64,000 bases of DNA from Alphaproteobacteria bacterium. GTDB taxonomy: Bacteria > Pseudomonadota > Alphaproteobacteria > JACAEB01. The DNA is taken from contig JACAEB010000217.1 of the NCBI GenBank assembly GCA_013389075.1, forward strand, positions 1,981 to 65,980, in the 5' to 3' direction. A model generated the notes under the pieces. That model did no database searches and was not told the origin of the DNA. It saw only the letters and a program-made list of their open reading frames with translations. Position numbers and translations under genes: made by a program. Below are positions 1 to 64,000 of the stretch, in pieces (position 1 is the stretch's first letter; each line of letters begins with the position of its first letter).

Positions 1-1290
1 GTGCATGCGCGCTCACGCGCCCCGGCCTGGAGCGGGCTCCTCGCGGCCCGCATGACCGGCCGGCCCTTCGTCACCACCTATCACGGGACCTACCGGGCGG
101 GGAGCGCCCTCAAGCGCTGGTTCAATTCGGTGATGGTGCGCGGCGACAGCGTCATCGCCAATTCGCGTTTCATCGCCACGCGCATCGCCGCGACCTATCC
201 CCGCGCGCGGGGGCGCATCGTCACCATTCCGCGCGGCACGGACATGACCGTCTTCGATCCCGAGGCGGTCGCTCCGGGCCGCGTGACGGCCGTGCGGGAG
301 AGCTGGGGCCTGCCGCCCGAACGGGGCCTCTCGGACCCGGCCATCGTGCTCCTGCCCGGGCGCATCACGCGCTGGAAGGGCCAGGCGGTGCTCGCCGAGG
401 CGGTGGCGCGGCTCAACGCCCTCGGGCTCCGGGGCGGCGCGGACGGCGAGTTCATCTGCATCCTTGCGGGCGACGCGCAGAAGAACACCGACTACGAGCG
501 CGAGCTGCGCGGCCTCATCGAGGGCCTCGGCGTCGGCGACCAGATCCGCATCGTCGGCCATTGCGCGGACATGCCCGCCGCCTATCTCGCCGCCGATCTC
601 GTGCTCTCCACCTCGATCGAGCCCGAGGCCTTCGGGCGTGTCGCGGTCGAGGCACAGGCCATGGGCCGGCCGGTCATCGCCACCGACCATGGCGGCTCGC
701 GGGAGACCGTCGTTCCCCATGGCGAGGATTACGCGACCGGCTGGCGCATCGCGCCGGACGATCCGGACGCGCTGGCGCGGGCCCTGTCGGCGGCCCTCGC
801 CCTCGGGCCGGACGGCCGCCTCGCCATGGGGGTCCTCGGCCAGCTCCATGTCCGCGAGCGCTTCGCGCTCGAAACCATGTGCCGGGACACCATCGCCATC
901 TACCACGCGCTCGCCCATGCGCGGGGCACGCGGCGGGCGCTCGCGGTTCCCGGCGCGCGCGAGCGCGTCCTTCTCGTCGATGTCGGCGAGGGCGGCGCGG
1001 GCCTCGCCCGTCGGGCGGCCGCCATCCGCGCCGCCCACCCGGAGAGCGAGCTCACCGTCCTCACCTCGCCCGACCGGGCCGCCAGCGCCTGGGCGACGGC
1101 CGGGATCGATTCGGTGTGGCAGGACGGAACCCCCGGAAGCGCCCTCGGAGCGCTGCGGCTGCTGGGCCGGGCGCGGCGCCATCCCTTCCACGAGGTCTAT
1201 GACCTCACGGGCACGCGGGAGAGCCGCGGCCTCGTCCAGTTTCTCGGTGAGCCGCGCGCCCGACTGGAGTTGTCGGCCGAGGAGCGCTAA
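1..1290 (+). CDS. Glycosyltransferase family 4 (GT1-like), 5'-partial, with a C-terminal extension resembling the N-terminal half-domain of a GT9 heptosyltransferase
   Basis: ORF runs in from the window edge. GT4 motifs are present (EAFGRVAVEAQAMGRPVIATDHGGS; E-x7-E). The last ~110 aa (RVLLVDVGEGG...YDLTGTRESRGLVQFLGEPRAR) resemble the acceptor-side N-domain of ADP-heptose:LPS heptosyltransferases, then stop abruptly at TAA. Confidence 0.7.
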   Translation: MHARSRAPAWSGLLAARMTGRPFVTTYHGTYRAGSALKRWFNSVMVRGDSVIANSRFIATRIAATYPRARGRIVTIPRGTDMTVFDPEAVAPGRVTAVRESWGLPPERGLSDPAIVLLPGRITRWKGQAVLAEAVARLNALGLRGGADGEFICILAGDAQKNTDYERELRGLIEGLGVGDQIRIVGHCADMPAAYLAADLVLSTSIEPEAFGRVAVEAQAMGRPVIATDHGGSRETVVPHGEDYATGWRIAPDDPDALARALSAALALGPDGRLAMGVLGQLHVRERFALETMCRDTIAIYHALAHARGTRRALAVPGARERVLLVDVGEGGAGLARRAAAIRAAHPESELTVLTSPDRAASAWATAGIDSVWQDGTPGSALGALRLLGRARRHPFHEVYDLTGTRESRGLVQFLGEPRARLELSAEER

Positions 1291-1372
1291 GAGCTTGGGG
1301 GCGGAAGGCATCCGCGAGCGGGGGACGAGCGTGCCGGACGGACGGACGATCGAAAGTGTGAACGTGGTGTGC

Positions 1373-2074
1373 ATGAAGTGGGGCTCCGCCTACGGGCCCC
1401 GGGACGTGAACACGCTGCGGGCGATGGTCGGGCGCCACCTCGCCCTGCCCCACCGGTTCGTCTGCTTCACCGATGACGGCGCGGGCCTCGACCCCTCCAT
1501 CGAGGTCCAGCCCATGCCCCGGATCGAGGTGCCCGTCGAACGGCAGATCAGCCCCTGGCGCAAGATCGGCCTCTTCACGCCCGGGCTCGGCGGGCTCACG
1601 GGCCGCACACTCTTCCTCGATCTCGATGTCGTCATCGTCGGCGCCATCGATCCGCTCGTCACCTGGACCGACAAGGTGGGCATCGCCGAGAACTGGACCC
1701 AGCCCGGCGCGGGCGTGGGCAATTCATCCGTGTTCACCTATGACATCGACAAATACGCGTTCGTGCTCGACACCTACAACGCCACGCGCGGCACGCTCTT
1801 CGACACCTACCCCAATTCGCAGACCTTCATGTCGCGCACGCTGGGGCCGGAGAACATCGATTTCTTCCCGCCCGACTGGGTGGTGAGCTTCAAGCACAGC
1901 TGCATGCCCGGCGGGCTCCGGAGCTGGTTCGAGACGCCGCGACTGCCCGCCGGCGCGCGTGTCGTCGCCTTTCACGGCAATCCCAAGCCCCAGCACGCCA
2001 TCGAGGGACGCTATCCGGGCAAATGGTACAAGCATGTGCGGCGGACCCCCTGGGTCGCCGAACACTGGCGCTAG
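1373..2074 (+). CDS. Hypothetical protein, possible nucleotide-sugar transferase (DxD-like LDLDVV motif)
   Basis: ATG lies inside track ORF 464..2074, 82 nt after the preceding stop. The protein is 233 aa. LFLDLDVVIVG is a DxD-type motif. No confident family assignment from memory. Confidence 0.5.
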   Translation: MKWGSAYGPRDVNTLRAMVGRHLALPHRFVCFTDDGAGLDPSIEVQPMPRIEVPVERQISPWRKIGLFTPGLGGLTGRTLFLDLDVVIVGAIDPLVTWTDKVGIAENWTQPGAGVGNSSVFTYDIDKYAFVLDTYNATRGTLFDTYPNSQTFMSRTLGPENIDFFPPDWVVSFKHSCMPGGLRSWFETPRLPAGARVVAFHGNPKPQHAIEGRYPGKWYKHVRRTPWVAEHWR

Positions 2075-2139
2075 GCCGGATACCCGCGCCCGCGCAAGAC
2101 CGAATGCGGACACCACGATCCGCTGTATGGGAGGATGAC

Positions 2140-3102
2140 ATGCCGATGCCGCATCTGCGGGCCCTTGCCCCTGCCTGCCTCGTGACCTGCCTGCTTGCGA
2201 CCAGCCTCGCGGAACCCGTGCGCGGCGCCGAAGACTGGTACCCCTCGCCCTACGGCGCCGAGGACCGGCTCGGCGCGCTAAACAATCTGTCCACGGAGAA
2301 GACCCGCGCGGCCGCCGGTCTCGTCCGGGAGGGCAAGGTCTACGCCCTCGGCGTCATCACCGGCCGGACGACGCCCGCCTATCCGGGACGCGACTTCTCG
2401 CTGATCATGTATCCGCACGGGGACGGATCGGGCGCGGGCGTGGGGCCGGAGAATCTCGTCTCCAATGACGACTATCTTGCGACCTGGCTCGGCATCGGCA
2501 CGCAAATTGACGGCTTCGCCCATTTCGGCATCGGCCACCGCTACTACAACGGCGTGCCCGTGGCCGAGGTCTTCGACCGGGGCGGCGCCAAGCTCTTCGG
2601 CACCCATACGCTGCCGCCCATCGCCACGCGGGGGGTGCTGCTCGACATGGTCGCCCATTTCGGAGCCGATCCGGTGCCCGCCGGCACCGCCTTCAACCGC
2701 GCCGAGATCGAAGCGGCCGCATCGGCCCGGGGCATCAGCATCGGCAAGGGCGACGTCGTCCTCTTCCATACGGGCTGGCAGGCCATGGCCGCGAAGGATC
2801 CCGCGGGCTTCATCGCCGGCCAGCCGGGGCTGGGGCTCGAGGGCGCCCGCTATCTCGGCGATCTCGGCGTCGTGGCGATCGGCGCCGACACGGCGGCGCT
2901 CGAGGTCATCCCGTTCGAGGATCCGGACCGTCCGTTCCCGGTCCATCCCGAGCTTCTGACCCGGCGGGGCATCCACATTCTGGAGAACATCGACACGCGG
3001 GCCCTCGCCACGGACGGCGCGACCGACTTCCTCTTCGTGCTCGGCGTGCCGCGCTTCGAGGGTGCCGTGCAGATGGTGATCAATCCGGTCGCGATCCGCT
3101 AG
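2140..3102 (+). CDS. Cyclase family protein (kynurenine formamidase-like fold), secreted
   Basis: Start is MPMPHLRALAPACLVTCLLATSLA (signal peptide), preceded by GGGAGGA. Cyclase-family residues are present (HxGTHxD-like FAHFGIGHRYY... and HTGW). Confidence 0.75.
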   Translation: MPMPHLRALAPACLVTCLLATSLAEPVRGAEDWYPSPYGAEDRLGALNNLSTEKTRAAAGLVREGKVYALGVITGRTTPAYPGRDFSLIMYPHGDGSGAGVGPENLVSNDDYLATWLGIGTQIDGFAHFGIGHRYYNGVPVAEVFDRGGAKLFGTHTLPPIATRGVLLDMVAHFGADPVPAGTAFNRAEIEAAASARGISIGKGDVVLFHTGWQAMAAKDPAGFIAGQPGLGLEGARYLGDLGVVAIGADTAALEVIPFEDPDRPFPVHPELLTRRGIHILENIDTRALATDGATDFLFVLGVPRFEGAVQMVINPVAIR

Positions 3103-3126
3103 GCTCCGCCGGAAAGGAGAGACGCC

Positions 3127-4137
3127 ATGCCCGCACCGAAGCCGACCCCGGCCGCCTCGCGCACGGCCATCGGACACGTCCTGATCCTCGTCCTGATTCT
3201 CGCGGCGCCCTCGGCGCTTGCCGAGGACACATGGCTCTACAAGGCGGAGACCGGGCCCCATGCCGTTGCCGTCGCCGACGATCTCGGGCTCGCCGATGCC
3301 GCCCGGAACAAGACCATCCCCTACCGCGTCACCTATCCTTCGGACGCGGAGGGCACGCTTGCGGTCATCCTCTTTTCCCACGGGGCCTACGGATCGAAGT
3401 CGAATTACGTGCCGCTCGCCGGTCACTGGGCGAGCCATGGCTATGTGGTGATCCAGCCCACCCACGAAGACAGCGTCAGCCTCGGCAATCGCCTTGGCGA
3501 TCCGTCCGTGTTCACCGCGGAGATCTCGCAATCGCGCCCGCGCGACATCAGTGCCCTGATCGATGCGCTCGGCGACATCGGCGTGCCGGGGCTCGAGGGC
3601 CGGCTGGATCCGGACCGCATCGGCATGAGCGGGCATTCCTACGGCGCCGGCACGACGATGATGATCGCGGGGATGACTCTCTACAGCGCGGACGGGACCG
3701 AGCGCCTCAATCTCGGCGACCCGCGTGTCAAGGCCGCTGCGGTCCTGTCGGGCCAGGGACTGGGCGAGGGACGCACGAAGATCAGCTGGCAGAGCGTCAC
3801 CATGCCCCAGCTCGTCCTCACCGGCACGCGCGATCATTCGGGCCGCACCGGCGCCCCCTTCACCTGGCGGACCGAGCCCTTCTTCTACGGGCCGGACGAG
3901 CGGAACTACCTTTTCATCGTGGAAGGCGCCGATCACGGCTTTGGCGGCATCGCGAGCGCCAGCGAGTCGCTCGAGGGACGGCGCCCGCCCAATCCCGAGC
4001 ATGTGCGCTACGTGGAATCCGTCACGACCGCCTTCTTCGACGCCTGGCTGAACGGCTCGCAGGACGCCTGGGCCTTCTTCGACGAGGCCCGCGTCAATGG
4101 CGGATCGGAGGGTGCCGTGACGCTCGACGTGCGCTGA
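3127..4137 (+). CDS. Secreted alpha/beta hydrolase (dienelactone hydrolase / PAF-acetylhydrolase-like esterase)
   Basis: Signal peptide. GxSxG nucleophile elbow [22 protein letters not shown] upstream. Confidence 0.7.
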
Positions 4138-4145
4138 GGGGACGG

Positions 4146-4171
4146 CGGGCGGCTTTGCCTGCCGCCCGCGC
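4146..4171 (+). terminator. GC-rich hairpin (GGCGGGCGGC-tttgcct-GCCGCCCGC) between the hydrolase gene and thrS; possible terminator or thrS leader element
   Basis: Perfect 9-10 bp inverted repeat with no clear T-tract, which is usual for high-GC genomes. Confidence 0.35.
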
Positions 4172-4219
4172 AATTGCTACATAGGCGCTCCCTTTCGATC
4201 ATCCGGAGTGTGTGCCGCC

Positions 4220-6211
4220 ATGTCCGCCCCCGCCGCCCCCGCCTCAGAGGTTCGCCTGACGCTGCCCGATGGCAGCGTCCGCACCTATGGCGCGGGCGTG
4301 ACCGCCGGCAGGGTGGCGGCCGATATCGGGCCGGGCCTTGCGAAGGCGGCCATGGCCGCGCGCTTCGAAGGGACGCTGATCGACCTCGACCGGCCGCTGA
4401 CGCGGAGCGGCCGGCTCGCCATCGTCACGCGGAAGGACGAGGCGGACGCGCTCGAGCTGATCCGGCATGATTGCGCCCACCTTCTCGCCCAGGCGGTGCA
4501 GGCGCTCTTTCCCGGCACGCAGGTCACGATCGGCCCCGTGATCGAGGACGGCTTCTATTACGATTTCGCCCGCAACGAGCCCTTCTCGGTCGAGGATTTC
4601 GAGGCGATCGAGGCGAAGATGCGCGCGCTCGTCGATGCGGATCTGCCGACCCGGCGCGAGGTCTGGGACCGCGATGCCGCCATCGCCCATTTCGAGAAGC
4701 TGGGCGAGAGCTACAAGGCCGAGATCATCGCCGATCTGCCCGCGGGCGAGGACATCAGCGTCTATTTCCATGGCGACTGGCACGATCTCTGCCGGGGTCC
4801 GCATCTTCCGTCCACGAAGCACATCGGCAAGGCGTTCAAGCTGACGAAGCTCGCCGGCGCCTACTGGCGGGGGGATGCGCGCAACGCCCAGCTCCAGCGC
4901 ATCTACGGCACGGCCTGGCGCGAGGAGAAGGAGCTCGCCGCCTATCTTCACCGGATCGAGGAGGCCGAGAAGCGCGATCACCGGCGCATCGGCCGCGAGA
5001 TGGACCTTTTCCACTTCCAGGAGGAGGCGCAGGGTTCGGTCTTCTGGCACCCCAAGGGCTATGTGCTCTGGCGTCAGCTCGAGGCCTATATCCGGCGCCG
5101 GCAGGACGAGGACGGCTATGTCGAGGTGAAGACGCCCCAGCTCCTCGCCTCGAAGTTCTGGGAACAGTCCGGCCACTGGTCCAAGTTCCGCGAGAACATG
5201 TTCGTGGTGCCCGACGAGATCCCCTCCACCGAGGAGGGCGCGCCGCTCGTCACGGGCCAGGGGCAGATGATGGCGCTCAAGCCCATGAACTGCCCGGCCC
5301 ATGTCCAGATCTTCAAGCAGGGCATCAAGTCCTATCGCGACCTGCCGATCCGCATGTCCGAATTCGGCTGCTGCCACCGCAACGAGGCCCATGGCGCGCT
5401 GCACGGGCTGATGCGTGTGCGGCAGATGACGCAGGACGACGCGCACATCTTCTGCCGCGACGATCAGGTCACGGACGAAACCCTCCGCTTTCTGAGGCTG
5501 TTCGCCCGCGTCTATGGCGATTTCGGGCTGACCGACATCTCCTACCGTCTCGCGACGCGGCCCGAGGTGCGGGCCGGGTCGGACGACGTCTGGGACCGGG
5601 CCGAGGCCTCGCTCGCCCGGGCGCTCGACGCGGCGGGGCTCAGCTACGCGATCGCGGAGGGCGAAGGCGCCTTCTACGGGCCCAAGCTCGAATTCCATCT
5701 CACCGACGCCATCGGCCGGAGCTGGCAGTGCGGCACCTTCCAGCTCGACTATGTCCTGCCCGAACGGCTCGACGTCACCTATGTGGGCGAGGACGGCCAG
5801 CGCCACCGGCCGGTGATGCTGCACCGGGCGGTCTTCGGCACGTTCGAGCGCTTTGCGGGGCTGCTCATCGAGCATTTCGCCGGCCGCTTCCCGCTCTGGC
5901 TGGCGCCGGTGCAGGTGGCCGTGGCGACCATCACCTCGGACGCCGATTCGTATGCGCAGGCCCTCTCGGGCCGGCTCCGGGCGGCGGGTTTGCGCGTGGA
6001 GACCGACCTCAGGAACGAGAAAATCACCTACAAGGTGCGCGAGCACAGCCTCGCCAAGACCCCGATTCTGCTGGTCGTCGGGCGCAAGGAGGCGGCCGAA
6101 GGCACCGTCTCCCTGCGCCGGCTGGGCTCCCCGGACCAGGAAGTCCTTGCCAGCGAGGCGGCAATTGCCCAAATTACGCGCGAGGCGGCGCCACCCGACA
6201 GGGCGGCGTGA
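4220..6211 (+). CDS. thrS: Threonine--tRNA ligase
   Basis: Full-length class II aaRS: TGS-like N-terminus, editing domain, catalytic core (HRxE, motif 2/3) and anticodon-binding C-terminus. ATG at 4220 inside track ORF 4208..6211. Confidence 0.95.
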
Positions 6212-6467
6212 GACCTCGTGGCCGGCCGGCCGGTGTTCTGCCAGGATGGCGCATCCACGCAGGCACAGGCCCGCCGGACGGGCTGTGGGGGCCTTCGCAA
6301 ACGTCACCGACAGGATCGACGCTTTGAGGAACCCGCAGCTTCAACTGTGGATTAACCAAGGCTGTCGCATGGTCGGGCCGTCCGAGGCGGCCGGCGACGG
6401 GACGGACCGGCGCAAGATGCGCCCGTCCTCCGCGCCCTGAGGCAGCCCTACAGAGGAGGCGACGGAC

Positions 6468-7022
6468 ATAGCGCGCAGACCACACAATGCGAAGCCCCCG
6501 GTTCGTGACGACGGGCCTCGTGTCAATGACGAGATCACGGCCCGCGAAGTGCTGCTGATCGACGAGCAAGGCGAAAAGCGCGGCGTCGTCCCCATCGGGG
6601 AGGCATTGGCCGCCGCCGAACAGGCTGGACTCGACCTCGTCGAGATCGCCGCCGGCTCTTCCCCTCCCGTCTGCAAGCTGCTCGACTACGGGAAGTACAA
6701 GTTCCAGGCCCAGAAAAAGGCGGCCGAGGCCCGTAAGAAGCAGAAGGTCGTGGAGGTCAAGGAAATCAAGATGCGTCCGAACATCGACAAGCACGACTAC
6801 GATGTGAAGATGCGCTCCATCCAGAAATTCTTCGAGGAAGGCGACAAGGTGAAAGTCACCCTGCGCTTCCGCGGCCGCGAACTGGCGCACCAGGATCTGG
6901 GTTACCAGCTCCTGCGCCGGGTGGAGGCTGATGTCGAGGGACTGGGCAAGGTGGAAATGTCGCCCCGGCTCGAGGGGCGGCAAATGGTCATGGTGATGGC
7001 GCCGACCCGGCCGCACGCCTGA
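6468..7022 (+). CDS. infC: Translation initiation factor IF-3, starting at a non-canonical ATA codon
   Basis: Track ORF begins at GTG 6549, but the conserved IF3 N-terminus (…[19 protein letters not shown]…) continues in frame upstream to ATA 6468-6470, which sits 8 nt after GAGGAGG. An atypical AUU/AUA start is the established autoregulatory feature of infC. Confidence 0.8.
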
Positions 7023-7048
7023 CCGCCGCCCCCGACCCGATCCTGACA

Positions 7049-7085
7049 AAGCGCGAGGCTCCCCGCCTCGCGCTTTTGTGCTTTC
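7049..7085 (+). terminator. Rho-independent terminator after infC
   Basis: AAAGCGCGAGGC-tcccc-GCCTCGCGCTTTTGTGCTTT: a perfect GC stem followed by a T-tract. Confidence 0.8.
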
Positions 7086-7184
7086 CGGGGAGGTCGCGCC
7101 TCACCATGGTTGAAGGGCCATCGGAACCGCGCTAGAAGCTCGCCTTCCACTCGAGCGTCGGCCCCCGCGCCGACGACCCGGCAC

Positions 7185-7274
7185 GGAGAGGTGGCTGAGT
7201 GGTTGAAAGCACCGCACTCGAAATGCGGCATACTCGCAAGGGTATCGGGGGTTCGAATCCCCCCCTCTCCGCCA
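7185..7274 (+). tRNA. tRNA-Ser (anticodon CGA)
   Basis: 90-nt cloverleaf. Acceptor GGAGAGG/CCTCTCC+G+CCA. Anticodon stem CCGCA/TGCGG with loop CTCGAAA gives anticodon CGA. Long variable arm. T-arm GGGGG-TTCGAAT-CCCCC. Confidence 0.9.
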
Positions 7275-7285
7275 GTTGAGTCCCC

Positions 7286-8776
7286 TCACAGATCCATCAC
7301 CGCGTCGACGTCCTTCGGCAGCGGCTTGGGCCGTTCGGCGAGGGAGAGGCCGACGAACAGGATCAGCGAGCACAGGAAGGCGAGATAGCCGCCATTGACG
7401 CCATAGGGCGTGGGCAGACGGAAGAGCTCGATCCCGAAATTGACGATGAGGCTCACCGAGATCGCCGCGATGGCCGCGCGGGCGCTTGCGCGCTTCCAGT
7501 TGAGCCCGATCGCGACGACGGGGAAGATCGCCGCCGCGAAGGTGCCCCAGCCAAAGGCGCCAAGAAGAGCCACGAGCCGGTCATTGGCGAGGAGCGCCAC
7601 GCCGAAGGCGACGAGCGCGAGTGCAATCGTCGCCCAGCGTGCCCAGTAGAGCTCGTTGCCGATCGGCCGTCCACGGATGGCCTTGGGGATGTCGTGGATG
7701 ATCGCCGCCGCACCGATGTTGAGGAACGAGTCCCCCGTCGACATGATCGCGGCGAAGAGCCCGGCGAAGACGACGCCGGCAAGGAGCGGATGGGCGAAGA
7801 GGTTGAGAAAGGCCGGCGCCGCATCGTCCGGCGCGCCGAGCGGCGCCTCGACCCCGCCTACGACCGCTGCCCGCATCACGACACCCACCGACACCCACAG
7901 GAGCGCGGCCATGGCATAGCCCCCGATGGCGAGCGGGAGGATGACCCGATTGTCCGTCAGCCGACGGTTCATCATCATCTTGGTGACGAGATGGGGCTGT
8001 CCCGCAAGACCGAGCCCGAAGAGAAAGAACCAGGCAAGGCATCCCAGCATGCCGAGCGTGCCATAGGGCATGATCGATTCGGGATCGTCCGCGAGCAGAA
8101 TCGAGGAGGCCTCCGTGAAGCCGCCGTCGAAGACGGTCGCCGCCGTGAACACGACGAGCACCCCCGCCGCGATCATCACGAGCCCCTGCACGAGATCGGT
8201 GTAGACGCCCGCGATCATGCCGCCCGTGACCGAATAGAAGATGAGGACCGCCGAGGAGAGCGCCGCGCAGGTGATGAGGCCGATCCCCGCGAAGAGCTCC
8301 GTCCCCCCGAGGATCGACTGCAGCACCGTGGCCATGGCGAGGATCTGCGTCGCGAGATAGCCGAGCACGCCGAGCAGGATGGCGATGCCGGTGAGAAGGC
8401 GCGCCGTCTCGCTCGAATAGCGCGCGGCGACGATGTCGGGCAGCGAGACCGTGTCGCGCAGCTCGGCCAGCATGCGGATGCGCTTGGCGACGAGGAAGAA
8501 GCCGAGCGCGTAGCCGAGGGCCGAGATGTTGATCATCCACACCGAGCTGAGGCCCAGCGAATAGACGAGGCCCGGCCCGCCGACGAAGCCAAAGCCCGAC
8601 AGCGTGCTCGAGAAGACCGCCATGCCGACGATCAGCGGACCGAGATTGCGGCCCGCCACTAAGAAGTCGCCCACCGATTTCGTCCGGCCGACGGCCCAGA
8701 TGCCGATGCCGACGCACAGGGCCATGTAGGTGAACACCGAGCCGAGCAGGATCTCTTCGCGCCAGGCCTCCATCAC
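7286..8776 (-). CDS. Sodium:solute symporter (SSS family) large subunit
   Basis: 496-aa polytopic membrane protein with SSS-family signature regions. ATGA overlap with the upstream small membrane protein. Confidence 0.85.
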   Translation of the reverse strand: MMEAWREEILLGSVFTYMALCVGIGIWAVGRTKSVGDFLVAGRNLGPLIVGMAVFSSTLSGFGFVGGPGLVYSLGLSSVWMINISALGYALGFFLVAKRIRMLAELRDTVSLPDIVAARYSSETARLLTGIAILLGVLGYLATQILAMATVLQSILGGTELFAGIGLITCAALSSAVLIFYSVTGGMIAGVYTDLVQGLVMIAAGVLVVFTAATVFDGGFTEASSILLADDPESIMPYGTLGMLGCLAWFFLFGLGLAGQPHLVTKMMMNRRLTDNRVILPLAIGGYAMAALLWVSVGVVMRAAVVGGVEAPLGAPDDAAPAFLNLFAHPLLAGVVFAGLFAAIMSTGDSFLNIGAAAIIHDIPKAIRGRPIGNELYWARWATIALALVAFGVALLANDRLVALLGAFGWGTFAAAIFPVVAIGLNWKRASARAAIAAISVSLIVNFGIELFRLPTPYGVNGGYLAFLCSLILFVGLSLAERPKPLPKDVDAVMDL

Positions 8777-9303
8777 ATGCCCCCCCGGGTCCGGCGCCGT
8801 TCGGCGAGGAGGGCCTCGAAGCGGGCCTCATCCTCCCGCGTGAGGACGAAGCGGCGGAAACCGAAGACATAAAGACCCACGAGGATCAGAGCCGAACTCC
8901 ACACCCCGTAGATCATCCAGGCGCTGGGCGTCGGAAACCCGAGGAAGAAGGAGGTCTCGCTGCTCTGAAGATAGTGCCGATAGCTCGTATTGATCTGTAT
9001 CCAGACGAAGAGCGCGAGGCCCGCATAGAGGAGAAGGCCCGCCCAGAAGCCTTTCGAGCGCAGACGCCTTGGCACGCTCATGACCACGAGAAGCCCCACG
9101 AAGCCGATGGTCAGGCATTGCAGGAGGAACCCCGCAAAGGCGATCGGCTCCCACCGCGCGGCACCGTCGCCGCCGATGCGCATGCCCGCTATCTCGGGGG
9201 GGCCGGCGCCGGCCGAGCCGGCGATCTCGGGGGTCAGAAGTGCCATGGCAAGCAGCCCGGCAATGCCGAGCAGCAGGGCCAGCACCAGGAGGCCGCTTCG
9301 CAT
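8773..9303 (-). CDS. Small membrane protein; putative SSS-symporter small subunit (DUF4212-like)
   Basis: 176 aa with two TM segments, start MRSGLL preceded by GGGAGAGGG. Translationally coupled to the symporter. Confidence 0.6.
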   Translation of the reverse strand: MRSGLLVLALLLGIAGLLAMALLTPEIAGSAGAGPPEIAGMRIGGDGAARWEPIAFAGFLLQCLTIGFVGLLVVMSVPRRLRSKGFWAGLLLYAGLALFVWIQINTSYRHYLQSSETSFFLGFPTPSAWMIYGVWSSALILVGLYVFGFRRFVLTREDEARFEALLAERRRTRGGM

Positions 9304-9542
9304 ATCCCTCTCCCTCGCCGCGCCTCGTCTTGTCTGGGCCTCGCCGTCGCGCGGCTGCCGGTCTGCCCCAGAGGTTTCAACGCGGCAGCCCGTCCGTCGC
9401 CGACGCGGACCAGCCCGCGCGCCCGGTGGCCTCTCCACCTGCGGATGTATACGATATTCGTCGATTCCGGCCCCTGGCCCTGTGGCTTGCCACGGGCCCG
9501 CGCTCGTTATGCTTGCTGCTTCGCGCGCAGCGAGGAGCAAGA

Positions 9543-11366
9543 GTGATCGCGACGGAAGCGGGACAGCGGAACGCTTATGCGACCCAGTATCACTTCGGAA
9601 CGGCGCCCCTCGCCGCCCTCCGGCATGGACGGGTCCTTGGGCTGCGCTATGATCGCCTGGAAGCTTCGATCCTGGAGGCGATTCGGGACCCCATGGCGGC
9701 CGATCTCATGCCTGTTCCCACAGCCCGACCACGGGTCACGATCGTCATGACGCCCCGTGAGCGCTTCACGCTGACGGAACGGGCGATTGATGCCGTTCGC
9801 GCCTCCACGGCGGTCCCGTTCCGCTTCATCTTCGCCTTCGCCGATCTGCCGGACTGGCTCGCGCCACGGCTCCGGCAGAGGGCGGACAAGGGTGAGATCG
9901 AGCTGCGCCAGGTTCGGGATGCCGCCTGGCCGAATCAGATCCGCATGGCGATCGCCGCTGATCTCGATACGGACTATGTCGTTTTCCTCGACAATGACGT
10001 CGTCCCCGAACCGGGATGGCTCGAGGCGCTGCTCGCCTGCGCGGACGAAACGGGCGCGGGCATCGTCGCGCCCCTCTATCTCTGGAGCGATGGAACCGGA
10101 CCCTCCGGGCGCATCCACATGGCCGGCGGGCGGCTGACCTGGATCGAGGGGCCGGACGGCTCCTCGCTGCGCGAGGAACACGCCCACATGAACGAGGAGG
10201 CCGAGGAGCTTGGCTCCGCCCTCTCCCGTCGCCCCTGCGATTTCGGCGAATATCACTGCCTGATGATCCGGGGCGATCTCGTCCGTTCCGGGATCGTCTT
10301 TCACGAACGAATCAATGCCCTCCACGAACATATTCACGCCTCGCTCGCCGCGCGCGAGCGCGGCCTTGCGACCTGGCTCGAGCCGGCCGCCCGGGTGACC
10401 TATCTCGCCTTCGCGCCCTACACGCTGCGCGATCTCGCCTATTACAGCCACCGGTGGAGCGCCGATGGCGGGGAGGAGAGCATCGCCGCCTTCGCCGAGC
10501 GCTGGGGCGTCCAGGACGACGAGATCTCCTTCGGAGGCGTCCGCCGCTTCCTTGCGCGCCATCGGGAGGATGTGACGCTGCTGCGCGCGGATGCCCCGGC
10601 CGGGCAGCTTGCCCGCACGATGCGCCCGGAGGATCTGGCACAGTCCCGCGCGCGCCTCCTCGACCAGGCGGCCGAGGCGGGATATCCACCCGCCGCCATC
10701 GCGGGTCTCGGCCGGGCCTGCCTCGCGGCCGCCTCGCTCCTCGATGGAGCCTACCGGGCCTGCGGGCGCCCCTTCCTGAACCACCTCGTGGGAACGGCGA
10801 GCGTCCTCCTCTTCTACCGCCTCCGCATCCAGACGGTTCTGGGTGGCCTGTTTCATGCCACCTTCACCCATGCGCCGACCATGACCACCGATCCGCAGAG
10901 CCAGCTCGCGCTCGTGACACAGGCGCTGGGCGGACCGGAGAAGACCCTCTCTCGCCTCGTCCACAGCTACGCGACACGGCGCCATCGCTGGAAAGCCCTT
11001 CCGGCGGGACCGAAAGCGCTCGAGGACCTGTCGCTGCTGGATGCCGAGGTCCTTGTGATCGCGGCGGCCAATGAAGCCGAGATGTGGCTGAGCGGGGAGC
11101 TCCGCCACGCTCCGGCCGGCCGCGAGATGACACGGCCGGTCGAGACGCTCGCAAAGGAAGCGCTCGCGACGATCGGCCTGCCCGGCCTGTCCCTCCTCCT
11201 GACCCAGATCGCCGCGACCCCGCCCGCCCCCGCGCCGGCCGGCACGGCCATCGGCGCCCCGGCCGCCTTCATGTTCCGCAGCGGCGCCCTCGTGCCCGTT
11301 CCCAATCCGCTGGCGCTCGTGACCAAGGCGTCATTGAGCCATCCGACCCGCTCGGCGGCCCGCTGA
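9543..11366 (+). CDS. Glycosyltransferase family 2 fused to a C-terminal degenerate HD (SpoT/Mesh1-like) domain
   Basis: GT2 core (PRVTIVMTP…FLDNDVVPEPGWLEAL). C-terminal region GRPFLNHLVGTASVLL…LGGLFHATFTH…DAEVLVIAAANEAEM aligns with the HD-domain pattern (PYI-H-PL…LLHD…IKLADRLHNM), with catalytic D/H replaced. GTG start sits 5 nt after GAGGAG. Confidence 0.65.
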   Translation: MIATEAGQRNAYATQYHFGTAPLAALRHGRVLGLRYDRLEASILEAIRDPMAADLMPVPTARPRVTIVMTPRERFTLTERAIDAVRASTAVPFRFIFAFADLPDWLAPRLRQRADKGEIELRQVRDAAWPNQIRMAIAADLDTDYVVFLDNDVVPEPGWLEALLACADETGAGIVAPLYLWSDGTGPSGRIHMAGGRLTWIEGPDGSSLREEHAHMNEEAEELGSALSRRPCDFGEYHCLMIRGDLVRSGIVFHERINALHEHIHASLAARERGLATWLEPAARVTYLAFAPYTLRDLAYYSHRWSADGGEESIAAFAERWGVQDDEISFGGVRRFLARHREDVTLLRADAPAGQLARTMRPEDLAQSRARLLDQAAEAGYPPAAIAGLGRACLAAASLLDGAYRACGRPFLNHLVGTASVLLFYRLRIQTVLGGLFHATFTHAPTMTTDPQSQLALVTQALGGPEKTLSRLVHSYATRRHRWKALPAGPKALEDLSLLDAEVLVIAAANEAEMWLSGELRHAPAGREMTRPVETLAKEALATIGLPGLSLLLTQIAATPPAPAPAGTAIGAPAAFMFRSGALVPVPNPLALVTKASLSHPTRSAAR

Positions 11367-11369
11367 GAC

Positions 11370-11957
11370 TCAGCCGCGTCCGGTCGGTTCGTCCCGCAAC
11401 GTCAGTGCCCCAATCGCCCTCACCGTGCTCGCCTGAGGGCCGGCGGGGCTTTCGGCCTCCGCGACGGCGAGTTCGACCGGCGTGTCGGGGGAGAGATCCT
11501 CGAAGCGGGGATCCACGACGGCGTTCTTGTGAAAGTAGATCTCGCGCCCGTCCGTGGTCGCGATAAATCCGTAGTCGGAGAAAAGACGAAGAACGCGGCC
11601 TTGCAGCGGACCGGCAAGCGTCTTCACATCGCCACGCACCTTCTGGGAGTGGTGCTCGAGCTGGCGCTCCATCGCGTCGAAGGCATCGCGCACCGCAAGA
11701 TACGAATCCAAATGGGCCTCGGCACTGCCGGGGTCGCGGCTGACCACGAGTTCGCGATCGGGCACGCGCACCTCGATCCGGACGTGATAGGCCCGCGAGG
11801 CCTGAGAGGGGCTGCGATGGGGGACCTCGACCACGACGCGGCACGAATTGATGTGGCGGAAGAAGCGATGCAGCTTGTCGGCCCGCTCGCGCACCCGGGC
11901 CTCGAGGGCGGACGAGCTGTCCATATTGTGGAAGGCGATCTCGAGCGGCGTGTCCAT
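11370..11957 (-). CDS. hpf: Ribosome hibernation promoting factor, long form
   Basis: 195 aa. N-terminal RaiA/HPF domain (MDTPLEIAFHNMD…AYHVRIEVRVP…) plus a C-terminal dimerisation-type domain (GRVLRLFSDYGFIATTDGREIYFHKN). Confidence 0.8.
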   Translation of the reverse strand: MDTPLEIAFHNMDSSSALEARVRERADKLHRFFRHINSCRVVVEVPHRSPSQASRAYHVRIEVRVPDRELVVSRDPGSAEAHLDSYLAVRDAFDAMERQLEHHSQKVRGDVKTLAGPLQGRVLRLFSDYGFIATTDGREIYFHKNAVVDPRFEDLSPDTPVELAVAEAESPAGPQASTVRAIGALTLRDEPTGRG

Positions 11958-11998
11958 GGCGTTGTTCCCTTCGTGGATTGAGCCCCGGCCCCGGTCGA

Positions 11999-12652
11999 TC
12001 ACTTTGGCGCCTGCCCTTCCGCGCCGATGAGCGGCACGAATGCGACGGCATCGAAGAATGCCTGCTCCAGTTCCCCGCCCTTCCGGACGAGACTGCGGAC
12101 GAGCCGCTCCTGGCCGGGCGGACCGATCGGAGCGATGAGGCGGCCGCCAGGGGCAAGCTGGTCGAGAAGCGCTGCCGGCACATGGGGCGCCGCCGCGGCG
12201 ACGATGATCGCATCGAAGGGCGCTGCTTCCGGCCAGCCGAGGGACCCATCGCCGCACCGCAGACGGACCGTCCGTATACCGCAGTCGGCGAGCGCCCTCC
12301 GGGCGGCCTCGAGGAGGCTTGCATGCCGCTCGATGGAATAGACCTCCGCCGCTAGGCCCGCCAGAACGGCCGCGCCATAGCCTGACCCGGTTCCCACGTC
12401 GAGCACGCGGTCCTTCTGTCCGATGGCGGCGAGTTGGGCCATGCGCGCGACGATGTAGGGCTGCGAAATCGTCTGCCCCTCGCCGATGGGAAGCGGCGTG
12501 TCCGCATAGGCGCGGGCCGCCAGTTCGCGCGGCACGAACCGTTCGCGCGGGACCGCCGCCATGGCGGCCAGGACTCGTGCATCGGTGATGCCATAGGCGG
12601 CGAGCTGCGCCAGCATGGCTTTCCGCGTCGGCGAATGGGCGTCTGCGCTCAT
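11999..12652 (-). CDS. pcm: Protein-L-isoaspartate O-methyltransferase
   Basis: 217 aa. SAM-binding motif VLDVGTGSGYGAAVLA. Conserved PIMT C-terminus. Confidence 0.9.
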   Translation of the reverse strand: MSADAHSPTRKAMLAQLAAYGITDARVLAAMAAVPRERFVPRELAARAYADTPLPIGEGQTISQPYIVARMAQLAAIGQKDRVLDVGTGSGYGAAVLAGLAAEVYSIERHASLLEAARRALADCGIRTVRLRCGDGSLGWPEAAPFDAIIVAAAAPHVPAALLDQLAPGGRLIAPIGPPGQERLVRSLVRKGGELEQAFFDAVAFVPLIGAEGQAPK

Positions 12653-12735
12653 GGTCGGGTCCGGTGTCGGGTCCGGTCGTCCCGCAACGGCCGGGCCCCG
12701 AAGGGAGCACCCGCCGCGCCTCGGGGAAGCCGAGA

Positions 12736-12924
12736 TCAATATCCATACCAGAGCCCGCCCATGACCGCGAGCAGCACGAGCCCGACCAGTCCTGCGATGA
12801 ACAGGACCTGTTGCCAGGGGCGATGGAGAACCACGATCGGCCCGCGGGCCCGATCGGCCGGCTGATCGCTGCGTGAGGCCGGAGCTCGCGCGTCCCGCCC
12901 GGTGCCGTCTGCGTTGCGGTCCAT
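12736..12924 (-). CDS. Small hypothetical membrane-anchored protein (62 aa)
   Basis: Start MDRNADG. C-terminal TM VLFIAGLVGLVLLAVMGGLWYGY. Weak RBS, no homology recognised. Confidence 0.25.
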   Translation of the reverse strand: MDRNADGTGRDARAPASRSDQPADRARGPIVVLHRPWQQVLFIAGLVGLVLLAVMGGLWYGY

Positions 12925-13149
12925 CCCCTGAAAACCCTTGCCGCGACACCGGGTTGCGCTCACGTCCCACGCATCGGGAGAGGCGGAAGATCCTCCGCCC
13001 ACGTCCCCCATCCCGACGGCGAGCGGCAGCAGCACTCAGGACCGGGAACCTTGCCGGATGTCCACACTTGTCCCCATGCGCCTGCCGGCCGGACAGCCGA
13101 TGCGGGACGCGCGATCACACCCCTCTTCATGAATGACGGGAGACGCACA

Positions 13150-13509
13150 ATGCCTTCAAGACCATCCCTGCGAACGAGCGCTATCGCACTCGCCGCCGCC
13201 CTCGGTCTCGGGCTCACCGCCAGCGCCGCCAACGCGCAATGGTGGGACGACGAGGAGCTCTACGAGGACAATGCCTACTCGGAGGGCTATTACGACGACT
13301 ACGAATATGACGACTGGTACTACGACGAATACGACGAGAGCTTCTACGATGACGAGGACTGGGGCTGGAATGACGACTACGAGTACGACGACACCAGCTA
13401 CTATGACGGGTACGGATATACGCCGACCGAGGATTACAGCGACTATTACGAGCCCGACTATCTGACCGAGGACGGCGATTTCGATCGGGAGTGGTGGGAC
13501 TGGTTCTGA
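13150..13509 (+). CDS. Secreted, extremely acidic Tyr/Trp/Asp-rich low-complexity protein (about 120 aa)
   Basis: RBS GGGAGA. Signal peptide MPSRPSLRTSAIALAAALGLGLTASAANA. Mature part is QWWDDEELYEDNAYSEGYYDDYEYDDWYYDEYDESFYDDEDWGWNDDYEYDDTSYYDGYGYTPTEDYSDYYEPDYLTEDGDFDREWWDWF. Confidence 0.6.
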   Translation: MPSRPSLRTSAIALAAALGLGLTASAANAQWWDDEELYEDNAYSEGYYDDYEYDDWYYDEYDESFYDDEDWGWNDDYEYDDTSYYDGYGYTPTEDYSDYYEPDYLTEDGDFDREWWDWF

Positions 13510-13557
13510 TCCGGACACCGCCTCACCGATCTCCCACCAGACACAAGGAGGGCTCCC

Positions 13558-14421
13558 ATGCCCAGCACCTACCAGAAGACGCCGCTGAGGCTGACCAAGG
13601 TCTCATCCCTCGCGCTGCTGAGCGCCGCCCTTTTCGCCACCCCCGCCGTGGCCGGCGACAAGGGCGGTGACAGCTATGGAAAGAAGAAGAGCGGTTATGA
13701 GCAAGGCATGAAACGCCATGGCTCCGACAAGGGCGACCAAAAGAGCCAAAGGAGTGACATGAACCGCTCGCAGCAGCAGCAGCAGGCCGGCCGCACCCTG
13801 ACGGGCACCGTGGTCCAGACCAAGGAGGTCCGTCGTCGCGATACCGGCAAGACCAATCTTGTCGCGCAGATCGAGCGGCAGAACGGGGAACGGATCATCG
13901 TCGACCTCGGCAACACCGACCAGTGGTACCAGGACGATTTCCAGAATGGCGACCGTGTCTCGATATCCGGAAACCCCGGTCGCGTCGGCAACCGCCTCGT
14001 CTATTTCGCCAAGACCGCCACGATCGACAACGAGCAGGTCAAGATCGAACGCGATCCGGGAAACCGCAAGTCGAAGACCCAGAACGATTCGCGTCAGATC
14101 GAGGGGCAGGTGTCCCAGACGCGGCAGATGAACGTTCGCGGTCAGGACACGCAGACCGTCTGGGCGCTGATCACCACCGATCAGGGCAATTATGTCGTCG
14201 ATCTCGGCGAGGCGCGCGACTTCAGCGCGAGCGATCTCAACAACCAAACGGTGAGCGCGCGAGGCCGCGACGTGCGCGTGCGTGATCGCATCGTCTTTCT
14301 CACCGACCAGTTCCGCATGAACGGACAGACCTACACGGCACTCCGGCCGGCCCGTGTCATCATGGGCTATGCCCGGAATGAGTCCGCACAGTCGGGCAAT
14401 CAGCAGAGCGGTCGACGCTAG
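13558..14421 (+). CDS. Secreted protein with two tandem ~85-aa beta-rich repeats and a polar Q-rich linker
   Basis: RBS AAGGAGGG. Signal peptide. Internal repeat: GERIIVDLGNTDQW…GDRVSISG…RLVYFAKTATIDNEQVKIER versus GNYVVDLGEARDFSASDL…QTVSARGRDVRVRDRIVFLTDQF…ALRP. Confidence 0.65.
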   Translation: MPSTYQKTPLRLTKVSSLALLSAALFATPAVAGDKGGDSYGKKKSGYEQGMKRHGSDKGDQKSQRSDMNRSQQQQQAGRTLTGTVVQTKEVRRRDTGKTNLVAQIERQNGERIIVDLGNTDQWYQDDFQNGDRVSISGNPGRVGNRLVYFAKTATIDNEQVKIERDPGNRKSKTQNDSRQIEGQVSQTRQMNVRGQDTQTVWALITTDQGNYVVDLGEARDFSASDLNNQTVSARGRDVRVRDRIVFLTDQFRMNGQTYTALRPARVIMGYARNESAQSGNQQSGRR

Positions 14422-14444
14422 GACCGGCATCGTCGCCACGAGGC

Positions 14445-14476
14445 AAAGGGCTGGGCTCTTCCGAGCCCGGCCCTTT
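14445..14476. terminator. Bidirectional hairpin between convergent genes
   Basis: AAAGGGCTGGGCTC-ttcc-GAGCCCGGCCCTTT. Confidence 0.5.
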
Positions 14477-14580
14477 CATTGCGCCTCATCTTTCCGTAAG
14501 GGTCATCATCCGGCCGCACAGGAAGGCGCCCGGGCGCCTGAACGGCATCCCGGGCGCCCGATGCAAAGTCCGGCGGATGG

Positions 14581-14655
14581 TCAGGCGAGCCCGACGAGCG
14601 AGAGCACGGCCAGCACGACCACGACGAGCCCGATCACATAGAAGACATTGTACAT
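14581..14655 (-). CDS. Uncalled 24-aa hydrophobic peptide (MYNVFYVIGLVVVVLAVLSLVGLA)
   Basis: Below the ORF-track size cutoff. AAGGAGG sits 6 nt upstream of ATG. Single TM helix. Lies immediately downstream of the DUF3618 stress gene on the same strand. Confidence 0.45.
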   Translation of the reverse strand: MYNVFYVIGLVVVVLAVLSLVGLA

Positions 14656-14683
14656 TCGAACCTCCTTTTCGGAGCCAATCCGC

Positions 14684-15853
14684 CTACGGAACAGTGGATC
14701 CGGGCGGCGAGACCGAACCCGCACCATTGCCATGGCGATGGGCTTCCGCTTCGGCGCGTCCGGCGTCGATCGCCTCCTCGCCGACGCGGCGCGCCTTTTC
14801 GACGACCGAGTTCGCGGCCCGGGCGGCGTCCTCCGGCGTCAGGCCCTCGCGACGAGCCGCTTCCGAGGCGGCCTCGCCCATCCGCCCGGCCACGTCGCCC
14901 GCCGTCGTCGCCGCATCGCGGGCCGCCCCTCGCGCGGCCTCCCGGAGCTCGCTGCCGGTCTCTCCGAGCCAGCGATCTTCCGTCCGCGTGCGCGGAAGCA
15001 GGCTGCCCAGAAGAGCGCCGAGGGCAACGCCGACGGCGCCCACGACGAGCGGATGATCGTCATAGTACTGACTTGCCTGGTGCCCGAGGGCGCGGGCGCG
15101 ATCAGCGCCCGCATGCGCGGCGTGCCGGGCGCCGTCCCTCGTGCCGTGCCAGAGCCGGGCCCCCTGGGCGGCGATCCTGTGACGGGCGCGGCTCGCCCGC
15201 TCCGAAAGCGATTCGAACGCGTGGTCGACCCGCTCCCGGAAGGCGTGGACTTCTTCTTCCGCGCTCTTCTTGAGCCCGAGCGCGCCGGCCTTGGCCTCGG
15301 CAAGGCGCTCGCTGAAGCGATCCGCCATCTCGCCCGTCTCCTGGCGGACGCCGGACAAGGTCCGGTGGACGCGGTCATGATGTTCGACCGCTTCCAGATC
15401 ATCCGGATCGAGAGGTTCTTCGCGGTAATAGGCACCGTGATATCCGCGCGCGAAGCCGGTATCGCCCGATGCCGGCGTGGGGCCGATGGTCTCGTGGGGC
15501 GAGACGCCGCCCGCATCGTGCCGGGGCATGGTGGGCGCGAAGGCATTCGCGCTTCCCGATCCCGCGAACGCACCATTGCCCGAATGGCCAGCGCCCGTCC
15601 GATGACGCGCGTCCGACATCATCAGCCAGGCGACACCTGTCACCACGAGGGCGAGCGGGAGCGGATCGGCCTTCACCCGACGCGCAATGTTCTCGCCGAA
15701 CTCGGCGCCTTCCTGCCGCGCAAGGCCCAACGCCCGGTCGAGCAGCTCGCCGGGGCTGATACGATCCTTCAACGCCTCGATGGTTTCGTCCATCTCGGCG
15801 CGCGTCCCGCGGATCTCGCCTTCGAGTTCGGCGGATCGTGCATGTGCGCTCAT
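14684..15853 (-). CDS. DUF3618 domain-containing stress protein (membrane-anchored)
   Basis: N-terminal DUF3618-like coiled region (SAELEGEIRGTRAEMDETIEALKDRISPGELLD) with a TM segment. Ends at TAG. Confidence 0.7.
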   Translation of the reverse strand: MSAHARSAELEGEIRGTRAEMDETIEALKDRISPGELLDRALGLARQEGAEFGENIARRVKADPLPLALVVTGVAWLMMSDARHRTGAGHSGNGAFAGSGSANAFAPTMPRHDAGGVSPHETIGPTPASGDTGFARGYHGAYYREEPLDPDDLEAVEHHDRVHRTLSGVRQETGEMADRFSERLAEAKAGALGLKKSAEEEVHAFRERVDHAFESLSERASRARHRIAAQGARLWHGTRDGARHAAHAGADRARALGHQASQYYDDHPLVVGAVGVALGALLGSLLPRTRTEDRWLGETGSELREAARGAARDAATTAGDVAGRMGEAASEAARREGLTPEDAARAANSVVEKARRVGEEAIDAGRAEAEAHRHGNGAGSVSPPGSTVP

Positions 15854-16275
15854 TTCATCTTTTCCTTTGCGAATTTGGCGTCATCCCGGACCGTCTGGAC
15901 GGTGCGACCGGGAATGAGGTTGTAGGCGGACAGTTCCGAGCGGCCGCGCAGAACCAGCGCCAGACCGATCACGGCGACGACGCCCACGATGATTGCGGCC
16001 AGCCAGGCGGGCATCGCGCGCGCCAGGCCGTAGACGACGGCATCGAGCAGAACGATCAGCGCCGCGAGCGAGAGGATCAGGCCCGTGGCCAGCGACACGA
16101 TGCCGCCCATGACATCGCCGGCCTTCTCCGACATCTCGGCGCGCGCAAGCGCGATCTCCTGACGGAACAGCGTGCTCAGCTGTCCGACGAGGTCGCGCAG
16201 GAGCGCCCCGATGGACCTTGGGTCTTCGCGGCCATCCCTCGCATTGAGGTGGACATCGTGCGGAATATCGCTCAT
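15850..16275 (-). CDS. Phage holin family / DUF1469-like membrane protein of general-stress clusters
   Basis: 141 aa with two TM segments. RBS GGAGGAGG. ATGA-type overlap with neighbours. Confidence 0.7.
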   Translation of the reverse strand: MSDIPHDVHLNARDGREDPRSIGALLRDLVGQLSTLFRQEIALARAEMSEKAGDVMGGIVSLATGLILSLAALIVLLDAVVYGLARAMPAWLAAIIVGVVAVIGLALVLRGRSELSAYNLIPGRTVQTVRDDAKFAKEKMK

Positions 16276-16811
16276 GGCAGGCCTCCTCCTGTCTCGTCCA
16301 GTCCGGTCGGATCGGCATAGGGCGTATACGGATCGGTGTCGCGCGTCCGGCCGGCCGCTTGGCCCGCACGGGCCAGCCGGCTGAGAGCAAGGCCGAGAGC
16401 CACCGATCCGCCCAGAAACAGGGCTGGCTGGTGTCGCGCGAAATCGCTGACCTCATGCGAGAGCGCGCTCATGTTCTGTGACCGGATGTGTTCCGATGCC
16501 TGATCCACTCTGCGCGCCGCCTGCTCGGCGGCGTTCGAAATCAGGCGATCCCGGTCCTTCAACACATCGGCGGAGGCCCTGAGGCCGGCGGCGAGCGCGT
16601 CGAAATGACCGGCGATGGCGCGTTTGCCCTGCTCGGCGGCATTGCCGGCCTCGGCGCGCAGTCCCTCCGTCACCTCGTCGACCGCCTCGCGCGCGCTCTG
16701 CCGCAGAGCCTTCGGCGCTTCCCGCAGCTTCTCGACGGTTTCCTCCGTCCGGGCCGGACCGGGCTCGCCGGTCCCGGCGCCTTGGGGATGGTCGGATGGG
16801 CTTTCGGACAT
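16272..16811 (-). CDS. DUF883 (ElaB/YqjD-like) stress protein with C-terminal TM anchor
   Basis: 179 aa. Coiled N-terminus and C-terminal PALFLGGSVALGLALSRLA. RBS GAGGAGG. Confidence 0.7.
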   Translation of the reverse strand: MSESPSDHPQGAGTGEPGPARTEETVEKLREAPKALRQSAREAVDEVTEGLRAEAGNAAEQGKRAIAGHFDALAAGLRASADVLKDRDRLISNAAEQAARRVDQASEHIRSQNMSALSHEVSDFARHQPALFLGGSVALGLALSRLARAGQAAGRTRDTDPYTPYADPTGLDETGGGLP

Positions 16812-16854
16812 TACGGGCCTCCTCTTGTTGGTCGTGTGGCTCCCGGCGCGCCGG

Positions 16855-17298
16855 TCAGTCGGCCTTCAGGGACTGATAGTGAGCGCCCATTTCCTCGGCC
16901 TTCTTCTCGTCGATGACCTCCTGCGCCTGCGGAAACATCTCATCCTCCTCGTCGGAGATGTGATGCTCGAGCGCCTCCTTCAGCTCCCGGATCTTCTCGA
17001 TGAACTCGTCGGAGGTCTTGTCCATCGCCGAAAGCTCATCGAGCATGGTTTTCGCTTCCTCATGCTCGCTCAGCGCATCGCGAACTTCCTCGCGCGCCTC
17101 GCTGTCGGCCTTCTCCTTGCGGAACTGCGGATAGAACTCCTCCTCCTCGAAGCGCGTATGCACCTCGAGATCGGCCTTGATCTCCTCGAACAGCTTCTCG
17201 CGTGTCCGCTCCGCGCCGTCGGAGCTGTCCAGAATCTTGGACAGCGCAGAGGTCACCTTCTCGTGATCATCGTGCAGCATCTTGTAGATGGTCGGCAT
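16855..17298 (-). CDS. Hemerythrin HHE cation-binding domain protein
   Basis: H…HxxxE and HxxxxE spacing (MLHDDHEKV…EVHTRFEEEEFYP…LEHHISDEEDEMFP). Start at the second ATG, 6 nt after AAGGAG. Confidence 0.8.
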   Translation of the reverse strand: MPTIYKMLHDDHEKVTSALSKILDSSDGAERTREKLFEEIKADLEVHTRFEEEEFYPQFRKEKADSEAREEVRDALSEHEEAKTMLDELSAMDKTSDEFIEKIRELKEALEHHISDEEDEMFPQAQEVIDEKKAEEMGAHYQSLKAD

Positions 17299-17343
17299 GT
17301 GCATCTCCTTCAGCGGGCGGACGGCCACACGGCTTCCTGCCCT

Positions 17344-17379
17344 TCGCAGCCAAAACCCGGGGCTTGGGCAATCTGTTCC
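17344..17379 (-). promoter_or_regulatory. EcfG-type promoter-like element GGAAC-N17-GGTT upstream of the hemerythrin stress operon
   Basis: Minus-strand GGAAC (17379..17375) and GGTT (17357..17354). Shares the palindrome CTGTTCCCC-N8-GGGGAACAG (17373..17398) with the plus-strand promoter. Confidence 0.4.
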
Positions 17380-17391
17380 CCCGCCTCACGG

Positions 17392-17416
17392 GGAACAGCG
17401 GGGCTCCTTGCGCGTT
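17392..17416 (+). promoter_or_regulatory. EcfG (general stress response sigma)-type promoter GGAAC-N16-CGTT upstream of ku
   Basis: GGAAC at 17392-96, 16-nt spacer, CGTT at 17413-16. ku GTG at 17455. Confidence 0.5.
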
Positions 17417-17454
17417 TTTCCGGATCGGGCGGAGCATCGAGGAGCAAGCAAGCT

Positions 17455-18321
17455 GTGGCGGCACGCGCCTATTGGAGTGGCTATCTGCGCCTGTCCCTGG
17501 TGACGATCGGCGTGGAACTCTATTCGGCCGTCACCACACAGGCGGCGCTGCCGCTTCACCAGATCCACCGGCCATCGGGCCGGAGGGTGCGGTATGAGAA
17601 GGTGGTGCCCGGACTTGGTCCCGTGCCCTCCAAGGAGATCGTGAAGGGCTACGAGATCGAACGCGACGACTACGTCCTGCTCGAGCCGGACGATCTCGAC
17701 GCCATCAAGCTCGAGAGCCGGCGCGCCATCGATCTCGTCCAGTTCGTCGGACATGACGAGATCGACCCCCGCTACTTCGAAAAGCCCTATTACGTCGTGC
17801 CGCGCGACGGCGAGGCGGCGGAAGGATTCGCCGTCATCCGCGAGGCATAGCGCGCGGAGCGAAAGGCCGGTCTGGGGCAGATGGCCGTGCGCGGACGGGA
17901 TGCGATCGTCGCCATCAAGCCCTGCGGCAGGGGGCTGCTTCTCGAAACGCTGCGGTATGCGGACGAGATCCGCGCCAGCGACCGCATCTTCGCCGACATC
18001 GAGGATCAGGAGATCGCTCCGGACATGCTGGCGCTCGCCCGCGAGCTGATCGGGCGCAAGACCTCTCCCTTCAAGCCCGAGGCGTTTCGCTCGCACTATG
18101 CCGAAGCCCTTCGGGAGCTGATCGAGACGCGGCGCCGGAGCGGCACGATCACCGCGCCGCGCGAGGATGCGGCGAGCGACCGGTCGAACGTCGTCGACCT
18201 CATGGAGGCGCTGAAGAAGAGTCTGGCGACCGGCAAGTCCGAGGGGCCGGGCAAACCGACACGTCAGCCGTCTCCCGCCAAGGGCAAGGGACGCAGCCCC
18301 CGCAAGCGGGCGAGCGGATGA
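17455..18321 (+). pseudogene. ku: Ku protein (NHEJ) interrupted by a single in-frame TAG at 17848..17850
   Basis: Two same-frame ORFs (17455..17850 and 17881..18321) together give a colinear ~289-aa Ku: MAARAYWSGYLRLSLVT…AVIREA[TAG]RAERKAGLGQMAVRGRDAIVAIKP…LETLRYADEIR. Confidence 0.75.
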
Positions 18322-18325
18322 GGCC

Positions 18326-20689
18326 ATGGCAGGCAGCACCGACGATCCGCTGACGATCTATCGGGCGAAGCGCGACTTCGCGCGGACCCCGGAGCCCTCG
18401 GGCAGTGGCGAGAAGCGCCGCGGCGGGCCGCCGGTGTTCGTGGTTCAGGAGCACCGTGCGCGGCGGCTCCACTACGATCTGCGCCTCGAACTCGACGGCG
18501 TCCTCAAGAGCTGGGCGGTGACGCGCGCGCCCGATCTTCCGCCTGCGGGCAAGCGCCTCGCCATCCGGACGGAGGATCACCCGCTCTCCTATGCCCGCTT
18601 CGAGGGAGAGATACCGGAAGGCTATGGCGCGGGAGAGGTACGCATCTGGGATCACGGCACCTGGACGCCGACATCGGATGCGGCGAAGGGGCTGTCCGAC
18701 GGTCATCTCGGGTTCCGGCTCGATGGCCAGCGACTGACCGGCCGCTTCGCGCTCGTCCGTATCGAGACGGACAAGCGCGGCAAGGAGAGCTGGCTCCTCG
18801 TCCGCCCGCGAAAGGACACGAACAGGGCCGCCGGCCCGCCCGCCTTCGTCCCCCCGCAGCTCGCGAGCCTTGCGGAAACTCCGCCCGAAGGGGCGGACTG
18901 GGTTCACGAGATCAAGTTCGACGGCTACCGCATCCAGGCGCAGCTTGGCGGCGAGGCGCCGCGTCTCTTCACGCGAAGCGGCAGGGACTGGACGGATCGC
19001 TATCCCTCGATCGTGAACGCGCTCGCGGAGGTGCGGGCCGAGAGTGCCCTGATCGACGGCGAGCTCGTAGCGCTCGACCCGGGCGGCCAGACCCGGTTCG
19101 ACTATCTTCAGTCACAGGACGATGCAGCCGAGCTCGTCTATTACGCCTTCGACCTCCTCTTCCTCGACGGCGAGGATCTGCGCACGCGCAGCCTGCGGGA
19201 CCGCAAGGCCGCGCTCCTGCGGATCCTGCCCCGAAATGCACGGCGCCTGCGCCTGAGCGAGGATCATGCCGGCCCGGGGGGCGCCGTTCTGGCGGCCGCC
19301 TGCCGGATGGGCCTTGAGGGCATCGTCTCCAAGCGGGCGAGCGCCCCCTATCGCTCCGGGCGCGGAGAGGACTGGCGGAAATCGAAATGCGTCGGCCGGG
19401 ACGAGTTCGTGATCGTGGGCTACCGGCGCTCGACGGTTCCGGGCAAGGCCTTCGCCTCCCTCCTCCTCGCCGCGCGGAAGGGAGGCGCGCTCGCCTATTG
19501 CGGGCGAGTGGGGACGGGCTTCGACGAGCGGGAGGCGGAGCGGCTGGCAGAACGCATGGCGCGGCTGGTGCGGACCCAGCCCGCCCTCCCCGTCCCCGCC
19601 GACGCGCGCCGCGAGGCGGTGTGGCTGTCCCCTCGCCTCGTGGCGGAGATCGGGTACACGGAGTATACGGCCGACGGGCGTCTGCGCCATCCGCGCTTTC
19701 TCGGCCTGCGCGAGGACAAGCCTGCCGAGGAGGTCGACATGCCACCTGCCCGCCCCGGCTTGCCCGAAGGTCCGTCCGCTCCCGGAGCGCAGACGGTCGC
19801 CGGCGTCCGGCCCACCCATCCGGACCGGCTCCTCTATCCGGGCCAGGGCCTGACGAAACGTCAGCTTGCCGAGTACTATCTCGCTCGCGCGGACGACATC
19901 CTGCCCCATCTCGCCGGCCGCCCCCTCAGCCTCGTGCGCTGTCCGCGCGGGGAAGGCGAACCCTGCTTCTTCCAGAAACATCACACGGCCTCGACACCGG
20001 ACTCCCTCGACAGCCTCGCCATCACCGAAGGGTCGGGGACAAAGGCCAGCTATCTCGTCATCCGCACGCTCGAGGGTCTCGTGGCGACGGCGCAGATGGG
20101 CGCGCTCGAGCTGCATGTCTGGGGTGCGCGCCGCGACCGGATCGAAGCGCCCGAACGGATCGTCTTCGATCTCGATCCGGCCCCTGACCTTCCGTTCACC
20201 GAGGTGAAGTTCGCGGCCGTCGAGCTGCGGGCCGTTCTGGAGACGCTGGACCTCGTCTCGTTTCCGCTCCTGACCGGCGGCAAGGGCATCCATGTCGTGG
20301 TGCCGATCGCCCGACGCTCGGGCTGGCCGGAGGTGAAGGCGTTCGCGCGCGGCCTCGCCCGGCGTCTTGCCGCCGTGGCCCCCGAACGCTATCTCGCGAC
20401 GGCCTCCAAGGCCGAGCGCGCCGGGCGGATCTTCATCGACTGGATGCGCAACGAAAGGGGCGCCACCGCCATCTGCCCGTTCTCGCCCCGCGCCCGCCCC
20501 GGGGCGCCGGTCGCGACGCCGGTATCGTGGTCCGAGCTGCCGGAGCTCGACAGCGCCTCGGCCTTCACGATCCTCACCCTGCGCCAGCGGCTCTCCCGCC
20601 TTCGCCGCGATCCGTGGGCGGATTATTTTTCGACCCGGCAGTACCTGACCACATCGCGTATCGCCGCCGTCACGAAGGCCCGGCCATGA
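18326..20689 (+). CDS. ligD: ATP-dependent DNA ligase LigD, multidomain (phosphoesterase - ligase - polymerase/primase)
   Basis: N-terminal PE domain (VFVVQEHRARRLHYDLRLE), ligase KxDG motif (EIKFDGYR) and C-terminal Prim-Pol domain. Starts 5 nt after ku. Confidence 0.9.
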   Translation: MAGSTDDPLTIYRAKRDFARTPEPSGSGEKRRGGPPVFVVQEHRARRLHYDLRLELDGVLKSWAVTRAPDLPPAGKRLAIRTEDHPLSYARFEGEIPEGYGAGEVRIWDHGTWTPTSDAAKGLSDGHLGFRLDGQRLTGRFALVRIETDKRGKESWLLVRPRKDTNRAAGPPAFVPPQLASLAETPPEGADWVHEIKFDGYRIQAQLGGEAPRLFTRSGRDWTDRYPSIVNALAEVRAESALIDGELVALDPGGQTRFDYLQSQDDAAELVYYAFDLLFLDGEDLRTRSLRDRKAALLRILPRNARRLRLSEDHAGPGGAVLAAACRMGLEGIVSKRASAPYRSGRGEDWRKSKCVGRDEFVIVGYRRSTVPGKAFASLLLAARKGGALAYCGRVGTGFDEREAERLAERMARLVRTQPALPVPADARREAVWLSPRLVAEIGYTEYTADGRLRHPRFLGLREDKPAEEVDMPPARPGLPEGPSAPGAQTVAGVRPTHPDRLLYPGQGLTKRQLAEYYLARADDILPHLAGRPLSLVRCPRGEGEPCFFQKHHTASTPDSLDSLAITEGSGTKASYLVIRTLEGLVATAQMGALELHVWGARRDRIEAPERIVFDLDPAPDLPFTEVKFAAVELRAVLETLDLVSFPLLTGGKGIHVVVPIARRSGWPEVKAFARGLARRLAAVAPERYLATASKAERAGRIFIDWMRNERGATAICPFSPRARPGAPVATPVSWSELPELDSASAFTILTLRQRLSRLRRDPWADYFSTRQYLTTSRIAAVTKARP

Positions 20690-20769
20690 CCATGCCCGGG
20701 TCACACCAGAACCTGCGCGGGGGAGGAACGCCCTCCGCCCGGCCACGCCACGGAAAGGAGCCAGATCCC

Positions 20770-20928
20770 ATGGACATTCTCAGGATCATCGTCGCCATTC
20801 TGCTGCCGCCCCTCGGGGTCTTCCTCCAGGTTGGACTCGGCGCGCAATTCTGGCTGAATATCCTCCTCACCCTCCTGGGCTACATACCGGGGATCGTGCA
20901 TGCCATCTGGATCATCGCCCGCCGATGA
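20770..20928 (+). CDS. YqaE/Pmp3 family stress-induced membrane peptide (52 aa)
   Basis: MDILRIIVAILLPPLGVFLQVGLGAQFWLNILLTLLGYIPGIVHAIWII. RBS AAAGGAG. Confidence 0.8.
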   Translation: MDILRIIVAILLPPLGVFLQVGLGAQFWLNILLTLLGYIPGIVHAIWIIARR

Positions 20929-21277
20929 GGACGCGCTTCTGGCGGACGCGGAACGGCTTGCCGACTGGCTCGACCGGCGCTTCGTCCTTCCGGGAACGAG
21001 GATCCGCTTCGGCTTCGACTCGCTGCTTGGGCTGGTGCCCGGCATTGGCGACAGCCTGACCGCCGCGATCGGGGTCTATGTGATCGTGCGCGCGCACGAG
21101 GCGGGCGCGCCGCCGCTTCTTCTCCTGCGCATGGGCGGCAACCTGCTGCTCGACGCCCTCGTGGGATCGATCCCGCTCCTGGGCGATGCCTTCGACGTCG
21201 TCTTCAAGGCCAATGCGCGCAATGCCCGCCTCCTGCGGCGGCACGTGGAGCGCCGCCGCAGCCGCATGCCGTCCTGA
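20900..21277 (+). CDS. DUF4112 domain membrane protein
   Basis: …RIRFGFDSLLGLVPGIGDSLTAAIGVYVI… Start overlaps the Pmp3 gene by 29 nt, so the start is uncertain. Confidence 0.55.
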   Translation: MPSGSSPADEDALLADAERLADWLDRRFVLPGTRIRFGFDSLLGLVPGIGDSLTAAIGVYVIVRAHEAGAPPLLLLRMGGNLLLDALVGSIPLLGDAFDVVFKANARNARLLRRHVERRRSRMPS

Positions 21278-21284
21278 TCTCGCC

Positions 21285-21983
21285 TCAACCGCCCATGTCG
21301 ATGACGACGATTTCGGAGGGCGTTAGAGCAAGGATGTCGAGCGAGCCTTCATCCGTAAGCCCCGCCCCATCGCCGGCCTCGAGGCGCGCCCCGCCCAGCT
21401 CCACCGATCCGCCGGCGACCTGCACCCAGACGCGCCGTCCGGCGTGAACCGGCAGGCTGGCACGCTCACCGGGCGCCAGAACGCCCGCGAGAAAATCCGC
21501 ATCCTGATGAAGCGGGATCGTGCCGTCGCGTCCCTCGCCCGAGGCGAGCAGCCGCAATCGCCCCGCCCGCTCGGCCAGCGGCACATGGATCTGCCCATAC
21601 CGCGGCGCATGGCCCGCGCGGTCCGGAAGGATCCAGATCTGGAGGAAGTGGACGGGTTCCGCCGCCGACCCGTTGAACTCGGAATGCACGATGCCGGTCC
21701 CCGCGCTCATGTGCTGGATGTCGCCGGGGCGGATGATCGAGCCGTTGCCGAGCGAGTCCCGGTGAGCGAGCGCGCCCGACAGGACGATCGTCACGATCTC
21801 CATGTCGCGGTGCCCGTGCGCCGCGAACCCCGCCCCGCCGCGCACATGGTCCTCGTTCAGCACGCGCAAGGGGCCGAAGCCCATATGGTCCGGATCGAAA
21901 TAGTCGCCGAAGGAAAAGCTGTGGTGCGAGTCGAGCCAATCGAGACGGGTGCGGCCGCGCGCGGCCGATGGGCGGATCATCAT
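21285..21983 (-). CDS. Pirin family protein (cupin)
   Basis: Conserved pirin N-domain HxH…E…H metal motif (HGHRDMEIVTIVLSG…HSE). Confidence 0.85.
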   Translation of the reverse strand: MMIRPSAARGRTRLDWLDSHHSFSFGDYFDPDHMGFGPLRVLNEDHVRGGAGFAAHGHRDMEIVTIVLSGALAHRDSLGNGSIIRPGDIQHMSAGTGIVHSEFNGSAAEPVHFLQIWILPDRAGHAPRYGQIHVPLAERAGRLRLLASGEGRDGTIPLHQDADFLAGVLAPGERASLPVHAGRRVWVQVAGGSVELGGARLEAGDGAGLTDEGSLDILALTPSEIVVIDMGG

Positions 21984-22083
21984 GACACTCTCCCTCGCCC
22001 GCCGATGTCGTCCGGGCGGACTGGAGATATGGCGTCATTCGCCCGGGAGAAAAGGAGGGGGCGGACCGCCGGCCCGTGCGGCG

Positions 22084-22407
22084 TCAGAGAGCTTCCCGGG
22101 CGGCCGGACAATACAGCTCGTAGAGGAGACGGACCACCGCCTCCGCCTCCGGGCTCGCCAGCCGGTAATGGATGACCTGTCCCGCACGCCGTGACGCCAC
22201 GAGCCCCTCGCGCCTGAGGAGCCCGAGCTGCTGCGACATCGCCGCCTGGCGCATGCCGAGGCGCTTGGCGAGCGCGCCGACGCTGAGTTCGCCCTCGGCC
22301 AGATGACACAGGATCCTGAGCCGTCCCGGATGGGACAGGCTCGCCATCAGGGCGACGGCACGCTCGGACGCCGCTTCCATCACCGACATGTCCATCTCAA
22401 TATTCAT
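22084..22407 (-). CDS. ArsR-family 2-Cys persulfide-sensing repressor (BigR/SqrR type)
   Basis: wHTH (LRILCHLAEGELSVGALAKRLGMRQAAMSQQL) with Cys in ILCHL and LYCPA, matching the BigR/SqrR Cys pair. Divergent from the blh operon. Start codon chosen at the predicted TSS (leaderless), so uncertain by a few codons. Confidence 0.7.
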   Translation of the reverse strand: MNIEMDMSVMEAASERAVALMASLSHPGRLRILCHLAEGELSVGALAKRLGMRQAAMSQQLGLLRREGLVASRRAGQVIHYRLASPEAEAVVRLLYELYCPAAREAL

Positions 22408-22414
22408 GCTTGCG

Positions 22415-22443
22415 CATATACGAATGTTTGCATATATTGTCAA
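22415..22443 (-). promoter_or_regulatory. Near-consensus sigma70 promoter TTGACA-N17-TATATG for the ArsR/BigR gene; overlapping imperfect inverted/direct repeats form the likely operator
   Basis: Minus-strand TTGACAATATATGCAAACATTCGTATATG. AT-rich island in a 70% GC genome. ATG 22407 lies ~7 nt after the -10, which predicts a leaderless mRNA. Confidence 0.55.
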
Positions 22444-22489
22444 CTGGCGGGAGCGGTCTGCCGCTCCCATCCCGTTCAAGGAGGCCGGC

Positions 22490-23353
22490 ATGAAGCCCGA
22501 GGTCACATCCTTCTTCGACGAGGCGACCTACACGATCACCCATGTGGTCGCCGATCCGAAGACACGGCGGGCGGCCATCATCGATCCGGTGCTCGACTAC
22601 GACCCGAAGTCGGGCCGGACCGCCACCCGCTCGGCGGACCGCGTCATCGCCCATGTCCGAGAGGCCGGTCTGACCATCGACTGGATCCTCGAAACCCATG
22701 CGCATGCAGATCATCTGAGCGCCGGTCCCTATCTAAAATCGGCACTGGGCGGAAAGACGGGCATCGGCGCGCACATCACCGATGTTCAGGAGGTGTTCGG
22801 CACGCTGTTCAACGCGGAGCCCGACTTTGCCCGCGACGGCTCCCAGTTCGACCAGCTGTTCGAGGACGGCGCACGCTTTGCGATCGGCGGTCTCGAGGCG
22901 CGCGTGATGCACACGCCCGGCCACACCCCGGCCTGCGTCACCTATGTCGTCGGCGACGCGGCCTTCGTGGGCGACACGCTCTTCATGCCCGACTATGGCA
23001 CGGCCCGCTGCGACTTTCCGCGCGGCGATGCCGCGACACTGTACCGGTCGATCCGCAGGATCTTCTCCCTCCCGGACGAGACGCGCCTCTTCCTCTGTCA
23101 CGACTACAAGGCCCCCGGGCGCGACAGCTATGTGTGGGAGACCACGGTCGGCGCGGAAAAGGCCGGCAACGTGCATGTGCATGAGGGGGTCAGCGAGGCC
23201 GAGTTCGTCGCCATGCGGACGGCCCGCGACCGCACGCTGGGAATGCCGGTTCTGCTTCTTCCCGCGGTGCAGGTGAACATGCGGGCGGGTGCCTTTCCTC
23301 CGCCCGAGGACAATGGGATCCGCTATCTGAAGATTCCGCTCGACGCCGTTTGA
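22490..23353 (+). CDS. blh: MBL-fold hydrolase Blh (persulfide dioxygenase / ETHE1-like)
   Basis: HxHxDH motif (ETHAHADHLSAG) plus downstream His/Asp ligands. RBS AAGGAGG. Genomic context is BigR-regulated. Confidence 0.8.
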   Translation: MKPEVTSFFDEATYTITHVVADPKTRRAAIIDPVLDYDPKSGRTATRSADRVIAHVREAGLTIDWILETHAHADHLSAGPYLKSALGGKTGIGAHITDVQEVFGTLFNAEPDFARDGSQFDQLFEDGARFAIGGLEARVMHTPGHTPACVTYVVGDAAFVGDTLFMPDYGTARCDFPRGDAATLYRSIRRIFSLPDETRLFLCHDYKAPGRDSYVWETTVGAEKAGNVHVHEGVSEAEFVAMRTARDRTLGMPVLLLPAVQVNMRAGAFPPPEDNGIRYLKIPLDAV

Positions 23354-23363
23354 GGATACGCAC

Positions 23364-23789
23364 ATGGAGAGCTTCGATCCTGTTACCGCCCTTGCAGGGG
23401 GCGCGCTGATCGGTCTTGCGGCCACGCTGCTGATGGCCGGGCTCGGCCGCATCGCCGGCGCGAGCGGCATCTTGATGGGTGTGCTCGCCCCGCCCGGCGG
23501 CGAGGCTCCCTGGCGGCTCGAATTCGTCGCGGGGCTCGTCGCCGCGCCCTTCCTCATGGCCCTGATGACCGGCGGTCTGCCCGAGATCCATGTGGAGGCC
23601 GGACTTCCCGCCCTGGCTGCCGCTGGTCTACTCGTCGGCATCGGAACCCAGATCGGGAGCGGCTGCACGAGCGGGCACGGTGTCTGCGGTCTTGCGCGCC
23701 TGTCGCCCCGCTCGCTGGTCGCGACGCCGGTCTTCATGGCCAGTTGCGCCCTGACCGTCTATGTCACGCGCCATCTGTTGGGAGGCTGA
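23364..23789 (+). CDS. YeeE/YedE family (DUF395) sulfur-compound transporter half
   Basis: 141 aa, 4 TM, conserved GSGCTSGHG motif. Confidence 0.75.
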   Translation: MESFDPVTALAGGALIGLAATLLMAGLGRIAGASGILMGVLAPPGGEAPWRLEFVAGLVAAPFLMALMTGGLPEIHVEAGLPALAAAGLLVGIGTQIGSGCTSGHGVCGLARLSPRSLVATPVFMASCALTVYVTRHLLGG

Positions 23790-23792
23790 TCA

Positions 23793-24269
23793 ATGCGCTC
23801 GCCCGCCTTCATCCGCGCCTGGTCGTTCGGCACCGGTCTTCTGTTCGGGCTCGGGCTCGTCCTCTCCGAGATGATCGACCCCGCCCGCGTGCTCGGCTTC
23901 TTCGACGTGGCCGGCACGTGGGACCCGACGCTCGGCTTCGTCATGGCCGGCGCGCTCGCCGTCACGGTGCCGGGCTATCGGCTCGTCCTGGCCCGCAAGG
24001 GGCCCCTCCTCGACACGCGCTTTCATCTGCCCACGCGCCACGATATCGACGCCCGCCTCGTCGGAGGCGCCGTTCTTTTCGGCATCGGCTGGGGCCTTGC
24101 GGGCTATTGCCCTGCGCCTGCCATGGCCTCTCTGGGCCTCGGCTCCGTGAAGGCGGCGGTCTTCCTCGCCTGCATGATCGTTGGTATGCTGATCTATCGG
24201 GCCTGGCTTTCTCCGGCGGCCCGGCAAAGGGGTCCTGCGTCCGGCGCTGCCGGGGGAGCGGCTTCGTGA
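23793..24269 (+). CDS. YeeE/YedE-family second half (DUF6691-like)
   Basis: 158 aa membrane protein with GYCPAPA motif, paired with the upstream half. Confidence 0.7.
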   Translation: MRSPAFIRAWSFGTGLLFGLGLVLSEMIDPARVLGFFDVAGTWDPTLGFVMAGALAVTVPGYRLVLARKGPLLDTRFHLPTRHDIDARLVGGAVLFGIGWGLAGYCPAPAMASLGLGSVKAAVFLACMIVGMLIYRAWLSPAARQRGPASGAAGGAAS

Positions 24270-26029
24270 GAGGCGAGCGCCTCCTCCCCGCGCTCGCCTG
24301 GCTGCGAGGCTATGGCCGTGAGGAGGCCCTCTCCGACACCATCGCCGCATCCATCGTGACGGTGATGCTGATCCCGCAGAGCCTTGCCTATGCCATGCTG
24401 GCGGGACTTCCGCCCGAGGTGGGCCTTTATGCCTCCATCGCGCCGCTGATCGCCTATGCCGCCTTCGGGTCGAGCCGCACGCTATCGGTCGGTCCCGTGG
24501 CGGTGATCTCGCTGATGACGGCCACGGCGACGGCAGAGGCGAGCGCGCGCACGGGGGCCGACCCGGTCGGCGTCGCCCTGGCGCTCGCCTTCCTGTCGGG
24601 GCTGTTTCTCGTCGGCATGGGGCTCCTGCGGCTCGGCTTTCTCGCCAATCTCCTCAGTCACCCGGTGATCTCGGGTTTCATCACCGCCTCGGCGATCCTC
24701 ATCACCGTGAGCCAGCTTCCCGCGCTGCTGGGACTGTCCGTATCCGGACACGGATTCCCCGAGCTCGTCGTCGCGATATCCGCTTCGCTGCCGGCCCTGC
24801 ACCTGCAAACACTCGCTCTGGGCCTCGCCGCCCTGGTGCTGCTCCTCCTCGCGCGGCAATATCTGCGCGGCACGCTCCGCCGTCTGAGGCTTTCCGCCAC
24901 CCTCGCCGATGGCCTTGCCCGGGCTGCGCCCATGGCGGTCGTGATCCTGTCCATTCTCGCCGTGCAGGGGCTCGACCTCGAGGCTGCGGGCGTGCGCACG
25001 GTCGGCACCATTCCGCCGGGCCTGCCCCCGCTCACACTCACCCTGCCCTCGTCCGCGCTTCTGCTCGAGCTCCTGCCGGCGGCCGTGCTCATCAGCGTGG
25101 TCGGTTTCGTGGAATCGGTCTCCGTCGCCCAGACGCTGGCGGCGCGTCAGCGTCAGCGGATCGATCCGAACCAGGAGCTTGTGGGCCTGGGCGCCGCCAA
25201 TCTCGCGGCCTCCGCCACGGGCGGCTTTCCGGTGACGGGCGGATTTGCCCGGTCGGTCGTCAATTTCGACGCCGGGGCCCGAACGCCCATGGCGGGCGTC
25301 CTCACGGCCCTCGGCATCGCCCTGACCGCGCTCGTGCTGACGCCGCTCTTCGCGGCGCTGCCGCGCGCGACCCTCGCCGCGACGATCATCGTCGCCGTGC
25401 TTTCTCTCGTCGACATCGGGGCGATCCGGCGCGCCTTCGCCTATTCACGGGTCGACTTCGCGGCCCAGGCCGGCACCATTGCCGTGACGCTCGCGGCAGG
25501 CGTCGAGCCCGGCATCCTCGCCGGCATCGTCCTGTCGCTGCTCCTGCACATCTGGCGGACCAGCCGACCCCATTATGCCATCGTGGGACAGGTTCCGGGG
25601 ACGGAGCATTTCCGCAACGTGCTGCGCCACGCGGTTCTGACGAGCCCGCACGTGCTCTCGATCCGGATCGACGAAAGCCTCTATTTCGCCAACGCCCGCT
25701 TCCTCGAGGATCTCATCGGAAGGCTCGTGGCCGAGCGCCCGCAGCTGCGCCACGTCGTCCTCATGTGCTCCGCCGTCAACCTCATCGACGCGAGCGCTCT
25801 CGAGAGCCTTGAGGCGATCAACGAACGCCTGCACTCGGCGGGCATCGATCTTCATCTGTCGGAGGTGAAGGGACCGGTCATGGACCGTCTCCGCCGGACG
25901 GATTTCCCCGGCCGCCTGACCGGCCGGGTGTTCCTGTCGCAATATGACGCGGTCCGCGCGCTCGATCCGGCGAGCCTCGGTCCCGCGCGGCCCGAAGGGG
26001 TCCGCGAGGGCGCGCCTCAGAGCGGATAG
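24266..26029 (+). CDS. SulP family anion permease with C-terminal STAS domain
   Basis: GTG start overlapping the upstream stop (GTGA). Sulfate-transporter N-terminus LRGYGREEALSD…PQSLAYAMLAGLPP. C-terminal STAS domain. Confidence 0.85.
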   Translation: MRGERLLPALAWLRGYGREEALSDTIAASIVTVMLIPQSLAYAMLAGLPPEVGLYASIAPLIAYAAFGSSRTLSVGPVAVISLMTATATAEASARTGADPVGVALALAFLSGLFLVGMGLLRLGFLANLLSHPVISGFITASAILITVSQLPALLGLSVSGHGFPELVVAISASLPALHLQTLALGLAALVLLLLARQYLRGTLRRLRLSATLADGLARAAPMAVVILSILAVQGLDLEAAGVRTVGTIPPGLPPLTLTLPSSALLLELLPAAVLISVVGFVESVSVAQTLAARQRQRIDPNQELVGLGAANLAASATGGFPVTGGFARSVVNFDAGARTPMAGVLTALGIALTALVLTPLFAALPRATLAATIIVAVLSLVDIGAIRRAFAYSRVDFAAQAGTIAVTLAAGVEPGILAGIVLSLLLHIWRTSRPHYAIVGQVPGTEHFRNVLRHAVLTSPHVLSIRIDESLYFANARFLEDLIGRLVAERPQLRHVVLMCSAVNLIDASALESLEAINERLHSAGIDLHLSEVKGPVMDRLRRTDFPGRLTGRVFLSQYDAVRALDPASLGPARPEGVREGAPQSG

Positions 26030-26283
26030 TCGCGCGCGGGGTCGATGCCGCAGCCTTCGAGGAACTTGCGGAACTGGATGACCTCTTCCTTGGGCAGGCT
26101 GTGATGCCCGTGGGCGAAGCTGGCGCTGTGGCCTTTCAGCCTGGCGTGGAGGCGCCCCGAATGGGCGTGGTCGAGCTCGGCACCGAGTTCGCGCAGCACG
26201 CTTTCGACGTCCTTCATCGCGATGTTGGCGCTGATCGGATGCGCGAAGAGGGCGTGAAGGATCTTGCGGTGATGATGGTTCAT
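26017..26283 (-). CDS. Hypothetical small protein, possibly HicA-like (88 aa)
   Basis: MNHHHRKILHALFAHP…KDVESVLRELGAEL…GSH-rich segment is loosely reminiscent of HicA toxins. No partner gene. Confidence 0.35.
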   Translation of the reverse strand: MNHHHRKILHALFAHPISANIAMKDVESVLRELGAELDHAHSGRLHARLKGHSASFAHGHHSLPKEEVIQFRKFLEGCGIDPARDYPL

Positions 26284-26363
26284 GGCGGCCTCGCTGTTGC
26301 TTGCCCTGAGCATTCGACGGCGGCGGGGCCGGACTTGCAACGGGCAATCTGCCGCATTGGGGC

Positions 26364-27461
26364 TCAGCGCCGCTCGAGGGCCTCGGCGAGGGCGGAAAGG
26401 TCGAGCGTCCATGTGAGGTCCGAGGGGCCCCGCCAGGCGTCGAGCCCGCCCCCGGAGATGACGAGCGTGTCGCCCACCACACCCGCGCCGGTCGCGTAGA
26501 GTTCGCGCGGCAGCGTCTGCAGCTCGCGCCAGGTCCCGTCGGCGATCCTGTAGCTGAGGAAGACGTCGAGGCCCCGGTCGTCGAGGCCCGCGACCTCCTC
26601 CCAGATCTCGACGAACAGTCCGGGCTCGTTGTTCCGGCCGCCAAGCGTCCAGATGCGGCCCCCATAGGCGAAGGTCGACCCTTCCATGTGGGAGCGGGGA
26701 GCCGGCAGGCGAGGGATCTCCTCCCAGCTGTCCGACTGCGGATCGTATCGATGGGCGAGATCGAGGTCGTCGCGATTGAGCGTCACACCGTCGAGCCCGT
26801 CATGATGATGGATGCCCCCGAGCACATAGATCTTTCCGTTGGCGACGGCGGCGGCGAAATGGGCGCGTGGCTCGGGCATCGGCGCGGCGGGAACCCAGGC
26901 CGCCGGAGCGCGCGGATCGAGCGTCCAGTGCTCCGGGTACGACACATGGCGTTCGAGCCCGGCCCCGCCGAAGAAATGCAGCCGGCCGTTCACGTGGACG
27001 AGGGCGCCGGAGGCCCGCGGCGCGGGAAGCGGGACCTGCTCCTCCCAGCGCTCGGTCACGGTATCGTAGCGGAAGACGGCATCGGTGGCCGTGCCCGGAT
27101 GGCTGCCCCGGAAGCCCCCGGCGATCCAGATATAGCGGTCCTCGACCACGGCCGGCATCACGTGATTGGTCCCCACCGGCATGTCCGGGTGGGTCCGCCA
27201 TTCGTCCGCCTTCGGGTCGTAGGAATAGATCTCGAGGGTTTCCCGCAGGCGCGGGTCGGCAAAGCCGCCGAGGAAGTAGATCCGCTCCCCCACCACGGCC
27301 GGCGCGCTGGCAATGCGGGCCATGGGCTGCGGCGCGGCCGGGACGAAGGCGGTCTCGGGCGGGGCCTCGCCACAGGCGGCGAGCAGAAGCGCAAGCCCGG
27401 CCGCCGCCCACAGATTCGCAGGGCGCCGCGACGCGCCCGCTCCCCCCGCCCCTGATCTCAT
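26364..27461 (-). CDS. Kelch-repeat beta-propeller lipoprotein (galactose-oxidase/NanM-like fold)
   Basis: Lipobox LLLAAC. Multiple Kelch repeats (IYFLGGF…, IWIAGGF…, LHFFGGA…, IYVLGGI…, IWTLGGR…). Start overlaps the GT4 stop (ATGA). Confidence 0.75.
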   Translation of the reverse strand: MRSGAGGAGASRRPANLWAAAGLALLLAACGEAPPETAFVPAAPQPMARIASAPAVVGERIYFLGGFADPRLRETLEIYSYDPKADEWRTHPDMPVGTNHVMPAVVEDRYIWIAGGFRGSHPGTATDAVFRYDTVTERWEEQVPLPAPRASGALVHVNGRLHFFGGAGLERHVSYPEHWTLDPRAPAAWVPAAPMPEPRAHFAAAVANGKIYVLGGIHHHDGLDGVTLNRDDLDLAHRYDPQSDSWEEIPRLPAPRSHMEGSTFAYGGRIWTLGGRNNEPGLFVEIWEEVAGLDDRGLDVFLSYRIADGTWRELQTLPRELYATGAGVVGDTLVISGGGLDAWRGPSDLTWTLDLSALAEALERR

Positions 27462-28660
27462 TTCCGCCGCCTCGTCTTCTCGCCGCCGCGCGACAGGACC
27501 TCGTTCAGCCCCTCGATCACGGAGGCGACCCAATGATCCCAGGTCAGGCACTGATCGAACCGTTCCCGCGCGCCGCTGACGAGCCTGCCATAGCGGGCCT
27601 CGTCCTGCATCAGGGAGCGGATGGCGGTCGCGAAGGCGGCTCCGTCGGCGTCGAGGGGCAGGACGAGCCCCGTCCGGCCGTCGATGACGGCGCTCGACAC
27701 GCCGCCCGTATCGGCGGCGATGGCCGGCAGGGCGTTGGCCGCCGCCTCGCAATAGACGGCGCCGAAGGTCTCCCCGCGCGAGGGCAGCAGGAACAGGCTC
27801 GCCTCCGCCCACAGACGATCGTAGAGAGCCCGGTGGTCGGGTCGTGACTTGTTCAGGAAGCCATGGCAGGTGAACCACGGCGCCTCGATGGGCTCGGCCG
27901 GGCCCGCGCCGATCACGTCGAGACGGCAGTCGATACCCTCCGCCACCAGGCGCTCGGCCGCCGCCGCGGCGATGGGACCGCCCTTCCTGTCCCAGTCCCC
28001 GCCCACGAAAAGGAGGCGGACGTGGCCCTCGCGCCAGGCAGCCTGCCGTGCCGCCACGCAGTCGGTGGAGGGCGGTTCGAACAGATTGGCGCCGTAGGGG
28101 ATCACGCGCACGCGGTTGGGATCGGCCCCGTACAGGGAAACGGCAAGGTCGCGCGCCCAGTCTGACGGATAGACCGTCAGCGTGGCGGTGCGGATCGCGC
28201 GCCGGCAGATGTCGTGGCCGGCCCGCTCCGCGAACGGAAGGAGATCCGTGAAATCCGGATAGTAGTCGACCATCCCGGCGAAGGTGGTGTCCGAGGTGTG
28301 GATCACCGGAACGTCCGTCCTCAGATAGCGCAGGCACTGATCCGAGGTGATCGACAGGACGGCGTCCACCTTGTGCCGGGCGATCCCGGCGCGGATGGAT
28401 TGCGCGGCAAGGGCATTGCGGAGAGCGAAATACTTGGGGAGGAAGCGCCGGCCGGACCGTTCATGGACCCAGTCGTTCAGCTTGCGCAGCCCGCCCGTCA
28501 CCGAACGGTTCTCGGCCGGCAGCCACACCGCGCGATAGCCGGCGGCCTCGAGCGCCCTGACGATGAAGAAGGGCACCCCGGACCAGGTGCGCACCTCGCG
28601 CGGATCGCCGGGCGCTACGATGCCGATCGTGGCTCCCGCCGCAATGGCCCGAAATCGCAT
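27458..28660 (-). CDS. Glycosyltransferase family 4
   Basis: 400 aa, GT4 E-x7-E region (ETFGAVYCEAAANALPAIAADTGG). RBS GGAAGG. Confidence 0.8.
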   Translation of the reverse strand: MRFRAIAAGATIGIVAPGDPREVRTWSGVPFFIVRALEAAGYRAVWLPAENRSVTGGLRKLNDWVHERSGRRFLPKYFALRNALAAQSIRAGIARHKVDAVLSITSDQCLRYLRTDVPVIHTSDTTFAGMVDYYPDFTDLLPFAERAGHDICRRAIRTATLTVYPSDWARDLAVSLYGADPNRVRVIPYGANLFEPPSTDCVAARQAAWREGHVRLLFVGGDWDRKGGPIAAAAAERLVAEGIDCRLDVIGAGPAEPIEAPWFTCHGFLNKSRPDHRALYDRLWAEASLFLLPSRGETFGAVYCEAAANALPAIAADTGGVSSAVIDGRTGLVLPLDADGAAFATAIRSLMQDEARYGRLVSGARERFDQCLTWDHWVASVIEGLNEVLSRGGEKTRRRK

Positions 28661-28865
28661 GGCGCCTTCCCTTGCCGGCTCGGCCAGGAGGCCGACCGTC
28701 CCAACCATTGGACCTTGCTGTAGTCTTGCTGACGATTCTCTTCCGAACATGGTGGCTTACACTCGTTCGGTCCATGCCGACCCGGATGGATCGACGCGGC
28801 CCCATTCGCATTCCGGATACGCGCCTTCTGCTTTGCACATTTTCCCACATCAAAGAGTTAAGGCA

Positions 28866-28888
28866 CTGCAAATGAAAATCGATTGCAG
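28866..28888. promoter_or_regulatory. Palindrome CTGCAAAT-N8-ATTGCAG in the AT-rich 349-bp intergenic region between the GT4/Kelch operon and purD
   Basis: Inverted repeat in a divergent promoter region; candidate regulator binding site. Confidence 0.3.
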
Positions 28889-29009
28889 AAGTCGCGTCGT
28901 CTTGTCACTCCGTGCCTGACCCCTTAAACCCTTGGCAATTGCTGAAGCTCCCGCCTGCCGAGCCGGCGGGCGCGGTCCCCTCCTCACAGCGCAATCCCTG
29001 GCGATTGGC

Positions 29010-30329
29010 ATGACCCCCACGGCCGACCGGAACCTCACCCTTCTCATCGTCGGTAGCGGCGGGCGAGAGCACGCGCTGGCCTGGCGCCTCGCTCAGAGCC
29101 CGAGCGTGAGACGGGTCGTCGCGGCGCCGGGGAATCCCGGCATCGCCCGCGATGCCGAGTGCGTCGATGTCGATCCGATGGACTTTCCCGCCCTGACGCG
29201 GCTCGCGCAGGAGATCGCCGCGGATCTCGTGATCGTGGGTCCGGAAGCCCCGCTCGCCGCCGGTCTCGTCGATCATCTTGCCGCCGCCGGCATCCTCGCC
29301 TTCGGCCCGACCGCGGCGGCGGCCCGGCTCGAGAGCTCGAAGGCCTTCACCAAGGCGCTCTGCCGCCAGGCCGGCATTCCGACCGCGGACTATGCCGACT
29401 TCACCGATGCCGGCGAGGCCCTCGCCTATCTCGCGGCTCGCGAGGCTCCATTCGTTCTGAAAGCTGACGGACTCGCCGCCGGCAAGGGCGTGGTCATCGC
29501 CGCCACCCGCGCCGAAGCCGAGGACGCCGTTCGCGGCATGCTCGGCGGCCGCTTCGGGGAGGCGGGCCGTCGTCTCGTGATCGAGGACTTTCTCGAAGGC
29601 GAGGAGGCGAGCCTGTTTGCCCTCACCGACGGCGAGCGGCTGTGCCTTCTGCCGAGCGCCCAGGATCACAAGCGCGCCTTCGACGGGGACGAGGGTCCCA
29701 ACACCGGAGGGATGGGAGCCTATTCGCCCGCGCCCGTCATGACACCGGCTCTGATCGAGACCGTCCGCACACGCATCTTCGAGCCGACCTTGCGCGCCAT
29801 GGCGGCCCAGGGGACGCCCTATCGGGGGGTTCTCTATGCGGGGCTCATGCTCACGGCGAAGGGGCCCTGCCTCATCGAGTACAATGTCCGCTTCGGCGAC
29901 CCGGAAGCGCAGGTGCTCTTGATGCGCCTTCAGGGCGATCCCGTGCCGGCCTTCCTTGCGGCGGCGCGAGGCATGCTCGCAGGCGAGACCCTCGCCTTCG
30001 ACGAGCGGCCGGCGCTGACCGTCGTCATGGCCGCCAAGGGCTATCCCGGCCCCTACGAGTCGGGGACGCCGATCACCGGGGTCGACGCCCTCCAGTCCCG
30101 GCCCGATCTGAAGATCTTCCATGCGGGCACCGCCATGCGCGAGGGGCGGCTCGTGGCGCGCGGGGGGCGCGTTCTCAACGTGACGGCGCTTGGACGCACT
30201 GTCGCCGAGGCGCAGGCCCGCGCCTATGATGCCGTGGACCGGATCGACTGGCCGGAGGGGTTCTGCCGCCGCGACATCGGCTGGCGCGCCGTGGCCCTCG
30301 AGGCCGAGACAAACCTGAAAGGGAGTTGA
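29010..30329 (+). CDS. purD: Phosphoribosylamine--glycine ligase
   Basis: LLIVGSGGREHALAWRL…, ATP-grasp domain, full length. Confidence 0.92.
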   Translation: MTPTADRNLTLLIVGSGGREHALAWRLAQSPSVRRVVAAPGNPGIARDAECVDVDPMDFPALTRLAQEIAADLVIVGPEAPLAAGLVDHLAAAGILAFGPTAAAARLESSKAFTKALCRQAGIPTADYADFTDAGEALAYLAAREAPFVLKADGLAAGKGVVIAATRAEAEDAVRGMLGGRFGEAGRRLVIEDFLEGEEASLFALTDGERLCLLPSAQDHKRAFDGDEGPNTGGMGAYSPAPVMTPALIETVRTRIFEPTLRAMAAQGTPYRGVLYAGLMLTAKGPCLIEYNVRFGDPEAQVLLMRLQGDPVPAFLAAARGMLAGETLAFDERPALTVVMAAKGYPGPYESGTPITGVDALQSRPDLKIFHAGTAMREGRLVARGGRVLNVTALGRTVAEAQARAYDAVDRIDWPEGFCRRDIGWRAVALEAETNLKGS

Positions 30330-30331
30330 CG

Positions 30332-31423
30332 ATGACCACGACCGACAACGCGAACCGCCAGGAGATGTTCAGCGGCACCAAGGACGTGGCCGACGCCTTG
30401 CGCTTCGACGAGAGCCGCCTTGCGGCCTATCTCGCCGACACGGTCGAGGGCTTCAAGGGTCCGCTCACCGTGCGCCAGTTCAAGGGCGGGCAGTCGAACC
30501 CCACCTACCAGCTCGTGACACCCTCGAAGAAGTACGTGCTGCGCCGCAAGCCGCCCGGCAAGCTCCTGCCCTCGGCCCATGCCGTGGACCGTGAGCACCG
30601 GGTCATCAGCGCGCTGCACAAGGTGGGCTATCCCGTGCCCCGCCCCTACGTCCTCTGCGAGGATGAAGGCATCACCGGCACGATGTTCTACGTCATGGAC
30701 ATGGTGGAGGGCCGTGTGCTCTGGGAGCCCACCCTGCCGGGCATGAGCCCGAAGGAGCGCGCCGGCATCTACGACGCCATGAACGACACCATCTCCCGGC
30801 TCCACACGATCGACTATGCCGCCATCGGGCTCGGCGATTTCGGAAAGCCCGGCAACTACTTCGCCCGGCAGATCGGCCGCTGGAGCAAGCAGTACAAGCT
30901 CGCCGAAACCGAAGTCATTCCGGAGATGGACAAGCTCATCGCGTGGCTTCCGGAAAACATTCCCCATGACGAGACGTCGAGCATCGTCCATGGCGATTTC
31001 CGGATCGACAACATGATCTTCCACCCGACCGAGCCGCGCGTCATCGCGGTCCTCGACTGGGAGCTGTCGACGATCGGCCATCCGCTCGCCGACTTCACCT
31101 ATCATCTCATGCAGTGGTACAGCCCCGCCCCCGATGGCAGCGGCAAGGCCTTCCGCGAACTCGATCTCGGCGCGCTCGGCATTCCGACGGCCGAAGCCTA
31201 TGTCGACGCCTATTGCCGCCGTACGGGCCGAATCGGGCTGCCGCAGCTCGACTTCTACTTCGCCTACAATCTCTTCCGGTCCGCGGGCATCCTTCAGGGG
31301 ATCGTCAAGCGCGTCCTCGACGGCACCGCCGCCAGCGCGAACGCCTATGATTCGGCCGACCATACCCGGCAGATCGCCGTGCGGGCCTGGGCGTTCGCCA
31401 AGGCTGCGGGCGCGCGTGACTGA
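30332..31423 (+). CDS. Phosphotransferase (APH/choline-kinase-like) family protein, ACAD10/11 N-terminal-domain type
   Basis: Brenner motif HGDFRIDNMIF and DWE motif. RBS AAAGGGAG 8 nt upstream of ATG 30332. Confidence 0.8.
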   Translation: MTTTDNANRQEMFSGTKDVADALRFDESRLAAYLADTVEGFKGPLTVRQFKGGQSNPTYQLVTPSKKYVLRRKPPGKLLPSAHAVDREHRVISALHKVGYPVPRPYVLCEDEGITGTMFYVMDMVEGRVLWEPTLPGMSPKERAGIYDAMNDTISRLHTIDYAAIGLGDFGKPGNYFARQIGRWSKQYKLAETEVIPEMDKLIAWLPENIPHDETSSIVHGDFRIDNMIFHPTEPRVIAVLDWELSTIGHPLADFTYHLMQWYSPAPDGSGKAFRELDLGALGIPTAEAYVDAYCRRTGRIGLPQLDFYFAYNLFRSAGILQGIVKRVLDGTAASANAYDSADHTRQIAVRAWAFAKAAGARD

Positions 31424-31589
31424 GGCGAGCGGCCCGGCGGATGGATCTCCGCCCGTCAAGCCCCGATTAACGGAACACTCGCATACTCATGCGCGGACAG
31501 GCCTGCCCCTCCGGACAGGCCGGCGCGGCATGGGGTGAAGACGGCACGGCCGCCGATCGCACCCGGGTTCGGGAACCAGGCGGCAGCTC

Positions 31590-33515
<1,926 letters not shown>

Positions 33516-33533
33516 GATCATCCGCGTCGAGGA

Positions 33534-34763
<1,230 letters not shown>

Positions 34764-34860
34764 GGTTCACTCCCGCTCCTTTGCTTTCGATGCCGCGATC
34801 TTACGCCCGCCCGCAGCCTCGGAAACGGGCCGAATTGGCGCACCCGCCCAAAGCGGGGGG

Positions 34861-35331
34861 CTAGCGCCGCGCGGCGAAGAACGCCTTGAGGAGCGCGCCG
34901 GCCGCCGCCGCCTCGGCCGCGCCGCCCCGGGCCACCTCCGGCCGGTGGTGGCAGGTCGGCTGGTCGAAGACGCGCGCACCATGGGCGACACCGCCACCCT
35001 TGGGATCCGTCGCCCCATAGACGAGCCGGGCCACGCGCGCGAGGGAGATCGCCCCCGCGCACATGGCGCAGGGCTCGAGGGTCACGAAGAGGCGCGTGCC
35101 GATCAGCCGTTCATTGCCGAGCCGCGCGGCACCCGCGCGCAGCACCAGCATTTCGGCATGGGCCGTGGGATCGCGCAGCTCCCGGATCCGGTTGCCGTCC
35201 GCCGCGAGGAGGCCGCCCCCGGCATCGAGCAGCGCGGCGCCGACCGGCACCTCGCCGCGCCGGGCCGCGGCTTCGGCCTCGGCCAGGGCACGGGCGAGCG
35301 CATCCTCCTCGGTCAGCGGCGGCTCCGTCAT
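34861..35331 (-). CDS. tadA: tRNA-specific adenosine deaminase
   Basis: CDA zinc motifs HAEMLVL and PCAMCAGA. Confidence 0.88.
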   Translation of the reverse strand: MTEPPLTEEDALARALAEAEAAARRGEVPVGAALLDAGGGLLAADGNRIRELRDPTAHAEMLVLRAGAARLGNERLIGTRLFVTLEPCAMCAGAISLARVARLVYGATDPKGGGVAHGARVFDQPTCHHRPEVARGGAAEAAAAGALLKAFFAARR

Positions 35332-35424
35332 CTCCTCGGCCTGCTCCTGGCTATCGCGGGCGCGGCGAGAATGTCATAAGAGCAGCCATCCGCGAACAGG
35401 CCCAACCCCGAACCCGCGACCGCC

Positions 35425-36204
35425 ATGGCTCCGCCCCCTGCCCCGCCTCCCGCCGCCGAACGAATCGCCAAGGTGCTCGCCCGGCGCGGCGTCGCCTCGA
35501 GCCGCGCAGCCGAGGAGCTGATCGCGGCGGGCCGGGTCGAGGTGGAGGGCGAGACGGTCACCTCCCCCGCCACCAGGATCGCCCCGGATGCCGCCATCCG
35601 CGTCGACGGAGCGCCGGTCGCGGCCGCGGAGGCGGCGCGGCTCTGGCGCTATCACAAGCCCGCGGGCCTCGTGACAACGCACAAGGACCCGCAGGGTCGG
35701 CCGACCGTGTTCGAGCGCCTGCCGCCGGAGCTGCCCCGGGTGATCTCGATCGGCCGGCTCGACCTGACCTCGGAGGGGCTCCTCCTTCTCACCAATGATG
35801 GCGCCCTCGCCCGCACGCTCGAGCTGCCGGCCACCGGCTGGACGCGCCGCTACCGGGTGCGACTCTATGGCCGGCTGACGCCCGCGGACATTGCGCGCCT
35901 CGCCGAGGGCATCACCGTCGAGGAGGTGCGCTACGGGCCGGTCGAGGTGACGGTCGAGCGTGAGACCCCCTCCCATGTCTGGGCGCAGGTCGGCCTGAAG
36001 GAAGGCAAGAACCGGGAGATCCGCCGGCTGATGGAGCATCTGGGCCTGCGCGTGGGACGCCTCATCCGCATCGCCTACGGACCGTTCCAGCTCGGCAATC
36101 TCGCCCCCGGCGCGATCGAGGAGGTGAACCCCAAGGTGCTGCGCGACCAGCTCGGGCGGCGCCTCGGGGCCCCCGCACCCGCGCCCGCGGGCGGGCGGCG
36201 CTGA
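35425..36204 (+). CDS. Pseudouridine synthase, RsuA/RluB family
   Basis: S4 domain followed by the catalytic GRLDLTSEGLLLLTNDG motif. Confidence 0.85.
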   Translation: MAPPPAPPPAAERIAKVLARRGVASSRAAEELIAAGRVEVEGETVTSPATRIAPDAAIRVDGAPVAAAEAARLWRYHKPAGLVTTHKDPQGRPTVFERLPPELPRVISIGRLDLTSEGLLLLTNDGALARTLELPATGWTRRYRVRLYGRLTPADIARLAEGITVEEVRYGPVEVTVERETPSHVWAQVGLKEGKNREIRRLMEHLGLRVGRLIRIAYGPFQLGNLAPGAIEEVNPKVLRDQLGRRLGAPAPAPAGGRR

Positions 36205-36207
36205 ACG

Positions 36208-36789
36208 GTGCGGATCGTCGCCGGACGCCATGGCGGTCGCACCCTCGTGGTGCCGAAGGGCATGGCGACCCGGCCCACCAGCGAACGCACGCGCGGCGCC
36301 ATCTTCAACATTCTCGACCATGCGCTCCTGCCCGAGCTCGGGCGGAGCCTTGCGGGCGCGCGCGTGCTGGACCTCTTTGCGGGCTCGGGCGCCCTCGGCC
36401 TCGAGGCGCTCTCGCGGGGCGCGGCGCAGGTGCTGTTCGTCGACGATGCCGCCGCCGCGCGCGCGGCCATACGCGAGAACATCGAGGCCCTCGGCGAAAC
36501 CGGCCGCACGCGGATCTTCCGCCGCGACGCGCGCCGGCTCGGGGCGCGGCCGGGCACGCTGGGGCCGCCCTTCGATCTCGTCTTCTGCGACGCGCCCTAC
36601 CATACGGGGGCCCACCTCGAGGCGCTGGACGGCGCGGCGCGGCAGGGCTGGCTCGCGCCCGGCGCGCTGATCGTCCTCGAGACGGCCGCCGACGAGACCG
36701 CGCCGCTGCCGGAGGAATTTTCCTTGCGGGAAGAGCGCGCCTACGGGGCCGCGCGCGTGCGCTTCCTCCACTATCGCCCCGCCGGCTGA
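36208..36789 (+). CDS. rsmD: 16S rRNA (guanine966-N2)-methyltransferase
   Basis: RTRGAIFNIL…VLDLFAGSGALGLEALSRGA…DPPY-like FCDAPY motif. GTG start. Confidence 0.88.
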   Translation: MRIVAGRHGGRTLVVPKGMATRPTSERTRGAIFNILDHALLPELGRSLAGARVLDLFAGSGALGLEALSRGAAQVLFVDDAAAARAAIRENIEALGETGRTRIFRRDARRLGARPGTLGPPFDLVFCDAPYHTGAHLEALDGAARQGWLAPGALIVLETAADETAPLPEEFSLREERAYGAARVRFLHYRPAG

Positions 36790-36867
36790 GGGGAGGCGCC
36801 CGCCTTTTGCGGGAGCGGAGTCGAACCGGTATGGTTAACGGCCTTGAAGGAACCAGGGGGCACCGGC

Positions 36868-38025
36868 ATGGCACGCGGGACGATGCGCAGGACGGCGGAC
36901 GGGCAGCGGACGGGCACGGGCGGGCGAGCCCGCTCCGGGCGCCGGGCCGCCATCGGCCTTGCGGCGGCGCTGTGTCTTGGGACGGTGGACGCGGGCGCAC
37001 CGGCCGCCGCCCAGTCGCTCCATGTGCAGCGCGTCGACATCATCGACCCGAACGGCTTCGAGAAGCCGCTCGTCGCCTCGACCATCCTGGTCCCGATGGG
37101 GTGGCGGTCGGCGGGCGGGGTCGTCTGGAACCCCAACACGCCCTGTGGCGGCGCGGGCTACAATTTCGACTGGCAGGCGGGCGCGCCCGACGGCAGCTCC
37201 GGTGTCCAGATCCTGCCGATGCGGCAGTGGATGTGGGACTCGGCCGGCTACAGCGCCATGTCGAGCTGCCCCTCGGCGCGGATCAGACGGGTTGCGGACT
37301 TCCTCGCCGCCCTCGTCCAGGAGATCCGCCCCGGCGCGCGCATTCTCGATTTCCGTCCGCGTCCGGACATTTCGAAGGATTACGAGCAGCTGAACCAGAC
37401 GACGCCCATGCCCATGGGCGAGATCCGCAGCTGGGTCGAGGCCGGCGAGGTGCTGATCGCCTATGGCCAGAACGGCGTCGACATGCGCGAATCGGTTTCG
37501 GCGCTGGTGCTGTTCTCGCTCAACCGCATGCAGGGCATGGCCGGCATGCCGGGCATGGATTTCTATTCCGGCGTGAGCTTTCCCGCCTTCGCCTCCCGAG
37601 CGCCGAACGGACAGCTCGACTTCCGGATGACGGAGATGATCCGCAAGTCGATCACGCCCGCCCCCGAATGGAGCGCCCGCATCGCCGAACACCACCGCAA
37701 GATCGCCGGCATCAACGCCAAGGGCGCGCAGGACCGGTCACGGATCATCGCGCAGACCGGCGAGGACATCCGCCAGATGCAGGCAGAGTCCTGGCGGCGC
37801 CAGCAGGACTCGAGCGACCGCATCGCCCGCGAGACCTCCGAGGCCATTCGCGGCGTCGAGACCTATGCCGACCCCAATTCGGCGACCGGCACGGTCGAGC
37901 TCGACAATACCTACAATCAGGCCTGGCGGCTCAATGACGGCACCTATGTCCTCACCGACGACGCCAGTTTCAATCCGAACGCGACCTTCGGCATGGACGG
38001 AACCCAGCTCGGCGTCGCCCAATAG
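36868..38025 (+). CDS. Hypothetical secreted protein (386 aa)
   Basis: Signal peptide …AAIGLAAALCLGTVDAGAPAAAQS. No family recognised. Ends at TAG followed by RBS and start of the next gene. Confidence 0.55.
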   Translation: MARGTMRRTADGQRTGTGGRARSGRRAAIGLAAALCLGTVDAGAPAAAQSLHVQRVDIIDPNGFEKPLVASTILVPMGWRSAGGVVWNPNTPCGGAGYNFDWQAGAPDGSSGVQILPMRQWMWDSAGYSAMSSCPSARIRRVADFLAALVQEIRPGARILDFRPRPDISKDYEQLNQTTPMPMGEIRSWVEAGEVLIAYGQNGVDMRESVSALVLFSLNRMQGMAGMPGMDFYSGVSFPAFASRAPNGQLDFRMTEMIRKSITPAPEWSARIAEHHRKIAGINAKGAQDRSRIIAQTGEDIRQMQAESWRRQQDSSDRIARETSEAIRGVETYADPNSATGTVELDNTYNQAWRLNDGTYVLTDDASFNPNATFGMDGTQLGVAQ

Positions 38026-38039
38026 GACAGGAGATCCGC

Positions 38040-39017
38040 ATGCGTCCCACCTTCCTTCCGCTCGCGATGGCTGCGGCGGCCCTGGCCTTCGGTACAGCCT
38101 CGGCGCAGGACAGTTTCGGCGGCGCCCAGGGGCAAGGTCCCGCCTACGGGCAGCAGCAGATGCCCCCAGAGCAGGGCTATCCGCAACAGGGCTACCCGCA
38201 GCAAGGCTATCCCCAGCAAGGCGGCTATCCGCAGCAAGGGGGCTACCCGCAGCAGGGCGGCACGCCGCAGGGCCAGATGCCCCCGCAAGGCTTTCCCCAG
38301 CAGGGTGGCTACCCCCAGCAAGGCGGCTACCCGCAGCAGGGCGGCTTTCCGCAAGGCCAGATGCCGCCCCAGAGCCAGATGCCCCCGCAAGGCCAGATGC
38401 CGTCCCAACAGGGAGGCTATCCGCAGCAGGGCGGCGTGTCCGGCGGCCAGCCTGGCGCGCCGCAACAGCTCGGCATGCCGAACGGCCCCGCGCCTGGCGC
38501 ACCGTCAGGATTTGGGGGCCAGCCGGGCGGCGATCTCGATCAGCTCTCGCAGATGGAGCGCCAGGATTTCGGCGTGGCCCCGCAGGCCACGCTGCATGAC
38601 GGGGCGATGCACGGGCCGACGCCCGCCAGCATCCCGGGCGGGCAGGTCATCACCACCAAGGGGCTCTTGTCGCTGATGCAGGGGCAGCAGGCTCCGTACC
38701 TCCTTTTCGACGTGCTCGGAGGACCGGAAATCATTCCGGGGGCGCTGTCGGCCGTGCCGGCGCACCAGCCCGGCAGCTTCACCGACCGGACACAGCAGGA
38801 ATTCGGCGCCTATCTGCAGCAGGCGACGCAGGGCAACAAGGAGATGCCGCTCGTCTTCTACTGCCAGTCCAACCAGTGCTGGATGTCCTACAACGCCGCC
38901 CTGCGCGCGATCCAGCTCGGCTACACCAATGTGCTCTGGTATCGCGGCGGCGTCGAGGCCTGGGCCGCCGCCGGGCAGCGGCTCCAGCCCCTGCAGCAGG
39001 GATATGGCGGACCCTGA
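38040..39017 (+). CDS. Secreted protein: Q/G/Y/P tandem-repeat region plus C-terminal rhodanese-like domain (CX4CW loop)
   Basis: Signal peptide. About 20 copies of QGYPQQGG-like units. C-terminal rhodanese fold with YCQSNQCWMS active-site loop. RBS GGAGA. Confidence 0.7.
   Translation: MRPTFLPLAMAAAALAFGTASAQDSFGGAQGQGPAYGQQQMPPEQGYPQQGYPQQGYPQQGGYPQQGGYPQQGGTPQGQMPPQGFPQQGGYPQQGGYPQQGGFPQGQMPPQSQMPPQGQMPSQQGGYPQQGGVSGGQPGAPQQLGMPNGPAPGAPSGFGGQPGGDLDQLSQMERQDFGVAPQATLHDGAMHGPTPASIPGGQVITTKGLLSLMQGQQAPYLLFDVLGGPEIIPGALSAVPAHQPGSFTDRTQQEFGAYLQQATQGNKEMPLVFYCQSNQCWMSYNAALRAIQLGYTNVLWYRGGVEAWAAAGQRLQPLQQGYGGP
38170..38440 (+). repeat. In-frame tandem DNA repeats (units of ~24-27 nt) encoding QGYPQQGG
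   Basis: Repeated cagggctatccgca(a/g)ca(a/g)ggc units. Potential length-variable region. Confidence 0.7.
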
Positions 39018-39041
39018 CGATCCCCGCCGGCCGGGCGCCGC

Positions 39042-39815
39042 CTAGCCCGGCTTGCAGGACCCGTGCAGGTCGAAGACCCGGCGCGAGCTGATGTCCGGGC
39101 GGTTCTGTCCATCCGCCCGCATCCAGGCGATGTGATAGGCGCGGGCCCAGCCGGCGCGATCCTCTCCGAGCCCCTTCGCCATGCACAGGCAGTAGGCATC
39201 CGCCCCTTCCGCCGGCCAGTCCGCGAAGGTCTTGCCCGCCGTCTGGCTGCAGACCTTGACATAGGTGCCGGGATCGGTGAGCGGCCAGTCGGAGCTGCGC
39301 GCGAGATAGGACGGCGCATTGTCGGTCACGAAGCCGGTGACGAAACGCTGGCTCTCCTCGATCACGAAGGAGGACCGCTGAAACATCGCATTGGCCATGC
39401 GCAGGAACGTCTCGTCATCCTCGCCCCGCGCCCAGGGCTCGCGCGTCGCCTCCCAGTGCTCGAAGCTCTCGTAATGCGTGATCATGTGGATCGTGTCCAC
39501 ATCGGTCTCCGGCTCGCCCGGAAGCGGCGTCTCCAGCCAGAAGGCGATGTTCCGTGCGCCGATCTTCTCGTAGAACGGCCAGATGTAGACCTGACTGAGG
39601 CGAAGCATCTCCTCGAAGGAGCCCTTCCGCGCCTTGAAGGTCCGCCAGGAAAAGACGCCATCGCTGAGCTTCGCCTCGCCCCGGGAGAGGTCCATTCCCA
39701 CGGCCTCCTCGGCCCGGACAGCGCTCGGGGCCGAGCCAAGCCCGATCGCGAGACCCACCAGAAGGAGCGCCGCTGCCAGATCTCGTCGCGGCCGTGCGTT
39801 TCCTGTCCCTGCCAT
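39042..39815 (-). CDS. Hypothetical secreted protein (257 aa)
   Basis: Signal peptide MAGTGNARPRRDLAAALLLVGLAIGLGSAPSAVRA. RBS GGGAGA. No family recognised. Confidence 0.55.
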   Translation of the reverse strand: MAGTGNARPRRDLAAALLLVGLAIGLGSAPSAVRAEEAVGMDLSRGEAKLSDGVFSWRTFKARKGSFEEMLRLSQVYIWPFYEKIGARNIAFWLETPLPGEPETDVDTIHMITHYESFEHWEATREPWARGEDDETFLRMANAMFQRSSFVIEESQRFVTGFVTDNAPSYLARSSDWPLTDPGTYVKVCSQTAGKTFADWPAEGADAYCLCMAKGLGEDRAGWARAYHIAWMRADGQNRPDISSRRVFDLHGSCKPG

Positions 39816-39900
39816 CGCTGCGTCTCCCGCTTGTTCTGTGAAGAAATGACATCTACAGGAGCGCGGCCGGCCTGTCACCCCGTCCGGCCGGAGCGCGCCC

Positions 39901-41817
39901 TCAGCGCCGGCCGAACAGGCGCTCGATATCGGCCCGGGCGAGCTCCACATAGGTGGGCCGCCCGTGATTGCACTGGCCCGAATGCGGCGTGCGCTCCATC
40001 TCGCGAAGGAGCGCATCCATCTCGGCGAGAGACAGCACGCGGCCCGCACGCACGGACGAGTGACAGGCCATGGTGCCCGCGACCTCCCCGAGCCTCTCCC
40101 TGAGCGAGAGCGCCTCCCCGCCCTCGCTCACCTCGTCGCTGAGATCGCGCACGAGCCCCGCCACGTCGAGGCGGGGCAGCATGGCCGGCACCTCCCGCAC
40201 AAGAACCGTGCCGCCTCCGAAGGGTTCGATCACGAGCCCGAGGTCGGCGAGTTCGTCCGCATGCCGAAGGAGCGCGCGCGCCTCCCCCTCGCCGAGATCG
40301 ACGACCTCGGGCATGAGGAGAGCCTGCCGCGCGATCCCGCCGGAGGCGAGCGCCGCCTTCATGCGCTCATAGACGAGGCGCTCATGCGCCGCATGCTGAT
40401 CGACGAGCACGAAGCCCGTTTCCGTCTCGGCGACGATGTAGGTCGCATGAAGCTGGGCCCGGGCTCGGCCGAGCGGATAGATCTCGCCCGTGTCCTCATC
40501 CGTGCCGGCCGGTGCGGGCGGGATCGCGGGCTCCTCTGTATCGTTGGCGGGAGCACCGAGCGAGGGACGGCGGGCCTCGAATCCGCCCCTCCCGTCCTCG
40601 AGCCCGGCGCGAGCGGCCTCGGCGGGATGGGGCAGATAGGGCGCGCGCGTGAGACCGGGCAGCCCCGCCGGCCGCACGGCCTCGCCGCCGGCGCGGAAGC
40701 GGCCGAGCGCGAATTCGGCGACGCTGGTCGATGCGCGGTGTCCCGCCTCGCCCAATGCATGGCGGAGCCCCGAGACGATCAGGCCCCGGACGATCCCGGC
40801 ATCGCGGAACCGTACCTCGGTCTTGGCCGGATGGACGTTCACATCCACGAACACGGGATCGGCCTCCAGAAACAGGACGGCCTCGGGATGGCGGTCGCGG
40901 GCGAGGAAGTCGGCATAGGCGCCGCGCAGGGCGCCCTGGAGGAGCCTGTCGCGGACCGGCCGTCCGTTCACGAACAGATACTGATGGGTGGAGCTGCCCC
41001 GGGCATGGGTCGGCAGGCCCGCATATCCCGTGAGCTTGAGGGGCAGAAAGCCCTCCATCGTGCGCTCCGCCCGGACCTGTACCGAATTCTCGATGAAGCC
41101 CCGCGCAAGGAGCTCGTCGAGGCGGCGCGGGAGCGCCTCCTCGCCCTCGCCGGCGGACAGATCGAGCAGCGTCCGCCCGTCATGAACGAGCCTGAAGGCG
41201 ACATCGGGGTGGGCCATGGCAAGCCGCTTCACCGTGTCGGTGAGCCCCATGGCCTCGGCCCGTTCGGATTTGAGGAATTTCAGCCGGGCGGGGGTCGCGA
41301 AGAAGAGATCGCAGACCTCGACACGCGTGCCGCCGATCCGGGGGGCCGGCTCGACCGGACCCACGCTGCCGCCGGCCACCGTGATCCGGAACGCGGAGCC
41401 CGCGCCCGACGCTTCGGAGGTGAGCGTCAGCCGGGCGACCGCGCCGATCGAGGGCAGCGCCTCGCCCCGGAATCCGAGCGTGTGGATGTTCAGAAGATCC
41501 ACCCCGTCCTGCGGATCGGGAACGAGCTTGGAGGTCGCATGGCGCTCGACGGCGACGGCGAGCTCATCGCCCGGAATGCCGTGGCCGTCATCTGTGACGA
41601 CGAGGCGTGCGATGCCGCCGCGTTCGGCATGGATCTCGATGCGCCGCGCGCCGGCGTCGAGCGCGTTCTCGGCGAGCTCCTTCACCACCGATGCCGGCCG
41701 CTCGACCACCTCGCCGGCGGCGATGCGGTTCACCGCCGCCTCGGGCAGGCGCCGGATGGCGCGGCGGCCCGCGATCGGCGGGCTCTTGTCCAGTCGGGCG
41801 ATCGGGTCGGCCATCAC
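39901..41817 (-). CDS. mutL: DNA mismatch repair protein MutL
   Basis: GHKL ATPase N-terminus ([14 protein letters not shown]…VTDDGHGI), transducer domain and C-terminal dimerisation domain. Confidence 0.92.
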
Positions 41818-41901
41818 GCGGGCAACACCTGGCTTCGGGGCTCGCGGCCGGGCCCCGTGCCCGCCCCTGCTCCGGCGACCGAGTGTAGCGGAGTCGCGGG
41901 A

Positions 41902-43263
41902 TCAGCGCGTGGGGGACAGGCCCTCGGGCCGGCCGACGGCGACGACGAGCAGCGCGGGATCGGCAAGCAGGCGCCGCGCGACCCGGGCGATGTCCTCCTG
42001 CGTCACCGCCTCGATGAGCTCGTTGCGGACATTGATGTAGCCGATGCCGAGATCGTCGATCTGGATGTCGAGGAGTTCGCGCGCGATCTTGGCGTTCGAA
42101 TCGAAGCGCAGCGGATAGGAACCGGTGAGATAGAGCTTGGCGCCCTCGAGCTCCTCCTCGCCCACGCCGGCCTCGCCCATGCGGGCGAACTCGGCGGCGA
42201 TGAGGCGGAGCGATTCGGCCGCACTCGCATTCTCCGTCCCCACACGGGCGATCAGCACGCCCGCATGCTTGAGCGCCACAAGACCGCTCGAGACGGAGTA
42301 GGCGAGCCCCCGCTTCTCACGGACCTCCTCCATCAGGCGTGAGGCGAAGCCCCCGCCGCCGAGCATGTAGTTCATGACGAAGGCCGGCACGAAGTCCGGA
42401 TCGTCACGCTTGATGCCGCGCGTGCCGACATAGGCGACCGTCTGCGGATTGTCGGCGAGATCGACGACGACCTCTCCGAGATTGCGCAGCTCGGCTTCGG
42501 GAATGGAGGGACGCGGCGCGCCCGCGGGCAGCTGGCCGAAGGTCGCGTCGATCAGCGCCGCAACGGCCTCGGCCTCGAGATTTCCGACCACGGAGATCTT
42601 GAGCCCCTCGCGCGTCAGCATGTCGGCGGCGAAGGCCTTGAGATCGGCCGGCGTGATGGCGGCGATGGACTGCGCCGTGCCGATGGTCGGCCGGCCATAG
42701 GGGTGATCGCCGAAGAGGGACTTGAAGAAGAGCAGCGAGGCCCGCTGGGCGGGGTCTTCCTCCGCCCGCGCGATCTGCACCAACAGCTGGCTGCGGATGC
42801 GCGAGATGGGCTCGGCGTCGAAGCGCGCCTTCGTCAGGGCGAGCGCCAGAAGCTCCGTCGCCAGATCGACATTGGTCGGCAGCGTGGTGAGCGTGACATA
42901 GGTGGCGTCGCGATCGGCCGAGAAGGACAGGCCGATCGAATTGTCCTCAAGCAGCGTGCGGAAGGCGAGGCTGTCATGAGGGCCGGCGCCCTCGTCGAGC
43001 AGAGCCGCGGTGAACACGGCGAGCCCTTCCCTGCCCGCCGGGTCGCGCGCCGACCCGTGGGGGAAGGCCGCCTCGACCACGATCACGGGAACGCTCTCCT
43101 CGCGCACCATCCAGGCCTCGAGCCCCATTGGCGTCGTGATCGCCTCGACCGGGACTGTCGTCTCGGCGGCCCGGGCGGGGGCTCCGGCCAGCGGCGCGAT
43201 GAGCGCGGCCGCCAGGGCCAGCGTCATCGCCCCCCGCCGGGTGAGTGCGGTGAGCGGGGTCAC
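41902..43263 (-). CDS. M16 family peptidase, non-catalytic (HxxEH-less) subunit, secreted
   Basis: Signal peptide, M16 fold without the zinc motif. ATGA-type overlap with the upstream M16 gene. Confidence 0.8.
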   Translation of the reverse strand: MTPLTALTRRGAMTLALAAALIAPLAGAPARAAETTVPVEAITTPMGLEAWMVREESVPVIVVEAAFPHGSARDPAGREGLAVFTAALLDEGAGPHDSLAFRTLLEDNSIGLSFSADRDATYVTLTTLPTNVDLATELLALALTKARFDAEPISRIRSQLLVQIARAEEDPAQRASLLFFKSLFGDHPYGRPTIGTAQSIAAITPADLKAFAADMLTREGLKISVVGNLEAEAVAALIDATFGQLPAGAPRPSIPEAELRNLGEVVVDLADNPQTVAYVGTRGIKRDDPDFVPAFVMNYMLGGGGFASRLMEEVREKRGLAYSVSSGLVALKHAGVLIARVGTENASAAESLRLIAAEFARMGEAGVGEEELEGAKLYLTGSYPLRFDSNAKIARELLDIQIDDLGIGYINVRNELIEAVTQEDIARVARRLLADPALLVVAVGRPEGLSPTR

Positions 43264-44681
43264 GGGCGGGCCTCCTCTGCGGGCGCGGGGCGCAGCGTTC
43301 CGGTCACGGAGCGATTGGGGACGAGGACCTTGCGCGCGGCCTCCATCACCGCCTCGGGGGTGACGCCGGCAAGGCGCACCGGCCAGGCTTCGATGTCCTC
43401 GAGCGTGCGGCCCGTGGTCAGCGCGGACCCGTAGAGGCGCGTCATGGCGTACTGGCTGTCCTTGGCGTAGAGCGCATCGGAGAGGATGCGCCGCTTGGCC
43501 GCGCGCACCTCCTCCTCGCTCACGCCATCGCTCAGAAGCGTGGCGATGACGCGGTCGATGCCCGCCTCCAGCGCTTCCAGCGACACGCCCTCGCGCGGCA
43601 GGGCCGAGATCGAGAAGCGCGTCGCGTTGAGCGCATCGACCCAGTACCAGGTGCCCGCCGTGGCGGCGAGCGCCTCGTCGATCACGAGCGCCTTGTAGAG
43701 CCGCGAGGTCGAGCGGGCCCCGAGAATGTCCTCGAGCACGACCAGCGCCTCGGCCTCGCCCGGCGCGGCGGTGGCGTAGCTGGGCGCGAGATAGCGCCGC
43801 TCGATCAGCGCGGTGCGGGCGCGGGCATCGACCATCTCCACCCGGCGGGCGGCATGGGGCTCCGGCTCGCTCGGGCGCACCCGCTCGGGCACGGGGCGGG
43901 CCTTGATGCGCCCATAGGTCCGCTCGGCGAGGGCGCGGACCTCGTCCGCCGCCACGTCGCCGGCGACGATCAGGATGGCGTTCGAGGGCGTGTAGTGGGC
44001 CTCGTAGAAGGCGATCGCATAGTCGCGCGAGAGCGCCCGCATCTCGTGCTCCCAGCCGATGATCGGGATGCCGTAGGGATGGTTGAGAAACAGCGCGGCG
44101 TCGATTTCCTCGTCGAGCTGGGCCTGCGGATCGTTGTCGACCCGCATGCTCCGCTCCTAGAGGATGACGGCGCGCTCGGGCACGATCACCTCGTCGGTGA
44201 GGACAAGACCGGTCATCCGGTCCGCCTCCATCTTCATGACGATGGGCAGGCGATCGACGGCGATCCGCTGGAAATAGGCCGTGTAGTCATAGGAGGTGAA
44301 GGCGTTGTCCTGGCCGCCATTGCGGGCGACGATCTTCGAGAACTCCCCGGGCTCCATGTCGCGCGTGCCCTTGAACATCAGATGCTCGAAGAAATGCGCG
44401 ATGCCGGAGCGGCCCCAGGGCTCGTCGGCCGCGCCTGTGCGGTACCACACCATGTGCGTGACCACCGGCATCCGGGGATCGGGGATGACCACGACCTGCA
44501 TGCCGTTGCGCAAGGTGAAGGTCTCGGCGCGCATCGCCTCCTGAAGCTCGCGCGCGAGCGCCTCGATCTCGGGGTCCGGCACCGCGGCGAGGGCGGGCCG
44601 CGGGGCGGCGCAGGCGATCGCCAGCGCAAAGGCGAGCCCGGCAAGCCAGGCCCGGCGGGGGGCGGAACTCAGTGGTGCCAT
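43260..44681 (-). pseudogene. M16 family zinc peptidase (HxxEH catalytic subunit) interrupted by a single in-frame TAG at 44157..44159
   Basis: N-part (44157..44681) carries [11 protein letters not shown]. The C-part (43260..44147) continues colinearly: …ERAVIL[TAG]ERSMRVDNDPQ…, equivalent to …VLEERRLRVDN… in intact homologues. Same reading frame. Confidence 0.75.
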
Positions 44682-44712
44682 GACGACGTCCCGGTTCGGG
44701 CCGCCCGGGGCC

Positions 44713-45261
44713 TTAGAACAGGCCGCCCGCGCGACGCGTGATGGTGGGGGTCTCCTGACCCGTGACGGTCTCGCCCCGCGCGCGCGTCTCGCGGATGCGC
44801 TCGGCTTCGGCTGCGGCGTTCACCACCTCTTCGGGCAGCTCCGGCTTGTTCCAGAAGAGGATCTTGTTGGCGACGGTCTGCTCCTTCTCGAGCAGGGCCG
44901 TGGTCTCTTCGGTGATGACGCGCCGGATGTCGGGATTGGCGGCGTCCGCTCCGGTCCGGGCGATGAGGGTCGCCTCGGCCGAGGACACGCCGCTCGCCGT
45001 GCGCCCCGCCGAGTCGAACACGAGGCTGCGGGCGCGGTTCGCGGGGGTCTCTTCCTGCGGCCGGGGCGCGCCCGGCTGAGGCGGCTTCAGCGTGTAGTCC
45101 GGCGGCAGGACCAGCGGCGCCTTGGTCACGATGGCGAACTCGTCCGGTGGATCCTTCGTGATCCCCAGCGCCGAGCCGACGCTCGAGCACGCTCCCAGCG
45201 AGAGCATCATGACTGCGCTGCCCGCAAGGGCTGTGAGCCTGATCATGGTCCGGTTCGTCAT
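44713..45261 (-). CDS. Lipoprotein (DUF3035-like, assignment uncertain)
   Basis: Signal/lipobox [25 protein letters not shown]. Lies upstream of lspA. Confidence 0.6.
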
Positions 45262-45280
45262 GGTCCGTCCTTCGCCCAAA

Positions 45281-45805
45281 TCAGCGCCCCTCCCCGATGA
45301 AGGAGACATATAGCAACCCGGCGACGCCCAAAACAATCGCGCTGTCGGCCACGTTGAACACGTACCAGTGGTAGCCGAAGGCGTGGAATTCGAAAAAGTC
45401 GACGACGGCCGCGTAGGTGAGCCGGTCCACGAGATTGCCGATCGCCCCGCCGATCACCGCCCCCACCGCAAGGGCCGTCACCCGGTCGGCCGCACGCCTC
45501 AGCCAGAGAACGAGTCCCCCCGCCACGACCAGGGAAAAGAGAATGAGCAGCCAGCGCTGCCATTCCGCCTCGCCCTGAAAGAGCCCGAAGCTCACGCCCC
45601 GGTTCCACACGAGCGAGAGGTTGAAGAACGGGAAGACCTCGACCGACGGGCCGGGAAAGAAGCTGTCTGGCCGGGTATAGGGCGCATAGCCGAAGCCGAG
45701 GATGACGGCGAGCTTCGTCAGCTGGTCGAGCAGGAACACGCCGAGCGCGAGCCCCGCGCCCGCTCGCGCATACGTGCCCTCGCGGGGCGCACTCCCCTCG
45801 CTCAT
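45281..45805 (-). CDS. lspA: Lipoprotein signal peptidase (signal peptidase II)
   Basis: Conserved LspA TM core (FFNLSLVWNRGVSFG…NVADSAI). Confidence 0.88.
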   Translation of the reverse strand: MSEGSAPREGTYARAGAGLALGVFLLDQLTKLAVILGFGYAPYTRPDSFFPGPSVEVFPFFNLSLVWNRGVSFGLFQGEAEWQRWLLILFSLVVAGGLVLWLRRAADRVTALAVGAVIGGAIGNLVDRLTYAAVVDFFEFHAFGYHWYVFNVADSAIVLGVAGLLYVSFIGEGR

Positions 45806-45890
45806 GCGGCGACCTCTCCGCTCGCGCCTCCCCATCCCGGACGGCAAGGCGTCCTATCAGGGGCCGCCCGGAATGGCAATCTTCGTTCCC

Positions 45891-48758
45891 TCACCCCGCT
45901 TCGACCACGCCATGGCAGCGGGCGCAGAGATTGGGATCGGCATGGCTGCCCACATCGGGCAGGTGCTTCCAGCAGCGCTCGCAGCGCGCGCCCTCGGCCC
46001 GCGCGAAGCCGACTGCGATGCCCGGCATGTCCTCGAGCCGGTAGGCGTCCGCCGGTCCCTCGCCCTCCGCGAGCGTCAGGCCCGAGACGATGGCGATGTC
46101 GGCCCAGTCGTCCGCGCCCATCAGCGCCCGGTCGCCGGCGTCGGCGAGGTAGAGCGTGGGCGCGGCCTCGAGGCTCGCCCCGATCACCCGCTCGCGGCGC
46201 TGAAGCTCGAGCGCGCCCGTCAGTACACGGCGGATGTCGCGGATGCGCTGCCAGCGGCCGGCAAGATCCTCATCGGCCCAGTCCCGGGGCAGGTCGGGGA
46301 ACTGGCGCAGATGGACCGAGCCCACGGCGTCGCCAGCCTCGCCATGCCGGCACAGATGCGCCTCCTCGGCGGTGAAGACGAGGACGGGCGCGAGCCAGGC
46401 CGTGAGGCAGCCGAGCAGGTCATCGAGCACGGTGCGCGCGGCCCGCCGGCGAAGCGATCCGGGACCGTCGCAATAAAGGACGTCCTTGCGGATGTCGAAA
46501 TAGAAGGCCGACAGATCGTTCGTCATGAACTCGATCAGCCCGTGCATGACGCGCGCGAAATCATAGGCGCCGTAGCCCGCGCGCACGCGCTCGTCCATCG
46601 CCGCGAGGCGCGCGAGCACATAGCGCTCGAGTTCGGGCATCTCGGCATATGGCACGCTTTCGGCCTCGGAGAAGCCCGCGAGGCTGCCGAGGAGGAAGCG
46701 CAGCGTGTTGCGCAGCTTCCTGTACTGATCGACCGTGCCCTTGAGGATCTCGGGGCCGATCCGATGGTCCTCGGAATAGTCGAGCGTAGCGGCCCAAAGG
46801 CGCAGGATCTCCGCACCGTTCTGCTGGATGACCTTCTCTGGATCGACGACGTTTCCGAGGGATTTGGACATCTTCCGCCCGCGTTCGTCGAGCGTGAAGG
46901 CGTGGGTGATGACCCCGTCATAGGGGGCCCGGCCGCGCGTGCCGCAGGCCTCGAGCAGCGAGGACTGGAACCAGCCGCGATGCTGGTCCGAGCCTTCGAG
47001 ATAGATGTCCGCGGGCCATTTGAGATCGGGACGGGCCTCGAGCACGAAGGCGTGGGTGCAGGCCGAGTCGAACCAGACATCGAGAATGTCGTCGATCTTC
47101 TCGTAATCCGCAGGCTGATGATCCGGCGCGAGGAACCGCGCGCCGTCCGCGCTCGCGAACCAGGCCTCGATGCCTTCGGCCTCGATCGCCCCGGCGATGC
47201 GCGCATTGACCGCCGCATCGCGCAGGATTTCGCCCGACCGGCGATCGACGAAGAGGCCGAGCGGCACGCCCCACACCCGCTGACGCGAGAGCACCCAGTC
47301 GGGCCGGTTCTGGACCATGGAGCGGATGCGGTTGCGCCTCTGGGGCGGGTAGAAGGCCGTCGAATCGATGGCGGCGAGTGCCGCCTCGCGCAGGCCGGTC
47401 TCGTCGAGCGCCACGAACCATTGCGGCGTGGCGCGGAAGATCACCGGCGCCTTCGAGCGCCAGGAATGGGGATACTGGTGCTCGAGCTTGCCGCGCGCGA
47501 GCAGCGCCCCCGCCCCGACCAGCGCCTCCATCACCGCGCCGTTCGCATCGCCCTCCTTGCCGTCGGGCCGCAGGACGCGGGCGGCCTGCCGGCCCCCGGC
47601 CGCTCCGAAGCCCGGCACGGTGTCGTAATAGCGGCCATCGGGACCGACCGTCTGCGGAACATCGATGCCGTGCGCCTTGCAGAGCGCGAAGTCGTCCTCG
47701 CCATGGCCGGGGGCGAGATGAACGAAGCCCGTGCCCTGTTCGGCCGTGACGAACGCGCCGGGCAGGAGCGGAATGCCCCGTTCGGGCCGGTAGAAAACTC
47801 CCAGATCCGAGAAGGGATGGGCACAGACGGTTCCGGCGGGATCGGCATCGCCAAGACGCGTCCAGCTCACGATCCGTGCCGCCGCCTTCACGCTTTCGGC
47901 GAGATCGTCGCAGAGCAGGAGGCGCTCGCCCGCCCGGGCAAGGCTGCCCTCGGCGAGGGTGCCGACCTCGTAGAGGCCGTAGCGCAGATCGGGGCCGTAG
48001 CCGATGGCGCGGTTGCCCGGCAGCGTCCAGGGCGTCGTCGTCCAGATGACGACCGACGCGCCCTCCAACGTCCCGGCCGTGACGACCCTGAAGCGCACGA
48101 AGACCGTGGTCGAGACATGGTCCTGATACTCGACCTCGGCCTCGGCGAGCGCGGTCTTCTCGACGACGGACCACATGACCGGCTTGAAGCCCCGATAGAG
48201 CGCGCCGGACATGAGGAACTTGTGCAGTTCACGGAGGATCGCCGCCTCCGAGGCGGGCTTCATGGTGAGGTAGGGATTGTCCCAGTCGCCGACGATGCCG
48301 AGCCGCTTGAAGCCCGCACGCTGACGGTCGATCCATTTCGAGGCGAAAGCCCGGCATTCGCCGATGAAGTCGGTGACCTTCACCTCGTCCTTGTTGCGCT
48401 TCTGCTTGCGGAACTCCTGCTCGACCGCCCATTCGATGGGCAGGCCGTGGCAGTCCCAGCCCGGAACGTAATTGGCGTCGAAGCCGGTCATCTGCTTCGA
48501 GCGGATCACGATGTCCTTCAGCACCTTGTTGAGGACGTGGCCGGCATGGATGTCGCCATTGGCATAGGGCGGGCCGTCATGGAGGACGAAGCGCGGCCGG
48601 CCCCGCGCGTCCGCCCTGAGGCGGGCGTAAAGATCCATCGCCTCCCAGCGCGCGAGCCATTCGGGCGCGCGCTGGGGCAGGCCGGCCTTCATCGGGAAGG
48701 GCGTCTCGGGAAGAAACACCGTGGAGCGGTAATCACGCGCCGTGTCGTCACTGGCCAT
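45891..48758 (-). CDS. ileS: Isoleucine--tRNA ligase
   Basis: HIGH (PYANGDIHAGH) and KMSKS motifs, editing domain and Zn-finger C-terminus. Track ORF trimmed to MASDD start. Confidence 0.95.
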   Translation of the reverse strand: MASDDTARDYRSTVFLPETPFPMKAGLPQRAPEWLARWEAMDLYARLRADARGRPRFVLHDGPPYANGDIHAGHVLNKVLKDIVIRSKQMTGFDANYVPGWDCHGLPIEWAVEQEFRKQKRNKDEVKVTDFIGECRAFASKWIDRQRAGFKRLGIVGDWDNPYLTMKPASEAAILRELHKFLMSGALYRGFKPVMWSVVEKTALAEAEVEYQDHVSTTVFVRFRVVTAGTLEGASVVIWTTTPWTLPGNRAIGYGPDLRYGLYEVGTLAEGSLARAGERLLLCDDLAESVKAAARIVSWTRLGDADPAGTVCAHPFSDLGVFYRPERGIPLLPGAFVTAEQGTGFVHLAPGHGEDDFALCKAHGIDVPQTVGPDGRYYDTVPGFGAAGGRQAARVLRPDGKEGDANGAVMEALVGAGALLARGKLEHQYPHSWRSKAPVIFRATPQWFVALDETGLREAALAAIDSTAFYPPQRRNRIRSMVQNRPDWVLSRQRVWGVPLGLFVDRRSGEILRDAAVNARIAGAIEAEGIEAWFASADGARFLAPDHQPADYEKIDDILDVWFDSACTHAFVLEARPDLKWPADIYLEGSDQHRGWFQSSLLEACGTRGRAPYDGVITHAFTLDERGRKMSKSLGNVVDPEKVIQQNGAEILRLWAATLDYSEDHRIGPEILKGTVDQYRKLRNTLRFLLGSLAGFSEAESVPYAEMPELERYVLARLAAMDERVRAGYGAYDFARVMHGLIEFMTNDLSAFYFDIRKDVLYCDGPGSLRRRAARTVLDDLLGCLTAWLAPVLVFTAEEAHLCRHGEAGDAVGSVHLRQFPDLPRDWADEDLAGRWQRIRDIRRVLTGALELQRRERVIGASLEAAPTLYLADAGDRALMGADDWADIAIVSGLTLAEGEGPADAYRLEDMPGIAVGFARAEGARCERCWKHLPDVGSHADPNLCARCHGVVEAG

Positions 48759-48765
48759 GCAAGCC

Positions 48766-49749
48766 TCAGCCTTTTTCGTCGGTCTGCGGATGGTTGTCCC
48801 GGTCCGAGAGCCAGGCCCGCGCCGCGTCCGCATCGCGGGCGATCTGCGCCTTGAGCGCGTCGAGCCCGTCGAACTTCCGCTCGGGCCGCAGGAAATGGAG
48901 CAGGCGAACGGCGAGAGAGTGCCCGTAGAGGTCCTCGTCCACCTCGAAGAGATGGGCCTCCACCACCGGCTCGGGTCCGCCGTTCACCGTCGGCCGCACG
49001 CCGACATTGGCAACGCCCGGCAGCAGGCGGCGCGGCTCCCCCGCCCCGTGCTCGACCTCGACCGCATAGACCCCGAAGGCCGGATGCTGATAGTCGGCGA
49101 GCGGCAGATTGGCCGTGGGAAAGCCGATCGTGCGCCCGCGCCTGTGGCCCGCCGCGACGCGGCCATCGACCACGAAGGGCGCGCCGAGGAAGCGGGCGGC
49201 CTCCTCCATCCGTCCCGCCGCGATCAGCCGGCGGATGACCGAGGAGGAGAGCACCCGGCGCCCGCCTTCGGCCTCGACCTCGAAGGGCGGGACGACCGTG
49301 AGGCCGAAGCCCTCCATCTCGCCGCTGTAGCCGAGCACGCCGGTGTCGCCGCTGCGGGCCCGGCCGAAGCGGAAGCCCTCGCCCACCACGACATGCAGGA
49401 CGGCGATGCCGGTGACGAGCACGTCCATGATGAAATCGGAGGCGTCCTTCCCTGCCAGCGCGGCATCGAAGGGCAGCGCATAGAGCACGTCGACGCCCAG
49501 CGCCTCGAGCCGTCGCGCCTTGGTCTCGAAGGAGGTCAGCCGGAAGGGTTCGCCCTCGGGATTGAAGAAGCTGCGCGGATGGGGCTCGAAGGTCATCACG
49601 CCGAGCGGCGCGCCGATCTCCGCCGCCCTCCGGGCCGCCTCGCCGATGACGTGGCGATGGCCCAGATGCACGCCGTCGAAATTGCCGATGGCGACGACCG
49701 CCCCACGGCAGGTGGACGGCAGATCGGTATGACGGGAGACGATTCGCAT
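48766..49749 (-). CDS. ribF: Bifunctional riboflavin kinase / FMN adenylyltransferase
   Basis: VVAIGNFDGVHLGH motif and C-terminal riboflavin kinase domain. Conserved ribF-ileS-lspA order. Confidence 0.9.
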   Translation of the reverse strand: MRIVSRHTDLPSTCRGAVVAIGNFDGVHLGHRHVIGEAARRAAEIGAPLGVMTFEPHPRSFFNPEGEPFRLTSFETKARRLEALGVDVLYALPFDAALAGKDASDFIMDVLVTGIAVLHVVVGEGFRFGRARSGDTGVLGYSGEMEGFGLTVVPPFEVEAEGGRRVLSSSVIRRLIAAGRMEEAARFLGAPFVVDGRVAAGHRRGRTIGFPTANLPLADYQHPAFGVYAVEVEHGAGEPRRLLPGVANVGVRPTVNGGPEPVVEAHLFEVDEDLYGHSLAVRLLHFLRPERKFDGLDALKAQIARDADAARAWLSDRDNHPQTDEKG

Positions 49750-49920
49750 GAACGGCGTGGCTCTTCGGGCAGGGCTCTGGCGGAAGGGCCCCCGCCCGGC
49801 GCACCCGCCCCGGGGACCCACCGGAGCGTTACGGGAAAGCGCCGCACCGCGCAACCGCCCGCGCGGGACACAGATGATCGTTGGGGACCGGGGCCGCCGC
49901 GATCCGGGCCGGGCGAGGCG

Positions 49921-50283
49921 TCAGGGCTTCTTCACCCAGCTTCCGTCGGCCTTGCGGAAATACTCGCCCGAGGGTGTGCGGTCGAAGAGCTGCTGGCCGA
50001 AAATGGCCTCGACCGCTTCGAGCGTGGAATTGGTCTTGCGGGCGGTGTCGCGATAGAGCTCGCGGCGCTTGAGATTGACCTCGTCGATCTGACGCTGGAC
50101 CTCGGGCGAGACCGCGCCCACCGCCGCCATGTAGCCGCTGGCGGTGTCGCCCACGAGCCCCGCCCGCCGCTCGGCATCGAGCACCCGGGCCGCGTTCGAG
50201 CTGGTGGGCAGAAGGCTCGCGCCGACGGCGATGAGGAAGGCGAGGGCTGCGAGCAGTCCGCGTTTGGTGATCGGGGTCGCCAT
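49921..50283 (-). CDS. ydbL: YdbL family periplasmic protein (DUF1318)
   Basis: Signal peptide. DUF1318-like core (GLVGDTASGYMAAV…EVNLKRRELY). RBS AAGGAG 6 nt upstream. Confidence 0.7.
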   Translation of the reverse strand: MATPITKRGLLAALAFLIAVGASLLPTSSNAARVLDAERRAGLVGDTASGYMAAVGAVSPEVQRQIDEVNLKRRELYRDTARKTNSTLEAVEAIFGQQLFDRTPSGEYFRKADGSWVKKP

Positions 50284-50307
50284 GGCGCGCTCCTTCGTCA
50301 TCTGCGG

Positions 50308-50532
50308 TCAGAACAGGTCCGGATTGGCGGCGATGGCCTCTTCGGCCTCCCGCTCGATCTTCACCCGGACCTCCTGCGTGATGTTCACGTTGAGATTGAT
50401 CTCGATGGGCTTGTCGGGCGCCTGCACCTTCACGGTGGGCTGGCAAGCGGACACGAGCAGTCCCGTGCCGAAAAGGGCTGCGCCCAGAAGGGGCGCGGCC
50501 GCGCCCTGCCTTGCCGTCCTGTCCTGCCGCAT
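50308..50532 (-). CDS. ynbE: YnbE family lipoprotein
   Basis: 74 aa, lipobox LVSAC, beta-rich. Lies between ydbH and ydbL as in Enterobacteria. Confidence 0.65.
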   Translation of the reverse strand: MRQDRTARQGAAAPLLGAALFGTGLLVSACQPTVKVQAPDKPIEINLNVNITQEVRVKIEREAEEAIAANPDLF

Positions 50533-50576
50533 CGGCACCTCCGTCCGGCGCATCCTCGCCGGCAATTGGGGAAATC

Positions 50577-53500
50577 TCATGGCGCGGCCTCGCGGCCCCG
50601 CTCGATCAGGTCCTGCACCCGGAAGCCCACCGTTCCCTCCCGCAGGAGTTCGGCGAAGGCGCCGCTCGTGCGGATGCGAATCTTGAAGGGATAGCCGTCA
50701 TAGACGGACGGATTGGCCCCCAGCAGCTCGACCCCCACATCGAGCCGGCCATCCACCGCCCCGTCGAGCGTCAGCGCCAGCTCCTCCCATTCGAAGTTAT
50801 CAAGGGCGCGGAACAAAAGCGAGGTTTGTTCGTTGCCGGCCTCCGCCGCCGCCGCGCCCTCGCCCCTGTAGGACAGGATGCCCCCGGGCGGGCTGCGTCC
50901 CGTGAGGCGGCCATCGACGATGCGGGCGCCGTCCGGCCTCACCACCACCGGCACCCGGCCATCGAGACGGCCGCTCCCGCTCAGCCCCGGCAGACGCAGG
51001 AGCGGCAGCACCTCGGCAAGATCGAGCCCGTCGGCCCGGAAGACCACGTCCCGCTCGACCGTGTCCGGCGCGAAGGAGAGGCGCGCATCGCGCACGCCAA
51101 CCTCGCCCCCCGCGAAGGGCCAGATCGCCCTGTCGAGGGCCAGCATCGCGTCGGGCTCGAGGGCGAAGACGATCTCGCCGTTCTCGAGCGGCACCGGCCC
51201 GTCGATCCGCGCGACCCGGGCCGTCTGGAGGCCCTCGGTCAGCGGCGGCAGGAGGCTCTTCAGCCGAATGTCCGCATCGAGACCTTCGACCGGCGCGAGA
51301 TAGGAGAGGAACTCGATGCCCGCAAGGCTGAACGCGCCGCGCGTCGAAAGCCGCCCGCCGCCCCAGTCGGCATGGGCCGAGCCCCCCGCCCGGCCCGCGA
51401 CCTCCGCCACGAGGCCGCGCAAGGCAGGCACGAGCGTCTGAGGCTGGAGCCCGTTCGGGGTGAAGACGAGATCAGCGAGGGTGATGTCGGCGGCGCCCTT
51501 GCCCGTTTTGAGCGCGTGACGTCCCGAGAAGTCCCCGAGCCTGCGCCCCTCCGCCTCCAGCGTGCCGGAGAAGCGGGCCTGCCCCGCCTCGATCTGCGCC
51601 GTGCCGGCGGCGAGCACGGGCGCATAGCGGGCGGGCCGTGCGAGGTCGGCGACGCCGAGGCGCGGGACGGTCAGCGTGCCGGAGAGGATGGCGCTGCCCG
51701 TGCCCGACAGGGTGGCCGTCAGGGCGAGCGGGCTCAGCACGGCAAGATCGGGCAGCGCCCGCATCTGCCCGCCCTCGGTCTCGAAGGCGAGCTGCCAGGT
51801 CTCCGCCTCCGGCGCATAGGAGAGCGCGAACCGGGTCTCCGGCAGGGTCCCCTCGAGCGCCGGCAGGCCCTTGGCATCGGGCGGACCCTCGAGCCGCACG
51901 CCGCGCGCGGGCAGCGCGCCGGCGAGAACCAGCGCCGGCCGGTCGTCCGCCTGCGGCGCGAAGCTGAGGAAGGGCACGGCATCGCCCCGGTCGCAGAGCG
52001 AGAAACCCTCCGGTCCCGGATGGATGGCGATTTCCGCAAAATCGATGCGCCTCGCCCGGAGCGTGCCGCACGGCCCCTCTCCCGAGCCGAGCCGCAGCGC
52101 GAAGGCCTCCGGCTCGCGTGTGAAGCTCGCCGGCAGGACGAGGGCCGTATCGGCCAGCGTGAGCCAGGAGAAAAAGGCCCCGTCGGCCTCGGCGTCGATG
52201 GCGACCTGCCCGGCGTAACGCTGCGGCGTTCCGCGGGCGGAGAGGCCGAAGGCGCGCGGCGCCAGCGAGAGGCCGCCTGCCCGCCACGGGCCGCCCTCGA
52301 GGGCGAGCCGGTCGAGCGCGAAGCGCTCGACGCGGAGCGCGCCGTTCTCGCCCACCGGGGCAAGGCTGAGCGCGGCATCGAGTTCGGCCGTGAGCGTCAC
52401 CGGATCCGCCCGCCGCAGCACGAGCGCGGCGCCCGCGCGCACGGATGCCTCCGCGCCGTCCGCATCGAGCCTCAGCGCGAGGCCGCCCTGCTCGGGATCG
52501 ACATAGGTCCCCACGGGCAGCCCGGCCCTCTCCGGCGCCGCCTCCCCGCCCGGCTCCCAGACGAGCGAGAGGAAGGCGCCCTCGGCGGACGCCGTCTCGG
52601 GAGCCAGAACGGCGACCCCCGTGCTCCGCCAACCCTCTTCGCCGCCGTGGGAGACATCGGCGTCGAGCACGAGGCGGGCGCCCCCGCCGAGCGCGCCGAA
52701 GGCGCCGAGGAGATCGTCCCGGAAGGGACGGACCGCATCGAGCTCGAGCGCGGCCCGCGTCGAGGGCGCGAGCGTCCCGAGCGCGCGATCGAAGACCGGC
52801 GGCGGCAGCGACAGCGCCGTCACGTCGAGGCGGACATGACCCGACCCGTTCGCCCCTGCCCCGTCATACCGGGCGGAAAGGACCGCCTCCCCCGCCGCAG
52901 CCTCCGCGAGGGCGAGATCGGCGAGACGCGCCGTGACCGCCCCCTCGAGGCGCCCGCGCGTGAGGCGCATCTCGCCCGTGAGCGCGGCGAGCGAAAAGCG
53001 CTCCGACAAAGGCTCCGTCCCCGGACGATCGAGATCGAGGTCGAGATCGAGCACGCCCTCGCGTATGCGCACGGTCGCGGTTCCGGCGATGGAGCGCTCG
53101 GGCGCGCCGCCACGCGCGATGACGAGGTCGGGACTCGCACCGAGGCCGCCCTCCCCGTCGGGCGCCAGCGCGCCGTCGAGCCGGATCGTGAACGGACCGT
53201 CGGGTGTCTCGAGGTCGAGTTCGGCCTCGCGCAGGGTGATGGGCGGCAGGCTGGCGGGATCAAATCCCGCGCCCCCGCCTCCGCCCGCCGGCAGGGGCAG
53301 CACCAGGCCCGCGCCCGCGCTGTCGAGACGTGCGCCAAGGCGCAGCCCGTCGATGCGGACGCTCCCGAGCCGGCCGCCGAGGAGACCGAGCGGGGTCCAG
53401 CCGATCTCGGCCCCGGCGAGCGACAGCGCACCGGGCGGGCCGAGAGAGCTCTCGCCGAGTCGCAGACCGAAGAGGCCTGCCCGCTCCACCGTGAGGCGCG

Positions 53501-53681
53501 CGGGGTGAAGGCCCGCCCGCGCCGCGGCACCTTCGAGGAGCGGCTCGAGGATGGACGGCCGGGTGAGGAGGAACACGGCGCAGGCGCTCAGGCCCGCAAG
53601 GGCGCCAAGCCCGACGAGCCCGCGCCGCGCCCAGCGCAGGCTTGCCCGCCCCGCCCCCCTCTCGTCTCCGGTCCGGGCCAC
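50577..53681 (-). CDS. ydbH: YdbH-like AsmA-family intermembrane (phospholipid transport-type) protein
   Basis: 1034 aa, N-terminal TM anchor, long repetitive beta-rich periplasmic region. Forms a ydbH-ynbE-ydbL operon. Confidence 0.75.
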   Translation of the reverse strand: MARTGDERGAGRASLRWARRGLVGLGALAGLSACAVFLLTRPSILEPLLEGAAARAGLHPARLTVERAGLFGLRLGESSLGPPGALSLAGAEIGWTPLGLLGGRLGSVRIDGLRLGARLDSAGAGLVLPLPAGGGGGAGFDPASLPPITLREAELDLETPDGPFTIRLDGALAPDGEGGLGASPDLVIARGGAPERSIAGTATVRIREGVLDLDLDLDRPGTEPLSERFSLAALTGEMRLTRGRLEGAVTARLADLALAEAAAGEAVLSARYDGAGANGSGHVRLDVTALSLPPPVFDRALGTLAPSTRAALELDAVRPFRDDLLGAFGALGGGARLVLDADVSHGGEEGWRSTGVAVLAPETASAEGAFLSLVWEPGGEAAPERAGLPVGTYVDPEQGGLALRLDADGAEASVRAGAALVLRRADPVTLTAELDAALSLAPVGENGALRVERFALDRLALEGGPWRAGGLSLAPRAFGLSARGTPQRYAGQVAIDAEADGAFFSWLTLADTALVLPASFTREPEAFALRLGSGEGPCGTLRARRIDFAEIAIHPGPEGFSLCDRGDAVPFLSFAPQADDRPALVLAGALPARGVRLEGPPDAKGLPALEGTLPETRFALSYAPEAETWQLAFETEGGQMRALPDLAVLSPLALTATLSGTGSAILSGTLTVPRLGVADLARPARYAPVLAAGTAQIEAGQARFSGTLEAEGRRLGDFSGRHALKTGKGAADITLADLVFTPNGLQPQTLVPALRGLVAEVAGRAGGSAHADWGGGRLSTRGAFSLAGIEFLSYLAPVEGLDADIRLKSLLPPLTEGLQTARVARIDGPVPLENGEIVFALEPDAMLALDRAIWPFAGGEVGVRDARLSFAPDTVERDVVFRADGLDLAEVLPLLRLPGLSGSGRLDGRVPVVVRPDGARIVDGRLTGRSPPGGILSYRGEGAAAAEAGNEQTSLLFRALDNFEWEELALTLDGAVDGRLDVGVELLGANPSVYDGYPFKIRIRTSGAFAELLREGTVGFRVQDLIERGREAAP

Positions 53682-53917
53682 GCCGCCGCCCTTTCCTGTT
53701 GCCCCGTCGCCGGATGATGGGCAGCTCGCCCCTCATCGTCAAACGGGGAATGCGGGATGACGCGCCTCAAGCGCGCGGGAACCGGCCGTGGTAGAAAGGC
53801 GTTGCTGTTCCTGATGGGCGCCCTCGCGCCCCCAGGGATCACAACGCGGGATCCGGTCCGGCCAAGACGCCCTGTCGCGGCCGGACGGTCGTCCGCCTGA
53901 GATGGGAAACGCAGACC

Positions 53918-54535
53918 ATGATGACCAAGACAGTCCCCGCCCCGGCTCCCTTCTGGATCCGCTGCCTGACGGGGTTCGCGGCGCTGCTCGCCGCCGCCGC
54001 TCTCACCGTGCCGGGATCCGCGCGCGCCCAGGACGAACCGGCGGCGTCCGAGGACACGTTCGCGGAAGACGAGATCGTGAGCGCCGTCGCCGAGTTCTTC
54101 GGCGTCACAGCGGAAGCGGCCGGCGAGGCCGTGGAACGGATCTTTGCCGACAATGGCCGCCCGAACGGCTACATCAAGGGTGAGGAAGCGGCCGGCGCCA
54201 TCGGCGTGGGTCTGCGCTATGGCGAGGGCACGCTCTACATGAAGAGCGGCGCGACGCGGCAGGTCTTCTGGCAAGGCCCCTCGATCGGCTGGGACTTCGG
54301 GGGCAATGCCGCCAAGACCTTCACCCTCGTCTACAACCTCCAGCGCGTCGACGACATCTACCAGCGCTTTCCCGGGGTCGAGGGCTCGGCCTATTTCATC
54401 GGCGGGATCGGCGTGAATTATCAGCGCGCGAACAACATCACCCTCGCGCCCATGCGGGCGGGTGTCGGCTTCCGCCTCGGCGCGAATGTCGGCTATCTCG
54501 CTTATTCGCGTCAGCGCAACTGGCTTCCCTTCTGA
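53918..54535 (+). CDS. DUF1134 (EipA-like) periplasmic envelope-integrity protein
   Basis: Signal peptide. Conserved GYIKGEE…GLRYGEGTLY…WQGPSIGWDFGG…IGGIGVNY core. Confidence 0.7.
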   Translation: MMTKTVPAPAPFWIRCLTGFAALLAAAALTVPGSARAQDEPAASEDTFAEDEIVSAVAEFFGVTAEAAGEAVERIFADNGRPNGYIKGEEAAGAIGVGLRYGEGTLYMKSGATRQVFWQGPSIGWDFGGNAAKTFTLVYNLQRVDDIYQRFPGVEGSAYFIGGIGVNYQRANNITLAPMRAGVGFRLGANVGYLAYSRQRNWLPF

Positions 54536-54776
54536 GGCAGCCCGCCCGGGCCCTCTGACGAGCCTCCACGCCGCCCGGCCGGGTCCACCCGCGCCGGGCG
54601 GTCTGCGTTTTGATCGCCCGCGCTCTGCGGGTACGGCGCATTGCACGCCAAGGCGTCCCCGCGCTATTGCTCTCCCCGCCGCGCCCGACCCGGCACAGGG
54701 TTTCCGGGAGCATCCCGTTGAGGGGCAGGGCAGGGCAGGGCAGGCCGGTACGGGACCAGAGCAGGGCGGTGGGTGA

Positions 54777-56561
54777 ATGACCAGCACGAACGAGACCTTT
54801 CCGGTTGACGCTTACGATTCCCACGTCGCGGAAATCCTCACCCGTCACGGCGAGATCGAGTCGACGCGGCCGGCGACCGTGCCGCAGATGCTGGCCCGCA
54901 ATGCGGCCCTGATGCCCAACAAGGTCGCGGTCCTGTTCGAGGGACGCAGCTGGACCTATGCCGAACTCAATGGCCTTGCCAACCGCTATGCGCGCTGGGC
55001 GATGGCGAAGGGCTACCGCAAGGGCGACACGCTGGCGCTCTTCATGGAGAACCGGCCCGAATTCTATGCCGCGACCTACGGGCTCGGCCGGGCGGGCATC
55101 GCCATTGCGATGATCAATTCGGCCCTCACCGGACACGGCTTCGCCCACTGCCTCGCCGTGGCCGAAGCCAAGGGCGTCATCGTCGACGCCGCCCTTGCCG
55201 GCCTCTTCCAGGACGCGCGACCGCATCTGCCGGTGGACATGCCCGCCTGGGCCACGGGCGGAGCGGTCGTGGGCGCCTCCGACCTCGATTCGGAGCTCGA
55301 GGCCTGCTCGCCCGCCTATATTCCGGTGGCCGAGCTGCCGGTCTGCACGGCGCTCGACACGTTTGTCCACATCTATACGAGCGGCACGACCGGCCTGCCC
55401 AAGGCCGTGCCCCAGACCCATGCGCGCGTCTTCGGCGGCGCGGTCATGTGGGCGGCGATGGGTCAGGCCACCCACGAGGACCGGATGTACCTCGTCATGC
55501 CGCTCTATCATGGCGCGGCGTTCAACTGTGCCTCGGGCTCGATGTTCATCGTGGGCGGATCGATCGCGCTCCGCCGGAAGTTTTCCGCGCGCGCCTTCTG
55601 GGCCGACTGCGTGGAGACGCGCTCCACCATGTTCGAATATATCGGCGAGCTGTGCCGCTATCTCGTGAACACCCCCGAGGACCCGATGGAGAAGCGGCAT
55701 TCCATCCGCTGCTGCATCGGCAATGGTCTGCGGGCGGATGTCTGGCCGGCCTTCAAGGCCCGTTTCCGCATTCCGCGCGTCGTCGAGTTCTATGGCGCGA
55801 CGGAAGGCAATGTCTTTCTGTGGAACTTCGACGGCACCGAAGGGGCGATCGGCCGGCTGCGTCCCCACTACAAGGCCATGTCGAACGCCCGCGTCGTGCG
55901 GTTCGACATCGAGCGCGAGGAGCCCATCCGGAATGCCGCCGGCCGGTGCATCGAAGTGGAGACGGGCGAGGTCGGCGAGGCGATCGGCGCCATTTCCGAC
56001 GCCAACCGCTTCGACGGCTACACCTCTGCGGAAGCCACCCGCAAGAAGATCCTGCGCGACGTGTTCACGCCCGGCGATGCCTGGTACCGCACCGGCGACC
56101 TCATGCGGCTCGATGCGGAAGGCTATGTCTATTTCGTCGACCGGATCGGCGACACCTTCCGCTGGAAGGGCGAGAACGTGGCGACGGGCGAAGTCGCCGA
56201 AGTGATGACGGCCGTCCCCGGCGTCAAGGAAGCCAATGTCTACGGCGTCGCCGTTCCGGGGGCGGACGGACGGTGCGGCATGGCCTGCCTGACCGCGGAC
56301 GAGACGCTCGACCTTGCGGCCCTCTTCGCCCATCTCACCGAGGAGCTGCCCGCCTATGCCCGTCCCCTTTTCCTCCGGCTGCGGTCCGAACAGGAGCTGA
56401 CGGGCACCTTCAAGCACCGCAAGGTCAATCTGGTCACGGACGGATTTGATCCCTCGAAGGTGAAGGATCCGCTCTACTTCGCCCATCCCGAAAAGGGCTG
56501 CTATGTGAAGCTGGACGAGGCCCTCTTCCGCGACATCGTCGCGGGGCGGCACAAGCTCTGA
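54777..56561 (+). CDS. Long-chain/very-long-chain acyl-CoA synthetase (FATP/SLC27-like AMP-binding enzyme)
   Basis: AMP-binding motif IYTSGTTGLPKAV, plus the FATP-like C-terminus. Confidence 0.85.
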   Translation: MTSTNETFPVDAYDSHVAEILTRHGEIESTRPATVPQMLARNAALMPNKVAVLFEGRSWTYAELNGLANRYARWAMAKGYRKGDTLALFMENRPEFYAATYGLGRAGIAIAMINSALTGHGFAHCLAVAEAKGVIVDAALAGLFQDARPHLPVDMPAWATGGAVVGASDLDSELEACSPAYIPVAELPVCTALDTFVHIYTSGTTGLPKAVPQTHARVFGGAVMWAAMGQATHEDRMYLVMPLYHGAAFNCASGSMFIVGGSIALRRKFSARAFWADCVETRSTMFEYIGELCRYLVNTPEDPMEKRHSIRCCIGNGLRADVWPAFKARFRIPRVVEFYGATEGNVFLWNFDGTEGAIGRLRPHYKAMSNARVVRFDIEREEPIRNAAGRCIEVETGEVGEAIGAISDANRFDGYTSAEATRKKILRDVFTPGDAWYRTGDLMRLDAEGYVYFVDRIGDTFRWKGENVATGEVAEVMTAVPGVKEANVYGVAVPGADGRCGMACLTADETLDLAALFAHLTEELPAYARPLFLRLRSEQELTGTFKHRKVNLVTDGFDPSKVKDPLYFAHPEKGCYVKLDEALFRDIVAGRHKL

Positions 56562-56601
56562 CCGACTGCCCGGCCGGGCGGCGCGACGGGGCGCCGAGCC
56601 G

Positions 56602-57486
56602 TCAGAGCTCCTGCCGCAGTTCCTCGAAGATGCCCGAGAAATCCCGCCCGCCATGGCCGGCCTCGTGCATGGCCGTGTAGAGCCGCTCGGCGAGGCGGCC
56701 GAGCGGCAGCCCGCCCTCTCCGGCCGCGGCGAGCGCAAGGCGGACGTCCTTCAGCATCATGGATGCGGCAAAGCCCGGCGCATAGCCGCGGTTGGACGGC
56801 GCGGCGGGCACGGGGCCGGGAACGGGGCAATAGCTCGTCAGCGACCAGCACTGGCCGGAGGAGGTCGAGGCGACGTCGAAGAGCGTCTGGTCGGGAAGGC
56901 CCATCCGACGCGCGAGCGCGAAGGCCTCGCTCACGCCGATCATCGAGATGGCGAGGATCAGATTGTTGCAGATCTTCGCGGCCTCGCCATTGCCGGCGCC
57001 CCCGCAATGGACGATGCGCTTGCCCATCGCCTCGAGGAGCGGCCGGGCGCGCTCGAGCGCCGCCGCCGCGCCGCCCACCATGAAGGTGAGCGTGCCCGCC
57101 TCGGCGCCGCCGACACCGCCCGAGACGGGGGCGTCCAGCATTGGGAGCCCCGCCTCCGCCGCCCGGCCGGCCACCCCGCGCGCCGTGTCGACGTCGATGG
57201 TGGAGCAGTCGATCACGAGCGTGCCCTTCGGCAGGAGGCCGAACACGCCGTCCGGCCCCTCGAATGCGGCTCTCACATGCCGGCCTTCGGGCAGCATGCT
57301 GATCACGACCTCCGCACCCTGAACGGCTTCGCGCAGATTGGGCGCCGTCCGCCCGCCCTTGGCGAGGAACCGGTCGCGCGGGGCGGTATCGAGATCGAAT
57401 CCGCACACGGCATGGCCGGCCTTGACGAGATTGGCCGCCATCGGCAACCCCATGTTTCCAAGGCCGATGAAGGTGATCTTGCTCAC
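56602..57486 (-). CDS. mmsB: 3-hydroxyisobutyrate dehydrogenase
   Basis: GTG start 7 nt after AAGGGAG. N-terminal NAD Rossmann ITFIGLGNMG. Conserved HIBADH catalytic region. Confidence 0.88.
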   Translation of the reverse strand: MSKITFIGLGNMGLPMAANLVKAGHAVCGFDLDTAPRDRFLAKGGRTAPNLREAVQGAEVVISMLPEGRHVRAAFEGPDGVFGLLPKGTLVIDCSTIDVDTARGVAGRAAEAGLPMLDAPVSGGVGGAEAGTLTFMVGGAAAALERARPLLEAMGKRIVHCGGAGNGEAAKICNNLILAISMIGVSEAFALARRMGLPDQTLFDVASTSSGQCWSLTSYCPVPGPVPAAPSNRGYAPGFAASMMLKDVRLALAAAGEGGLPLGRLAERLYTAMHEAGHGGRDFSGIFEELRQEL

Positions 57487-57509
57487 GGTTTCACTCCCTT
57501 GATTGGCCC

Positions 57510-58580
57510 TCACCCGGCGAAGGAGAGATCCTCTCCCCACGGACCGAATGCGGCGGCAACCGCCTCTCCCGTCAGGCCGTCCAGCGTGGACGGCGACCAG
57601 CGGGGGGTCTTGTCCTTGTCGATCAGGAGCGCACGCACGCCCTCGTGAAAATCGGGCGCGGTGGCGAGATGGCTCGCCACGCGCAGCTCCATGCGCATCG
57701 TCTCGCGGAAGGAGAGCCCCCGCGCCCGGCGCAGCGCCTCGAAGGTGACGCCGAGCGAGCGCGGAGACTTGGTTCGCAGAAGGGCGAGCTGGTCCCTCGC
57801 CCAGGGATCGTCCGATCCGGCGAGGCCCGCGAGGATTGCGGCGAGGCTGTCCTTGCCGAAGAAATGATCGATCCGCTCCCGGACGGCCGACAGAGAGCCG
57901 GCGCCCGGATCCGTGGCGCCCGCGGCAAGACAGGTCTCGATCGCGGAGGCGTCCGGCGCGTCGAGGCGCGCGAGCGCGGCGAGAAGAGCCTCCATCGCCG
58001 CATGGGGCACATAGTGGCTCGCAAGACCGAGGGCCGCGCAGTCCGCGCCGTCGATGGAGGCACCGGTGAGCCCGAGCCAGATCCCGGTTCCCCCCGGCAG
58101 TCGCGAGAGGACGTACGTCCCGCCCACATCGGGGAAGTAGCCGATGCCGGTCTCGGGCATGGCAAGGCGCGTGCGCTCGCTCGCCACGCGGAACCGGCCG
58201 TGTACGGAAATGCCGACGCCTCCGCCCATGGTGATGCCGTCGATGAGCGCCACATAGGGCTTCTCGAACTCGCGGATCGCCGTGTTGAGACGGAACTCGG
58301 TCTCGAAAAAGGTGCGCCAGTCGCCCGTTCCCGCCTTCGCCGAGCGGGCCAGCATGACGACATCGCCCCCCGCGCAGAAGGCCCGCTCGTGCCGCGACAG
58401 CACCACCACGGCGGCGATCTCCGGATCGTCCCGCCACTGAGCGAGCTGATCCAGGAACGAGGCGCACATGCCGGTCGTCAGCGCATTCAGCGCCCGTGGC
58501 CGATCGGGAATGACGAGGCCGAGCCGTCCGTTGCGCTCGAAGCGGATCTCTTCGGGCGGTGCGGCCGCGGGGTCGGACAT
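57510..58580 (-). CDS. 3-hydroxyisobutyryl-CoA hydrolase (enoyl-CoA hydratase/isomerase family)
   Basis: Crotonase fold with HIBCH-type C-terminal extension. RBS AAAGGAG. Confidence 0.85.
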   Translation of the reverse strand: MSDPAAAPPEEIRFERNGRLGLVIPDRPRALNALTTGMCASFLDQLAQWRDDPEIAAVVVLSRHERAFCAGGDVVMLARSAKAGTGDWRTFFETEFRLNTAIREFEKPYVALIDGITMGGGVGISVHGRFRVASERTRLAMPETGIGYFPDVGGTYVLSRLPGGTGIWLGLTGASIDGADCAALGLASHYVPHAAMEALLAALARLDAPDASAIETCLAAGATDPGAGSLSAVRERIDHFFGKDSLAAILAGLAGSDDPWARDQLALLRTKSPRSLGVTFEALRRARGLSFRETMRMELRVASHLATAPDFHEGVRALLIDKDKTPRWSPSTLDGLTGEAVAAAFGPWGEDLSFAG

Positions 58581-58599
58581 CGAGGCTCCTTTCAGCGGG

Positions 58600-59733
58600 T
58601 CAGTCGAGAAGACGGCGGGCGATGATGACGCGCATGATCTCGTTCGTCCCCTCGAGGATCTGGTGAACACGGAGATCGCGCAAGAGCCGCTCGAGCGGAT
58701 AATCGGCGAGGTAGCCATAGCCTCCATGAAGCTGCAGCGCCTCGTTGACGACCTTGAATCCGGTGTCGGTGGCAAAGCGCTTGGCCTTGGCGGCGGCCAT
58801 GGTGGCATCCGGCGCGCCGGCCGTCAGCTTCTCGGCCGCCGTATACAGAAGAAGGCGTGCCGCTTCGAGTTCGGTCGCCATGTCGGCGAGGCGGAACTGG
58901 GTTGCCTGGAACTCGGCGATGGGCCGGCCGAACTGGCGGCGTTCCTTCACATAGGAAAGGGCGGCGTCGAGCGCGGCCCCCGCTCCGCCCAGCGAGCAGG
59001 CGCCTATATTGATCCGCCCGCCGTCGAGCCCGGCCATGGCGATGCGGAACCCCTCGCCTTCCGCGCCGATGCGATTGCCCGCAGGCACGCGCACCCTGTC
59101 GAAATGCACCATGGCCGTGGGCTGGGAGTGCCAGCCGAGCTTGCGCTCGGGCGCGCCGAAGCTCAGCCCCTCGCTGCCCTCCTCGACGAGAAGACAGGAA
59201 ATGCCCTTCGGGCCCGCCTCACCCGTCCGCACCATGACGAGATAGACATCCGACAGGCCGGCGCCGGATATGAAGGCCTTGGTGCCGGAGACGATGTAGC
59301 TGTCGCCCTCACGCTCCGCGCGGGTGGCGAGGGCGGCGGCGTCCGAGCCGGCCCCGGGCTCGGTGAGGCAGTAGGAGGCGACGAGATCGAACGTCGCGAG
59401 GCGGGGCAGCCAGCGCGCGCGCTGTTCGTCCGTACCGAACCGGTCGATCATCCAGCTTGCCATGGTGTGGATCGACAGGAACGCCGCCGTCGAGGGGCAG
59501 GCGCGCGCCAGCTCCTCGAAGACGAGCGCCGCCTCGAGCCGCCCGAGCCCGCAGCCGCCATGCGCCTCCGAGATGTAGATGGAGGCAAAGCCGAGCCGGG
59601 CCGCCTCCCTCAGCACATCGAGCGGCAGATGATGCTCGCTGTCCCAGCGCGCGGCATGCGGGGCCATCCGCTCGGCGGCGAAGGCGCGCGCGGTCTCGCA
59701 AATGGCGCGCTGGTTCGGGGTAAGCTCCAGCAC
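58600..59733 (-). CDS. Acyl-CoA dehydrogenase (isobutyryl-CoA dehydrogenase-like)
   Basis: 377 aa ACAD with catalytic Glu region. Context is valine catabolism. Confidence 0.88.
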   Translation of the reverse strand: MLELTPNQRAICETARAFAAERMAPHAARWDSEHHLPLDVLREAARLGFASIYISEAHGGCGLGRLEAALVFEELARACPSTAAFLSIHTMASWMIDRFGTDEQRARWLPRLATFDLVASYCLTEPGAGSDAAALATRAEREGDSYIVSGTKAFISGAGLSDVYLVMVRTGEAGPKGISCLLVEEGSEGLSFGAPERKLGWHSQPTAMVHFDRVRVPAGNRIGAEGEGFRIAMAGLDGGRINIGACSLGGAGAALDAALSYVKERRQFGRPIAEFQATQFRLADMATELEAARLLLYTAAEKLTAGAPDATMAAAKAKRFATDTGFKVVNEALQLHGGYGYLADYPLERLLRDLRVHQILEGTNEIMRVIIARRLLD

Positions 59734-59736
59734 GGC

Positions 59737-61245
59737 CTACCCGTTCAGCGTGGGGATCTTGAAGTCCGCGCCGGCGCGGATGCCCGTGGGCCAGCGGGAG
59801 GTGACCGTCTTGATCCGGGTGAAGAACTTCACCCCCTCCATGCCGTGCTGATTGGTGTCGCCGAAGGCGGAATCCTTCCAGCCGCCGAAGGTGTGGAAGG
59901 ACAGCGGCACGGGGATGGGCACGTTGACGCCCACCATGCCCACTTCCACCTTGTCCACGAAGTCGCGGGCCGCGTCTCCGTCGCGCGTGAAGATGGAGAC
60001 GCCATTGCCATAGCGGTGCCGGGTGGGCAGCGCCGCGGCCTCCTCGAAGCTCTCGGTACGGAGCACCTGAAGGACCGGCCCGAAGATCTCGTCCTGATAG
60101 GCCCTGTGCTCGGGCTTCACCCGGTCGAACAGCGACCCGCCGAGATAGAAGCCGTTCTCATAGCCCTGGGCCGTGCAGCGGAACCTTCGCCCGTCGACCA
60201 CGAGCTCGGCGCCCTCGCGCACGCCCATGTCGATATAGGAGCGCACCTTGTCCCGGTGCGCCGCCGTGACGAGCGGCCCCATCTCGCTGTCCGCCGCGAG
60301 CGGGGGCCCGATGCGCAGCGCCTCGACTCGGGGCTTCAGCCGGCGGACGATTTCGTCGGCGAGCTTGTCGCCCACTGCAACCGCGGCGGAGATCGCCATG
60401 CAACGCTCGCCCGCCGAGCCATAGGCCGATCCGATCAGCGCGTCGGTCACCTGGTCGAGATCGGCATCGGGCAGGATGATCATGTGGTTCTTGGCCCCGC
60501 CCATGGCCTGAACGCGCTTTCCGTGGGACGTGCCGGTCGCGTAGACGTGATGGGCGACGGGCGTCGAGCCGACGAAGCTCACGGCCCGTATGCGGGGATG
60601 GGCGAGGATGGCGTCGACGGCGACCTTGTCGCCGTTCACGACGTTGAGCACCCCGGCGGGCGCCCCGGCCTCCAGCATCAGCTCGGCGAGCCGCAGCGGC
60701 ACGCTCGGATCGCGCTCGGAGGGCTTGAGGAGGAAGGCGTTGCCGCAGGCGATGGCGACCCCGAACATCCACATGGGCACCATGGCGGGGAAGTTGAACG
60801 GGGTGATGCCGGCGACGACGCCAAGCGGCTTGCGCATCGAGTAGAGGTCGATTCCCGTGGCGACATTGTCGGAGAACTCGCCCTTCATCAGATGCGGAAT
60901 GCCGCAGGCGAATTCGATGACCTCGAGCCCCCGCTGAACGTCGCCCTTGGCGTCCTCGAAGGTCTTGCCGTGCTCGCTCGACAGGAGACGCGCGAGATGA
61001 TCTTTCTCGGCTGTCGCGAGCTCGAGGAAGCGCATCATCACCCGTGCCCGGCGGACGACCGATTGCTGCAACCATTCCTCGAAGGCCGCAGCGGCGTCGG
61101 CCACGGCCGCATCGAGCTCGTCGGGGCTGGCGAGCGCCACCCGCGCGGCGATCTCACCGGTCGCGGGGTTGAAGACGTCGCCGAACCGGCCGCTCGAGCC
61201 GGCAATGCGCTCGCCTCCGATGAAGTGTCCGATCTCAGCGGGCAA
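59737..61245 (-). CDS. mmsA: CoA-acylating methylmalonate-semialdehyde dehydrogenase
   Basis: ALDH fold, catalytic Cys (GERCMA), MMSDH-specific features. Confidence 0.92.
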   Translation of the reverse strand: MPAEIGHFIGGERIAGSSGRFGDVFNPATGEIAARVALASPDELDAAVADAAAAFEEWLQQSVVRRARVMMRFLELATAEKDHLARLLSSEHGKTFEDAKGDVQRGLEVIEFACGIPHLMKGEFSDNVATGIDLYSMRKPLGVVAGITPFNFPAMVPMWMFGVAIACGNAFLLKPSERDPSVPLRLAELMLEAGAPAGVLNVVNGDKVAVDAILAHPRIRAVSFVGSTPVAHHVYATGTSHGKRVQAMGGAKNHMIILPDADLDQVTDALIGSAYGSAGERCMAISAAVAVGDKLADEIVRRLKPRVEALRIGPPLAADSEMGPLVTAAHRDKVRSYIDMGVREGAELVVDGRRFRCTAQGYENGFYLGGSLFDRVKPEHRAYQDEIFGPVLQVLRTESFEEAAALPTRHRYGNGVSIFTRDGDAARDFVDKVEVGMVGVNVPIPVPLSFHTFGGWKDSAFGDTNQHGMEGVKFFTRIKTVTSRWPTGIRAGADFKIPTLNG

Positions 61246-61315
61246 TGGACATCCTCCTTCCCTGCTGTTTCAGATGCCTGACGTTGGATTTACGATAATT
61301 TTCGAACGCACTGTG

Positions 61316-61334
61316 CAGGCGCGGACCGCGCCTG
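61316..61334. promoter_or_regulatory. Perfect 19-bp palindrome CAGGCGCGG-a-CCGCGCCTG between mmsA and the divergent oxygenase gene
   Basis: 9-bp arms. Candidate operator for the valine-catabolism operon. Position may be off by 1 nt. Confidence 0.4.
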
Positions 61335-61408
61335 TCAAAGCCGAAATGCCGATGCTCCCCGAGGGGTCGATCTGCTAGCATCGGACGGTTTCATGGAAAG
61401 GATACACC

Positions 61409-62476
61409 ATGCCCGTCGATTCCGCTGCCGTTCCCGCCCTCGGGATCGGCGACACGCTGCCGCCGGTGACGCTTCGCGACAGCCATGGCGAGGAGATCTT
61501 CTTCCGCAGCGACCGGCTCGCGGGCAATCCCATCGTGATCGCCCTCTGCGCGGATGCTGCATCGGAAACCGCTCGGATGCTGCTCGCCCGGCTCGGCGAG
61601 ACCATGAAGGGCCTGCGGGACCCCCTTGTCTGCGCCTTCCTCGTCGCCCCCGCGCCCTGGCCCGAGGGGCTCGTGCCGGGGATCGACACGCGGCGGAATC
61701 TGCGCCTCCTGACCGACCCGGGAACGCTTCTCCGTGTACGGACGCGGTCCGGCGCCGAGCATGCACCGGCCTATCTGCTGGTCGCGGGGCCCGACGGCCG
61801 CATCATACGCGGCCATGCCCTCACGCCCGAGACGCTCGAGACACGGATCGGCGAAGCGATCGACGCGGCGCGCGGCGCGGTGACGCGGGCCGAGCCCGTC
61901 GCGGCCGTCCCTCACCCCCCGGTCATTCCCATTCCGCTCGTGCTCGAGCCCTCGCTTGCCCGGGCGCTGATCGATCATTTCAACACCGATGTTCCGATCT
62001 GGCCGAAGACGGGGCTGAAGAGCGCGGGTTTCGATGCGGAGAGGGGCGATTTCAAGGTGCGCGAGGAAGGGCCGGGCGGCCGGCTGACCGAATTCGTGCT
62101 GCGGAGCGAGGGCCTCGTGTCCGCCCTCTCCGAGCGCTTCCGGACCCGCGTCGTGCCGGAGATCGCCAAGGCGTTCGGCATGACCGTGAGCCGCCAGGAA
62201 CCGTTCCGGATCGTGCGCTATGAGGGCCTCGAGGGCGGTCACGTTCTGCCTCATCGCGACACCGGAGCTCCGGGCACGGAGCACCGGAAGTGCACGATCT
62301 CCATCGTGCTCAACACCGGCGATTTCGAAGGCGGCTGGCTGCGCTTTCCCGAATACGGGCCACAGGCCTATGCGCTGCCCGTGGGCACCGGCGTCGTCTG
62401 GTCGGCCCAGCTCCTGCACGAGGTGACGCCCGTCACGCGCGGCGAGCGCTACATGCTGGGCGCGCACCTCTTCTAA
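61409..62476 (+). CDS. Fusion protein: N-terminal redoxin/AhpC-like domain (no CxxC) plus C-terminal 2OG-Fe(II) oxygenase (prolyl 4-hydroxylase-like)
   Basis: N-terminus GDTLPPVTLRDSHGEEIFFRSDRLAGNPIVIALC. C-terminus HRDTG (HxD)…LHEV (H)…RGERY (2OG-binding R). Confidence 0.7.
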   Translation: MPVDSAAVPALGIGDTLPPVTLRDSHGEEIFFRSDRLAGNPIVIALCADAASETARMLLARLGETMKGLRDPLVCAFLVAPAPWPEGLVPGIDTRRNLRLLTDPGTLLRVRTRSGAEHAPAYLLVAGPDGRIIRGHALTPETLETRIGEAIDAARGAVTRAEPVAAVPHPPVIPIPLVLEPSLARALIDHFNTDVPIWPKTGLKSAGFDAERGDFKVREEGPGGRLTEFVLRSEGLVSALSERFRTRVVPEIAKAFGMTVSRQEPFRIVRYEGLEGGHVLPHRDTGAPGTEHRKCTISIVLNTGDFEGGWLRFPEYGPQAYALPVGTGVVWSAQLLHEVTPVTRGERYMLGAHLF

Positions 62477-62483
62477 GGTGCGC

Positions 62484-64000
62484 TCAGGCTCCGCCGGGCT
62501 CGTAAGCGAGATTGGGCGCAAGCCAGCGCTCCGCCTCCGCAAGGCTCATGCCCTTGCGGCCGGCATAGTCCTCGACCTGATCGCGCCCGATCCGGCCCAC
62601 ACCGAAATAGGCCGCCTGCGGATGGCTGAAATAAAGGCCGCTAACGGACGATCCGGGGTGCATGGCATAGCTTTCCGTCAGCCGCACGCCGATGCGCGGC
62701 TCGGCCTCGAGAAGGCGGAAGAGCGTACCCTTCTCCGTGTGATCGGGGCAGGCGGGGTAGCCCGGCGCGGGGCGGATGCCGCGATAGGCTTCGGCGATCA
62801 GCTCCTCGTTGCTCAGCCGCTCCCCGGGCGCATAGGCCCAGAACTCGCGCCGGACGCGTTCGTGCAGGTGCTCGGCGAACGCCTCGGCGAGGCGGTCGGC
62901 CAGTGCCTTGAGCATGATCGCGCTGTAATCGTCGTGCGCGGCTTCGAACACCGCCGCCCGGGCCTCCTCGCCTATGCCGGTCGTGACCACGAAGCCGCCG
63001 ACATAATCGGCCTTGCCGCTGTCCTTCGGAGCGAGGAAATCGGCGAGCGCGAGATTGGGCCGCCCCGCCTCGCGCGCCATCTGCTGACGGAGGGAATGCA
63101 TGGTGGCGAGGGGCGTCGTCCGCGCCTCGTCCGCATAAAGCTCCCAATCGTCCGCCCCCGTCCGATTGGCCGGCCAGAAGCCGATGACCGCACGTGCCTC
63201 GAGCCATTTCTCCTCGACGATGGTCTTCAGCATGGCTTCGGCATCGCGCATGAGGCTGCGCGCGGCTTCGCCGACGGTCTCGTCCTCGAGGATCATGGGA
63301 TAGCGGCCCGTGAGCTCCCAGGTCTGGAAGAAAGGCGTCCAGTCGATGTAGGGCACGAGCGTCGCCAGGTCATAATTCTCGAATGTCTTCAGCCCAAGGA
63401 AGGTCGGGCGCGGGGGGGCATAGGCGGCCCAGTCCGTCGCGAGCGCGTTCGCCCGCGCTTCGGCCAGCGGAGTGCGGCTGCGTTCCCGGTCGCCGCGCGC
63501 ATGGCGTTCGCGCATGACCGCGTAATCCTCCCGGATGGCGGCGACATAGCTCTCCCGGTCCCGCGACAGGAGCTGGCTCACCACGCCCACGGCGCGCGAT
63601 GCGTCGGGGACGTAGACCGCCTGTCCGCGCCGGTACTGCGGACTGATCTTGACCGCCGTGTGCACCTTGGAGGTGGTCGCCCCGCCGATCAGAATGGGGA
63701 TGTCGAAGCCTTCCCGTTCGGCCTCGGCCGCGAGCGTCACCATCTCGTCGAGGCTCGGGGTGATGAGGCCCGACAGGCCGATGATGTCGCACTTCCTCTC
63801 CTTCGCGGTCGCGAGGATCTTCTGTGCGGGAACCATCACTCCGAGGTCGATCACCTCGAAATTGTTGCACTGGAGCACCACGCCCACGATGTTCTTCCCG
63901 ATGTCGTGGACATCGCCCTTGACCGTCGCCATGAGGATGCGGCCCTCGGCTTCATGGGCGCCGCCTGCGGCCTCCCGCTCCGCGTCCATGAAGGGCTCGA
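62484..64000 (-). CDS. metH: Methionine synthase (cobalamin-dependent), 3'-portion; gene continues past the window end
   Basis: B12-binding domain ([14 protein letters not shown]) and AdoMet reactivation domain. No start codon within the window. Confidence 0.88.

Follow-up and report, generated by a model that had tools for sequence, protein, structure and literature searches.

The 64,000-nucleotide stretch of DNA analyzed here (the window) carries at 22084-26029 what is probably a regulon of the SqrR/BigR kind that responds to reactive sulfur species (persulfide or polysulfide). Sequence, ORF, and profile analysis recognized five real genes at this locus, one arsR gene on the minus strand and four divergent genes on the plus strand (table 1). 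Homology and gene neighborhood give good support to the functional reading, in which a reactive-sulfur-responsive repressor controls an operon for sulfur oxidation and transport. The locus is an ordinary, widespread bacterial module, and its sole mildly unusual trait is that the repressor mRNA is probably leaderless. Gene identities, cysteine positions, linkage across species, and the conservation of promoter and dyad layout were computed in this study. The sequence features listed in the original prediction are all present, each at most 1 nt from where it had been placed; among them are both hexamers of the promoter, the overlap at GTGA, and the island of high AT content.

Table 1. Features of the arsR-blh locus, in window coordinates
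Feature	Position	Strand	Remarks
ArsR/SmtB-family two-Cys regulator (SqrR/BigR/HlyU clade)	22084..22407	-	107 aa; Cys34 and Cys100 only
Candidate operator O1, 24-bp imperfect dyad ATTCGTATATGC/GCAAGCATGAAT (minus-strand reading)	22402..22425	.	Conserved dyad, PWM
Predicted TSS at the A of the arsR start codon (predicted leaderless mRNA)	22407..22407	-	Promoter geometry, conservation, no room for a Shine-Dalgarno sequence
Candidate operator O2, overlapping, opposite orientation	22410..22433	+	Second-best PWM match in the 64-kb window, 19.9 bits
Putative blh promoter TTGCGC-N17-TATATT	22410..22438	+	Inferred by reading the sequence
-10 hexamer TATATG, arsR promoter	22415..22420 (read 22420..22415)	-	7 nt before ATG
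-35 hexamer TTGACA, arsR promoter	22438..22443 (read 22443..22438)	-	Sequence
Perfect 8-bp GC stem with 4-nt loop, presumed blh 5' UTR	22449..22468	+	Repeat search, RNA fold
Type-II persulfide dioxygenase PDO2 with a single domain ("blh" lacking DUF442)	22490..23353	+	287 aa; homology
PmpA/YedE-type half transporter	23364..23789	+	141 aa; PF04143 positions 191-309, C-terminal half of YeeE
PmpB/YedE-type half transporter	23793..24269	+	158 aa; DUF6691 5e-44; PF04143 positions 55-113, N-terminal half of YeeE
SulP/SLC26 permease with C-terminal STAS	24266..26029	+	587 aa; GTG start, GTGA overlap with the preceding stop

Gene Identities

The arsR product has the winged helix-turn-helix fold of ArsR/SmtB proteins (Pfam HTH_5, 3e-11; HTH_20) and reaches 84.9 bits with NCBIfam HTH_metalloreg (cutoff 55). 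Its only cysteines, Cys34 in ILCHL and Cys100 in LYCPA, align with both sensing cysteines of Rhodobacter capsulatus SqrR (MIMCYL and EQFCS; 6o8l alignment), the closest solved structure (E = 2.7e-23); the pair was sought by reference to C41/C107 of SqrR and C42/C108 of BigR. The protein is thus, as had been predicted, a SqrR/BigR-type two-Cys ArsR protein. Next to SqrR, its best solved relatives are HlyU and BigR, with HlyU and YgaV almost equally close. It does not count as a BigR orthologue in the strict sense, because its 86.5 bits with the BigR equivalog NF040642 lie under the 155-bit cutoff. NCBI lists the same 107-aa regulator in a MAG of the Alphaproteobacteria, and the host of the window is an uncultured MAG.

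The first gene of the divergent operon, blh, starts at ATG 22490, preceded by AAGGAGG at 22478..22484. Its product contains Pfam Lactamase_B and matches only the dioxygenase part (positions 141-422 of 423) of the bifunctional Blh model NF040641, with 407 bits under a cutoff of 625. The E-values are 9.7e-126 for residues 5-285 against 4ysk/4ysl (Beta-lactamase domain protein), which we take to be the characterized persulfide dioxygenase (PDO) of Pseudomonas putida, and 6.7e-128 against 9g8t. A single MBL-fold domain, a length of about 290 aa, and the closeness to 4ysk/4ysl and 9g8t place blh, as judged from its sequence, in the PDO2 class, in agreement with the persulfide dioxygenase originally proposed. 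The next two genes, a C-terminal and an N-terminal YeeE half lying side by side with cysteines in both, form a pair of the PmpAB/YedE1E2 type. The last gene encodes a SulP/SLC26 protein (PF00916, Sulfate_transp, 4.7e-98; PF01740, STAS, 6e-16) that exceeds the TIGR00815 cutoff (425 vs. 380 bits), and its best solved relative is AtSULTR4;1 (2.4e-88). In the literature we found neither a bacterial SulP with demonstrated sulfite or thiosulfate efflux nor a homolog of this SulP that was tested for substrate or direction.

Promoter Layout and a Probably Leaderless arsR mRNA

On the minus strand the arsR promoter reads TTGACA, N17, TATATG, 7 nt, and the ATG at 22407. In the eight loci compared, whose regulators are about 40-57% identical to that of the window, the distance from TAT(A/C)T(G/A) to the ATG is always exactly 7 nt and ATGAA is kept, and TTGAC(A/G)-like hexamers are found at the matching distance in six to seven of the eight. 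A gap of 7 nt between the -10 hexamer and the ATG leaves no room for a Shine-Dalgarno sequence. The conserved layout lends comparative support to the leaderless transcript of the original prediction, and it is most likely that the arsR mRNA starts at the A of ATG 22407. Also, arsR opens with AAT and ATT, codons that a genome of 69% GC such as this one does not prefer.

Alternatively, the locus might have the same general function with an arsR mRNA that is not leaderless, either through an upstream TSS or through a start at Met5, Met7, or Met10 behind a leader of 12-27 nt. Several observations are in line with this: the family N-terminus M-x4-M aligns to Met5 (..Met10) of the window regulator rather than to Met1, Met1 of HlyU aligns with its residue 5, and clear leaders of 25-35 nt exist in other subclades of the same family (L033, L061, L017, L021, and L034). 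Moreover, a generic promoter scan did not call the arsR promoter, because TATATG lacks a T at hexamer position 6, and the final T of a -10 hexamer is usually invariant. However, no Shine-Dalgarno-like sequence lies upstream of Met5, Met7, or Met10 in the arsR sequence, the ATG that follows the -10 hexamer by 7 nt in L006 and L027 is the very start of M-x4-M, and the fixed gap and the conserved ATGAA in the eight loci also count against this alternative. A transcript with a leader is rather unlikely.

The promoter region lies in an AT-rich island (22391..22446; GC 0.33 vs. 0.69 for the window) that holds the lowest-GC 48-mer of the 64-kb window, only 0.01% of the 48-mers being as low. The intergenic region contains a direct repeat, GCATATA, in two copies 16 nt apart and an imperfect 18-nt palindrome at 22399..22428. 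Candidate operator O1 covers the arsR -10 hexamer, the predicted TSS, and codons 1-2 (-18 to +6), overlaps the putative blh -35 hexamer, and matches an inverted-repeat pair found by a repeat search. Over the eight loci the summed palindrome score is 60/96 at the O1 centre and 57/96 at the O2 dyad centre 4 nt away, against a background of ~27. Under a PWM built with the window left out, O1 scores 38.1 bits, whereas shuffled sequence reaches 17.2 at most, and matches in the 64-kb window occur solely in this intergenic region (38.1 and 19.9 bits). Part of the PWM and dyad signals, however, stems from the conserved promoter and start codon and not from an operator. The operator-like character first ascribed to the AT-rich repeats is supported by this PWM and by the dyad, which seven loci besides the window have conserved. 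The putative blh promoter, which falls below the threshold of the generic scan, would be interleaved back-to-back with the arsR promoter, and hexamers resembling it occur in L006 and L027. The stem in the presumed blh 5' UTR folds with -24.5 kcal/mol (z = -2.0).

Linkage with Sulfur Genes in Other Species

To describe gene linkage, we took from 80 other species the loci with the closest PDO2 and counted ArsR genes within 4.5 kb. A SqrR/BigR-type ArsR gene is found near PDO2 in 34 of the 80 loci, the split YeeE pair adjoins PDO2 in 29, SulP (~50-65% identity) in 31, and all three accompany PDO2 in 6, as they do in the window. Neighboring genes vary widely in order and orientation, and the regulator is divergent in 14 loci. 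In the metagenome locus L083, ArsR, both halves, PDO, a fusion of DUF442 with an FAD oxidoreductase, and SulP are all co-directional; in L085 and L086, ArsR is likewise linked to sulfide- or persulfide-metabolizing genes, and homologous clusters also hold genes that are typical of sulfide oxidation, namely SQR-like and rhodanese genes. The search of the 64-kb window for SQR, DUF442, and rhodanese genes gave none, and the persulfide source therefore should lie outside the module.

The earlier view of the locus as a variant module finds no support. A split YeeE/YedE pair with PDO2 under BigR or PigS has already been described in Acinetobacter and Serratia (PMC7315123), the divergent orientation recurs in the 14 loci above, and SulP is next to PDO2 in the 31 loci and occurs in published pdo-sqrB-sulP clusters. 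The further description as an export module fits at most SulP, because YedE1E2, as published, is an importer of zero-valent sulfur that promotes the formation of GSSH and requires both halves (PMC10812762).

That YedE1E2 is an importer also bears on whether the module might serve sulfur assimilation rather than detoxification, with SulP importing sulfate or thiosulfate, YedE1E2 importing nutrient sulfane sulfur, and PDO2 passing sulfite to the assimilatory pathway. Full-length YeeE brings thiosulfate into the cell to be assimilated, the SulP protein passes a curated "sulfate permease" model and has sulfate transporters as its closest solved relatives, and the window lacks SQR. Nevertheless, we consider assimilation improbable, because control appears to lie with a persulfide-type repressor and not a CysB-type activator, homologous clusters contain SQR-like and rhodanese genes, and data from A. 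baumannii and Xylella link such operons to sulfide stress. Even less probable is a generic thiol switch for peroxide, hypochlorite, electrophiles, or metal with only secondary linkage to sulfur genes, although HlyU and YgaV are nearly as close as SqrR, the BigR equivalog cutoff is missed, and the first account of BigR was of a redox switch working through a disulfide. Persulfide selectivity has been demonstrated for SqrR and for A. baumannii BigR, the regulator is consistently linked to PDO2, YedE1E2, rhodanese, and SulP genes in many lineages, and the metal ligand sets of ArsR/SmtB proteins (CxC in α3; an Asp/His cluster in α5) are absent from the regulator sequence, which has Cys34 alone in its α3 region (ILCHLAEGE) and no His after residue 80, its C-terminal helix included.

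A Possible Mechanism of Persulfide Response

For the persulfide-responsive regulon that we prefer, we infer DNA binding, the inducer, the TSS, and the substrates and directions of transport as follows. A reduced dimer of the ArsR-family protein would bind the AT-rich dyads at 22402..22433 across the two interleaved back-to-back promoters and block the -10 hexamer and start site of arsR and, for the divergent operon, the -35 hexamer and the spacer. As sulfane sulfur builds up, a bridge ranging from disulfide to tetrasulfide would form between Cys34 and Cys100, and the bridged repressor would leave the DNA so that both transcripts are made, the arsR mRNA most likely leaderless with its first two codons within the operator. 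PmpA/PmpB (YedE1E2) would move zero-valent sulfur across the membrane and promote the formation of glutathione persulfide, PDO2 would oxidize persulfide to sulfite, part of which may react on to thiosulfate, and the SulP-STAS permease most likely would remove the resulting sulfur oxyanion. There is precedent for such control: A. baumannii BigR regulates yeeE-yedE-pdo2 through C34/C100 (PMC7315123), and BigR recognizes the -10 region of its own operon (PMC5823870).

We also put forward a broader joint proposal, tentatively and with slightly less than even confidence. First, in the subclade of SqrR/BigR proteins that begin with M-[N/K/Q]-[I/L/V]-x-x-M, a leaderless mRNA with its TSS, start codon, and first two codons inside its own 24-bp operator may have been retained in alphaproteobacteria and in further lineages of the proteobacteria, with or without a divergent operon. 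Separately, the SulP-STAS protein recurring by PDO2 may act as the partner for sulfite/thiosulfate efflux that has long been missing where TauE is absent.

Comparison with Known Systems

The closest counterparts are A. baumannii yeeE-yedE-pdo2 and Serratia PigS/blhA/pmpABC, which share with the window a single-domain PDO2 and two half-size YeeE/YedE genes. Both systems likewise have a two-Cys ArsR repressor, the numbering C34/C100 happens to be identical in A. baumannii BigR, and the Serratia operons are also divergent; the window operon differs in the added SulP-STAS gene and in its order, with pdo2 ahead of the two halves. The putative transporter pair of the window also resembles YedE1E2, the importer of zero-valent sulfur in Cupriavidus and Sinorhizobium, which has essential cysteines: two genes of ~140 aa lie side by side, four helices are predicted for either product, a cysteine is conserved in both, and the pair is associated with pdo in the genome. 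In Methylophaga thiooxydans, a SulP gene stands beside persulfide dioxygenase in pdo-sqrB-sulP and is expressed during sulfur-compound oxidation; those clusters hold methanethiol oxidase and SQR, and neither an ArsR regulator nor YedE1E2 is reported there.

The bigR operon of Xylella and Agrobacterium resembles the window in combining a two-Cys winged-helix repressor, which recognizes a -10 region, with the oxidation of persulfide to sulfite and a transporter for the product. However, its Blh is a DUF442-ETHE1 fusion whereas blh of the window has the dioxygenase domain only, its transporter is TauE-type rather than SulP-STAS, and its regulator reportedly lies inside the operon instead of divergent from it. 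Lacking the bifunctional Blh and a TauE-type exporter, the window does not hold a Xylella-type bigR operon. With R. capsulatus SqrR, the candidate operator shares the ATTC and GAAT arms, but the arms are spaced as ATTC-N16-GAAT compared with ATTC-N8-GAAT in the published SqrR box. SqrR regulates sqr and photosynthesis genes on a global scale, whereas the PWM points to the local operon as apparently the sole target within the 64 kb.

Regulator and gene set

The region carries five genes (table below), and their coordinates agree within one base with the original prediction, which had described a two-cysteine SqrR/BigR-type repressor gene (arsR) divergent from blh, two half-size YeeE/YedE genes and a SulP-STAS permease gene. 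That observation is correct and its core interpretation sound. The closest solved relatives of the regulator are Rhodobacter capsulatus SqrR (E = 2.7e-23), Vibrio HlyU (E = 5e-23) and Xylella BigR (E = 1.4e-20). Cys34 (ILCHL) and Cys100 (LYCPA), the only cysteines of the protein, align with both sensing cysteines of SqrR, and no metal-site histidine was found in the C-terminal helix of the protein sequence. On the NCBIfam BigR model the regulator scores 86.5 bits, below the cutoff of 155, which places it in the SqrR/BigR/HlyU clade but not as a strict BigR orthologue. The publicly available annotation for a MAG of an uncultured alphaproteobacterium calls an identical regulator.

Features of the arsR-blh region and its surroundings
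Feature	Position	Strand	Description
LigD-like ORF	18326..20689	+	787 aa; looks, by translation alone, like a multidomain LigD-type DNA ligase
Two small membrane proteins	about 20770..21277		One Pmp3/YqaE-like
Pirin-family gene	21285..21983	-	PF02678 + PF17954
Weak hairpin, then TTTT	about 22046..22070		In arsR-pirin gap
arsR	22084..22407	-	ArsR/SmtB family, 107 aa; Pfam HTH_5 + HTH_20
Longest ORF over arsR	22084..22506	-	Crosses the promoter
AT-rich intergenic stretch	22391..22446		GC 33% (whole window 69%)
Main dyad	22402..22425		Candidate operator
Overlapping site	22410..22433		Candidate operator, opposite strand
Plausible blh promoter	22410..22438		TTGCGC-N17-TATATT
GC-rich hairpin	22449..22468	+	Perfect 8-bp stem
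AAGGAGG	22478..22484	+	Ahead of blh ATG
blh (PDO2)	ATG at 22490	+	287 aa; metallo-beta-lactamase fold
Half transporter 1	23364..23789	+	141-aa membrane protein; PF04143 positions 191-309, C-terminal YeeE half
Longest ORF over SulP gene	23744..26029	+	Crosses second YeeE half
Half transporter 2	23793..24269	+	158-aa membrane protein; PF04143 positions 55-113 + DUF6691, N-terminal YeeE half
SulP permease with STAS domain	24266..26029	+	587 aa; GTG start overlaps preceding stop as GTGA
ORF converging on SulP gene	26017..26412	-	131 aa; 3' overlap 13 nt
Second-lowest-GC 48-mer	about 28837..28884		GC 0.35

The longest mechanical ORFs of arsR and the SulP gene overshoot the real starts. This is typical of 69% GC DNA and misleads automated start calling, and a spurious N-terminal extension is also seen on several homologues in the protein database (e.g., those we label P0020 and P0040).

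Persulfide dioxygenase and transporters

The blh product is a single-domain type-II persulfide dioxygenase (PDO2); it aligns with the solved Beta-lactamase domain protein 4ysk/4ysl (E = 9.7e-126), entries that we take to be the characterised Pseudomonas putida PDO. Its match to the bifunctional Blh model is confined to positions 141-422, and it therefore lacks the DUF442 sulfurtransferase domain, unlike Xylella Blh, which has it. A PDB sequence search with the two YeeE halves returned nothing meaningful, and they are assigned by their Pfam matches. PmpA and PmpB are described as matches to the C- and N-terminal YeeE halves, exactly as in the window pair (PMC11582611), and the homologous pair YedE1E2 imports zero-valent sulfur, promotes glutathione persulfide formation and accelerates PDO2 oxidation, being functional only with both halves (PMC10812762). 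The permease passes the curated SulP model, and its nearest solved relatives are eukaryotic sulfate transporters, not DauA or BicA.

A tblastn search of the window with DUF442-SQR fusion and YgaP-type rhodanese queries gave no match. The lack of an SQR, DUF442 or rhodanese homologue in the window suggests that sulfide-to-persulfide oxidation is encoded elsewhere or that the module mainly uses imported sulfane sulfur. In two related loci, a fusion of 583-588 aa joining DUF442 (BLH_phosphatase) to an SQR-like FAD-dependent oxidoreductase lies between PDO2 and SulP (L083, 7125..8876; L086, 5759..7525); the window has no homologue of this fusion.

Distribution of the arrangement

A scan with the PDO2 protein, covering one genome for each species, yielded more than 590 relatives, and we examined the neighbors within 4.5 kb of PDO2 for the best 80, which share 63-76% identity and belong to the alpha-, beta- and gammaproteobacteria. 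An ArsR regulator of the window type was found at 34 of these 80 loci (divergently oriented at 14), a split YeeE pair at 29 and a SulP homologue (about 50-65% identity) at 31, so that about 40% of the sampled relatives link PDO2 to SulP; all three neighbors co-occur at 6. The orders include ArsR(-) / PDO2, half, half in Neptunomonas (L046); PDO2, SulP, half, half in Halomonadaceae (L060 and L072); ArsR, half, half, PDO2, SulP in Pseudomonas (L029); half(-), half(-), ArsR(-) / PDO2, SulP in Rubrivivax (L033 and L061); and ArsR, half, half, PDO2, DUF442-oxidoreductase, SulP in a metagenome (L083). The exact gene order of the window was not among the loci examined, and each of its adjacencies was found again in other loci. 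Moreover, BigR of A. baumannii controls yeeE-yedE-pdo2, with a related system in Serratia (PMC7315123), and pdo-sqrB-sulP clusters have been published (PMC6548844). The features once singled out as a distinctive variant module thus represent normal variation in a known modular gene set.

A predicted leaderless repressor transcript

On the minus strand, arsR is preceded by TTGACA, 17 nt, TATATG and cgcaagc, directly followed by the ATG. A generic promoter scan of 21900..26500 reported no sigma-70 site; it misses the arsR promoter because its rule demands a T at position 6 of the -10, and this promoter was retained solely for its cross-species conservation. With the next ArsR homologue 57% identical and the best PDO2 76%, there were no close relatives for footprinting, and the comparison relied on distant loci aligned at the ATG (L006, L027, L074, L082, L083, L085 and L086; regulators 40-57% identical to that of the window). 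In all seven loci a TAT(A/C)T(G/A)-type hexamer lies exactly 7 nt before the ATG, after which the protein begins M-[N/K/Q]-[I/L/V]. Of the eight loci, window included, six or seven have a TTGAC-type -35 hexamer 16-18 nt upstream; because the loci are homologous, what they share does not amount to fully independent events. Seven nucleotides between the -10 and the ATG are too few to hold a ribosome-binding site. Ordinary leaders of 25-35 nt occur in other subclades of the family (Rubrivivax, Ferrovibrio, Maricaulis); the 7-nt layout is therefore specific to one subclade rather than an artefact of the method.

The conserved geometry favors the leaderless mRNA proposed originally; the -10 without a final T and the negative scan count against it. 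Alternatively, the transcript may not be leaderless, with translation starting from Met5 behind a 12-nt leader; the usual N-terminus of the family aligns with Met5 of the window regulator. We consider this unlikely and retain the leaderless start as the favored prediction.

Candidate operator

The intergenic stretch between arsR and blh contains the lowest-GC 48-mer of all 64 kb. Summed over the eight loci, complementarity is 60/96 at a dyad centre between -7 and -6 and 57/96 at a second centre 4 nt upstream, compared with ~27 elsewhere. The main dyad of the window (ATTCGTATATGC/GCAAGCATGAAT) takes in the -10 hexamer, the predicted start of transcription and codons 1-2, and the inner halves of the region read TATATGC/GCAAGCAT. 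A weight matrix trained on the seven other loci, with the window left out, scores 38.1 bits at this dyad (shuffled-window maximum 17.2) and 19.9 bits at the overlapping site, values that also reflect promoter and start-codon conservation besides any operator function; no other site in the 64 kb approaches either score. The first two codons past the arsR ATG, AAT ATT, are non-preferred in this genome (ATC 54 vs ATT 5 in the five genes), which fits a constraint at the DNA level. The published SqrR box, ATTC-N8-GAAT, does not occur in that form in the window and can be read by eye in L074; its arms stand 8 nt apart, whereas those of the window dyad stand 16 nt apart. The plausible blh promoter is interleaved with that of arsR, and one bound repressor could conceivably shut both.

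A hairpin (GGGAGCGG tctg CCGCTCCC; RNA fold -24.5 kcal/mol, z = -2.0) is located between the -35 of arsR and the ribosome-binding site of blh, probably within the blh 5' UTR.

Proposed mechanism and significance

In the most likely mechanism, the reduced repressor would sit on the dyads and repress its own gene and pdo2-pmpA-pmpB-sulP, until a bridge formed by persulfide or polysulfide between Cys34 and Cys100 frees it from the DNA. The two YeeE halves would import sulfane sulfur and form GSSH, PDO2 would oxidise GSSH to sulfite, and SulP would probably export sulfite, thiosulfate or sulfate. An assimilatory role of the module appears improbable, and a different inducing signal for the regulator more improbable still. 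The locus is one more sulfide/persulfide stress regulon of known type, from an uncultured alphaproteobacterium, and leaves the understanding of such regulons unchanged. Two modest, testable additions may serve specialists. The self-overlapping promoter/operator layout, which is conserved, places the predicted leaderless start codon of the repressor within its own candidate operator, and the recurrent linkage of PDO2 to SulP may point to sulfite or thiosulfate as a candidate substrate for many bacterial SulP permeases.

Other neighboring genes

The pirin-family gene shares the strand of arsR and is found 100 nt downstream of it, with no terminator called in the gap; it was rejected as a module member, being absent from all 80 related loci. 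The two small membrane proteins follow the LigD-like ORF. The second-lowest-GC 48-mer of the window, probably another promoter region, is situated upstream of a minus-strand ORF of 430 aa. The ORF converging on the SulP gene matches nothing in Pfam or NCBIfam, and the internal MNHHHRKIL is likely its true start.
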